Assembly (NCBI GenBank): GCA_050575255.1
Contig: JBNZDD010013726.1
Location: forward strand, 4,175,036 to 4,239,035
Reading direction: 5' to 3'
Source: Harriotta raleighana
Taxonomy: Eukaryota
DNA length: 64,000 nucleotides
The position numbers and the translations under genes are program-made. The notes beneath the pieces are model-generated. The model was not told where the DNA came from, did not search any database, and saw only the letters and a list, made by a program, of their open reading frames with translations. This document shows, one piece after another, positions 1 to 64,000 of the stretch (position 1 is its first letter; each line of letters starts with the position of its first letter).

Positions 1-1004
1 ATAAGTACAGTAGGATTGAAATTGTTGTTTAAGAATTTAAAAGGTTATCATATTAAATGGCACTTATTCACAGAAGAGTAAAGAAAATTAGTTTGAGTTT
101 TGAAAACAAGTATTGTACAAAGAAAACTTGAATTTAGAAAGATAAAAAACTCCAAATAATTTAAAAGATAGAGAACATACAATCATCAGCAAATGTTATA
201 TTTCAGTACAAAACAAATTTACATTTGGAGACATAAACAGGAGGCACTTTACCTGTTGAGCCCATTCCATCATTAAATATATGGTAATTCTACTTCTATT
301 CCCACCTTTTCTCCATTTCCCACCATGAGTATTTCTTGGTCGGTAGCAAAACTAGGAAATCAGATATGTTGGTATCACTGAGGACAAAATAATAGTCTGA
401 GTGGATGATAAATATAAAAAATAAATTGATGTGCACATTACGAAGACATTTTCACCAACGCTCATGGCAAGCACAGCATTAAGGAACAGATTAGTCTTCT
501 GAACGATGGGATTAACAGTAGGTTCAGAATATCAGAGTCCAGTGAAAATTTTAATTTAATTCTTCACTTCAGTCTTCATGAAGGAGGCTTGCACAATAAT
601 TTCCCACTGCTGGAAACATGATGCCTGAGCCACCACGGGAGGGTAGAAATTACAAATATGAACAGAGGAAATATTGACAAACTGATGGGGTGAAAATAGA
701 TCAAATGGTGCAATTTGATAGAATACATTATGGATATTTTAAGAATATTAGCACAAAGGCATGACAGCAAAAATGGCAGAACAGGCAGCTAATATCAGTG
801 ATTTGAGCATATTAGGAAAATAATTAAAAATCTATTGAAAGCAAATATGATCATTAAAAGACAGCAATCATTTATGAACAGACATTGATGACTTACAGAT
901 GTACTAAATTAGTTCAGGTGTGAGTAAATCACTGGATTAGGAGAACCAGAAGAACAATAAGATAGAGCTAAAAACAGACAAAACCTGGAAATCTAAAATA
1001 AATA

Positions 1005-1058
1005 CAACAACAAAAAAAACAATAACATTATATTTGTATAGCGCCTTTCATGTCAGGA
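1005..1058 (-). mobile_element. L2 LINE extreme 3' tail stub
   Basis: Reverse complement reads ctcctgacatgaaaggcgctatacaaatataatg...ttgttg, matching the L2 tail at 13840-13903. Confidence 0.6.
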
Positions 1059-2212
1059 GTGCTGGGACAAAATGGGATGGGAATGCACAACAGATCAATC
1101 AGCATCTTCAATAAATTAAAATTTTAGGTGTCAGCATTTGTCACTATTAACTACTTCTGCAGTCTAGAGACCTCTAACCAGAAATTTATAAGATAGAAAA
1201 GTAACCATAAATACTCGGTCTATTAATGCATTTTGGCAGCACCAATCACCGCCCAGAACAGTTAAAATTGGCATTTCACTTAAACTCAATGTTGAGATTT
1301 GAGGATGTGGCTTATTCTTCCCCACAAAGTATGGTTTAGTAAAGCTGGGGTGGTGGGAAGCGTGTCACATATATGATATTAAAACAATTATTTATTTCTA
1401 TAAAGAAACAATACCATGTTTTCTGATAGTTTCAGTATCTCTCCATTATAATTGCCTATAACTCCGAGATCTGATTTTTGACCACAAAGCCACAAAGCAG
1501 CGATAGTATCATTCATGATATTTCTACTGCTGTTTGTTGTGTTTGTCCACTTTTGGGAGTCCGGGCGGGGTGGTAAATCTCTTTTCCCCAAACTCTTTCT
1601 GTGTTCATCTGTGCTTTACCCAAAATTCATCTCATAAAATTTGACATTTATTCACTCCCCTTTAATGTCACACTCCACACAAAATTTACTCTGCTCAACT
1701 GGCTTGTTAAAAGTCAACTAATTACTGCAAATGTGTCTTAGTTCAATGGTACACACTGCTTACTGCAAACAAAATCATTTTACTCTGAAATAATTTAGAA
1801 ATGTCATGCCTATTTTAAGGATTTTGTTGCACATTTCCAATATTGACTGAAGCAGAATATTGGGACCTTTATTCCTGCTGAATACAGTCGTACATTGATA
1901 AAGTCTCCCAAATAAGTATGATTGATGTGAACTGCTATAGTATAGAGTCAGATTACACAAATGTTTAATTGTTAGGAATGATGTCCAATATTGAAAATGC
2001 ATGACCAGTGCAAATTAGCAAACAGGAAGATCACAAGGGAATATTGGCGTTTGAGTATTATAATTCATGCTTACAGTATTAACTGAAAATGTTAGCTGGA
2101 AATGAAAAAGAAGGGACCAGTTGCTATTTCTTAATCTACAAATTATATGTTCATTATAGATCAACAATTTACAAAAAAAAGCAATAATATCTCAATAAAA
2201 CAGTACACATTA

Positions 2213-2655
2213 CAGTACAACCTTGTTTATCTGTGACCCGATCAACCGGATTGCTCGACCCCCTCCCGGGGCAATTCCCCATTCCAGCATTCGTGAGTTT
2301 GCTCACTTTGCGCATGTGTGCAATGCATGCACATGCGCATTTATTACATTTACGAACTTGGATTTTTTAACGATCTTTTTACCGAGTATGCTGGAATGCT
2401 TTATTGGTAAGTATCCATACNACATGTGTGCAATGCATTTATTAAATTTACGAACTTGGATTTTTTAACGATCTTTTTAACGAGTATGCTGGAATGCTTT
2501 ATTGGTAAGTATCCATACAATATTCTGTTACTATTTAGTCTATTATTAACATGGTATATTTTAAAATAAATAATTTTTTTATGTTGGGTTTTCGGCAACT
2601 TGCCCCCGCACAGTCAACCCACCCCACAGGGTGCCGGATAAACGGGGTTTTACTG
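2213..2655. mobile_element. Non-autonomous Tc1/mariner (Tigger-type) DNA transposon / MITE
   Basis: TA at 2211-2212 and 2656-2657. Left end CAGTACAACCTTGTTTATCTG versus reverse complement of right end CAGTAAAACCCCGTTTATCCG. CAGT termini with TA duplication are typical of Tigger/pogo elements. About 100 bp is duplicated around the N at 2421. Confidence 0.8.
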
Positions 2656-3194
2656 TATTCAACAAAAAAATACATCCAAACATCGTATTTTAAGCCTAAC
2701 AAGTTCATTAGGAAATTTATCATTTGAAGTTTTTACTAAAACTGAAAAGCTTACCTGTTTTTCTCAAATTACTTGACAGAATTAAATCAACATGGTAATT
2801 TTTTGGCCAGCGATCCAGCGTTATCAAGTTTATTAGTATCATCAGCAGCAACAGTTGTTTGGTTTCAATATGGCTGGAAAAATCAACAGCAACCCAGTAT
2901 TCAAAATACCTCATAATATTTAGTAGCTCATGTGAAATAAGCTTGATTCAATTAATTATGAAAGCAATTACTGCTGTTTCACTTGTGAGACGACAAAAAT
3001 TATAAAAGCAGAGATATATTGATAATACTTATATTTGTTCAGACTTACAATTCAGTGGGATGTTAGAGTGTATCTGAAAGTTTTTCAATTGAAAAACAAC
3101 TAAAATGTGACAGGCCTGTTATTATCTTAAGAAAACGAAATAACAAATGGCTCATAAAATTTAATAGCACAGTGCATATAAAATAGGTTTGGTT

Positions 3195-3385
3195 CAGTTA
3201 ATTGGAAGCAGATTCAATAATAGGTTTCAAAAGGGAATTGGATATGTACTTGAAAAGGGAAAATTTGCAGTGTTATGGGGTAAAAGTGAAGGAGGAGAAC
3301 TAGTTGGCTGTATGTTTCACACAGTAGGCATAGGCCTGATGGGCGAATTGGGCTCCTTCTGTGCTGGAAGATACTAGCATTCTAC
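3195..3385 (+). mobile_element. Old CR1 LINE 3' fragment
   Basis: gaagcagattcaataataggtttcaaaagggaattggatatgtacttg...gatgggcgaattggctccttctgtgctg resembles the CR1 ORF2 end and 3' UTR at 61930-62116. Confidence 0.7.
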
Positions 3386-3529
3386 ATACAACACATTGAG
3401 AGTTTCCAAGACTCTGTGCAAGTCCAAAATTCTATGTTAAAAATTCAAAAGTTAAGATGAGTTTTGTTAGAGGCTTAAATAAAGACACATGTTTCCCTCT
3501 GTACACATGGTTTACACAATACAAATTCA

Positions 3530-3869
3530 GAGCTTCTGTAGCTCAGTGGTTAGAGCACTCGCCTTACATGCCTTACAAGCATGAGACCTGTGTTCGAATC
3601 CAGGCAGATCAGGGCGAAACCTTGGGCAAGTTTCCTTACTCCACACGCCTAATAATAATCCCTCCAAAAAAACCACAATAATAAAATTGGTCATTTCAAT
3701 CTATGACTGTTGTGACACTGTTGGGACGCTGCTGTGCGCAATTGGCTGCCGCGTTCCGCCCACAAATATACAGTCAATTCACTTTACAGTATATTCTGTG
3801 AAGCGCTTTGGGACGTTGATAAGATGTGAAAAGCGCTATATCAAATGCAAGGATTATTATTATTATTAT
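3530..3869 (+). mobile_element. tRNA-derived SINE with L2-type tail, full length (young subfamily)
   Basis: A box TAGCTCAGTGG, B box GTTCGAATCC, body, stem-loop tail gcgctttgggacgttgataagatgtgaaaagcgc, (TTA)n end. More than 15 related copies in the window. Confidence 0.92.
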
Positions 3870-4011
3870 ATACTATCAAGTACAGGTATATTACATTTTC
3901 TACTGATGCCAATGATATTACTCCATTTGATCCATCACAAACAACCCATTAGAAAATCAACAGATTCTGCAGGAGCATTGGTTTGTTTTAGAACTAGATT
4001 TAATTATTTAA

Positions 4012-4120
4012 ACAAAAACATAAAATATTGCAGATGCTGGAAATCTGAAACAAAAACAGAAATTGCTGGGAACAACCAGTAACCAGTCAACGTTTCAGGC
4101 CCACAACCCTTCATTAGAAT
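4012..4120. mobile_element. Penelope-like element terminal repeat fragment
   Basis: gcagatgctggaaatctgaaacaaaaacagaaattgctgggaaca...gtcaacgtttcaggcccacaacccttcattagaa is near-identical to the reverse complement of 18170-18310 and contains a degenerate hammerhead-like core. The family name is from recalled shark Penelope ends. Confidence 0.65.
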
Positions 4121-4139
4121 CCAATGAATTATTTAAAGA

Positions 4140-4490
4140 TGTCCCTGGTCCCTATTATTGTGGGTGAAAAGTGACGGCCAGTTGTGCACAGTAATGTTCT
4201 ACAAATGTTATGAAGTGATCAATTGTATTTGGAGGATTGTTGACCAGGACACTGGGAGAAAATCCCTTCTCTGTTTGAATATGGCCATGGAATTATATTT
4301 AAAATCCCTCTGAACAGGCATTTGGGACCTTGGTTTAGCATCTCACCCAAAAGACGACACCTCCAACAATGTAACATACCCTCACCATTGCATTAAAATG
4401 TCAGCTTAGACTACGTGATTCCAAGTCTAAAGACCCATGACCTTCTGACTAAAAGGCGAGCATGATACTCCCATTGCTAACTGACATACT
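4140..4490 (-). mobile_element. Older Deu-domain SINE (SacSINE1/AmnSINE1-like)
   Basis: Contains ccaggacactgggagaaaatcccttctctgtttgaatatggccatgg...catctcacccaaaagacgacacctccaacaatg, the reverse complement of Deu-domain motifs. Homologous to 15590-15950, 23770-24140 and 41815-42210. Confidence 0.7.
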
Positions 4491-5423
4491 CTCCCTTTAA
4501 AACCATCTTTAGCAGTTCTGCATTAGTTATGCTTATAATTAATTTGACTTTTCTAATAGACTGGTTTCACAGGGTAGAAAGTTCAACACTAACCTCACAA
4601 AATCAGTGACACCAAGTCTGGCATATTAAGAAGGACCAAAACTATGAAACTACCAGGAGGGATTGAAATATGAAATTAGTTTTGCTGTGGAATTTAATAT
4701 GAGCAAAGCTAAATGCTAAAAGCTCTGGGCAGTGAATAATTTACATGCTCTAGTTGAAAAGAAAGATGAGTGGGAATCGATGGTGTCAACCACCAACCAG
4801 TGAGCACCATGTAATTAGATCAATGTCTCCTTCAAATAAAAGCATGCTTTTGCTTCTTTTGATGCCAAAATGGTAAAAATATAATCATAGAGAAAAAGCA
4901 TGCTGGTACCTAGTCTGTAATCCTGCAAAGAAGGCTTCCATAATACTTTATTTGCCTGCAAGGTTAACCAAAGTGTTGGTCCCCCTTCAAACTATCATGG
5001 ATCAGCAAATTGATGTGAGATCATAGTGATCATTACTAAAACAACTTTTTGAGACTTATTTTGCTCCCTGCGCTCCTGTTTTACATTCATACCTCAATAT
5101 TATTTCTAAGTTAAAATTTCAAATGTTACATCCAACCTGTTGAAGCAAATGTATAGAATAGAACAGTAATTGGTAAAGCCTACACACAATTTTGTTCCAG
5201 TATTTAGGGCAGAATAAGTAAAGAATACCCCTTTGAAGTTTAAGGCTTGTAGCTCATATAACATATGTTGGACGTTGCACAAATAAAGTATTCTCCCATG
5301 AACATTTTACCCTGAGTGCAGATGGAGCCTATCCCCAATTCAATCCATACAAATCAGAGCAATAAAAAACAGAAACAGATAAGACTTGATTGGAACAAAT
5401 GGAACCCATGAATAGACAACACA

Positions 5424-6295
5424 GACTCGACCCAAGGACCAGCTGCCATGGAGCTGGAGCGGCGGGGACACGGGTCTGAGCGGCGGGGACACGGGTCTGA
5501 GCGGCGGAGACACGGGCCTGAGCGGATGCCGGGTGTGTGCGGTGGAGCAGGAGGAGGGGGGCCGGGAGAGCACCCAGCCTCCCAGTGAGGAGGAGGTGGA
5601 TCAGCAGATGCATCCACGGGGATCGACCGCATCGATGCCCTGGTTCCCGTCTTTTTGAAGGTGGTTGAGGCGGGCGGCGAGGACAGGGAGCTGGACTGTT
5701 GTTAATTGTTGTTGTTGTTTCTTCTGTTGTTGCTTTTGCTTATTATTGTTGATGATGTTTGTTGTTGTTGTTTGCCCCCCCCCCTGCCCCCTGACCTTTT
5801 CCCCTCCTTTTTCTTCTTCCCTCTCTCCCTTTCCCCCCTTCCCTCCCTCTTCCCTCTTGCCCCCCTTTCTCCTTGGTTTCCCTCCCTCCACCTTTCCCCC
5901 CTNNNNNNNNNNTGGTTTCCCTCCCTCCACCTTTCCCCCCTTCTTCCCCCTTGCCACCATTTCTCCCTCCTTGTCCTCCTTGATTTCCCCCTTGTCCTCC
6001 TTTCTCCGCCCTTTCTCCGTCCTTTTTCCTCACTGATTTTACCCCACCCGCGTTTTCCTCCGTCTCCCCCCTTGTCCCTTTTTCCCTCTTCCTTCCCTGG
6101 CCCCATTTCCGTGTGTGTTTGTGGGACGCTGCTGTGCGCAATTTGGCTGCCGCGTTTCGCCCACAAATATACAGTCAGTTCTTTCCTGCTTTTCTTCCCC
6201 CGACCCCTCCCTCCACTTGACTGTACAGCGCCTTGGGACGTCCTCCTGACGTGAAAGGCGCTATATAAATATAATATATATAAAATAAATAAAAA
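5424..6295 (+). mobile_element. Composite non-autonomous retroelement, copy 1
   Basis: GC-rich head with a 21-bp tandem repeat, shared core CTGGTTCCCG...GGCGGCGAGGACAGGGAG, (GTT)-rich tract, C/T-rich tract, SINE-body segment (6116-6180) and L2 stem-loop tail (6222-6270). Homologous to 40101-40570 and 49963-50970. The 5' boundary is approximate. Confidence 0.75.
5457..5525 (+). repeat. 21-bp tandem repeat, about 3 copies (GAGCGGCGGGGACACGGGTCT)
   Basis: Directly visible. The homologous copy near 40101 has a single unit. Confidence 0.9.
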
Positions 6296-7879
6296 AGTAA
6301 CAGATAATCAGAGTGGGTCATGTGAGTAGCACATGTACAGTATTGTAAGCAACACAAAACCTTGCCATTTGTAACTTGTGTCCCGTGATCTTTGAGCCTT
6401 TTGCCATTGTGACCAATTTGCCAACTCTCTGAAAACTTCAGGCAGATTTTATTCAAGGAAGAAAAGTCCAATGATTACCATTTATTTGTGAGTTTATTTA
6501 TACATAGATTCAGATTCAACACAGGCGCTCCACCTCTACACCTGTTTAAGGTCTTTGGATGATTTGGGGTCCAGAACGTCACATAGTATTCCATATGAAA
6601 GTTTGACCTTACACGAAAACAATATTCCTGCTTTTAATGTGTACTCAAGCCTTGCTAAAAAGGTAGCCAAGCAAGGCTATCATATAGACTTGATTAGGGA
6701 CTAACCCAAATTTTCAAGCAAACGTGTTAAGAAAGTTTTAGGGTTTATTGCTTCTTTCATATGTTGAACAGTTATGAACTATAGTTGATGAAAGTTTAAC
6801 AAATCATTCCTGACATCTGGTCATGCAAGTGCAGCATGCAATACAGACATTTTACTGCAGGAGCAGAAGGTTAAATTAAATATCTGCAAGCAGAGAGGAA
6901 TGCTGCTGTCACCCATTGATTCTATACCAGCACTTATTGCAGAAAAGACCAGCATTTCATATCGGCAATTCAACCTTCATTGAAGAACAGATGACAAATG
7001 TAAATGTAGACCTTGACAAAACATGATAGATTGGGCAAAAATGACGCTGCATAAATAGCTTTTGCTTTGTTACTGAGAATGTATTGATATCATGTCAAAT
7101 AGGATGGAACACTTAAATAAGTATTTGGAGCTTTACAGTGTTTGTCTCAAGGGGAGCATTAAAATGAGCATTTAGTTTCCAGCTGATCAGCCTTGAATGT
7201 TTCGGGGTGTGACAAACATCTTACACATCTGAATAAGGGACAGTTGAAATTTGTTAGGATGCTTTTCGAAACAGATGGTGAATAAACAAACCTGGTAATC
7301 CATGTTAACATTAAAATGGCTGCCATGGTTAATCTGATGAGAATCTTATATATCACAGCAACAGTTTAAATTAGAAGTATTTTATTCACATTAAAATAAA
7401 GTAATCCCAAAACTAAAGGGCTTGGAAAGTAATATCTGAAAGTAAGTAAAGGGCCAATGGATCAAACATAATTTTCCAAGCATGTTTGCCACACAAACTA
7501 CTATGCGCACATCATGTTGCAAATGATTGAATGTGTCTGTTTAGTGAAGTAACCATATGCAACTGTGATTCAAAAACAAGCATAATAAATAAAGACTAAC
7601 CTGATGGTCAAGTTAAAAAAAAATTAGAATTCAATAGCAGTAAACTGACTACAATTTTCAATTTTATTATCATTATCATTCATCAGGGCATCATTGGGTG
7701 ACAAGACACATTCATTACTTTGGTATTGATTCATTTCTTCAGCCTTCCTCCATTTCAGACCAATTTAATTGTGAAGCCATGCTTCTCTCTCCTGTATGCA
7801 TTTTCCGTTTTGGAATCTATTTCCTCCATCACTTGATCAGTCTCTTCTTTGCTATTGTATGTGTACCATGTGCAATGTC

Positions 7880-8205
7880 AGGACCCTAGAGATCTCAGCG
7901 AGTGTGCTAACTGAGCAATAGGGTAGGTTAATGTGCTATCATACTTGTTATAGTGAATTGCACTGTTCATCAGGCAGCTTATGAGGAGATCCTGGTATCT
8001 GCTGTGCACCCAGCAAAAAAGTTTCTCCTAGTGTCCTTGGCAACAGTCCTCCAGATTAATTGATTATTCACCTTATTACTATTGATCGGATCATGCTGGC
8101 ACAAATGGCTGCTTCAGTGGTTTGTAAATACATTCACTACAAGTGTGATTACTTGACAGTGATGCTTTGAGATGTTTTGATATAATAGAGAACTATAAAA
8201 ATGTT
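7880..8205 (+). mobile_element. Highly decayed Deu-domain SINE
   Basis: ctcctagtgtccttggcaaca...gatcatgctggcacaaatggctgc...gctttgagatgtttt...actataaaaatg follows the Deu-SINE 3' motif order. Confidence 0.45.
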
Positions 8206-8539
8206 TTTTCTTGTTTTTCTACTCATGCCTCATTAATGACTAAACTATTGGATTTATAAATAAAACAGGGAATAGACCACATCCTTGACTAACAGTGTTG
8301 CAATTTAAAACCAGTTTGAAAGAATAAATTGAAGTGAGTGAACTTTTGCACAAGATTATATATCTTCATAATAGCTTAATGATATTCAATCATTGGAAAT
8401 GGTTCAAAGAATTATGATTGATTTCAAACCATTTAAATTGAAATTGTGTTTACCTAAAAGCCGAATTCAGTGTGATAGCAATTGGCTGGGAGATCCCTGC
8501 TGATTCAGAGTTTGATGAGAAAACAAGTTCTGCAAATTC

Positions 8540-8617
8540 TGCAGTAATTTCAAGCGTAGTTCACTATTTACTTAAATTCTGATAAGTAAACAGTGAAATA
8601 CACTTGAAATGGCTGCA
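8540..8617. repeat. Imperfect palindrome: 35-bp arms, 8-nt loop
   Basis: Left arm tgcagtaatttcaagcgtagttcactatttactta versus reverse complement of right arm tgcagccatttcaagtgtatttcactgtttactta: 30 of 35 identical. Confidence 0.85.
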
Positions 8618-9614
8618 TTCTCAGGGGTAATTTAAGGAATGGTTCAAGGCTGCTAATGCATTCCTTTTCTCAGATTGTGAATCTTGTGAGACTTTACAAA
8701 ACATTGTGATGTCAACATTCACTACTTCCTTCAACTAACTGGAACGAACATGTATAAAACATTCAATTTAGCCATTTATTTGGCATGCAAATATGATTAG
8801 AAATATTCTGACTACTGGTACTGACATAAGATGTACCTTACTGCTCTTTATATTTCATTGCTCCTTATCGCCTATGTAACTGATGTTGGTTTTCAGATTT
8901 TCGTTATGAATAGATTACTGTTCCTCTCTATCGGCAGAGCAATCCTATTGGGTTACATGGCAAATAAATTGAAACATAGATTTGTGTTTTGTTTTAATCT
9001 AGTAAAGCGTTGTTTGTATACTGTAGCCTTTTTAGAAGGGTGTAAATAATAAATTACGAACAAATGATATTTTGCATTTGTTACAATTCTCTATCTATCC
9101 TTCTGTAATTTTTAGTATACAGAAAATAATAAATGGTATGAATGCAACATTGATAGATTGGCCACTTTGAAGAGGTGGTTTGGCATCGATTCACATTGTT
9201 GCAGCATGAATATACTGTACCGTGTACAGATCAATTTGGGCTCTGCTGAGAAATGATCTCTTAAAAGTGTTTGAGTAGCTCAATAGTAACTCAAGAACTT
9301 TAAAAAGACCTTTATTTTAAATATCATATGTCTGGCTCCATCACAGCATTTCACAACAAACACCTGATATTTGAGTTTTCTTCCAGTTCATCAAATGAGA
9401 ATGAGAATAGTACATAATCCCTATTATTCACAATAGTTTATTGAGTAAATGGTACAAGATTCCTTATATAATTGTTCCATTTGGATATGGTGCCTTCTCA
9501 CATGGTCAAAACATTTCAAAGCACTTCACAGATGGACCTGGATTTGACAGAGTAAGAATTGAAAGCATAATCTTTATTGAAATCCACTTAAATCTTCAAT
9601 TGAACAAATTATTT

Positions 9615-9865
9615 TGATCATCCGGAACACTGCAGTGTGTCCTCTCCCGCACCAGGTTCTGAGACCCTATCCTCACCTTTCAAGTCCTCCATGGTCTTTC
9701 CCCACCACTATCAACCTGTCTTTTCCCTCTGCTCAGCGGGCTCCGGCCTGCTCTACATGCCCTATCCCACCTGCCCCACCAGCTCGGGTCCAAAACACTG
9801 TCCCGAGCCTTGGAATGGTCCTCCCGACGTGAAAGATGCTACACAAATGTAATTTTGTTGTTGTT
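9615..9865 (+). mobile_element. L2 LINE 3' fragment with internal deletions
   Basis: Collinear pieces of the 13350-13903 L2 end; terminates in gccttggaatggtcctcccgacgtgaaagatgctacacaaatgtaattttgttgttgtt. Confidence 0.8.
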
Positions 9866-9916
9866 ATTTCGTATCATTTAAAGCTCTTCTCAAAGTTATC
9901 TTAAACTGAATAGCCG

Positions 9917-10150
9917 TCTTCTGGACGTTGCAAAGCGCTTCATACAATACGCTGTTAATTGAATTGACTGTATATTTGGGTGAAACGCGGCAGCCGATTA
10001 CGTACAGAGTCATGGATTGAAATGACCGATTTATTATTGTTTTTTTTTGGGGGGGGTGATTATTTTTAAGCGTGTGGAGTAAGGAAGCTTGCCCAAGGTT
10101 TCGCCCTGCCTGGAAATTCAACCCAGGTCTCTCGCTTGCAAGGCAAGAGC
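9917..10150 (-). mobile_element. tRNA-derived SINE, partial
   Basis: Reverse complement of SINE body and B box; the head ends in the anticodon arm where an L2 fragment abuts. Confidence 0.85.
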
Positions 10151-10320
10151 CCTCCTGCTCATCCCTCACACCCTCCACCCCACAATCGGAGGTCGCACTT
10201 TCAGCCAAAACGCCCCAAACTCTGGAACACTGTTTCTCAATCCACCTGGCTTCCCTCTCTTTCGCCTTTGTCAAATCCCGTCTGAAAACTTTCTTTCTCA
10301 ACTGTGCTTTCTCTCCCACT
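10151..10320 (+). mobile_element. L2 LINE ORF2 C-terminal fragment
   Basis: Translates to LLLIPHTLHPTIGGRTFSQNAP...FVKSRLKTFFLNCAF, matching the L2 C-terminus PTIGGRAFS...FKAGLKTFLF at 33346-33906. Confidence 0.8.
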
Positions 10321-12034
10321 TGAAAAGGAAGTATTACATTGATTAAATGTGAAGTGCACTTCAGTCTATTGACTAATTTATCTTGACTAGCCATCTACAT
10401 TACCGACTGAGTAGAAAGTGATTTCTTCTACAATCCTGGGATTTATGCTGAGGTCTTAACTTCATTTACTGAAGCCAAATATTGTTTTAGAATAAGGCTA
10501 TGTTTAAAAGCTCTTTAGAAAATGAATAAGTACAACAAGTGTGTATTCCTGTGCACTGCCTTGTCTGTGGGTGAAGATTCAGACAGTAATATTTGAATTA
10601 CATTAATCTTTTTCCCCAATACAATTATTTACCTCACCAAAAGAAAGTATTATCAGATTGGTAATCAAAGACATGATTGATATTGCAGCAGACAAGCCCT
10701 CCCTTTTTTTGTTCCAGACATTCAAGAATGCAACATTTCCAATGAACAGAATCTGCTTTGGTAGTAGAAACCTTTCAGTAGATGTGTAAAACTTAACATT
10801 TGACTATATTACAAGTTCTCCTCTGCACAATAGATTATAGAAATCTTAATTCAATCTTCTCTCTAAATGACCTTATATGAATATATTTTAAATGTCTCAA
10901 CCCAGCACCTCAGCTTCTGCGGAGCTATCTTAGAAATATGATAACAGAATATCTGGAAATTAAACAAATGAGCATTTCCTACTTTTCTTGACTTTTATTA
11001 GTTATTATTCATAATTTAAACAATGAAATATAAACTACTTTAAAAATGAAATGTTTTTCTTATCTTTCCTTGTCTCAAGAAAATGAATTCCTTAATTATT
11101 TATGAATGTACACCAGCATGTAAGATAAATGTCTTACAGTGAAGTATTCAAAATATGATTAATAGACTTTTATGCAAGCAAAAATCAGCTGGTTCTTAAC
11201 AAGCTAATCCATAAAGATTACTCAAGTGTTCATACAAATGATCCCAACAAGATTAGATTTTCTGCCTAGAATACATAATAATTAGATCCGATAAACCCTT
11301 TTAAAAATTCAACATTGAATAAGCATCATCTGCTGTATGTTTATTATTCCAGTTAATTCATTCAATTGCAGCCACATTGAACAGATTACATTTTAAAGCA
11401 TGTAATATTTAGCCAGTAGCTCTGATATCAAGCGAAATTCATGCCCGATTCTTGCAAGAATCGTAGAATATTAGAACATAGAACATCCATGTGCAGCTGA
11501 TTTCTAAATGCTGCGGTTATTAAAATCAGAAAGGTAAAATGTATAATTCAAAATGGGTTGGATAACTTAAGAGGCACTCATTTCCATGACAGTCCAAAAG
11601 AAGCAGTAAAGAACTTTGGGGGTAATTTTGTGTTGGCATCTACTGAGAGTAACTACATTTTGCCTCTTTGCCCAAACTAACCATTAGATTAGTTCTTGAT
11701 ATGGACTCATTTAGTTCCTGTTGGAAACTAGAACATAAGGTAACCTTGTCTCTAAAAATGTGCAAAAATGTGTTTCAGAGGGATTTGTTACATTGGCAAA
11801 TGCACCTTTCTCTGATCGCACTCAAAAGAGCAACACTAGAGAAAGATATGTGCTCATCTGATGGCCCTCAGGTAATAGCAGACCGTGGCAATTTACAAAG
11901 AACATACAACACAGAAACAGGACATTCGGCCCAATCAGTCTGTGCTGGTGTTTAAACTCCACACACCTTATGTGAAGGTTTAGCTTCCTCTTGAATGCTA
12001 TTTCAATCAACCACCATTTCAGGCAGAAAGTTGT

Positions 12035-12063
12035 GTGGATCCCTGAGTTTAGTGGAGAGAGCA
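12035..12063 (+). mobile_element. Detached 5' head of a tRNA-derived SINE (remainder at 13904)
   Basis: gtggatccctgagtttagtggagagagca aligns to the SINE start gtggagtcctgtagctcagtggttagagca seen at 45296. Confidence 0.65.
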
Positions 12064-13903
12064 GCCTTGGACGTCATCCAAGATCGAGGGAATCCGCTCT
12101 GCAGTCCCCCCAACTTACACACCCTCCCTATCTCCCCCCCACACCCCACCTCCTACCCATCCCTCCTTCCACACCTTCTATCCTATCTCCCCATCCTCCC
12201 TCATTAAGATCATCTCCACCATGAAGCTCACCACCTGCTCACTAGATCCCATCCCCACCCCTCTCCTTACCACCCAGCTCCACCTTCTAGCCCCTCTAAT
12301 CATTGACACCATCAACCTGTCCCTCTCATGCAGCATTGTTCCCACTCCCTTTAAAACCGCTACCATCACCCCATCCTAAAAAAGCCTTCCCTCGATGCAT
12401 CACGGCTATCAAGCTACTGGCCCATCTCCAACCTCCCTTTCCTTTCCAAGGTCCTCAAAAGAGTGATTGCCTCCCAGCTCGCTCTTTTCTCACAAAAAAT
12501 TCACTCCTCGAACCCATCCAATAGGGTTTCCATGCCTCCCACAGCATGGAAACTGCCTAGACAAGGTCACCAATGACATTCTGACCATCTGTGACCAGGG
12601 CTCCCTGTGCCTCCTCGTCCTCCTCGACCTATCCGCTGCCTTTGATACAGTGGACCACACAATCCTCCTCCACCGCCTCTGCTCCCTCCTCAATCTCCAA
12701 GGCTCTGTCCTCAACTGGTTCCGGTCGTATCTCTCCTACCGCCTTCACTTCGTCTCCTCAAATGTTTTTTCCTCCAGCCCCCGCACAGTCACTTGCGGCA
12801 TTCCCCAGGGCTCTGTCCTTGGCCCGCTGTTCTTCACCCGATACACTCTCCGCCTGAGCGACATCCTCCGCAGACATGAGGTAAATTTCCACATGTTTGC
12901 AGACAACACCCAACTCTATCTCTCCGTGTCCACCCTTGACTCCAGGACTATTGTGGTTCTGACTATATGTCTATCCGACATTGAGTCCTGGGTGACGGCA
13001 AACTTCCTACAGTTCAACATCAAAAAGAGGGAGGCGCTCCTGATCGGCTCATGCCAGTGCCTCCACACCTCAGGCTCTGACAACACCAGCGTCCAAGGCT
13101 GCTCTCTCCACCTCTCAAAGCCAATCAGGAATCTGGGCGTCTTGTTCGACCCCAAATTATCCTTCCTCCTCCACATCCGTTTCATGACAGGCATAGACTT
13201 CCACCACCTCCACAATATTGCCAGGCTCCGCCACTACTTAACCCCCCATGCCGCCGAAACCCTCAATCACTCCTTGATCACTTCCACGCTTGACTACGGA
13301 AAAGTTCTCCTCATTAGCCTTCTCAACTCCTTCCTTCATAGGTTGCAGATCATTCAGAATTCTGCAGCTCGTGTACTCTCCCGCACTGGGCTTCCTGACC
13401 ACATCATTCCCACCCTCGCCCGTCTCCACTGGCTCTCCATCCCCCAGAGGATCAAATTCAACATCCTCATCCTCACTTTCAAGGCCATTCACGGCCTTGC
13501 CCCCATCTATCTCTCTGACCTGCTGTCTCTCTATCAGCCTGCCCGGACCCTCTGTTCTGCAGTCTCAGGCCTGCTCTGAGTCCACCGCCCTAACCTCCCA
13601 ACCATCAGTGGCCGGGCTTTCAGCCTCTCAGCCCCCACACTTTGGAACTCCATCCCGGAGTCCCTCCACCTTGCTTCCTCCCTTTCCTCCTTCAAGGCCG
13701 GTCTGAAGACCTTCCTTTTCAACCGCGCCTTCGGCTCCCCCCCTGACTCTTCCCCCTCTCCCACTCTCCTTTCCCCTTCCCCTACCCCAGACCCCCCCCC
13801 CCACCCCCCCACCTACTCGGGCCCGATCTGACTATTCAGCGCTTTGGGACGTCCTCCCGATGTGAAAGGGGCTTTACAAATGTAATTTTGTTGTTGTTGT
13901 TGT
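12064..13903 (+). mobile_element. L2-clade LINE, 5'-truncated, about 1.84 kb
   Basis: RT ORF (next feature), C-rich 3' UTR, stem-loop tail and (GTT)n end. AGAGCA at 12058-12063 and 13904-13909 is a likely target-site duplication. Confidence 0.93.
12467..13579 (+). pseudogene. L2 ORF2 reverse transcriptase domain, decayed
   Basis: Motifs LLVLLDLSAAFDTVDH, GIPQGSVLGPLFF, FADNTQLY (catalytic YADD altered), RNLGVLFD, LQIIQNSAAR, LHWL. Frameshifted upstream, with a premature stop. Confidence 0.92.
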
Positions 13904-14183
13904 AGAGCACTCGCCTTGCAAGCGAGAGACCTGGGTTCGATTCCAGGCAGGTCAGGGCAAAACCTTGGGCAAGTTTCCTAACTCCACACACCTTATAATA
14001 ATCCCTCAAAAAACAATAATAAATTGCTCATTCAATCCACGACTGTTTGAGGGACACTGCCGTGTCTTGCCGTGTTTCGTTCACAAATGAACAGTCAATT
14101 CATTTTACAGTAAATTCTGTGAAATGTTTCAAGACATCTAAAAGACCTGAAAAGCGCTATATCAAATGTAAGATTATCATCAA
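13904..14183 (+). mobile_element. tRNA-derived SINE (portion 3' of the L2 insertion)
   Basis: agagcactcgccttgcaagcgagagacctgggttcgattccagg...gcgctatatcaaatgtaagattatc. Confidence 0.9.
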
Positions 14184-14184
14184 T

Positions 14185-14420
14185 ATTCCACAGTCTCATT
14201 ATCCTTTGTGTGAAGTAGTTCCTCCTAAATTCTCTTTTTAATCCCCTAGACACTATTTTATATGTGTGTCCCCTGGTTGCCAATTTCTGAACCAGTAGAA
14301 ACAGCCTAGATATGTTAACATTATTGATACATTTTATAATTTAAACACTTCTATTAGAACCCCCCACTTTTATCACCTCTTCTTCAGTGGCAAAAGGCCT
14401 AACCTATCCAATCTATCCTA
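14185..14420 (-). mobile_element. CR1 ORF2 C-terminal fragment
   Basis: Translates to TRGHTYKIVSRGLKREFRRNYFTQRIMRLWN, the CR1 TRGH...FFTQRV...WN motif. Confidence 0.8.
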
Positions 14421-15589
14421 ATAGCAGTAACCTGACAACCCTGGTCACATTTTTTAACTGTTCTTTAGTCCATTCTGCAAACTCAATTTTACATGACCTT
14501 ATTCTAACTCCTAGAATGAGTTTCTCATGTGACGATAGTTGGCAGTTCTTCAATCAGTGCCATGTAAATCTGTTGCAATGGTAACTTTAGTTATAGATCA
14601 TAACTAAAGCAGAAATGAGATGACATTTCTCAGAAAGGAATCCTGCCTGTGGCTGAGTGTGAAGATTGGTGTGCAGAAAATCTAAACCACAATGTCGCAG
14701 TTTGCCAAGGAAGCATCAGATATGAACTCTCAATGAGCATTCAAGAGGAAACAACCACTCGCCTAGGTGTGGCACACATCCAAAGATGAATGAAAGAAAT
14801 ACGTGCCCGAGCATCATACAATAAAATGGTTGTGCGTAGTTTCTCTTTTAATTAAAATGTATGAGATACATTAGTGTTATTGCCATGCACAGTAATAAAT
14901 CGGAAGGATATTACACAAGGAAAGTGAATAACCTAGAACAGTTATAAAATCTTGTTAATAGAAGATTACTGATTAATAATCCCTTGATGATGTTGAATTC
15001 TAATTATCGTGTTCTGATTCGACTGAAGGAAAATAAATAGCTACTTTAGCATCTTTTTTGATGTAAAGTTCCACAATAAAACTTATTATTAATGCAATTA
15101 ATGGCTTTCCCTCATCAGCTCATGAAGCCTGACAAAATAGCGACAGTTGAACTGTCATGAGGAGTTTCATAACTTTTTAATGATGCAGGTTGATTGAGTA
15201 GACTGATCCTAATTCTGATATTATAATAGTGCTTTTGCAGTATGTGACTAGCTTGCAGATGCAGCTCATTTCATTTCATCACAAGCTTTTTCGCATTTTA
15301 TCAAATAACTGCAGTGTCAGTCTTGATCACTGAAGCAAATTAAGATTTGGAAAGGTTGTGTCTTGTTGCAATTTTGACACAGAACGTTAACATACTTTGT
15401 TCACTTCCATTACTATAATGGTTCTGTGCAAAACAACTACCTCTCAGTCAAACCCAATATAAATTATTCCTAGGTTTTAAAGATAATTGAATAAAACCCT
15501 TCCCTTACCAACAGTCCAATGTTTGGGACACAAGGCAGAAATAATTGGATTAGAATTCTTCATAAATATCCTTGCTTTTGATTTAGCGC

Positions 15590-15950
15590 TCGTAGCGCTT
15601 CACAGGATATAATGAAAAGTGATGTGATTGTGTATTTTGTGACGAACACGGCAGCCAATTTGCACACAGCAATGTCCTATAAACAGTCAGTTTTGTTTGG
15701 GGGATGGTTGACTAGGACATTGGGAGAAACTCCCTTCTCTTTTTGAATAGTGCCCTGTGATTCTTTAATGTTCACTTGGACAGGGATGTAATATCTCACC
15801 CAAAGGTCAGCACCACTGACAATGGAGCACACCCCATCAATATATTTGAGCATCATTATATCTATATGGGTTACGAAAATGGGCCGAAACTAACAACTGA
15901 TTTTGATTCAGAGGCGAGAATGTTACCAATTGAGCCAGGCTGACATACAC
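15590..15950 (-). mobile_element. Older Deu-domain SINE
   Basis: ggcagccaatttgcacacagcaatgtcc...ggacattgggagaaactcccttctctttttgaatagtgccc...gattcagaggcgagaatgttaccaattgagcca. Confidence 0.75.
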
Positions 15951-16339
15951 TGAACCAGGGTGACACAATCATTGGATGGATATAATTTGATTAAAGAAAA
16001 ATTAAATAAACGCCTTCTCCAAATAGGTAACACTGCATATAAAGAGAAATCTATAATTCATCATTATATTATTCATGGGATTCATGCTGGACAACTTATC
16101 TGTCGTTATTTCAGAACCTCAAATCATGCACACAAAACTGACCGTATGGTATTTATTACTGGAAGTGACTTTAACCATCCAATAACATCCAATAGAAGAA
16201 ACTATATGACGTTCCCAACATAACAAGCAGAAATCACATTATCTTTATAAATATTAATGGTTTTGATGTGTAACAAAGAAGAGACAACATTAAATGAAAC
16301 TAAGCAGGAAACCTTGATTCTAAGAACGTGTATTAAAAA

Positions 16340-16815
16340 TGTATGTAAGCCAATGTTGAGATGTATAGCCAGAGGTACATAACATAAATCCTAGGAACTA
16401 ATCGTCAGCTTTTGATTTTTTGTAAGACGAGGTTGAGTGCCAATATGATTATAATCTTTACAATTCTGAAGGACCGTATAATGTAGACCATGATAAGTTG
16501 TTTGAAACTTATACTGAACAGTAGAAACAAGGATATGGCCTGCAATTGAAGGGGGATAAATTCAGAACAAATCTGCGGAAACTTCAGTGAGCGAATAGTA
16601 AATGTATCAAACATACTCCCTGGGAAGATGGTGGAAGCAGAAAGTGTTCTTTGTTTCAAGAATAAATCAGATATATTTCTGCTGGAAAATATTATCTCAG
16701 GATGCAGTAAATAGTTTGGTACATGACATGTCAAGTGACTGTCAAGATGGTAGAAGGCAAACTAGATGGTCCTTAGTTTTCTTTTGCCAAGCAAATTCTT
16801 ATGTTCTTATGTTTG
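16340..16815 (+). mobile_element. CR1 LINE 3' fragment
   Basis: Decayed ORF2 end, then actagatggtccttagttttcttttgcc and a (TTCTTATG)n tail. Confidence 0.75.
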
Positions 16816-16859
16816 TTTGTAAGATGCAAAATTGGTCTAGACTGACCTGGAATAATGTG

Positions 16860-17182
16860 TAATAATAATAATAATAATCCTTGCATTTGATATAGCGCTT
16901 TTCGCATCTTATCGACGTCCCAAAGCACTTCACAGAATATACTGCAAAGTGAATTGACTGTATATTTGTGGGCGGAACATGGCAGCCAATTGCGCACAGC
17001 AGTGTCCCACAAACAGTCATGGATTGAAATGACCAATTTTTATTATTGTGGGTTTTTTGAAGGGATTATTATTAGGCGTGTGGAGTAAGGAAACTTGCCC
17101 AAGGTTTTGCCCTGACTTGCATGGATTTGAACACATCTCATGCTTGTAAGGTGCGTGCTCTAACTACCAAGCTACAGGAACT
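16860..17182 (-). mobile_element. tRNA-derived SINE, full length
   Basis: Reverse complement of the 3530-3869 type. Confidence 0.92.
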
Positions 17183-17231
17183 GTATAATAATGTGTACAA
17201 TGTATAAAGTTAATCCTGGGTCACAGAGGTT

Positions 17232-17350
17232 ACAACAACAACAAATAACTTCAATTTATATAGCGCCCTCCATGCTGGATGGCATCTCAGAGCGCTTCAC
17301 AGTAGCGGATCCTGGGACCGAGCCAAGGGCAAAGGTGACCAAAGGTGCGA
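17232..17350 (-). mobile_element. L2-type 3' tail stub
   Basis: acaacaacaacaaataacttcaatttatatagcgccctccatg...gcatctcagagcgcttcac. Confidence 0.55.
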
Positions 17351-17989
17351 AGAGAAAGGTTACAATGGAGAACAAATAAATTGAAGTGAGGCATCTGAGC
17401 CACATGGAGGAGTCAACAGAACTACAAATATTAATCCTGAAGAAAGAAGTCCTGATGGAAATCTTATTGAAATGTTCAAGATTCTAATTCACATCACATC
17501 ATCAGTTGTAAAAAAAAACACCTGATTGATATTCTGCAAATAATTTCAACTGAGCACAAGTGAATGACCGCAAAATGGAGTGCTTATTTTTTTCATGTTA
17601 TCAAAGTGCATCTTGCATGATTTGCACTTTAACAGCATTAAAAAACAATCAGTTTCCAGATAATTTAATGTAGCATCCGAGAACTTTCAATGAACGATGT
17701 GAGAGCAAATCCACTGTGGTTCACGTACCCATGGTTATGCTGCCATCAGTGTGAGGAGTGAGGTGAGGTGTGAGGAGGAGGGCTCCAGAATGTTTTTCAT
17801 TGGCTCAACATAAAATAAAATCTAAAAAACAAAGTACTGTAAGATATTCATTAAGTTTTTTTTAGGACCGCACCATGCATTGGAAGAGATGAGAGGATTT
17901 AAACTTAATGTAAATGTTGGGAAAAGGTTAGAAAATGTTATCTCAAAAAGGAGACTCCAAATAAAACTCAAAGAATATCATATAATACT

Positions 17990-18310
17990 TGGCAGCATCT
18001 AGAGAAAAAGGAAAAATCAATCAATGTTTTGGGTCCACAACCCTTCATCACAATTGAGTGATATACTGATATATAATATATTGATATATTGATATATTGA
18101 GCGATAAGGATGACTAGAAATGGAAATTTGTCTCCAGGATTGAGACTTTACTGCCAAAGGGCCCTTCAGTTCTGCCAAAGGGTAGTGGACCCGAAACATT
18201 GACTCACTTTTCCTTTTTCTCCCTAGATGCTGCCTGACCTGCTGAGTGTTCCCAGCGATTTCTGTTTTGTTTCAGATTTCCAGCATCTGCAGTATTTTGC
18301 AGTTTTGATT
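17990..18310. mobile_element. Penelope-like terminal repeats in inverted orientation
   Basis: 17990-18051 (ggcagcatctagagaaaaaggaaaa...gggtccacaacccttcatca) is the reverse complement of 18172-18235. The right arm continues as the reverse complement of 4012-4080. Confidence 0.7.
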
Positions 18311-19138
18311 ATATAATATTTTGTCTTATAGATTTTAATGCCAGTTGAGCCAGTGAAAAGCATGTTAAAGCTCTGCTCCTAAGGCCTCCTGTGTGGCTCT
18401 GATGGCATGATGGGCAGAATTAAATAGTCGGATAATTCACTGTCCCTGTCCCAAAACTTGTGAACAATTCTCGTCTTGCTCATTCAGATTGAACCTATTC
18501 CTGGGAATGTTTTGTATGATACAATATAAAATTCCACTGTCCCATCAAATGTTTGTTTAGTTTTAGACTGGTAGATATATTGAGTATCAATGATCTCTGG
18601 AAGTGGAAATTTGTCTCCCAGGATTGGTACTTTACTGTCAGAAGGAACATACTGCTCACAAGACAATCCCACAACAACAACAACAAAATTACATTTTTAC
18701 AGCGTCTTTCACATTGGGAGGACAGTCACCGTTTTCAATAGTAAGTCCAATTCACTTACTTAGGATTAAACACTGAATGTTTTCATCAAAGAATTGAAAG
18801 CCATTTAGAATTGTACTTAAAAATCTTTTAAAAGGAATTCATTTGAAATTGTAAGTTCACAGAATGCTCTAGTAGTGTCAGAATTGGTGGATTCAAATCC
18901 CTGAACTAAGCATGATTAAATTCAACTTCCATCAATGAAAGTCAATTTCATCAATCCAGTTTTCAGGCAGGTTTTTTTTTAAATGTTGTTTTACATTTGC
19001 AATAGTATTGGTAGCAAAATAAAATGTTTAAGACAATGCTGCTTCCATACAATACTTTCTATACCTTGAATCAAGATTAAAACCAACTCTGCATCTGTGT
19101 GCAGAGCACCATTTTGTGTAAATTTTGAACTATTTGAA

Positions 19139-19769
19139 ATTCACTCTCAGGAGTCAAAAATATGATATGGTGCAAAACATATGATGGTTCATAACTGAAT
19201 TGATGTGGATTTATGAAAGATAAGATTCTGTACCCAAGGATACAAATTCCCATCAATTATTCATTTTCTTTCCTAGCAATTCAAATTGAACATTCCCAAT
19301 AGTCGAATAATATTTATGTTTACATGTAATTTAAAAACTGAATTCTGATGAGGAATCCTGAAAAGTTCTGTGAAAAGTTTATTTTTCTGATGTTGATCAA
19401 GCTGTGTTTTTCCAATACGGTATTTTGTTTTTTAAACTGGAATATAAAATGGCACAAATTGAACTGGCTCAATATTATTTCCTAAATTAAGGAATATAAA
19501 GTTCTTAATACATTTTTTTAAAAATGCATGAAAGCTACTGAAGTACCTATAGTAAAAATGTATCGATCCAAATATGGGTGGATAGAGGAAAAACATTCTG
19601 AATTGCAGAAAGTTAAAACCCACCAAAGTGGAACAATGTGGCCTTGAAGTGAATTAGGTCTATAATGCTTTTTCAATTGAGAATCTGAATTTTTTTATTT
19701 TCAATTATTGTACTATATTTCAATTATATGTTTTCCACCATATGATATTTTTTACTCCTGAGAGTGAAT
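19139..19769. mobile_element. Probable non-autonomous DNA element with 44-bp inverted repeats
   Basis: 19139-19182 attcactctcaggagtcaaaaatatgatatggtgcaaaacatat versus reverse complement of 19726-19769 attcactctcaggagtaaaaaatatcatatggtggaaaacatat: 41 of 44 identical. Confidence 0.65.
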
Positions 19770-20014
19770 AAAATAAAGAATGCTGTTCATCAATTTGAAT
19801 TCATTATTATTGTTTGTCTTAAACTTTAAAAACTAACCTGCATAATTGTTTTCATATGACAGTCAGCTTTTAGGATTATTAAAGTAATGGTACAGAGCCA
19901 CTGATAAAATTATAGGCATTTCTTGTTTGAAACTTTTATTAACTCCTACAAACATTTAAAGTCAGCAAACTTTTTCCTAAATCCAATATGCTACTAATAG
20001 TGTAGGTTATCCCT

Positions 20015-20242
20015 CAGTCCCTTCGCCTTGCCCCCTTCCTGGCCTCCTTCAAGTCTCGCCTCAAGACTCTTCTCTTCGATGGACCCATTGGCAATTCATA
20101 ATCCCCCCCTTCCCTACCCCTCCCCCTCCGCCCTCGCCTTCATCCTCATCCTCAGCTCGAGTCTGAAGCACTGACTGTCCAGCCCCTTGGGACGTCCTCC
20201 TGACGTGAAAGGGCTATACAAGTATAATTTTGCTGTTGTTGT
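20015..20242 (+). mobile_element. L2 LINE 3' end
   Basis: ctccttcaagtctcgcctcaagactcttctcttcgat, C-rich UTR, then ccttgggacgtcctcctgacgtgaaagggctatacaagtataattttgctgttgttg. Confidence 0.88.
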
Positions 20243-22552
20243 AGGTTTGAAATCTGTCTTTTATAAACCTGTGGAGTCAAGATCTTTTACAGCAAACACA
20301 GGTGAGTGCATGATCACTAGTTGTAAACCCAATAGAGTTAAGAAACAGAATTAAATGACAATATCCACTCATTTTTCAAATGTGAGATGAAGTCATTTGC
20401 AAAAGCAATGAAATGTTTGTATAAGCAATTCAATTTTCTTTCTGTTAAAATATATCATTCTTGTTTTGACAGCAAGATAAGCTACTTTTATTGCAGTGAA
20501 TATTATTTTACATGTAAGATGATATATAACATGTCTAAGTACTCCTGATTCATTTTATAATAAGGCAACATTACAATTTAGCATCCTTGGCATATATTTG
20601 ACAAGAGTTTCACAACATTATTTTTACAAGTTGACTGATATATAATATTTGCATTATTGAAGACATGGATCTGTAAAATAAAGTTTAGGTTTAAGGTTTC
20701 CACATATTAACCTATTACAGAACTGAAAATGTATTTGTGTGATAAAAAATAATTACGTATTAAAGCTTGTTTGAAGCATATTGACTTGGAAATAGGAAGA
20801 GAAAAGAATTCAAATTACTAGTTAGATTTGAAATGACTAAAATTGGGCTTCCATCACGAGCAAATCACAAATTGAAAAAAAAATCGTTTTTTTCTGAGCT
20901 CTGAAGAAATATTTGTTGTTTTTGGAATGGGAGCCAATGAATAGATCAATTGAGCCTATTCAGATTTACACATGCAATTTCCTTATACTATACCTTTTTA
21001 TTATATGAAGACTCACCATTGGATATCTCATCAGTGATTCTGACTGTGTTGTTGCATTCTTATTAGGGAAGTTGTTGGTGGCACTTCAATGTTAAAAGAT
21101 AGTTGGTTTGAGCAGAATCCAGCTTTTTGTGCTCCCCACATGCAGCCTGACCTCATTTCCAAACTGTGTGTGGTAGTCACAGATGTAATGCATTTATATA
21201 TGCACACATATAACTTCGGATGATCTTGCCCCATGTCTTCTCAGTATCACTCCATTAAAATGGATGTGCAAAGAGTTCCCCTGTGGAGCTCTATAGTCAT
21301 GAATATAATAAGAAGCAATGGTGCAAATAAAAATCAAATTGCAAGTAATTGATGTAGGGATACAATTAGATTCCTTATCTTGTGAGACCTCTCCACTCTT
21401 CAGATAAAAGCACTCTCCCGATGCCATTTAACAATAAAAAGAGTGTGTTCGATAGGCTTCCAATTGTTTCCAAACGTTCTCGATGGACTGTCTAGCTCTC
21501 CTCCTCATTCATTTCCACACACTCAATTAAGAGGTGGAAGTGCTGTTTTACTCTGTTTTAAAAGCTCCGAGGCAGAAATTTTCTTGCTCACTGAATTATT
21601 TTGCCTTTCTTAGAAAAAACATCCTATGAAGCTCAATCAAATCATGTACCACGCAGCAATATATCAAATACATTGCACTGCTTAGTGATGAAGCAAGACT
21701 TAAACACATGACCTCTACAGTTCTAATGTGGGCCAAACTATCAGAAGGAGTCAGTAAGTAAAGACTGGTATATTCTCTAAGGGAAGAGAGACAAGAATAG
21801 GCCACCTGAACTACTCTAATACATCTCCCAGCAGCTTTAACAAAGAACTATGTGAAGATCTCTTTGGCTGTTCTTTGAAGGAACAGTGGAGGTCACAAGG
21901 AGACTTCAAAGGAAATTTATTTTATGAAAAAGAAATACAATCTGTAGTTTAGAAAGTAAAGTTGTGAAAGTTGTGCCAGCTTATAGTTAAAGCGCTTTTC
22001 TTCCATCCAGGCTTCTGCTCAAGTACCAGATGACCACAGGATTTGTTCCAAAATGATTCAAACCAGATGCCTGCCTAACCCTATGTACATCATTTTATTT
22101 CCTTTTATATTTGGAGTGAAAACAAATGTTTCAAGAGGGAATTATGGAAATTTCACATTCAAAGGGACCCAAACCTAAATTTAACCAAACAACATCCAAA
22201 TTTGGAGATCATCCATCACAAACACAATTTGGACTCATTGGTATTCAGTGAGACCATGTGTACAATTGTCAGACTTCCCCCCTCACCGCCCCCCCCAAGT
22301 ACCTACATCAACTAAGCACCATCTTCAATGTGTTTAATGTTGTAGTTTAGGGGGATTGTCATGCCTAATCGTGCCCTTTGTCATGTAACTGCTAAATGAT
22401 TCTTTGAATTCATTTTATTGAGCTAATCTTCTAATCAGAAGGCACCACTCCAGATTGAGTTCAATCAAAATAAATGAGACAGTTTCTCCCTTTACATTGG
22501 AAACATGTCAGTCTCTAACACATGCAATCTTTACATTGCATCTTTCTAACAG

Positions 22553-22790
22553 GAAATGGAAGAAAAGATTAGCAATTGTCAGGTGATAGACTTTGCATTA
22601 TGAGCTTCATTAATGGAATAGCATTCGTCAAGGGAGAAACTGAAAGAGATTTAGGGATGTTAGTTGACTCATTACTCACTATGTCAAAACAGTGGGAGAC
22701 AACGAGAAACAAGGCAAATATGATGTTGGCAATGTTGCCAAATCAATTGGCTCAAGCTACACAGTGCTCTGTAAGGCAGACTACTATACA
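22553..22790 (+). mobile_element. Old CR1 ORF2 fragment
   Basis: ETERDLGMLVDSLLTMSKQW...KANMML matches the CR1 ERDLGV.V...L.M..Q...KAN.ML motif. Confidence 0.7.
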
Positions 22791-23519
22791 CACTACTGGC
22801 AACAAGCTAAGGAGGCTACTCAATGAATGATAGTTTCATTATACTGAAAATGCTGCACGTGATTAAATTATGTGCTCGCTTTAAATCTGAATTTTAAATA
22901 CCTTAGCTTACGTTAATCATCAATAAGTAAGATAGAATTATTTATTGCACACAACATGCTTTACAAAAATGTTCAGACAATTGAACAAGGTTTGTATAGG
23001 AAAATAATAGCTTTTGAAACATATTTTAGGATGACCATCAATAGTGATTACTACTATTGTTCCATGCCATATCATTCCTCATCCCTTTTCATCTATTATT
23101 GGAGACAAATATAAACCAATGCATAATGAAGGCAGTTGACGCGTACTTTCATGCATCTTGCTGGGTAATAAAGTGGATTATTATTAAAACATAAGCAATT
23201 TCAAGATACTAAAGTTGGTGCTTTTAGAATAATGGCATGTCCAATTGAGATTAGGAATCATATGTAAATTGAAGTTAAATGCATGATGTTGCCCAAAACT
23301 ATTTCCAAAGTCCATTAAAGAAAATATTTATAGCAATGTTCTAGTTAGCCTGCTCTTAGAAGTAAGTTTGCCTTCAGTACACATCATATAACAAATCTAA
23401 TAAATTATACACAATTGGCAGAACTTGGGAACTTGGGAAAGAATGTTTTCTGTATGCATCTTTGTATATTCTATAGATATTGCAATAATAAAATATCTTA
23501 GATTTGATTTCTCACCTCT

Positions 23520-23768
23520 CACAAGTTCGATTCCTGGCAGGGCGAAATCTTGGACAAGTTTCCTTACTCCATATGCCTAATCCCTAAAAAAATAATAATT
23601 GTTATTTCAATACAAAACTCTTTGTTGGACATGGCTGTGCACAATTGGCTGTCCCGTTTCGCCCACATATATACAGTCAATTCAGTTTGCAGTATATTCT
23701 GTGAAGCGTTTAGAGATGTCTAGAAGATGTGAAAATCACGACATCAAATGAAAGGATTATTATTATTA
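23520..23768 (+). mobile_element. tRNA-derived SINE, 5'-truncated
   Basis: Starts at the B box gttcgattcctggcagggcg and ends ggattattattatt. Confidence 0.88.
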
Positions 23769-23769
23769 A

Positions 23770-24140
23770 GGGGATTTCCCCAACACCTCACAGGATATCC
23801 TGCAAGATATAGTAACTCTGTATTTTGCAGGCAAACATGGCAGCCAATTTACACTCAGCAATGTCCCACAAACAATGAAATGAATGATCAATTTTATTCG
23901 GGGGGATTGTTGGCCGGAACATTTGGAGAAACTTACTTTACTTTTTGAATAGTTCCATAACATCTTTAAAATCCATGTGAGGAAACAGACCGGATTTAAT
24001 GACTCATCTGGAAGATAGCACCTTTGACAATGCAAAGCATCCTGAGCACTGCATTGAATTGTTAGTCAAGACAGCAAGTTCAAAGACCCAACTTGGAATC
24101 CACAACATTCTAATTCAAAGGTGAGAAATGGTTGAGCTGA
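23770..24140 (-). mobile_element. Older Deu-domain SINE
   Basis: Homologous to 15590-15950. Confidence 0.7.
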
Positions 24141-24221
24141 GGCCGGTCGAAGGAAAGGATAACGTAATTCTGTGATGCTTTTCATTATTTAGTTACACAG
24201 TTGTAGGCATATGAATACATT

Positions 24222-25300
24222 TAAGAACATAAGAACATAAGAATTAGGAGCAGGAGTAGGCCATTCGGCCCTTCGAGCCTGCCCCACCATTCAATAAGAT
24301 CATGGCTGATCTTCTGACCTAACTCTAATTACCTGCCCAATCCCCATATCCCTTAATCCCTCTATTTAAAAAAAAATATCTATCAGTCTCAGCCTTGAAA
24401 ATGTTCAAGGACTAAGCATCTACAGCCATCTGGGGCAGTGAATTCCATAAATTCACTACCCTTTGAGTGAAGAAATATTTCCTCAACTCTGTTCCAAAGG
24501 GCTGACCCTTAATTTTAAAAATGTGACCCCTGGTTATAGATTCTCCTACCAGGGGAAACAGTCCCTCAGTGTCTAATTTATCCAGCCCTTTAAGAATCTT
24601 ATATGTTTCAATAAGATCCTCTCTAATTCTTCTGTACTCTGAAGAATACAGCCCTAGTTTATTCAACCTATCCTCATAGGTCAGTCCCCTCATCCCAGGA
24701 AATAACCTAGTGAATCTACGCTGCATTCCTCCAAGGCAAGTATGTCCTTTTTTAAATAAGGAGACCAAAACTGCACACAATACTCTAGGTGCGGTCTCAC
24801 CAAAGCCCTATACAGTTGCAGCTCCTGTGGCTTTGTGGTTAGAGCACTCGCCTTACAAGCATGAGACCTGTGTTTGAATCCAGGCAGATCAGGGCGAAAC
24901 CTTGGGCAAGTTTCCTTACTCCACATGCCTAATAATAATCCCTCCAAAAAAACCACAATAATAAAATTGGTCATTTCAATCCACGACTGTTTGTGGGACA
25001 CTGCTGTGCGCAATTGGCTGCCGCGTTCCGCCTACAAATATACAGTCAATTCACTTTACAGTATATTCTGTGAAGCTCTTTGGGACGTCAATAAGATGTG
25101 AAAAGCGCTATATCAAATGCAAGGATTATTATTATTATTATTGCAGCAAGACTTCCCTCCTCTTGTACTCTAAACCTTTTGAAATGAATGCTAGCATGCT
25201 GTTCGCCTTCTTAGTTACTTGCTGCACCTGCAAACTAACTTTTTGAGACTGGTGTACAAGAACACCCAAATCCCTTTGAATACTAACGCTGTCTAACCTT
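24222..25300 (-). mobile_element. CR1 LINE 3' portion, interrupted by a SINE
   Basis: ORF2 peptides QRDLGVLVH...KANSMLAFI, LYRALVRPHLEYCVQFWSPY, QRRFTRLFPGMRGLTYEDRL, TRGH...FFTQRVVNLWNSLP; (AAGAACAT)n tail at 24222-24243. Confidence 0.93.
24823..25140 (+). mobile_element. tRNA-derived SINE inserted into CR1
   Basis: Full SINE; TTGCAGC at 24816-24822 and 25141-25147 is a target-site duplication. Confidence 0.93.
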
Positions 25301-26295
25301 TTGGAACAAAAGGCACAATCAATTGCTGACACAAATTGTACCAGCATTAGGCAATATCTGACACTGGCTCAGTATATCAGCAATTTTAGAAATGATGTTT
25401 ACTTTCACACATGTTTACTTGGGCATTGGATGTGGTGCAGGGTTTTCATGGGGAAGGGGAAAATAACTTACTTTCTTATGTGTGTTTCCTTTGAACAATA
25501 TTTTGTTATATGAAACGGCAGTTAAGCATTGTTAGTAATTAAATTTAATATTAGATATGTATGATGTGCCCTGAGATCGTGCACACAAGTTTTTAATTAT
25601 AATGATAATCATTACATTTGATATAGCACCTTATCACATCGTCGAGACAACAACAACAAAATTACATATGTGTAGCTTGTACATCTTAAGAGACATCTTA
25701 AAGCACTCCACAGAATATATTGAAAGTGGATTGACTATGCATTTCCTGGGCAAAATGCAGCAGTCAATTGCGAACAGCAGTGACCCACTTAATTAATAAA
25801 CCAAAGATAAATCTACTAGTTCTCACTACATTTCAGCATTTGGCACGTTATTGCTTTATCCAAGTTTGAAGTCCTTCATGGCTCAGAACCCAAATGAATT
25901 ACTAATGTGCCAACGGATGCAGACAGGAACATTCACATCACTTACCTTTGTCCTTATTCAGCAGGACATTCAGTATGTTACGACCCTGATGAATTTATGT
26001 TTAAGTCTGAGGAGGAGCTTGACAGATTCTCACAGGGAATCCACAAATTCAAGTCTAACACCAACTAAGCAAGCTGTCAGCATTCCCTTCTCAAGCATAT
26101 CTTGTTACAATAGATCCTAACCCAAATAATTCTGCTTTTACGTCAACTCAGCAATTGCCAACTCTCTGGCTGATGATAAATTCATGCTATATAGATTCTC
26201 ATGGTTCCATATATCTATATCCTTTCACACAATTTCACCAAAGAGCAATAATACCTTTATTCATTAAAATTAAGATCGTTGATGGGATTATCAAC

Positions 26296-26444
26296 GGAGC
26301 TCCTGTGGCTCAGTGGTTAGAGCACTCGCCTTACATGCCTTACAAGCATCAGACCTGTGTTCGAATCCAGGCAGATCAGGGCGAAACCTTGGGCAAGTTT
26401 CCTTACTCCACATGCCTAATAATAATCCCTCCAAAAAAAACTAC
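26296..26444 (+). mobile_element. tRNA-derived SINE 5' half, cut at an assembly N
   Basis: Near-identical to 3530-3680; ends at N 26445. Confidence 0.9.
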
Positions 26445-28809
26445 NTTGTATACACTATTGAGTGACCTTGCATCTAGAGTGCAAGTTCATCCATCAATCC
26501 TGCTCTTCTGTTTTGAACCTCAGATTCCCACTATAACAATTTTCCACCAATCTGAGTCTGTGAATGCTTAGTAGGCTGTATTATCTGCTGATATCCAAAA
26601 ATGTGATTCAGGGACTGGGTGATAAAATGGACTCCTTTACCTCTGACGCCTACTTTAATACAAATAAAACTGAAGGCAGTAAGGCCTATTTAAATAACTT
26701 TAGCAATTTCATCTTACGTATTACAGTATAAGACTATTAGTAAGATGCTATTCATATACTGTTCTATTCATCTTACTACAATATGTTATTTAGGTGAAAT
26801 GGGGTTCTTCCAGAAATTAACGCAAACTCTAATGCTAGGAAGCAGACCCTGTAAGTAACCTTACCTCTCATTTTTTTGGTCATGACTATCAATACTGATA
26901 GATGCTAAAAACCTAATAGAGATCAATTTCTCAAAAGCTTCATGGAATAGTGCTTCAACAATAACTGCAACAACTCACATTTATATACAATAGAGTACAA
27001 CATTACAATTGTATAGCTCCTTTCACCTTGGGAGGACGTCCCAAGGCACTTGGTCTTCATGTAAGGTGGCTTCTTGGAGCGCTTTAGACAATGAAATTAG
27101 GTAAACTCCATGCTGATAACTTTATTTCAAACAATCTATACAACTCAGTGGAAAGTCATTTATATCTCTGGGCATGTTCACCTGATCTGTTAAATCTTTG
27201 AATGTGATCAATATTTTATTGAACTTACTAGAGAGAATGCAGCCTCACTTCACAGCACCCTTTAGATTATCCCAAGGCTGAGCAATTTCAGGTAACATTA
27301 TTACCTATCTTTCAATTCTGCACACAGAATTATTGCTAGAGATGAGCTATTTCACACAGCTCTTTCCCAAATATTAGGATTCTCCTAATTTACCCAAGAC
27401 AGAACTGTTTTGGGGTAAGTGTTGATACACTGCATCAGCAATGTGTGGCACTCAATAACAGCAAATTATATTTGATTCACGCTTGTCATGTCAGGATTTA
27501 TTTCTCCTCTGAGCTCCTTTCGCTCTTTAAAGGTAATTTGATAGATATATTAATTCCTCAGAAAGAAAGATCTTCCATGTTTAGAGGTTAAATCTCTTTG
27601 TAATTCTTTCTTGAACAAACACCCTGATTCAAATCATTGCTCCTGTATTCTCAATCCTACTTTTAAGACTCAATAAACTTTTATTCCCATTGTCTTAGCT
27701 AAGAATGGCAGGAGTACAACAGAATTGCCTTTACTATTGGAGCTTATTATTGCCTAGAACAATAATTTTTCTATTTATCTTGAGACAATTTGTGTGCTAT
27801 TTTCCTTGGCAGCTCATTGTAAATGAAGGTTTCAAAGGTTCTCCTTTGGTACAATGAGAGTTTGTCAAGTAATACTAGATAACCAGTAAACTGAGGCACT
27901 TGCTCTATTACTCTAAGCAAATCACTAATCAAGTGGGATAGGTCAAATGGTGACCATACATATAAGGAAAGACATCTTTATAGAACAGAGTAATCCAAAA
28001 CAGTCTAGCTTTGGTGTAATTCAGATAATTATGAACTAATTTAGAATGGTCTTGTCTACTTCAGTGGGAGAAAAATGTTCAATAAATTGGCTTCAGCGGA
28101 ATTACCAGTGCCATAATAATACAACTGATATTAGTTAAACAACCATTAAAGCTTCAGTGGTTTTCTCTTGATTAAGAATTAATGCTTACCACAAAGGCAG
28201 CAATTTACATAAGTAAGTTTTACTTGTAAAGTGCATCAAAAAGTTAAGAGTCCATTCACTCTCAGTCTAAATACTTAATTTTACCATCTAAACTCCATTA
28301 CAATGACACCATTGTAAATTGCTGAGTCTCAGAGGGATATAATTGAGCTTGTTCTAATAGAAGAAAGCATTTGGAAATGAAGATTAAAAATACAGTAGTT
28401 GTTTCCTGCCAGAACATATTAGGAAAGTTGATGGTTGAATTGCAATTATGGACTTTAAAGGTTCATATTGTGCTTTTACATTGGGTTGTAGTCATGTAAT
28501 ATTTAATGTTATTATAAACAATTTTATAAATGAGAATACTCCTTCTCAATGACAGGTGTAATCTACATTTGAACACACTTAAACTCCTTAGCAAGAAATA
28601 CTTAAGAAGCTATGCCATATTACAATGCTCTGGGATGCTGAGCGTGCAGAGGTGCTATCGAAATGCAAGTTGTTCTTGTTATTAAAGAAGCAAAATGAAA
28701 GAAGGTGATTTTCCCCAAATTACATTTCAGATAGATAAGAAGGGAAATTAAACCTCAAGCATTAACCAGATACTGTGCTCACTTCCCCCCAAACAATCAA
28801 AAGAAAATG

Positions 28810-29130
28810 GAATGTCACAAAACCTGATCATTTTTCTAATCAAGAGAAATTACAAGTTTTACAAAAGGGCGCAATGGTCAGAATTAGATTTGTTTTCAAA
28901 TTTCATTAGTCTTGATACATTGAATAATGTAATCTTTGGTGAACAGCCTTGGAGTGTTAGATGCAATTAGAAAATTTGTAGATGACATTTTACTTGATAT
29001 AGAAAAGGCATTTGATGGGTAAATGATATTTTGTTACTCTAATATTTAGAACTTTGAGAATGATTAGTCATAGATGGGTAGAGATGTACTTTGAGCTATT
29101 TGTTGCCACAATGGTTTACAAGTATTCTAT
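28810..29130 (+). mobile_element. L1/Tx1-clade RT relic
   Basis: agttttacaaaagggcgc = SFTKGR (cf. Q.GF.KGR) followed by 28990-29016 LLDIEKAFD (cf. LD.EKAFD). Confidence 0.55.
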
Positions 29131-29208
29131 GTGATCTGTATATTACACAACATTACCTGAGTCTCAGTTTGGGGGCTCATTAGAGATTCTAAGAGTGTGC
29201 AAGTGAGG

Positions 29209-29290
29209 GAATGAATCTACGAATGACTGAATCTATGAATGAATGAATCTATGAATAAATGAATCTATGAATAAATGATTCTATGAATAA
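29209..29290 (+). repeat. Minisatellite, about 16-bp unit ATGAATCTATGAATAA
   Basis: About 5 imperfect units directly visible. Confidence 0.85.
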
Positions 29291-29399
29291 GTGTCAAAGA
29301 AAAAAACAATCCCTAACATTAGAGTATGGCCCTAATTCACCCTACTGAGTTTGCAATTTCATCTGTGTCATCCAACAAGTGCTAAACAGTGGCCACATA

Positions 29400-29870
29400 T
29401 TTCACTGCAAGAAGGATGGGAGGAGAAATTGGAAGGTCAGATTTACCAGGATGAATTTCTGCAATTCCTGGAAACTAGCTAAATTATTTTCATCTACAAT
29501 GGTACCTTGGAACATTATCAGAAATCCTAACAGAAAGGAACTGTAAAAGACTGATAATACTATGTATGGTTTTTGCAACAATTTTCTAATTCTCTTGCAA
29601 TAACTTCTGAAAGCTAGAACTAGAGAGTTTAAACAAGGGCACTCTGCATTGGATGAGAGATAACAATTTAGAGAACATTTTGAATTCAACTCATGGAACT
29701 GGTTTCTGAAGTGGTAAATTCTTAATTTAATTATTTTATTATATTTCCTATCTTTTATCAAAGTATTTATACTCTGATAGTGTATGCAGTATTTTAGTAA
29801 GTTATTCTGCAAAAAAAACACCTGTGACTGGAAAAACTTTGACATCTACAAGATTATTGTTATTCTGTTT
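29400..29870 (-). mobile_element. Possible L1-clade ORF2 relic
   Basis: ORF 29402-29845 has NLASFQELQK and FRNQFHE...LAFR segments loosely resembling fish L1 ORF2; weak. Confidence 0.35.
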
Positions 29871-31305
29871 CCCAATAAAGAGATTACATGTATTTATCTT
29901 GCTTTTCTTTGATCCAATCCAGGTTCAAAGCTATCTGTAACTTCTGGAAAATTAGCACAGGCTTGTGTATTCAAGGGAAGCCATTTGGGGGAGGACGTTG
30001 CCTGCTTTTAAAGAGCAATGTGGCTAGTATTTGTTAATCTGAAAGCAGACAAGAAAATAGTGACAGTATATGTAATGTGCATTTCTAACCTATATCATCT
30101 GATTCTGATCTTTATTTGCATCTTTGGTAAGATGTCAGCTTTACTGTCGGTATAGATCATGTAAGGTACACATCACTGAATGATGAACTTTTTGTCCTCC
30201 CAAAGCAAACAAAATGTTTCCACGAAAAACTTTCAGTAAGATATTATTCAGTATATGCTGCATCGATTCACCCTCAAAGCATGACACGTACCATCCAGGT
30301 CTCATGAATATTGACCATCCTCACAAGCTTCTGAAGGGATTTTGCTTGAATGAAAAAAAACCTCCGAGAGAATCTGTACAAAAAGGCCTGCTGCAACAAT
30401 CAATGTATTAATATAGAAGAAACAATCAGGTTATTTCATATTTCAGAATAGCCATAGGCATTAATTTAATTCCATTCTTATTTGACTAGGGTAAGTATCT
30501 GCAGCATGATTGCATCACATGGCTTATTTTAGATAGGGTACTTGTACAATGGGTTTTGATCCTCAATTCACAAAAGCTCAAAACAATTTCCACCAGCCTT
30601 TTTGCCTACTGGTGTTTAGGCTTCCAGTTCATAACCCCCACCAATCTTCTGTCACGGATAGATGATGGTTGATGCCAGAGGGACCACAGCGGCACTCTAG
30701 TTCAGGTAGCAAAAATAATTGCTATTGCTTCTGGCAATGCGACTACATCGTCCATATCTGACTTGCAGATCACTCTCCATTTTCAGAGCTCTCTCTGTTC
30801 TGCTTGCCCTGCCATATTCATGTGTCCTCCATATTAGAGCTCTTAATGTTCATAGTGTTCATTGCAATGGGAAGATAGAAAATAAATCCTCAGTTAGCCC
30901 TTGCCTGAATCATTACTCATTGTATCATCACAACATTTTCGGTGGTGATTCATAACTCTTGGTTCAATCACCAATATAAGCAAATCAAAATAAATCAGAT
31001 CAAAGTAAATTGCTCGTGAATTTTTCTTCCAGGGGTACCATTTTATTGAACTCGTTCTATTACAACTTCTAATTGGATTTTTGCGAACAAATTAGGCAGT
31101 GATACAAGTTGATTACAGTGCATCAAAGCATTGCTTGTGCGTGAGATAATAATAATCCTTGCATTTGACATTGCTACTTAACATTGCATTCGTTTCTTTG
31201 ACTTTATGGAATGGTAACAGATGACCAACAGTGAAAGGAAAATGGCACTGATCACAGAAAGACTGGAAATGATCCACGACCGGAAAAGGCCTTTATGAAC
31301 CATCT

Positions 31306-32580
31306 TCATAGAATCATAGAATTTTACGGCACAAAAGGAGGCCATTCGGCCCATCTAGTCTGTGCCGGCTCTTTGAAAAGAGCAACTCAATCCCACTGCC
31401 CAGCTTTCTCTCCATAATCCAACAGACCCATTCTCCCTAAATAAAGATCTAATTCTCTTTTAAAAGCTGTTATCGAATCGGCCTCCACCATCTTTTCAGG
31501 CAATGCATTCCAGATTCGAACAACCTGTTGAGTGAAAAAAATTCTCCTCAGCTCCCCTCTGCTTCGTTTTGAAACTATTTTAAATCTGTGACCATGAGTC
31601 ACAGATTCTCTGACCAGTGAATACAGTTTTTCCTTATTCACCCTGTCGAATCCCCTCAAGATTTTATAAACTTATATTAAGTCTCCTCTCAACCTTCTCT
31701 GTTCCAAAGAGAATAAACCTATCTTATCTAGCCTTTCCCCATAACTGAAGTCCCTCAATCCTAGTACCATTCTAGTAAACCTTCTTTGCACCCTTTCCAA
31801 TGCCTTAACATCTTTTCTATAGTGAGGCAAAGTAGTCATTCAGTACATCAGTCATGCCCTCTGTTCTCCACAATAAGATTTCCTCTTTGACCCACGAATT
31901 GGCCCCACCCAACCCTTGAGCAATCTTTTACTCTTAATATATTTGTAAAATACCTTCGAGTTCCTTTTAATGTTACTGTTAATTGTTTCTCATGCAATCT
32001 TTTTGCTCCTCTAATTTCCTTTTTCAGTTCTCTCCTGCAGTTCCTATATTCTGCTTAGTTGACCTCTGTATCTTGGGCCTGAAGCCTCCTTTTTTGACTT
32101 ATTTTAACCCCAATTGCCCTAGTCATCCAGGGAGGTTTAGATGCCCTACATTTTATCTGTGTTGGAATGTTTTTGACCTGTGCCCGAGTTATCTCTTCCT
32201 TGAAGACTGCCCACTGCTTGTTAGCTGTTCTACCTGCCAATCGTTCTTTCTAGTCCACCTCGGCTAGATCCCGTTTTAACTCACTGCAATTAGCCTTCTT
32301 CCAGTTGAGTGTCTTCACCTTTGAGTGTTCCTTATCCCTTTCCATAATTACTCTGAATCTATTTATATTGTGATCGCTATTTCCTAGGTGCTCACCTACA
32401 GAAACTTGTTGTACTTGCCCCACCTCATTCTCCAAAACTAGATCCAGCACTGCTTCCTTCCTTGTTGGACTGGAAACATACTGATCAAGAAAGTTCTATC
32501 TCCTTCCCACTATTTGGTGGTCGATAGTATTCCCCTAACAGTGTAACTGCTCCTTTTTTATTCCTTATCTCTAACCAGAT
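31306..32580 (-). mobile_element. CR1 LINE with large internal deletions (endonuclease part plus 3' end)
   Basis: LDLVLENEVGQV...GEHLGNSDHN (APE endonuclease end) at 32250-32450; THGHRFKI...FFTQQVVRIWNALP at 31387-31659; (ATTCTATG)n tail. RT core absent. Confidence 0.9.
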
Positions 32581-32639
32581 AGATTGGTTTTTTTTGGCCT
32601 TCTGGCCAGTCCCAATACAAAATAGAATCTTACCCTACT

Positions 32640-32800
32640 CCATCTCTCATATGCCAAAGTCAATTTCATCACAAAATAGCTACAGTTACTTACACAATCT
32701 TCTTTCACTGCCTCCCTAGACAGGCCATTCCATTTGTTTACCGCTCTCTGTGCAAAGTAATTCAATCTAATCTGTCTGTTCACCAGCTCTCTTTTGAACT
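32640..32800 (-). mobile_element. Old CR1 3' fragment
   Basis: RQIRLNYFAQRAVNKWNGLSREAV. Confidence 0.7.
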
Positions 32801-33299
32801 TGATTCCGACATTAATTTTGTGTCCATTATTGTACTTTGTAACTGCTGCATGTTAAACACATTATAAAATCTCTCTTCTCCCGCGGAACCAATCCCAGCT
32901 CTCAATAAAATAGAATTTGTTCTTTAAAAATAAACGCTGATTTCTAAACATTGTAAAGCGCAGTTATGGTCTTTGTTTTATCCACTGTATATCTATCAAT
33001 ATATTTAAAAGTGAAATCGTTTTTTTTATTATTGGTAATTTTATTATTGGTGGTAAAGAGGCTTTGATCAAGATGTGATCCAGTGAGGTGGGCCGGAGGA
33101 GAAAATTTGATGGTCGTATTCTTGAGGCTCTGGTACACAGAGAATAGGTGTATAAAATGTAACCAAATTGTGTTAATCAGTATGTAATGTGAAACTCAAC
33201 ATGTAACATGTAGTGGAAAAATAAAACATATTTTATCAAGACAGCAATGAAGTCCATTGTCCATGCACTGTGAAACCATTGAACAGCATGAGATGAATC

Positions 33300-33318
33300 G
33301 TGGAAGTCCTATACCTCA
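33300..33318 (+). mobile_element. Detached 5' head of a tRNA-derived SINE (remainder at 33918)
   Basis: gtggaagtcctatacctca aligns to the SINE start gtggagtcctgtagctca. Confidence 0.6.
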
Positions 33319-33918
33319 ACAACAACAACAACAACAAAATTACATTTATAGAGCGCGTTTCACGTCAGGAGGACGTCCCAAGGCGCTGGACAGATGATTT
33401 AAGACCCGAGCAGGGGGAAATGTTCGGGGCGAGGGGGGAGGGGGAGGGTGGGAGCAAGGAGGAGGTAGAGAGTCGAGAGGGGAGCTGAAGGCACGGTCGA
33501 AGAGAAAGGTCTTGAGACCGGCCTTGAAAGAGGAAAGGGAGGGAGCGAGGCGAAGGCACTGGGGGATGGAGTTCCAGAGCCTGGGGGCTGAGCAGCTGAA
33601 AGCCCGGCCGCCAATGGTAGGGCGGTTAGGGCAGGGGATGTGGAGCAGACCAGAGCCAGAGGAACGGAGGGTACGGGCAGGTAGATAGGGGGATATTAGG
33701 TCGGAGAGGTAGGAGGGAGCAAGGCCGTGAATGGCCTTGTAGGTGAGGATGAGGATCTTGAAGTCGATCCTCTGGGGGATGGGGAGCCAGTGGAGACGAG
33801 CGAGGGTGGGAGTGATGTGGTCTCGAAGCCTGGTGCGGGAGAGAACACGAGCTGCAGAGTTCTGGATGATCTGCAGCTTGTGGATGGAGGAGCCGGGAAG
33901 GCCCACGAGGAGAGAGTT
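33319..33918 (-). mobile_element. L2 LINE 3' 600 bp, little decayed
   Basis: Open ORF2 C-terminus NSLLVGLPGSSIHKLQIIQNSAARVL...LHWLPIPQRIDFKIL...GGRAFSCSAPRLWNSIP...FKAGLKTFLF, stem-loop tail, (GTT)n. Confidence 0.94.
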
Positions 33919-34200
33919 CAGTGGTTAGAGCACTCGCCTTACAAGCGAGAGACCTTGGTTCGATTCCAGACAGATCAAGTTTCCTTACTCTACGTGCCTA
34001 ATAATAATCCCACAAAAAAAACAATAATAAATTGGTCATTTCAATTCATGACTGTTTATGGGCCACTACTGTGCGCAATTAGCTGCCGTATTTCACCCAC
34101 AAATATAGTCAATTCACTTTACAGTATATTCTGTGAAGCGCTTTGAGATATCTAGAAAAAGTGAAAACTGCTATATGAAATGGAAGGATTATTATTATAA
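33918..34200 (+). mobile_element. tRNA-derived SINE (portion 3' of the L2 insertion)
   Basis: tcagtggttagagcactcgccttacaagcgagagacc...ggattattatta. Confidence 0.9.
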
Positions 34201-34339
34201 TAAATGAGAGTTTCTTTGAATAAAATAAATTTCAGCAGTAAGAGCTATCTGAACCATACTGTGTACACATATTATAATACGATTGTTTGTGGATGACTGA
34301 GAGAATCCATGAATCAGATGTTCTCTACATGGTCAGACT

Positions 34340-34680
34340 CAGGATGTAGTAGGAACTGTTGATTGTTCATATGTGACTTTGAACAGTCAGAATCAGTAAG
34401 CTAATAACACACAGAGGACATCACAGACAATACTGGTCCTGCCCTTAATTGATGTGATGCACACACTTTAAAGCAAGGGTTGGTGAATAACTATCAGGAG
34501 CATAAACTCTGGTATCTTTCCTCCCACAGAATTTTAGAGCTAATTTAACAATGTCCAAATGCTTTTCCAGCTGTGATCAGCTACCTGATCACTGACTGAA
34601 GACAAAATCTGGAACCTTTCTGGTCTGCATGGTTCAGTACCACACATTGCAGTACATTACCGACTGAACAGGAGAGCTCG
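34340..34680 (-). mobile_element. Ancient AmnSINE2-like SINE
   Basis: Reverse complement reads gtgtggtactgaaccatgcagaccagaaaggttccag...tagctgatcacagc...gctcctgatagttatt...cccttgct...ggcaggaccag...ctgtgatgtcctc, in the motif order I recall for AmnSINE2. Confidence 0.6.
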
Positions 34681-36799
34681 TTGAAAAGCACCTGGTGGGT
34701 TTCTTGTTCAGAGTTTCTACAACAAGTTAACTTTTCACAGACAGGGACAATCTGATATGTTAGCTATTGAGCACTGAATTATGGGATTGAATTTTATTAA
34801 ATCATCTTAATTTGGTCAAGATTCATTCATGACTGTTTGTGAGACATCAATGTGCACAAAATTGGCCACTTTGTTTACCTAAAAAACACAATCACTGCAA
34901 TTCGCAGGAAATCCTGCAAAGTACTTTGAGATGTCTTAACGATGGCAAAAGACATATTCTCAAATGCAATGATGATTTATAATGAGATCATTTAGATTTA
35001 ATATACCGAATTATATCAGCTTCTTGTTAAATTGAGTCCATTGCCTAGCTCACTACTGTATTAACCATATCAAATGTATATGCAGCACAAGTGTTGGATA
35101 TTAATATTAATAAGCCTTACATGCGCTGAATGTATACTAAAAAATTAATGTGAATGATAATTGATGTGTTTAAATTGCCTGCCATGTTTACCCACAAAAT
35201 ACAGTCACTACTTTTCACAAAATATCCCGTGAATCACTTTGATATAACTGTTTGGAACACTGTTGTGCGCAATTGGCTGCCGAGTTAGTTGCAGTTGATA
35301 CAACTGCTTATCACATCTTCAAGCCATCTAAAAGCCCTTTATAGAATTATACTGTAAAGTAAATTGACAGTTTATTTCATGCACTGTATCAATGATAAGG
35401 ATTATTATCTTGTTGTAAATGGACATTTAAGTGGGAAGGTGTTTTTGCCACTTCTGCCAATACCTGGTACAGTACAGTTTTAGCTTCAGCATTTATCTTC
35501 TCTACTCTGCACCAACAATTATTTATTTGAACCCAACCCTCACCAGAGGAACATCCTCAGTTTTCTTGTCTAAAACTTTCCATTCCCCAAACAAACCACC
35601 CCTTATGACCTTTCTGAACAAGTCCGCCAATTTAGTGTCAAGTTATGAAGAGTTTTGTGTCTCGATGCAAATTATTTAATTACTATTCATTTGGTGGGAT
35701 ATGAATCTGAATAAAATCAACAAAACACTGTCTTGAGACACTGAATTGCGCAGCACATGAAAGTCCATGCCAACCCACATGTCAGGAATGAAATGTATCC
35801 CCAGGCCACTTCAAAATGTATGTTGCTGCATTATTGATAGCAATTAAAATAACAGTTGGTGTCAGTAGGCTGCACCTCTCTCGTCCATACCAGCTACTTA
35901 AGATCAGGATAATGTTTAGAACCGTTTACAATCTATTCCAAATAAACTGTTGCGTTTTTGAAAATATACCAACCACATTCTTCAACTTCTTACGTCAGTA
36001 CTTTGGAATAATGAAATAGGGTACAATTCTCCAGTTATTTAAGTCAATGGCAGAGATTGCATGATTTCTTATTGTAATATCAAACAATGATTATACTTTT
36101 ACCCTTCAAGCTCCAAGTAAAAGAAAAACACCTGCATTATTGCCCTAAAGTCTTTGAGTCTAGAGGTTTGGTACTACTATTACTAATATTATTCACATCA
36201 CATTGACTATTACCAAAATTAGATTCAGTCTGTTGTCAGTCAGCATCATTTCGAGCAGTCAATAGTTCCTTGCAATACACCAGGTCTATCATGATGTGCA
36301 GCTTCTGCCAATTCTACCGACTATCACACAGACTGCAGATTCTACTGGACAAACACAACAAAAATTATTTTAGAATAACAATAATCCTTGCATTTGATAC
36401 AGCACCTTATCACATCTATGAGACATGTCAAAGCGCTTCAAAGAATACACTGTAAAGTGATTTGACTGCATATTTTGTGGGCAAAAAATCAGCTCTATGC
36501 AGCAGGTAAGTAAAGAGTCCAAAAGAAGTGTCATGTAAAGTTCTCAGGTAAATTTGATATGCGGCAAAAACATACATTTAATAGTATTCAATCTGTGTAG
36601 GTACTTTTTGTTAGAATCCTTTGTTTCATTTCATAAGTGCTTCACATGTGATCAACATAATGTCTTGAAGAATACCAGTAGATTTTCCTTAAATTTCCAT
36701 CTACCGTTTACTTTACAAAACAGCATTTTATTTGATATACTTACTGATATTGAACTGCCAATTTTAGGTCAATTATTAATAATATTACTGTACTTCCAT

Positions 36800-37120
36800 T
36801 TCATGTAGTTCCTTATCACATTGTCAAAACGTCTCCAAGTTCTTCGCAAGATTTTTTTTGTGAAATATAGAGTCTTGAAGATGTGAAAAGTGCTATATCA
36901 AATGCAATATTATACTATTAATAATATTAATAGCTCTGAAGTGAATTATCCCTTCCCTTTTCGAAAATCTAGGGGATCTTTAACAGGCATATGGACAGAA
37001 TCTTTAACGGAGCTTAATATCCCAGCACTGGAGTAACCCATTAGTCAATGAGATAAAATTCCTGAACTGAATCCTCGAAATTCTACTTCAAAAGTGCTAC
37101 CAACTGAGCCAAGCTGGCAG
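36800..37120 (-). mobile_element. Decayed Deu-domain SINE with SINE-tail fragments
   Basis: cccttccctttt...gggatctttaac...aaagtgctaccaactgagccaagctg. Confidence 0.55.
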
Positions 37121-37267
37121 CACCTGAATCTATTTCCTGGTTTGTTTATTTAATAATTCAGCATTCACTTTGAAATTATATTAGATATCTGCAGTACCAA
37201 TATGTATTACTTCATATATCTCAATATTGAATCCCATTTTGAATTCCTTTCCATGGTTGTTTATTCT

Positions 37268-37573
37268 GGATTCCTGTAGCTCAGTGGTTAGAACCCTCGC
37301 CTTTGCGAGAGACCTGGGTTTGATTCCTGCCAGGGCGAATCTTGGGCAAGTTTCCTTACTCCATACACTTAATAATAATCTCTCAAGAGACAAAACGATA
37401 ATAACTTGGTCACTTCAATTCATGACTGTTTGTGGGACGCTGCTGTGTGAAATTTGCTGCCATGTTTTACCCTTAAATATACAGTCAATTCACTTTACAG
37501 TATACTCTGTGAAGCGCTTTGAGACATCCAGAATTCATGAAAAGTGCTAACTCAAATGCAAGGATTATTATTA
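37268..37573 (+). mobile_element. tRNA-derived SINE, full length, within old CR1 sequence
   Basis: A and B boxes, body, (TTA)n tail. Flanks carry decayed minus-strand CR1 peptides (e.g. FKMGFNIEIYEVIHIG). Confidence 0.9.
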
Positions 37574-40100
37574 TTCTCCAGATATTTGCTGATCAGTAAA
37601 TGTAGTAGCTTCAGTAGCAGATGTATATAAATGCACTGCCAAAAATTATCCATTCGTGGAATTTCACCCAACACATCTGTAACTGTATCCTTTTTCTCAT
37701 AGCCCCCTTTTTCTCCACATAACTGAGTTTCATTGACATATTTAATGATCCTGATGTTATTAAGTATTGAAACAGTGATCTTATCCACCAACAGAGGGAT
37801 TTGCCTGGTAGTTAGGATGCATTGGTTCTAATTTGTGGGACATCTTCCTGACGTGAAAGGCGTTATACAAGTGTAATTTTGTTGCTGCTGTTGTTGTTGT
37901 GTAAATCATGTGTAAACATTAATCTACATTGGGAACCACTGTCACCTATAGTTACTTAATTAACAACCAATGAAAGCATTATAGATGCTACACTTGGTAA
38001 CATGACAGATTTTGTTGCCATCTATTTTTAATACCTTCATCTCAGATAATTTTCTAAATACTGTACTGTGAACAGCAGAAGTCTCAGAACTAATTCCCCA
38101 AGTTCCCCACTGGTCACATCTGTTCAATTAGAAATGCCACCATTGATCATTACCCTTTGTTTCTGATTAAGCAGCCAATTTGTCCTCAGGTTCACATAAT
38201 CCATTATCCCAAGAGGTTTCAGTTCAGCCACAAGTCTGAAGGGACATGCTTTGTCAAAGCACCTTCTGAAGGTCATAGAATAGTGCAATCACCATATTAC
38301 TCTTATCCACAAATCTCCCATATACTCAAACATTTCCAGGAATTAGTTAGGTCTCTTGCATAAACCCATTTTGCTTTGAATTTATTTACTTTATTGAATA
38401 AATACACTAAAGGTGCTGCAAATGCAACAGACTAGATATTTTTGCAAGCTATTTGTTGAGCTAACAAAATCCCTCGGATCATATTCTTGATATACGTTTT
38501 TAAAAAGGAGAACATTAAATAATAGACATTAAATATTCTCCAATCAACTGATACTAATGATGTCTTTAATAAAGTATGAAGAATTCTTCCTGCATCTCTC
38601 CTTTCTTCCATTCTTGTCCTCTTAACTATTCATGGATGAATTCCATTTGTTGCTTTTAGAGTATTCAAATTTTGCTGTATTTTTAATGACCAATTCATTA
38701 TTAAGCTCTATTTTTCTATGAATGTAGATGGAATTTCTTTTTTTTTTAAATTTTCACCTGGGTTGTATTGTTTTTTATAACCACAAAACGCACACATTTC
38801 TTCATTTTTTAATTTTGAAAACAGAGTGAACTGTTTAAATCAGTTTAAAATGTTTTCTGAGCTTTGTGATTTCCTTTAAATATTTATATGTAAATTGGTT
38901 TATTCAATTTATTTATTTATTTCAATTATTCAATTATTCAAAAGTGCCTGTGCACTTTTCTTATGAAAAGTACCTCTGGATATTTCACGCCTTTCCTATG
39001 ATCTGAGGAAGATGCTGGAGATCAGATCTGACTATCATGGATACTTGTGAAGATTTCTATTTCTGAGGGAGGATGCTCTGAATCAAACTTTTCTTATAAC
39101 ACTTCAATAAGAACTTTGTTAATCATATTGACTAACTCTGGCACTCTGAGCAACAAGATGAATTGAGAGACCTGTAGGACTTAACCCAAACTTTTGAAAT
39201 GCTACGAGAAACCATGGAATCCTTTGTAAATGTGTTAGAGATCTATGAAGTACTGGGAAAAAATATCATCTCATGTAACACATATGAGTAAAGAATTCAA
39301 TGACATTAAAAGGAAAAAAATGTCAGAATGGTTCAGAGTGAAGCTAGGTCACCAGCATCTTAAAAAGTATCATTGTCCAAATTGGAATGTAGATTAGTTG
39401 CTGATTAATCTTTAAACTGATTAATCTGACACCACCCCTGCATGAAGAGTGCTCTATAAATGCAAGTTGTTTTTTTTGGGCTCGTGTTAATTTACAATCT
39501 CAATAAATCATGGATTTCTATTCTGACAATAACCTCTCCACATTTGGCTATGGATTATCTTTTCAAGCATTAATTGGAACATATGTCTGGAACAGTAAAC
39601 CATTAACTACTTTGTAAATGTACCGCACCTTGGTTCTGTGCCAGTGTCTGGAATAAAATAAATTTGATAATGAAGGAAATCGTACAATGTAGCAAACATT
39701 ATGCATTATCACTCATTTCATTTCTAACATTTAGAATTGTTTCAAAAGAGCCCTCCAGTCAAATCCAAAGTTCTTTAAGATCATCAATCTTTTTGGCATG
39801 AAGTTATGGAGGTCCCTTTTTATTTACAATCACAAGTACTGTTTGTTTTTTGTGCTTTGCTGATGTATTTATTTGTATGCCATTGCTTAGCTATATTTTA
39901 AAAATCCTGTGGATAATATGGATAATGTATTTCTGGATTTCAGCATTTGTTATGAATAATGCTTGCAAATTAATATATTTATTGATTTTAGATCAAATAC
40001 AGTTGTAAAGTTATTTACTCAATTTCAGTCACTGCCTCATCCATGCCAATTCAAGGATAAGGATGTAATTTGGCTGCAATCACCTCTTTCAACCTGAAAG

Positions 40101-40570
40101 TCGAGGACACGGGCCTGGGCGGATGACGGATGTGTGCGGTGGAGCGGGAGGAGGAGGGCCGGGAGCACCCAGCGTCCCAGTGGGGAAGAGGAGAATCGGC
40201 CAGTGCCATTGATGACCTGGTTCCCGCCTTTTTGGAGATGGTCCGGGCGGGCGGCGAGGACAGGGAGCGGGGGCTGGACAGTCATTAATTGTTGTTGTGT
40301 TTTCTATTGTTGTTGAGTTTGTTTATTATCATTGATTGTTATTTACTTTTTTGTTTATTATTGTTGATGATGTTTGTTGTTGTTTACACTCCCCCTGCCC
40401 CCTGATTTTTCTCCCTTTTTATTCTTCTCCTTCCCTCTCCCTTTCCTCCCTCTTCCCCCTTCCCCNTTCCCTGAGCCCTCCCCCCATACTTGGCTGTACA
40501 GCGCTTTGGGACGTCCTCCCGACGTGAAAGGCGCTTTATAAATAAAATTTTGATTGATTGATTGATAGAT
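40101..40570 (+). mobile_element. Composite non-autonomous retroelement, copy 2
   Basis: Same head as 5505-5600, shared core, GTT and C/T tracts, tail ctgtacagcgctttgggacgtcctcccgacgtgaaaggcgctttataaataaaattt(TGAT)n. Confidence 0.8.
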
Positions 40571-41814
40571 GTTACTGTTGTTGGAGCCTTTGCAACAGGC
40601 TTAATTATACGTTCCCACAGCAACTCTCACCCGAATAATCTAGATCCATGTTGCCTTAAAACTAGATTCTCTTTGAAGGTCACAAAGCACAAGGATTGGG
40701 CATTTTAGGCAATCATTGAAAAAAATTAGGCAATGTTTTAACTTCTTTGGTGCCAACAAATCAAACTTTGTCAAAGAATTTTCAAGTATTTTCCAATACT
40801 GTAAAGTAATTTGCATGCAATATGTTATTTCAGTTGCATTAGCACACTTCATTAATATGGTATATCTCCAAAGATTATACATACAAAAATATAAATGATT
40901 GACTTTGTGATATTTTTCACAAGTTAAATTGATTTCAAGGTCAGGCTCTCTTCCCGGGTGGCACGGGAACTGGATGACTGAGAGCACTATAATAGTCACT
41001 TCTGAGACTTGGCCTTTAACATCTAAGAACAATGTAATAAAACTTTGGAAAAACACTTATGTGTTTATTGTTTCATTTTCTTTACATTAGTAACAAGCAA
41101 TAAGTACTGATCAGAATGGATGAACACTGGTGTTACACTGAGAAATTCATCGCTCCAGATTTGCTTAATCTACTCATTTGTGGAGATGTGTTTCATACCT
41201 CTCTATTAGCAATGTCATAATTGTTATCTGTGGGAACTGAGATTATTCTTGTATTCCACCCTCTGTCTCATATTATATGCAGGCAGCTGCTACCTCAGCA
41301 ATGAGACATCACTGATCTCAATTTTTATTTCCTGTGACTAAATAAATAGAAAAATAAATTAAAATTTACTCTATGCTTGTGCTATGGTAAAACAGTCAAG
41401 ACTTATTGTTTTGGTTCTGAATGGCAGTCTGCAGTAGCACAGATGAATTATTGAATGGGGTAGAAGTTCAGCAGTGGTTCCACACAGAGAAATTCATTGA
41501 CGTCAAAATCAGTGAAAAATGTATAATATCAAAAAGTCAATCAATTATTTTCTTGTATACATAATCTTTAGGGATATACCATATCAATTAAGTATTTCAA
41601 ATCTGATGAAATAACATACTGCTGTATATCCAAATGAGTTTATTGAAAAATAGTCCCCACTTTAACACAACAAATTCAAGTTTTACCTTCATTATCCCTT
41701 ATGGGTGTATTTGTTATGGTATAAACACAGTAATAACATATTATCTTTTATCCTAGGTATGATCAGTTTTTAAAATACAAATTTAGCCAGTGGACATTCT
41801 CTTGCAATTGTTCA

Positions 41815-42210
41815 AGTTAGCAGCACACTCAGTTCTGTGTCGCAAGGTTGTGTGTCCCACCATCAGGACTTTGAATTCACACAGTGAATGAGCGTCCGAG
41901 CATCCAGTGTAGTGGGAATGCTATATTATCAGAGTTGCCATCCTTCAAGTGAAACATTCAACTGCAGCTCCATCTGCCGAAAAGTGGATGCTAAAGATCT
42001 CAGGGCATCATTCGAAAAGAGAATGGAGTATTCCCGGGTGTCCTGGGCAACAATCTCCCAAATAAGATGGTTATTCACTTCATGGATGTTTCTGGGCCAT
42101 TACTGCTTGCAAATTGACTGTAAAACACACAAATGCTACATTTTTAACACCTGTGAAACACTTTGAGACTTCCTCCTTACGTGAAATGTGTTACATCAAA
42201 TGAAGGATTA
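41815..42210 (+). mobile_element. Older Deu-domain SINE, near full length
   Basis: cagtgtagtgggaatgctatattatcagagttgccatccttc...gtggatgctaaagatctcagggcatcattcgaaaagag...ccgggtgtcctgggcaac, then an L2-type tail. Confidence 0.75.
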
Positions 42211-42544
42211 TATAGAAAGAACAATCCTACTAGCTTGTAAGACATATTGTGATACTGTTAGAGATTACAATCATTATGTTACACTTACAGGGGAGGAAGC
42301 TGAATCCACGGAAGCTGGTGAGAATCATTGAATTCATGGAAAAGTAGCACAAAGGGAGAAGACAGAGAGGGGAATTCCACCATCTTGACAACCTGAAAAA
42401 AGGGTTTAGAGTTGAGATTGTGTGATTAATTTTTCTCAGCAGGGAGGTTGGTCAAACTCCTGAAATGAGGAAACGCACAAATCTGAGGGAAAGAAAAATT
42501 GCATTATAGTACATGTCCAAAAGGAAATAATAATTCCAGGACAC

Positions 42545-42890
42545 CGGCAGACTGCCTGTCAAACATAACCCTGGATGAGAGCTAACTTTCTACAGGTGAA
42601 CGTCAACAAGACCGAGGCTCTCCTGATTGGCTCGCGCCAAGCCTTCACACATCAGGTACTGTCAGCATCAACTTCCATGGTTGCACCCTCCACCTCACAA
42701 AGCAATTGGCTCCCCATCACCCAGAGGAATCAATTCAAGATCCTATTCCTTGCCTTCAAAGCCCTCCATGGCCTGGTCCTATCCTACCTTTGCGACCTTC
42801 TAACCCCCTGCCAACCTGCCCGCTCCCTCCGCTCAGCAGGCTCCGACCTGCTCTATGTCCCATGACCCACCTATGAGCCTTCAGCCATTT
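42545..42890 (+). mobile_element. L2 ORF2 fragments with deletions
   Basis: MRANFLQVNVNKTEALLIGSRQ...WLPITQRNQFKILFLAFKALHGL. Confidence 0.85.
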
Positions 42891-44618
42891 CTTTGGACAT
42901 TCTTTTATTTCTATTGTCTGAAACACCTCGTAATCATAACAATAAGTAGAAAATTATGTTTGTAATGTACTAACTCTGCATATTTATTTGAATAAATGAT
43001 AAATTATTATTTGTAATGAGAATAATTTTTTTAAATACATTTGACATATCCTCTGTAAGTGAAAATATTTACACTTCTGATTTTATAGTGGTGAAGCATT
43101 CAAGAACTATTGGTGCATTCAAAGAACAAATGCATAACATTATGCTCCCACAGATCATGGTAATTCCTGAATGTTCATGGTCTGTTTCACTGAAAAATGG
43201 ATGAAAGCCACTTTGTTTCCTACTGTTGTTCATGGAACTTGATGAACTATACATTTCATTTTTGATTCTGAATAAATACAAATTGAAAAGGCAGCATTCA
43301 GTGTTAATGAATAAATATGAGCCTCTGTGACAAAACATGTCTGTAGAATACTGAATAAAGCTGGACTAAATGTATTGTCTAGGAATGGTAGTTTTACTTG
43401 AAATCTTTCCAAAATTATTTGAAACAGCCCAAGGTTACATAAGGATCAACCTTTTTTTCATCAGACTAGTGGTTTTTGGAACGTATATACTGTAATAATA
43501 ATCCTTGCACTTGATATAGCACTTTTCACATCTGATAGACACAGAATATACTGTAAAGTGAATTGACAGTATATTTGGGGGCAAACCATATGTACTGTAT
43601 ATGGTAATGGTAATTACTGGCTAGATAATTCTCAATTCTGACAGCCCATTGTCAAGAACGTCACATTGGATGCAGCTCAGCTCCAAGGAGATCTTGCAAG
43701 AAAGATGGATCAAAAGGTCGCTATATTACAATGTTACAAAATATAGGCATTACTTAACAATCCTTAAAATTATTCACAATATGAACTGAAACGTGAATTT
43801 TACCAAGGTTAACAATGATAATTGTTTTCTTTTAATTTTCGTTTTAGTTTTAACCTAATCCAACATCCCGGACAACGATTTCTGACACATGATGCTAATT
43901 AGAGACATAAATAGAAAGATATTTTAATTAGATTATAAACCATGATGAAGCCAAGAGAAATGAAGGAGTCAGATATTTCATACTGTTTCCTTCAAGGAAC
44001 ACTAAGTAATGTCATCTTTAACCACATCATCCAAATTAAGTTGTACATGAATGGCACAACAAATAATCTTCAACTCAAAGAAACAGACTGATTTGACATG
44101 ACAATCTGAGTTTCATTATAATAATAGATCAGATTTTCACATAGTTGTCCATGGAAGACTCTTGTGAATTCTAATTTAACACAATTGATTTAGTTCTGTA
44201 ATATCTTTACAACTAATAATATAACAACCAAGGCATTCAATAAAATAATCTCACAATCAACATTCTTTCACATACATTCCATAGATATCGAACATCATAA
44301 ATGGACTACTTGCTTCAGATTTGATTTGATTACTCAAGATTACAGCAAGTATTTCACGCTTAAAATTTATACAGATCGGACCAATCAGAAGCCTGCTCAG
44401 AAGAAATGCAATGTATTCTGATCAGAAACATCAGTGGCATTATTAATGGAGATTAACATCACAATAACCATCATAATCAAATAAACATCAATGCTGGTAT
44501 AAACATTGGAAATAAAAATTACAGCTGTTGTATTCTTAACTTGTTTGCATGCAAGAGAGATAAAGCAGTTTACTTAAGATTTACGATTATGACAACCCAA
44601 AGCAGTTGAAGTACAATT

Positions 44619-44875
44619 CGTGGAGACCTGTAGCTCAGTGGTTAAGCACTCACCTTACAAGCATGAGGCCTTGTGTTTGAATCCAGGCAGAGCTCCACGC
44701 GACTGTGGATTGAAATGGATTGAAATGGGGGCGTTGCTGTTCATAATTGGCTGCTGCGTGTCGCCCACAAATATACAGTCAATTCACTTTACAGTATAAT
44801 CTGTGAAGCGCTTTGAGACATCGATAAAATGCGAACAGCACTTTATCAAATGCATGGATTATTATTCTGATTATT
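44619..44875 (+). mobile_element. tRNA-derived SINE, internally deleted
   Basis: Head and tail present; central body shortened. Confidence 0.85.
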
Positions 44876-45295
44876 ATTTATTCCACGCTGGAGAAAGATA
44901 ATTTTTTTATGATACTGGCCTTTCAGAGAACAGGTGTGCTGACACTGGAGTTTTAATTTTTTTTTAAATTCTAAACTTTATTGATTTCTTTCAGCATTGG
45001 TATTGTTGTGTTTAATTGATAGTCTCCCCACCCCCTTCAGCGAAGAGTACTAAAAGAGTTTTGAAACCTGATTACATAGTGTAAAAGTAGCCACATTGAT
45101 ATTGCTATATTGCTCCAAGGCAATTGAAAAATTAGCTGTTAGTAATACTGTATCCATGTTGAGGTAGAGAATAATTACTTTAACATGTTGCATAAATTGA
45201 TAGTACAATTTCGCTTTTTTGCTTAAAATGCTGCAGGGCTCATTTGTTTAATTTTTTGAGGATATTATTTAATACAGCTACAGTAGAACTACAGC

Positions 45296-45619
45296 GTGGA
45301 GTCCTGTAGCTCAGTGGTTAGAGCACTCGCCTTTCAAGCGAGAGAGCCGGGTTTGATTCTCGGCAGGGCAAAACCTCGGGCAAGTTTCCTTTCTCCACAA
45401 GCCTGATAATAGTCGCTCAAGAAAAATCTATGATAATTTGGCCACTTCAATCCATGACTGTTTGTGGAACACTGCTGTGTGCAATTGGCTGTCAAGTTTC
45501 ACCCACAAATACACAGACAATTCACTTTGCAGTATGTTCTGCGAAACGCTTTGAGACGTCTAGAAGATGTGAAAAGTACTACTGTACATCAAATGCAAGG
45601 ATTATTATCGTTATTATTA
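45296..45619 (+). mobile_element. tRNA-derived SINE, full length
   Basis: gtggagtcctgtagctcagtggttagagcactcgcctttcaagcgagag...ggattattatcgttatta. Confidence 0.92.
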
Positions 45620-48600
45620 GTGTCTACACATTGCCAACAATGTTCATCAGAAGTAAGATTTAACTCATTAACTTGGAGCATTAGTGGTTAGACCATTCTA
45701 TGTATGGACATTTAGGAATTCAATGTGGTCAGAGGCAGAATGGGAGGCAAATTTTATGGGGGAAGGATGAGTGTTACATTTCAGAGTGCGAGGTTCCCAG
45801 GATATGTGCATTAAGTATACCCATGTTAAATTGCACTCCCCTCTCCACTCACCCACACACACGCAAAATCGCAAAACTGATAAGTGATGAGAGAGCAGCT
45901 TTATGATAAATTATAGCAACAGTAAAGATGACTCATGATAAACTACAAATGTATCACAATTTCTAGTCCTGTTAAAATTCATGATGATTAACATAGAATT
46001 ATATCACTTGTCAATGCTCCAAGTGAAAATAAAATGGTGAAAAATCATCTATGTCAATATTTTTGTACACATAGGGGTACATTGACTGCCAGATTAACAC
46101 AGAAAAACTATTGCTATTAGCTTCCTGAACTCAATCTGGTTCAGCATTATTTATAATAGAGATATGAAATTACACAGTATTAAGTATGGTGATAATTTAA
46201 TTTGCAGGATCTTTCCGAATAAGTTCTGCTTATATATTCAAATATTTTACATATTGGTGAAGAAATGCTACAGGGAAAGGATTGATTATAAGATATTAAT
46301 CAATTTGTACTATTTTAAAGATTTATAATATCTCCAATGTCTTTATATGTTTAGAATAATGTAATCAGTATATATTTGTTTGATCAAGTTGATCTGATGA
46401 CAACATATTTAGAGACATTTCATTTGTTTCATGTAACTACATTTGAAATTGTGGAATCTTGCAGTCTAAAACGATGAATACACAGCACCAATAATTGGGT
46501 TAGGTATCTAGTGTTCTTGCTGTGTNGTAGAGATTGCCAACTACTGTCTACTGAACACAGCACCAATAATTGGGTTAGGTATCTAGTGTTCTTGCTGTGT
46601 TTTGTAGATTGCAACATTGTTCCTGTTAAAATGTACAGTAGACCCTCGCCTGTATAGTTTACCACTGAGAGGACTATCCGACAAGGTTCCTGCTGTTTGT
46701 CCAGCTAGGACCACCCTGCCCAATAGGGATTTGACTTTCAATGTTAACAGAGGCTGAGTGTGAAGAATTCCCACACTCCCATATCCTCCCAACAAGCCAA
46801 ACTGCCTGGTCTGCCATCAGCAATGCCCTGGAGAACTGCGGATCTGCCAAGCATATCACTTTGAAACTGGTTCAGTAGCAAGGAAACGCTTACCTTTCTC
46901 CCGAGGAGGATAGTCGCTAAATGATCGCCTCTTGTTATGAAACTCAGCATCCCAGACATGCACAGAGCTTTTCCAGGTTGTTTTTTTTTTTGCAATATTT
47001 TAAAGTTGCATTAGTTAGTTGATTTTATGACATTACAAATGGCCCTTAAAGTTCTTGTCTGGTTCAATGGACTGTTCAAGAAATTAAATTAACTATGTCA
47101 GAGCACTGCCTGAACAAAGATTGCAATAGTGCGAATCCATGTGCAACTGAAATCACCTTCTCAAGTTAGTCCTGGCTCCAGCGTAATTTGATTTCAGATC
47201 ACGCCTAACAGCCCCAATTTATACTGTGTACTTTCAAGCAATATAAGTGAAGTAAATGAAGGATCCATTATAATTTTGCCTAATAGCTAAGCTATAGCAA
47301 TACACAGAAGGTTGTTCAGTAAATAGGGAGTAAATTGACTATTCATGGTCAATGGCCTATTGCAGACAATGCTGTGATGTAATGGCCAGAAAATGTAAAA
47401 TAAGTGGACTGCAGCACTGAGCACACGAATGGTATGGGACTTCCAAGCCTTTGCTCTGCACCCAAGATCCAAATTTAAACTCAACTCACACAAAGCCTTT
47501 GGATTATGTTTGTGTATAGCTACGATGTTTGAATAAATCTACAATGTTTTCTAATGCTAATAATGCTATTGTTCTCTAATGCTAATACAATGAGTTTCCA
47601 GTAAGGAAAAAAAACTCCATCTTGGAGGAACATTCAGCTGTAAATTTCTTCACAAATTTTTGTTCTGTAAAGTATCATCAGGGAGAAAATTGCGCCCATC
47701 ATAAGCAATCAAAATGTCATTGGGACGGCTCTCCAAAGTGGCCAGAGTCATCTTACCACAGTTGGGTGGTAAGTTGGGTGGATGTTATCTTGAGTCGGGA
47801 AATTAATTATGCAGCAATTTTAACTTCACTTCATTTCAAAAAATTATTTTCTTACTGGTTATTAAGATTAGCCATTTTACCAGCTTTTATCCACTTGCTG
47901 GGATGGTAATGTGAGCTACACCGCATTGCTGTTGTTGTTAACCTGCAGGAAATGTATGCAAATCAGGATTAATAACAGAAGAAATGGAAAGCTCATATCC
48001 TAAAATATTAATTCTACCTTTCAAATATAATAAATAATTAAAACTGCAACCATCTTCATTTGACTATCAAAAAAAACCAACTTGTGATTAACCTCCAGGT
48101 TCAGTCTCAAGAGATGGGAATCAACAAGAATACTAGTGACAGAGTGATGGATTTGTTGTAGGCGCTGTTGTCAGCTATTCTGTTCCTCGGTAGATTATAC
48201 TAGTGAAAACTAATCTATGTTGCCTTATTTGGCATTGACATTATATATTAATAACAACCTCACTGAATTAGTTAACCAGTTACCTAAATATAACAAGCAA
48301 TTTCAAACCTAAATAACAAAAAATTACGGATTCTTAGAGCATAAAATACAATGTATAAAATATAACGCATGGCTGGCATTGTAATCTGTCTTCTATTCAA
48401 GGTAGGTCACCAGGCAACCATCTCCCAAGGACGATCTTTGGAAAATAGAACATAATTCTGAGTAAAATGTTGACCAATTCGAGCACCATTCACACAAACA
48501 ACCATAAAATGAATAACCAATTTTGTCTGGTGGATTGTTATCTAGGAGAGCAGCAAAATCTTCTTTTTTGTTTTTGAATACTGTTTGTTTGCTAGTCCGT

Positions 48601-48723
48601 TCTTTATTTAGGAGCTGTGACAACAAGTTTTAGCTGAGCCAACCTCACCTGACATCACACAGCAGAAATGGTGGAAAGGATCAAATCCAGACCGAACAAT
48701 GAGGTGAGCACTTCCTATGCTAA

Positions 48724-49061
48724 ATAATAATATAATAATAATAATCCTTGCATTTGATATAGCGCTTTTCACATTTTATCAACGTCCCAAAGCGCTTCAC
48801 AGAATATACTGTAAAGTGAATTGACTGTATATTTGTGGGCGGAACGCGGCAGCCAATTGCGCACAGCAGCGTCCCACAAACAGTCATAGATTGAAATGAC
48901 CAATTTTATTATTGTAGTTTTTTTTGAGGGATTATTATTAGGCATGTGGAGTAAGGAAACTTGCCCAAGGTTTCGCCCTGATCTCCCTGGATTCGAACGC
49001 AGGTCTCATGCTTGTAAGGCATGTAAGTCGAGTGCTCTAACCACTGAGCCACAGGAGCTCC
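48724..49061 (-). mobile_element. tRNA-derived SINE, full length (young subfamily)
   Basis: Near-identical reverse complement of 3530-3869. Confidence 0.93.
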
Positions 49062-49962
49062 AAATGTACCAATCAACAAAATTGGAAAACCTGAGAGTTG
49101 TAGTGGCTTTACTATGAATAATGGTTAAATAAATTGTAGCATTGTATCCACATCCAAACATGCTGTAAAATCATTCCCACAACGTGTAGCTAACTATTCA
49201 CAGCCTCTTCTGATATTGGTTAGCTTGCTGAGTAATTGAAAATCAGTGGGACAAATTTTACAAAGATGAAACGTTTCTGTTTAATGAACAAAATCACCAA
49301 ACATGCATAATGAAAAACAAGCAATTATTTTGGAATTTTAATATTTTACATACTATGTATAAGATTTTAACTCTGAAAAGATGAATTGAGCTAAACTGTA
49401 GCTCTATTCCTGATTGGAATCTGCTCTCAACTGTCTTAATTTGGTTTCAGTCAATCAGATCAATGGACAAACTTGCGACAGGGAGCAGACCAACTCTTCT
49501 CAACTGTTTACTCTGTCCATTGTTTATTTACAGTACTGTATTGTAAATACAATTTCATTTCTTATTTTGATACGATTTCCTATGGGTTTTAACATTGAAA
49601 CATTGTGAAATATTTCTATTTAAGCTTAGCCACCAGTAGAATAACCTCAGCACTACAGCCCAAGTCAAGTGCTTTGAGACATGAAAGGCACAATATGAAT
49701 GTAAACTGTATTGTAACTTTATTTTTGCCTGGGCTGCTACATCAATACAGTACAATATATTAGAATTCACCATAAAATTGCTATTAGCAACAACGCCTAT
49801 TTCGCGCCCTCCTCGCATTCCAGTGTACTTAACAGTGGCAGAGCATGACTCCACACCAACAAACCTCTGATGAATGAATAAGTAATAAAGTGAGAATCCA
49901 TCCTAAGCTAGAATGTACATCAGGTAATATTGGCAACAGCCAATTTAGGATTTGAATGCAAC

Positions 49963-50970
49963 ATCAATCAATCAATCAATCAAAATTTAATTTATACAGC
50001 ATCTTTCACGTCGGGTGGACGTCCCAAAGCTGCTGTACAGTCAAGTAGGGATCAGAGCGGGGAGAGGAGAGTAGGGGGGAAAGGAAAGTAGGAAAAAATT
50101 GACTGTATATTTGTGGGCGAAACGCAGCAGCTAAATTGCGCACAGCATTGTCCACAAACAGTCATGGAAGTGGGGTTAGGGGAGAAAGGTGGAAAAGATG
50201 GCAAGGGAAAGGGTAGAGGGAAGGAGAGCAGGAAAAAACAACTGTATGTTTGTGGGCGAAATGCGGCAGCCGAATTGCGCACATAAGTGTCCCACAAACA
50301 GTTGCGGAAGTGAGGCCGGGGGAGAAAAGGGGAAAAGAGGGTAAGGGGGGAGACGGAGGGAAAGACAAGGTGGGGTAAAACCAGGGAGGAGAAAGGGGGG
50401 AGAAAGGGGGGCAAGGGGGAAATCAGGGAGGAATAGGGGGGAGAAAGGGAGGCAAGTGGGAAGAGGGAGGGAAAGGTACATGGGGGGCAAAATCAGGTAG
50501 AAATGGGGAGAAAGGGGGATAAGAAGGAAGAGGGGGTAAGAGGGAAGAGGGAGGGAAGGGGGAAAAGGAGGGAGGGGGAAAGAAGAAGAAAAGGAGGGGG
50601 AAAGGACAGGGGGCAGGAGGGGGGGGGGGACCGAACAACAGCAACAAACAACAATATCAATAACAATAAACAAAAAAAGCGATAGCAACAACAATTAATA
50701 ACAGTCCCGCAACCGCTCCTTGTCCTCGCCGCCCACCTGGACGATATTCAAAAAGGCGGGAACCAGGCCCAGTGTGGTGAAAGGCCCAAAAAACGACCGG
50801 CTCCTCAGTTGGTGACCAGGTGATTCGGTGATGGCCCTGGTACCTCGGACACGGCGTTTCTGTGCCAGTTCGCCCAGTAGCAGCAGCTCGATCGCTGTCG
50901 GGATCTCCCGCGACGAGATGGTCCGCTGCCTGCAGCAATGGAAGATGTCGCCGACCAGCGAGTGCTCAGG
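49963..50970 (-). mobile_element. Composite non-autonomous retroelement, copy 3 (H2B-bearing)
   Basis: On the minus strand: H2B-like head, shared core, GTT tract, C/T tract with two SINE-body segments (about 50100-50165 and 50240-50305), L2 stem-loop tail and (TGAT)n. Confidence 0.8.
50805..50970 (-). pseudogene. Decayed histone H2B-derived coding fragment
   Basis: Minus strand translates HSLVGDIF-HCCRQRTISSREIPTAIELLLLGELA/RNAVSE/GTRAITE versus canonical H2B NSFVNDIF(ERIAGEASRLA)[40 protein letters not shown]. One 11-codon deletion and two compensating frameshifts. Confidence 0.85.
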
Positions 50971-51579
50971 TTACATTTACATTCAGTTGTCCATCTCTCA
51001 AACAAGTTCTACCATTCTAAGTTACGACTTCCTTTACTCAGTCATGAAAGTTTATGTTTCACCTTTGCCGCATCTTTAACAAATTGGTCAACGAATTCTA
51101 TGATGGAAGTACACCAGTACGCTTTTGTTGAATTATCAGTTTAGAAACACCTTATCAGTGGTAGGAACCAAGCAATTATTCACAGAGTTAAATGAGTAAT
51201 TTTTGGCAGTAATTACATCAGGTAAAAGAGAGAATCAATATTGCCCTCATCCCAAACCTTTGTAAACACCGCAAATTGTAAAACCTACAGAATGTATTTT
51301 ACCATTACACACACTGTGTTTTTTTTAATCTGTTATAACCAACCATAAAGGTGGTTTATAGTCTAATTCATATTGACTCAATTTCTGTACTGAAGCGTGG
51401 AGAAAAATGAATTCAAATCGTCTCATCAAAATTCTGTCTGCTACAGGCAGCAAAGTGAATTGATTCCAGCTTGTACAGGAAGGTAGATTTTAATTACTCT
51501 GAAATTGAGAGACGAGTTGGAAATGTACAGAAATCAGGAAAGATAAATTCTGTAAATAAACTGGTTTATTAGTCTGATT

Positions 51580-51646
51580 TCGCCTTGGGACGTCCTCCTG
51601 ACGTGAAACGCGCTCTATAAGTGTAATTTTGTTGTTGTTGTTGTTG
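51580..51646 (+). mobile_element. L2 extreme 3' tail stub
   Basis: cgccttgggacgtcctcctgacgtgaaacgcgctctataagtgtaatttt(GTT)n. Similar stubs at about 18671-18725 (-), 26970-27055 (-) and 37835-37900 (+). Confidence 0.85.
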
Positions 51647-51920
51647 TAACCATTCTAGACACATTCCCTCATGTGATGTTAATGTCTAGAATGCATTCTT
51701 AGGTCAATTTCACCTAAACCGTAACATTTTTTCCTTCAAATTATCCTGGTTCTATTATTACTGTACAAATAGCTATTTCTCCCAGATTTTCCATATAAAG
51801 ATTGAATTGAAAGTCCACACTAATATATTCTCTGGCTCATAACTGCAGTGCCAAGAACTCTGATGATTTGTAAGATGTTGTGGCTCAGACTGAGATCTTG
51901 GAAAATAAAACTTACCACTC

Positions 51921-52559
51921 AATTGTCTCCTTCACAAAGACGATCAGTTGGTCCTTTTATTTTTATTGACTCAATTACTGCAGAGCATTTTATAGTATTA
52001 CCTGTAATGTTATATATTATGTTAGGGATAGCATTATTCCTTGATAAGACTCCATGATAAAATATTTTATAGCATCCAAACAGAATGAGAACATTATCTT
52101 GAACATTAAAGACCCAAATGACACTGTTGTCATATAATATGGAGGCATGTCTATTAGTTCCTTTCTGTTAGTTCCTTTCTCTTTCTATGTTCATTTGAAC
52201 ATGAGAAGTTGTGTTCCATATTAATTTATTATCAATAATNAATTGTCTCCTTCACAAAGACGATCAGTTGGTCCTTTTATTTTTATTGACTCAATTACTG
52301 CAGAGCATTTTATAGTATTACCTGTAATGTTATATATTATGTTAGGGATAGCATTATTCCTTGATAAGACTCCATGATAAAATATTTTATAGCATCCAAA
52401 CAGAATGAGAACATTATCTTGAACATTAAAGACCCAAATGACACTGTTGTCATATAATATGGAGGCATGTCTATTAGTTCCTTTCTGTTAGTTCCTTTCT
52501 CTTTCTATATTCATTTGAACATGAGAAGTTGTGTTCCATATTAATTTATTATCAATAAT
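51921..52559. repeat. 319-bp tandem duplication separated by one N (probable assembly overlap)
   Basis: 51921-52239 is repeated at 52241-52559; I noticed only one difference (ctatgttc vs ctatattc). N at 52240. Confidence 0.85.
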
Positions 52560-54599
52560 AATTCATTAATAATCAATTATTGCAGAACTGTTGAAAATCA
52601 AGAATCACAGACCACTGTGGGAAATGAATGCACCTCATCCTGCAGATAGTGTATCCAAATTCTTGCCATCTATTCTTCATAGAAAATTGATGTGCTGCAA
52701 AATGCTCTCAGCATGATAGGACAGTATATAAAATGTAAAAATCCTATTACTGTATTATTGTTAGAATTATAACTTTAACGGCTGTGTCAGTTAATGACAA
52801 CTGTAGGTATATTGAGAAATCATGTGTTTGTAGAGATTTTCACTCCAGGCGTTGGATGTGGTACAGAAGTTAATTCAGCTATATAAATATAGGGTCCAAA
52901 TATTAGACTTACAATCCTACTACAGAATGTCTTAAATGTACGTGTGGCATGAAGCAGCAGAATATCAATACTGCACCTGCTTCTATATTATTAATATGTC
53001 CACTTCAATCCTTTCTATAAAAAGATTTTTGAAAAATATTGGAAAGTAGCCTCTCAGACTTTCTTGCCTTTCATGAACATGAACACGAGGGAATTGATGG
53101 TTCCGCTACATTGACCAAACAATAGATAGAGTGGATGCACAAAACCAGGCACAAATATCCCTTATTTTATGTTTTACATTAATTTCCCACTATCTTATTG
53201 GGCAATAGCCTGTTATCTATGGGTAAAGCTTCAGTGTTTCAATTTTAAAAAAAACTTTCATCTAGATTTATTTTTGTGCTTTTGTACTTTGTGATCTAAT
53301 TAGGAAAATTGTTGGCAGCTGAGGAAGAGACAAGCAATCGTGAACATCCTATGGGCACAGCAGGCACTCAATATCTAGTTGAGTAACATTGCATCCAATT
53401 GTTAGTGGAATTGTAGTGAATGTGTATTCAATCCTGGATAATCTAGTGATAAATACATTTCTGAATCTATGGTGAAATAGTAACATCTGTGTCCAATAGA
53501 AGTGTTATCTATTATTCAGTAGATGCATCATGCTTTTCATCCTTGGCAATCCAACAAGAACACAACTCAGCCAGCTTTTTGGAAGCAGCTATCTGATGCC
53601 GCGGCTTTTAAAACCTGCAACTCTTGCATTAAAATGATGTACCATAGTCTCGACGCACCTCAGAAGTCTATTAGAGATAATATTTTCCCATCTCAATTGT
53701 TGCCCCATGTTTGTGTCACAAGGAGTAGACTATCCGCATCCAGTTAGCTACAGTGTAAGATAGTGCTATGCACAAATTGGCCTCTGTCTTGCCCACAAAA
53801 TAGTCACTACAATTCACAGTAAAATCCTATGAAAGGCTTTCAGATATCTAGAAGACATGATCAGGCTCTAGATCAAATGCAAGAATTATCATGACCCAAA
53901 GTCCAATCCGATTCTACAAGGTAGACATGGAAACAGAAAATGGTGACACAAATGCCAAAATCACAGTTTATGGGTTACCTTCAGTCATAATAAAACAGTA
54001 AAACTGTTTACTTCTTTTCAAGCCATTTCACTTCATCAAAATGTCACTGTATTAACAAACCACTGGTTCAATTCAGTGGTATTGACTGACTGTTCCATGA
54101 TGTGGAGAAAACAACAAGTTCAGCTGCAATAACCAATCACTGCTTATAAAAACTAATAGTCAACCTGTCAGACAGACCAAGATATCTAACCCAATACTTC
54201 TATTTCTAGCCACCTGTGTCTTCAATCAGATGATTTATTATGTATATTTTGCTGTCCTTTTTTATCTTGTTTCATTCCACAGTATCGGGGGATTTGTGTA
54301 CATACTTCCCTAGATATATTAAAAAATGCACAGTTGTATTCAGAGGGAAAGCAGCATTACTCAACTTAAGCTATAGAAATTAATCAGTCCTCTTTTCAAG
54401 GCACATCATGTTAATTTCCTCATGTGTTCCTATTGTCATTCAACTAAGGCTTCTTCTGTACTTATCATAAAACTACTATAGCAAACATATTAAGATCCTC
54501 ATCATAGATAAATATTTTTCAACTTAAAGTTCATGAGGTAGCTGCTCCTATTGTTTTTTTATGTAAGGGGCAGCAATATTTAAAGTCCTCTACGGCCTC

Positions 54600-55187
54600 G
54601 CCCCACTTTACATCCGTGACCTTCTAACCTCTGCCCTACCATTGCCGGGCGATCCTTTAGCCACTCTGCCCCCAACCTCTGGAACTCCATCCCACAGTCC
54701 CTCCCCGGTTTCCTTCAAGTTCCGCTCCTCTTCGATGATCCCATCGGCTATTCCTAATGCCCCTGTTCCCTCCCCACTGCCTGTCCCCAGCTCGGGTCTG
54801 AAACAATAATAAAAAGAATAATCCATTTGATATAGCGCATTTCACATCTTATCGACGTGGCAAAGCGCTTCACAGAATGTACTGTATATTTCTGAGCGAA
54901 ACAGGCCAACCGATTGTGCACAGCAGTGTCCCACAAACAGTCATGGATTGAAAATGACCAATTTTTATTATTGTTTTTTTGGGGGTCAGATTATTATTAG
55001 GTGTGTGGAGTAAGGAAACTTGCCCACTATTTCGTCCTGATCTGCCTGGATTCGAACACAGGTCTAACACTTGTAAGGCGAGTGCTCCAACCATTGAGCT
55101 ACAGGAACTCCACAATGACTGTCAGGGCCTTGGGACATCCTCCTGACATGAAAGGTGCTCTACAAGGGTAATTTTGGTGTAGTTGTT
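54600..55187 (+). mobile_element. L2 3' end interrupted by a SINE
   Basis: L2 ORF2 end and UTR run to ctcgggtctgaa, then resume at gactgtcagggccttgggacatcctcctgacatgaaagg. Confidence 0.85.
54808..55111 (-). mobile_element. tRNA-derived SINE inserted into L2 tail
   Basis: Full SINE; ACAAT on both sides (54803-54807 and 55112-55116), part of which may belong to the SINE ends. Confidence 0.9.
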
Positions 55188-58100
55188 TATCTTTTTTTTA
55201 AAAAGTGTCTGTTTGGTGAAAATTATACTAATAATAATCCTTCCATTTGATATAGTGCCTCGTTATGTCTTTTCTTGTACTTTGGTAGTGCATCCATGTC
55301 AAATCTCCACCAGAGGCTTTTATTTTTGCAATGGTATTTAAGTTGAGCTATTCAATCACAACCTTTACAAAGCACCCAACAAGTCATCATGCCCTCTCAG
55401 CCTTAAAAGACTCTTCAATTCAAAAACAAAACAAACAGAAAAAGGACTTTTATTGAGAATAGGCAAACAAGAGAAACATGTTTCATTCTAGCTGCTTATC
55501 CTGAGGTTGAAAATGCAAAAAATGCTTCAACCACAAAGTTTAAAAGGGAAGAGTATTAAAACATGGCAGCTTGAATTAAGCTACTCCTTTATAATACTAA
55601 GACTTTGCAGCAAAGAAAAAATGCTATTCTCTTTAGTCCATTGGCTATCTTTCTTCTTTAAGTGACCTTATTTTCTCTCAGATTTTTCAGAAAACCATAT
55701 TTGCACGGATTGCCCTGACAGGGTATGATGGACAGCCCACATTATATAATTGAACTGGAGATGAAAAATGGCACTTTTACTCCAGCTGTGAGCAGCTCAT
55801 TCCCACCGGCTCCAGAGATATTACCAGCCAATAAGATGTATGTGTATATTTACCAGTTGCAGTTTATCTACCGGAACGCAAGATATTACTGTGCACAAAA
55901 CTGAATTACATACTGAATTTAGGTTGCCCAGCTCAGCAGTTTGCCAAGCCATCTAGCTGGATCCTATTTGTATGTATTGCAAATTTGATTCTGGTCTGAC
56001 ATATGGCCTACTGCACTGATCAATAACTTACTTTTTTGTTGCAACAAAAACTGCTTTTTATCTACGTCCAGTAGTCCACCTGAATATAGGCAGCAACAAC
56101 TGAACTGAAACACCCTAAGGCTCTCCATGGCATATTTATTACTGGCAAAAATAAACTGTTCCCTTGTTAAATTCATCCCAAATTTTATAAATTGCATGTG
56201 AAGGCTCACTGTTGGCGCAACTACATTTCATTACTTTGCTGTGGAGTTGGATTGAATTGCATACACTTTATACATTTATGTTTGACAGCTTCTCTGTAGA
56301 TTTAAATGTTTAAAATATTTTGGAGGGCTTGTGGTGTATCTACTTTTTCAAGGTTAGTTATTCTTGGTAAATTCGGTTATTTCCATGTTAGGATCCAGTA
56401 TCTATATCTTACATTCTGAACTGAGACTGGAAATCTCCCTTTATCCTAGAATTTCCACCATCTGCAATAAAAATAACTGTCCCCAGTGACAGCAGAACCA
56501 GTTGGACAAGGGTAGACTTCCCTCTTCACCTACTCCGTCTTCCTTTACCCAGCTTTGCCATTTTCTCTCTTCGCAATGGGACACTGCTTTGCACAATTGA
56601 CTGCCGCGTTTCACCCACAAATGACAGTCAATTCACTTTACAGAATATTTTGAGACGTCTAGAAGACGTGAAAAGCACTACATCAAATAAAAGGATGATT
56701 ACTATTATTATGATGAATCTAGTGAGTACATAGAAATTACACATGTGATGTAGAGTTTTACAGCTTCAAACAAAGACCTGAAATTTATTATTCTGTGTCA
56801 TGCACATACCCCTTGTCTGGGGCAGACTCTTGATGTTTGGAACAGTGGACTTTGCAATTGCAGTATGTTTGTTAGTTTGTTACAATAATAAATAACATTT
56901 GGAACACACTTTTAAAAATCATCTAAAAAAACATTTTTTTAGAAAGCGCTCCAAGATGTTATGTCACACTTAATATATAAAATGCTATTATCATAACATC
57001 AGTTGACCAACTTAATTGGTCTCCAGTTGTTAAATTATTATATTTTGTCTTTGTCTCCTGAACTACAGCCACCCTCATCATCATTGTTAGATCTCATTTG
57101 GTCTCTCATTGATTGGTCCGGAGCTGCTGCAAAAGAGAAGTGATATTATTGCTGTTTCTGCAAAGGCCTTTAAGCCATTAAAACAGTAGCAAATCTGTCA
57201 AACCAAGGTCACTGCTTACAGTTCTGATTGATAATGTTATTTTGATGGCTAATCTTTCTTCAATACCTCAGTCACTTGAGGCTCGCACATACTGCTGGAC
57301 AGCACAGCCAAAGGAGATGTATGCATTTTTAAACAACCTTGTTTGAGATTTCAAAAAAATCAAAGTATCAGACCTCCTGGGGAAAACATTTAAAAAGATA
57401 AAAAGTGAGTAAAACAACATTTAATTTCAGGATAAAGATTTTTTCCTGTAAAAATTAGTCGGGGATGGTTTGAAAGTGAAGGTGACAGCTAAGGTTTGAA
57501 GATGTTACAACTAATTTTCAAACTCTGAAGCTAAAGTGTCCAAAAGAAAATGAGATGAGGTTGTATTAAACAAGAAATTATAAGAAGGTGAAATTTCAAA
57601 CTACTAACTATGTATATCAACTCAATGTTCAGAACCACTGAACTCATAAAAAACAACAACCAACCAGCTGTATCTATGTATAAAATATTGGTGGTTGGAA
57701 ATGATTAATTTTCTTACATTGTTGGTTTTGGTCAGGTATACGTACCCTCCACATTAGAGCATACAGGCTTCTCCATTTCTGATGAAGACAAATTATTCAC
57801 CTACTTTTAGATGTTGCTGGATTTGCTGTTAATTTCCAGAATGTTAATGATTTTCAGATTCCGACTGTGTTCAGTTCAGTGAAGCTTATATCATAATAAT
57901 CCTTGCATTTGATTTTGCGCTTTTCACATCACCAAGATATATCAAAGCACATCACGGAAATTTGCTGCAATATTGTGTGACTGTGTATTGTACTTTGCTT
58001 TCATATATTTAGTGAAGGTTGAACAATCAAATTAAAATATTGTAACCAAAACATTGCTTGTTTTCAGTGTATTGTTAACACATTAAATATCTTCGGCAAA

Positions 58101-61100
58101 TTACTGACAGATTTACAAGTATCTGTGTTCAATTCCAGTCACCTTAAAATGTACTGTATATAGATAGGAAGAGATACAGTTTTGGACATGGAAATAAAGT
58201 AGATATTTTCAAATATGGATAGTCAACAACACATTTTAGAACTTCAATCGATATATTAATTAAACTTAAATAGATATATTAATTAAACTATTCCATCACT
58301 GCATCGGAAGGCTTTGTCCAAAAACAATACTGAAATGATTTTGTATTTTTCAAAAGAATGTCACTGCACCACATTAGTTAAAGATTCCTATCAACTACAC
58401 TTGTCTTCATAATCACTTAAGACATGTATGATGAGTAAATGCATACTCCATTGTCATAGCCACCAGTTCAATGAAGGAATGTTCAGATAACCTCTCTTGA
58501 AGTGTCACTGACTGTATTAAGTGTGATGCTGATTCAGCAACTGCTTCATTATGAATTCAGTCACTGTTGATTTTAAAAGTTGAGGTCAAAAAAGCCATGT
58601 TATTGACTTTCTAGCACAGTAAGCATTATACAAACAAGGGTCAGCAAATGTACATAAATAATACTGACATGGTTTGTAAAGCCTGCATAAGGAGAACTTT
58701 GTTGAATCTGAACAAAAACTATTAAAGTGAAAACCAAATCTTTCAATAATGTAACGTGATGTTTAGATCTTTATATTTGTGCCTGTATGTCGCTGACCTA
58801 ACAAATGTCCTATGCAAATACATTATATATGCACTAGCTTGTTGAACCAATACTGAGTGTAATCTCGTTCATCTTCAGACATTGACAGCTGAAATGCCAG
58901 CAAGGACACCGTCAGTGTAGCTATAGTTCAATTCCTGTTTCTTTTGGTGGGCAATTTCGATGACCTTAGAACAGAGACCTGGCAGAAATGTTATTCACTC
59001 AATCATAGTTTAAATTAAAGTTGTGAGCTGTTGTGAATCATTGTTTCTCACTGAACTTACAAACAGATTTGAAATATCAGATAAAGCTGCTCACTGGTGC
59101 TTATATGTTTAGATTTATATTCTATTGCCGTCTTCATAGTCTCAAGAGCACTTTTCACTGAACTTCTGTTTCTGGCTTCATGCTCCAAATCCTTGCTATT
59201 TATTTCTATTTTCTATAATTCTAACACTCAAGCACTCCGAGATGCTAGCCCATGAGAAGGATGGTTTATAAATGCAGGTTGTTGTAGTTGTACAATTCTA
59301 GGAAGATTTTTGTCCATGCAAGAATTACAATGTACTGATATTGCATTGGATCTCAATGAGTTTAACCCAGAAATTGTAAACTAAATACAGTATTGTGTTT
59401 TCTCAATTTAGATTGTTCTATGATTAATATTTATCAGAAGAGCATCAAACCTTTACTTTCCATCTTACTTTCATAATAAATATCTATCAACACGAATAGT
59501 TGTTACATCTGCTTAAATGGTAGACTAAAAATATTTTAATTTACATTACCCCATAAATAACCTCTTGATATCTACAGTATCTGAACTTTTCAGATAATGT
59601 GGAAATCTACACAATTAAAAACATGTAAGGACTCGCTGAGTACATTTTGGGACACTTAAATATTCACCTTTTTAGTTATGAGCATTTAAGAAATTGGATA
59701 AAATATTGTCAAACAAAAATGCCCGGGAAATAGAGAAAAATAAGATCCTGGAAATAGTTGCACAAAGACGTACAGATCAAACATAAACCACATCCCTGCT
59801 GTTATTGATATAATCAACCATCCAGGAATATATATGGAAATGTGTTCCCAGCCCCAGAAGTATCTCTAACAGCAATGATCTGAATCTTTAAGTAATAAAA
59901 ATTAAATATTAAAACTCCTGTAATGCCAGCATGGATATTTTCAATCGGCTTAAGTATAGTCCAATTTATTATGTAAATTTGACTCCAAAGTAAATCTGGA
60001 GTGAAATTTAACTCCATCCTATCAAGTATCATCACATCATCAGACCACGAACTATAGTAGAAATGTACCTCTCCAGCCATGTGTTTCACATCGAGCCAAC
60101 GCGCTGTAAATGTGGTTCTTAAGTGACACTGAAGTCTGCTTTTGATCCACACCAATTGTCTTCAGACCACAGGGAATGTTATTCAGTGACATGACTTGAC
60201 TTGACAGCTCTTCTTTTATCACTGCGGGATTACTGTAGTTTTTCTTTGCAAGGAGAGTGACTTCTCCATCACAAAACATTCCTTACATTTAAATAGATTA
60301 GAAATTAGACTAGCAGATGGATCCCAGTAGTCTCTTCTGATCTTGTACCTTTGTACATTCCTTTAGAAACCTAACAATAATGGGAATAACGATAGTATGA
60401 CCATGAGAATCTAGAGGAGACACTGGCACGAGGTTATCAAGAACTCTTACTTCTCTAGCTTAGTTTTAGAACCTTTACGAGCCATTTCTTTCATTGTTAA
60501 TTAATGATGGAATTAAATGAAGCCTCAAACCTCTAAAGGTATTGGAATTGTCTTATTGATGGACGAGCAGAGAGAAAGAGAAAGGCATATTCTGGTTCCT
60601 GAATGCAAATCAGAGAAAATGTATTGGCCAATCACTTGGGAAATATTTGGAAATCTTGAGTCTTATTGGAGCAATGATATACCCCAAATTAGAGCTTCCA
60701 GCGTTGAAAACTGCTGTTGGCAAAGGTGTAAATACCTTATCTACCAACACCGGCATGAAGAGTTTTTCCCCATGAGATGCAGGAAGAATGCTGTGTCAGT
60801 AAAATCTACTCTGCATTCCGTGGGGAGCGCACAAATATCTGGGTACTCATTTACGTTGTCTAAGCATTGAAAAACACTTTGCCATCATTTGTGTTGTTTG
60901 TGCACTGAGACGAAGGGGACATACATCACATTAAATAGTTCTTGTAAAGTTAAAACAAACTGTGGAGTTGGCTGAATTCACGGAATGAAGGTCACTATAA
61001 TGTTTTACTTTAATGTTCACTCAAAATCTGCACTTCAATCAAGCAGGTTTTGTCTGGATACATACCAAATGTGACTCCTGAAGCTGAAAATATATTGACT

Positions 61101-61215
61101 CCTGATACAGAATGTGAGAATTTATTATCAGCCAGCATTGATCCCAAATGCACACACATTCTTCCACTTGTTTTTAGGACAAAGGTTCTGAACTAGAGTG
61201 CACCATTTTAATATT

Positions 61216-62166
61216 GTGGAGTCTTGTAGCTTAGTGTTAGAGCACTCGCCTGGCGAGGAGAGACTTGGTTTTGATTCCTGACAGAGTGAAACCTTAGGCC
61301 ACTTCCTCACTTCATAACCCTGATGATAATCCCTTAAGAAAAAAAATTATAAAATTGGTCACTTCAAATCACGACTGTTTGTGGGATACTGCTGTACGCA
61401 ATTGGCTGCCCCGTTTCACCTATAAATAAATGTAAGTAAACCTTTGAGGGTGGCAGGACAGGTAGATAAGGCTGTTAAAAAAGCGTATGGGAAACTAGGC
61501 TTTATAAATCGGGGCAAAGAGTACAAAAGTCTGGAAGTTATGAATAACCTGTATAAAACGTTGCTTAAGCCCCAGTTAGAGTACTATGTCCAGTTCTGGT
61601 CACCACACTTTAGGAAGGATGTTAAGGCAATGGAAAGGATGCAGATGAGATTTACCAGGATGGTACCAGGAATGAGGGACTCCAGATATGAAGAAAGGCT
61701 AGAGAGGCTAGGATTATCCTGGAGCAGAGAAGATTATGAGGAGACCTAATAAAGGTTTTCAAATTCATGAGGGAATTCGATAGGGGAAATGTGGAAAACT
61801 GTTTCCATTGGTGGGTATGTCAGTGACTCGAGGTCACCCATTTAAAATAGTTTCTAAAAGAATAAGAGAAGAAAAACAATTTTTCACACAGCAAGTTGTT
61901 CGATTTTGGAATGCATTGCCTGAAAGGGTAGTGGAAACCGATTCGATAATAACATTTATGAGAGGTGGATGGTTCTTTGGTGAGGGATGGGTTTGCAGAG
62001 TTATGGGGAGAGAGCTGGAAATGGGATTGATTTTGAATAGCTCTTTTCAAAGAGCCGGCACAGACTTGATTAGCCGAATGGCTTTCTTTAGTGCTGTAAA
62101 ATTCTATGATTCTATGAATATACAGTCAATTCACTTTACAGTAAGGATTATTATTATATTATTATA
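61216..62166 (+). mobile_element. tRNA-derived SINE split by a CR1 insertion
   Basis: Head and body at 61216-61428 end in ccgtttcacctataaata; the SINE resumes at 62117 with aatatacagtcaattcactttacagt...ggattattatta. Confidence 0.88.
61429..62116 (+). mobile_element. CR1 LINE 3' portion
   Basis: LYKTLLKPQLEYYVQFWSPHFRKDV...TRGHPFKI...FFTQQVVRFWNALP; (ATTCTATG)n tail; AATA flanks both ends. Confidence 0.93.
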
Positions 62167-62549
62167 AAAACTAGAATGTCCAGAATGGAGATTAGGAGGA
62201 ATTGTTTCACACAGAGAGTGATAAAAGTCAGTTGTTGGGGCGAAAACCATGTACACATTCAAAAAAAAGCCTTTGCACATGGTTGAGGGAGAATAGGGTT
62301 GAGGGGAAAAGGCTAGAATATGGGACTGGGGATAAAATCTGGGTTAGGCAATTGACTAGACTGGATGGGTCAATGGCCTGTTTCTGACCTGTATTTTCAA
62401 TGAATTTAAAAGCAAATTGAACTTTAAAAATGTAACAATTCGTAACAGATTCACTGTGCCAATTGTGGAATTTCACGTGCTTCACACCTCTATGCTGTTG
62501 TTCATCAGGTACTGAATGCCAAATTTCTTGCAAAATATATACTGTATAA

Positions 62550-62640
62550 TATTTGATGTAGTGCTTTTCATGTCTTTTAGGTGTCTCAAAGCACTTCACA
62601 GAATATACTGTAAATTGAATTGACTGTATAATTGAGGGCA
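62550..62640 (-). mobile_element. SINE 3' tail fragment
   Basis: atttgatgtagtgcttttcatgtc...aagcacttcacagaatatactgtaaattgaattgactgtata. Similar tail-only pieces at about 25600-25790, 34825-34980, 36375-36490, 43494-43585, 53765-53890, 56575-56710 and 57893-57990. Confidence 0.8.
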
Positions 62641-64000
62641 ATATATTATGTATATGTATGTGTATGTGTGTTCAATAACTATCACAATGCATAGTTTCGA
62701 AGAATTGGACCTTAAATGTATTGTGAGTCATTCAAAGTGTACAAAATTGTACCATCCCATAATATTGTTTTGGAATACAATGGATAGATATGGATTTTTA
62801 TTTAAAAGAATAGTTACCCTGAACAAATTCATATGTCAAATGGCATAAAGTTTAGTGTAGATCCATGGGAAGAATCCAAAGTTCTCTTGCCCTTGGCTAC
62901 TCTGTTCAATGTTAGAAATGTTAGTGACAGCTGACAAACTATTCACCCAAAAAGAGAGGCTAGCTCAAGTCTAGATTTTACATTAAATGACTGCTTCTGA
63001 TGTGCAACCTTCGAAAAATAATCATTTAATATACACCCAAGAGCCTAAATGTTATCAATTGACAAGCACCGAGGCTGTCTGCTGAACCATACAAAAAGGG
63101 CTGGTCATATGATATGTTAAATAAAGTGTTCTTCACCCAAAGCATGGAAAGCTGTTTCCACCTATCTTTAAATGCAGCAGCAATTGAATCACTTCATGTT
63201 CTTCGCCTAATGTTTTGGCCAGCATAAAAGCAACTGAGAATTTTGCTTCAACAAACATACACATTTATTTTTATAATTTTGTATAAGGTTTGGTAGTGGG
63301 TGATGTAAATAGAGAGAATGGGAGTTCAGCTCCTTGATTGGTGTGGCACTAATGGAACTTACCAGGATCTGAAACCTATATCTAATTTACAATACACTTC
63401 AGTTGTAACCTTAGGGTAAAGTGGACTTCACTTTAGTGATTACCACTTGCATTAATCATTCAGTTTATAATATTTAAACCGTGGTTGGTTCTCAGTGTGC
63501 TCTGAACATGCATAATCATAAATAAACTGCACAAGAATTTTTAATTTTTACAATTTTATGAGTTGGAATTCATCTGGTAATGACTCATTTTGCAAATGGC
63601 TGATTTGGTTCCGTTAACCTGTGCCAGACTTTCCAACTCACATTATTACATTACATTAGGTTCATTATGACATTCCAACTTATTCTGCAGTGAACTGCAT
63701 ATTATGAAGTAAAGGTCAGAATTTGTTCATGTAGGTGGGGAAGAGGTGAGGGGGAGAGGGGAGGAAATGGGAGGAAGGAGAGAATCTTCAAGAAACAGGA
63801 TGGTCTCTATTAATCCCTTTAATAGGACACAGCCTACCTATAAGTGGATTAAGGAAGAAAACCAAGAGAGTGTAATAAGGTTTTAAAAAAAATGCACAAC
63901 CAAAACAAAAGTAACAGCCTAGAGTATTTTGCAATGTCTGAGTTTATCCAAACAATGCCATGTTAGGTGCTTCTCTAGTTTCTTTTCAAACATACTTTCA

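Follow-up and report, generated by a model that had tools for sequence, protein, structure and literature searches.

The genome of Harriotta raleighana contains a dispersed family of non-autonomous retroposons which very probably combines coding sequence of a histone H2B variant, 5' coding sequence of RUNDC1, simple tracts, tRNA-SINE blocks and a LINE stem-loop, with a likely L2-type LINE acting in trans and a likely Pol II start of its own. The element is a composite non-autonomous retroposon built from coding sequence and is distinct from both SINEs and SVAs. We analysed it starting from one copy in the window, the whole 64,000-nt stretch of DNA studied here; the features of this copy, of two younger relatives and of the likely partner LINE are listed in Table 1.

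Table 1. Element copies and likely partner LINE in the window
Feature	Position	Strand	Remarks
3' half of H2B-variant CDS	50806..50968	-	5'-truncated; class D: 33-nt deletion, inherited -1, sublineage +1
TGA created by H2B/RUNDC1 junction	50807-50805	-	
RUNDC1 N-terminal coding remnant	50704..50805	-	~110 nt lost internally relative to class A
(GTT)n-like tract	50630..50703	-	Common to family
C/T-rich tract	50311..50629	-	Common to family
tRNA-SINE-derived block, copy 1	50240..50310	-	
tRNA-SINE-derived block, copy 2	50097..50169	-	
LINE-type 3' tail with stem-loop	49982..50048	-	
(ATTG)n terminal repeat	49962..49981	-	No target-site duplication seen
Window copy 1	5424..6295	+	5'-truncated Y member: GC-rich insert with 21-nt VNTR, RUNDC1 remnant, same tail
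Window copy 2	40104..40565	+	5'-truncated; by eye, belongs to a second Y variant, that of L272
Young LINE 3' end, likely partner	33310..33920	-	Longer copy L251 carries RVT_1

The window copy belongs to a dispersed family

As the first-pass annotation had reported, the minus strand holds a stop-free frame of 91 codons without a start codon (50970-50695). This frame matched PDB H2B chains over residues 9-49 (E ~4e-6), in agreement with the proposed likeness to the C-terminal half of H2B, the span of homology being corrected to ~50968-50806. Pfam gave no domain match for this short eroded piece. The 33-nt deletion read earlier from the sequence, which is that of class D, proved exact against the class C consensus. 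The reported pair of +1 and -1 frameshifts was also found, but neither is peculiar to this copy: the -1 shift occurs in most class B-D copies and the +1 shift in 7/88 junction copies compared. Because the deletion and frameshifts are inherited and there is no protein constraint (pN/pS ~1.1), the 91-codon frame is incidental and without significance. The window copy is a 5'-truncated member of class D. Note that at window 51921-52563 a 320-bp stretch is repeated almost perfectly in tandem, the two units meeting at an N, and that this is probably an assembly artefact; N-seamed duplications like it are present at several loci.

The H2B/core junction was found at 443 places in the genome, compared with 1 for the reversed control (20-nt pattern, at most 1 mismatch), indicating a family and not a one-off fusion. 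As this pattern recovered 45/55 copies found by other searches, 500 or more copies is a fair lower estimate. For the window stretch 50700-50975 there were 1723 candidates in the 1.10-Gb genome; the non-self copies among the 40 that were scored were 84-92% identical, copy samples being biased toward best matches. The 5' flanks of 87 copies were unshared save in two clusters (L084/L091 and L155/L158/L161/L162), as expected of the histone-bearing, LINE-tailed non-autonomous family that had been put forward. The 3' end is fixed and carries a simple repeat, and 5' truncation varies among copies. Target-site duplications of at least 6 nt were seen in 2/28 copies versus 1/28 in the control. L2/CR1 insertions usually have short or absent target-site duplications.

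The copies L155, L158, L161 and L162, to which L154 and L160 can be added by core sequence, are diverged, lie on small contigs and have flanks 91-96% alike; here the element copy is carried within a larger duplicated unit. By eye, the old class A-like copies L080/L083 and L088/L090/L096 have an apparently common upstream flank, which suggests secondary duplication. No element-derived protein of another species was recognised among 120 of 1986 matches listed (8 sequences examined), a search that is weak on distribution. We found no earlier description of an H2B/RUNDC1 family in the literature; Repbase and Dfam lay outside the search, and an unannotated entry there is possible. In PMC5499810, a study of holocephalan SINEs, histone comes up solely in connection with methylation.

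The head derives from a divergent H2B variant

Other copies reach ~200 nt further 5' than the window copy, and likeness to H2B is greater in older copies. The best chondrichthyan protein match of the head was the 'late histone H2B.L4-like' of C. milii (XP_042202152.1), to which the class A consensus is identical at 72/83 aa. Comparison with the three H2B types of the Harriotta genome gave 61-62/85 aa, and both canonical H2B and the L045 variant were rejected as donors on this basis. Judged by these protein identities, the source of the head is a divergent H2B variant, as had been considered before. The expectation of fuller H2B coding sequence in longer copies held in part: most of the CDS is there, but the first ~33 codons are missing in all full-length copies seen. 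One class A copy, L063, has kept an open H2B frame (Pfam Histone, E 1e-12).

A pattern for the C-terminus of the variant led to L292 (1073-2140; G000:C13655 ~141.35-142.42 kb), where a copy of the parent type is present at full length, though decayed. It has a C/T-rich UTR of ~330 nt, followed by a 5'-truncated element piece with LINE tail, and an AT-rich flank upstream. L292 is either a second independent H2B/tail chimera or the product of a later adjacent insertion. The 3-kb locus surrounding this copy showed no histone stem-loop. Elements start inside the H2B N-tail codons, at ~codon 33-35 of L292, and their H2B part breaks off within the penultimate codon, the join with RUNDC1 giving rise to the TGA; the 3' UTR of L292 differs in sequence from the element. 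With these features, the suggestion that the element is the 3' UTR of the H2B-variant gene finds no support.

An intact parent H2B gene was not found in the gappy assembly, with 150 of 600 candidates scored. The same search gave ~140 H2B-like matches outside histone genes, which would mislead histone annotation in the Harriotta genome. The parent was not assigned to H2B.K, which has an intron that L292 cannot show. The loci L068, L073 and L064 are ordinary decayed H2B and H2A copies without element tail. For a second H2B of non-canonical type, whose 3' region is long and C/T-rich (L045/L124 and L047, G000:C13217), Rfam gave no stem-loop at gathering score; a degenerate hairpin was seen by eye ~500 nt downstream. 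Three H3 genes lie in tandem on the same contig.

The core is RUNDC1 coding sequence

The core derives from RUNDC1, from the stretch that encodes its N-terminus (E 4e-7, 81%, C. milii XP_042199301.1). It is ~110 nt longer in class A, where the consensus reads RUNDC1 residues ~37-110. The first-pass annotation had overlooked this origin, as well as the descent of window copies 1 and 2 from the histone-headed form. Three copies (L084, L091 and L095, the first two with common flanks) are without H2B, and their RUNDC1 match extends further 5'. This suggests that a RUNDC1-headed forerunner may have preceded the H2B-headed form. The host RUNDC1 gene is on contig C13201, where neither RUNDC1 exon 1 nor an H2B adjoining RUNDC1 was found in 25 kb (gaps present); judging from the start of the next exon, residues 1-130 would constitute exon 1. 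In the old copy L063, an extra copy of the 5' leader motif lies within the RUNDC1 part (~1050-1120).

Subfamilies form a ladder without protein constraint

Among 88 junction copies, the 66 with a head of at least 200 nt were classed as A (4), B (16), C (30) and D (16), so that class A rests on only 4 long-headed copies; the other 22, including the window copy, were left out of the head alignment. Note that A-D are rule-based labels and not clean clades, and that the bootstrap is rough and not settled. The tree proceeds from the host genes as a ladder through A, B, early C and late C/D (support 100/98, 98/98, 99/93 and 97/84). L087 groups with B, and the L070 group forms a supported side branch (99/96). 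Divergence from the class consensus (B 10.9, C 12.0, D 10.7%) does not separate these classes, and their order therefore rests on the tree and shared indels.

By a crude count, pN/pS from A to C is 1.12, compared with 0.32 between host genes. The subfamilies thus diverge from the parent genes step by step with no constraint on the protein. Together with the fixed -1 frameshift and 33-nt deletion, this value led us to reject a functional H2B variant gene with an intact fold under purifying selection. Ordinary H2B processed pseudogenes, each copied from the gene as one mRNA with its own UTR, were also rejected, because derived changes are common to copies along the ladder and RUNDC1 is part of them; L292 alone partly fits that category.

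A young derivative has exchanged the histone fold

Window copies 1 and 2 (compared at 5639-6270 and 40216-40573) share core, C/T tract and tail with the histone-headed copy, as had been noted. They belong to a derivative, Y, for which searches gave 1079 and 793 candidates in the genome, with a mean divergence of 2.2% among the best 30 matches. Full Y copies open like the histone-headed ones, with the leader and the first codons of H2B, and continue with a GC-rich insert of ~380 nt or more. This insert, with its 21-nt VNTR, replaces the histone fold and the junction; the VNTR is absent from histone-headed forms. Two Y variants and two forms of the 5' motif coexist. Y is a younger derivative of the histone-headed form that has kept its 5' end and tail, and it represents the most recent wave. 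The insert was not recognisable as eroded H2B (score 33 versus 28.6 ± 4.4 for shuffles, 53/300 as high), and a search for a third donor gene yielded no protein match in two reading frames.

Tail and likely partner LINE

The tail consists, in order, of (GTT)n, the C/T tract, one or two tRNA-SINE blocks and ~75 nt of LINE 3' end, after which come terminal repeats that are (ATTG)n or AT-rich. This 3' part has an alignment score of 85-89 to the LINE end versus 41-45 to the SINE end. The stem-loop recognised in the first-pass annotation does fold (z -3.4, 0/200 shuffles as good), is conserved and shares its inner hairpin with the LINE end at 33330-33405. The family thus has its 3' end in common with a resident LINE that encodes RT. 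This LINE is young, the best 40 of 2593 candidates being 99-100% identical. The copies of it that were compared (window 33310-33920 and L245-L255) were heavily 5'-truncated, and Pfam gave no match on the C-terminal piece. A C-terminal motif, and the analogy with the L2-2_CM pairing described in PMC5499810, suggest a partner of L2 type. The window also contains an abundant tRNA-headed SINE (3530-3870, 16858-17183, 24811-25145, 48722-49068 and others), which resembles the description of CmiSINE.

The 5' end and a putative internal promoter

A common 5' start is reached by 24/88 copies and by 4/30 Y copies, and the 5'-start pattern had 296 matches in the genome versus 0 for the control. The flank was random beyond -1 in 30/30 loci, of which 2 were histone-headed and most others Y; a few copies share 3-4 nt more beyond the start. 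The element begins with AAGATGGC or AAAATGGC, within histone-tail codons, and this start is YY1/TISU-like: TISU, a YY1 element located at +5 to +30 relative to human start sites (PMC2518114), has AAGATGGC as its core, and so does the YY1 site directing initiation in L1 (PMC2912911). The head has a GC content of 66-70% and a CpG o/e of 1.1, versus 0.35 for the window, and is CpG-island-like. Pol III A/B boxes were absent from the B, C and D consensus and both present in the SINE control, and Rfam gave no match in L063 and L017. On these sequence features, Pol II likely transcribes the element from its own CpG-rich 5' end, which would act as an internal promoter.

Lineage-fixed changes are skewed toward A>G

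Read on the RNA strand and polarised with L292, lineage-fixed changes comprised A>G at 25/61 A versus T>C at 1/40 T (p 6e-5). The strictest polarisation gave 15/43 versus 1/30 (p 0.004), and other lineage counts were 17 vs 1 and 19 vs 1. The near-copies L158, L161 and L162 were left out of the private-mutation counts and, together with the long-branch L171, out of the 19-vs-1, 15/43 and L292-polarised lineage counts.

ADAR disfavours an upstream G, and editing is high in zebrafish gonads (PMC8096273). As a cause of the skew, ADAR editing appears about as probable as RT bias or transcription-linked asymmetry. An origin other than ADAR editing (transcription-linked mutation asymmetry, RT error bias or CpG/purine selection) has, in our judgement, an even chance. 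It would accommodate the mild excess in the RUNDC1 part (A>G 4 then 3, T>C 3 then 0), the opposite leaning of private changes in Y (A>G 2, T>C 9) and the weak result of the unpolarised comparison of L292 with class B (p 0.12). Also on this side, G is rarer 5' of the changed A, as ADAR would have it, but not significantly so (4/25 vs 13/36, p 0.15). Against it stand the size of the polarised skew and a weak enrichment of U/A 5' neighbours of the changed A (p 0.012, post hoc). Moreover, no significant skew was seen among the private mutations of B, C and D or of 45 SINE copies, per-copy changes being mainly C>T and G>A, and T>C should also have risen under GC-biased conversion or CpG selection.

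The founding YY1/TISU motif may have arisen by A>G from Ser/Asn codons of the histone tail, to judge from L292 and the element 5' end. A tentative and rather doubtful extension is that A-to-I edits on germline element RNA, fixed as A>G over rounds of reverse transcription, turned the histone CDS into a CpG-rich internal Pol II promoter. The result would be a SINE-like class that propagates itself with an mRNA coding head, and in which internal cargo is swapped between a fixed initiator and an equally fixed L2 tail. The ladder and the surviving parent-type copy form a polarised series, so that RNA-level and DNA-level mutation are separable and genome-written RNA editing is directly testable.

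Origin of the family

We propose that a 5' piece of RUNDC1 was initially joined to the LINE tail, a stage that the surviving H2B-free copies would represent. A template switch or RNA join would then have put H2B-variant mRNA in place of the RUNDC1 5' part, cutting the penultimate codon. A source copy starting in the histone-tail codons at the YY1/TISU-like motif would have founded A, B, C and D, with loss of coding constraint, and the later lineage Y would have exchanged the histone fold for the VNTR-bearing insert. Reverse transcription would have been provided in trans by the resident L2-type LINE.

The copies might instead descend from a single master locus, where an H2B/RUNDC1 chimera formed by retrocopying and driven by a host promoter evolved in place and shed dead copies never acting as sources. 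The tree is largely ladder-like, as this would require, and GC-rich stretches of the elements often fall in assembly gaps; since RUNDC1 exon 1 and the intact parent H2B are both missing from the gappy assembly, such a locus could be hidden. Nevertheless, we consider it improbable, given the random flanks beyond -1 (apart from the few copies with 3-4 nt more), the supported side branches such as the L070 group and the coexistence of two Y variants and two 5' motif forms. A functional H2B variant gene with an element-ended 3' UTR, the copies being its processed pseudogenes, is very unlikely. The open frame of L063 would suit it, as would the order of full H2B-variant CDS, its own UTR and element tail in L292, and germline H2B variants are known to retropose in mammals (PMC8857922). 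But for B-D and Y this reading is largely refuted by the loss of constraint with frameshift and deletion fixed, the missing N-terminal codons, the junction inside the CDS and the spread of Y even after loss of the histone fold. Spread as DNA, by segmental duplication or within a DNA transposon, is scarcely credible: it would explain the lack of target-site duplications and the two clusters with common flanks, but not the fixed LINE 3' end with its microsatellite, the variable 5' truncation or the unrelated flanks everywhere else.

Comparison with known systems

A retroposon assembled from coding sequence and a stem-loop LINE tail has counterparts, each of which matches it in part. Among holocephalan SINEs, CmiSINE and SacSINE1-CM (partner L2-2_CM; PMC5499810) are likewise non-autonomous with a LINE-derived tail, and the family itself contains blocks of the resident tRNA-SINE. 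By the definition in PMC7245038, the LINE-derived tail fits a strict SINE, but the family has a protein-coding head in place of a tRNA, 5S, 7SL or snRNA head and lacks A/B boxes (B, C and D consensus), and this category was rejected. Tailless histone retropseudogenes, of which 51 human cases are described (PMC5322556), also represent retroposed histone mRNA sequence; as far as that account goes, they have neither a tail nor a family structure.

Like the family, the mRNA/LINE-1 and RNA/LINE-1 chimeras of bioRxiv 10.1101/2025.02.02.635956 have gene sequence on the 5' side and, in the same sense, part of a LINE on the 3' side, brought together by a template switch or by joining of RNAs; L292 resembles such an mRNA/LINE event. 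Those chimeras are described as single events (17 mRNA/lncRNA; each U6 chimera unique), whereas here the chimera became a source and evolved subfamilies. In the platypus, a host RNA fused to a LINE tail was likewise amplified, as snoRTE; there, a snoRNA head is combined with an RTE tail, here an mRNA coding head with a stem-loop LINE tail.

The SVA_F1 (MAST2 exon 1) and pt_SVA_D6 (STK40 exon 1) elements are similarly composite non-autonomous retroposons with a GC-rich 5' head from a gene exon, and the captured exon of SVA_F1 was shown to be an internal promoter (PMC6139936). According to the same source, SVAs use L1 as partner via poly(A), gained their one captured exon by splicing and number 84-94 copies. 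The family has a stem-loop LINE tail, two coding sequences with junctions inside codons, and at least 443 plus ~800 copies. The GC-rich VNTR in Y is a further likeness to SVA, with none in histone-headed forms. An SVA/LAVA composite was rejected, since the tail is not of the poly(A)/L1 type and ends in a stem-loop with (ATTG)n or AT-rich repeats, and the family appears to lack SVA parts. To our knowledge, Alu-like and SINE-R domains are not expected outside primates.

In the accepted view (PMC3747384, PMC7245038), ordinary mRNAs are not copied by stringent LINEs, and small RNA genes supply the heads of SINEs. In the family described here, coding sequence of two genes escaped this rule by gaining a tail and then spread as subfamilies up to a recent wave. 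It represents an independent parallel to SVA_F1 in a cartilaginous fish, but one that is probably L2-type and is built from coding exons.
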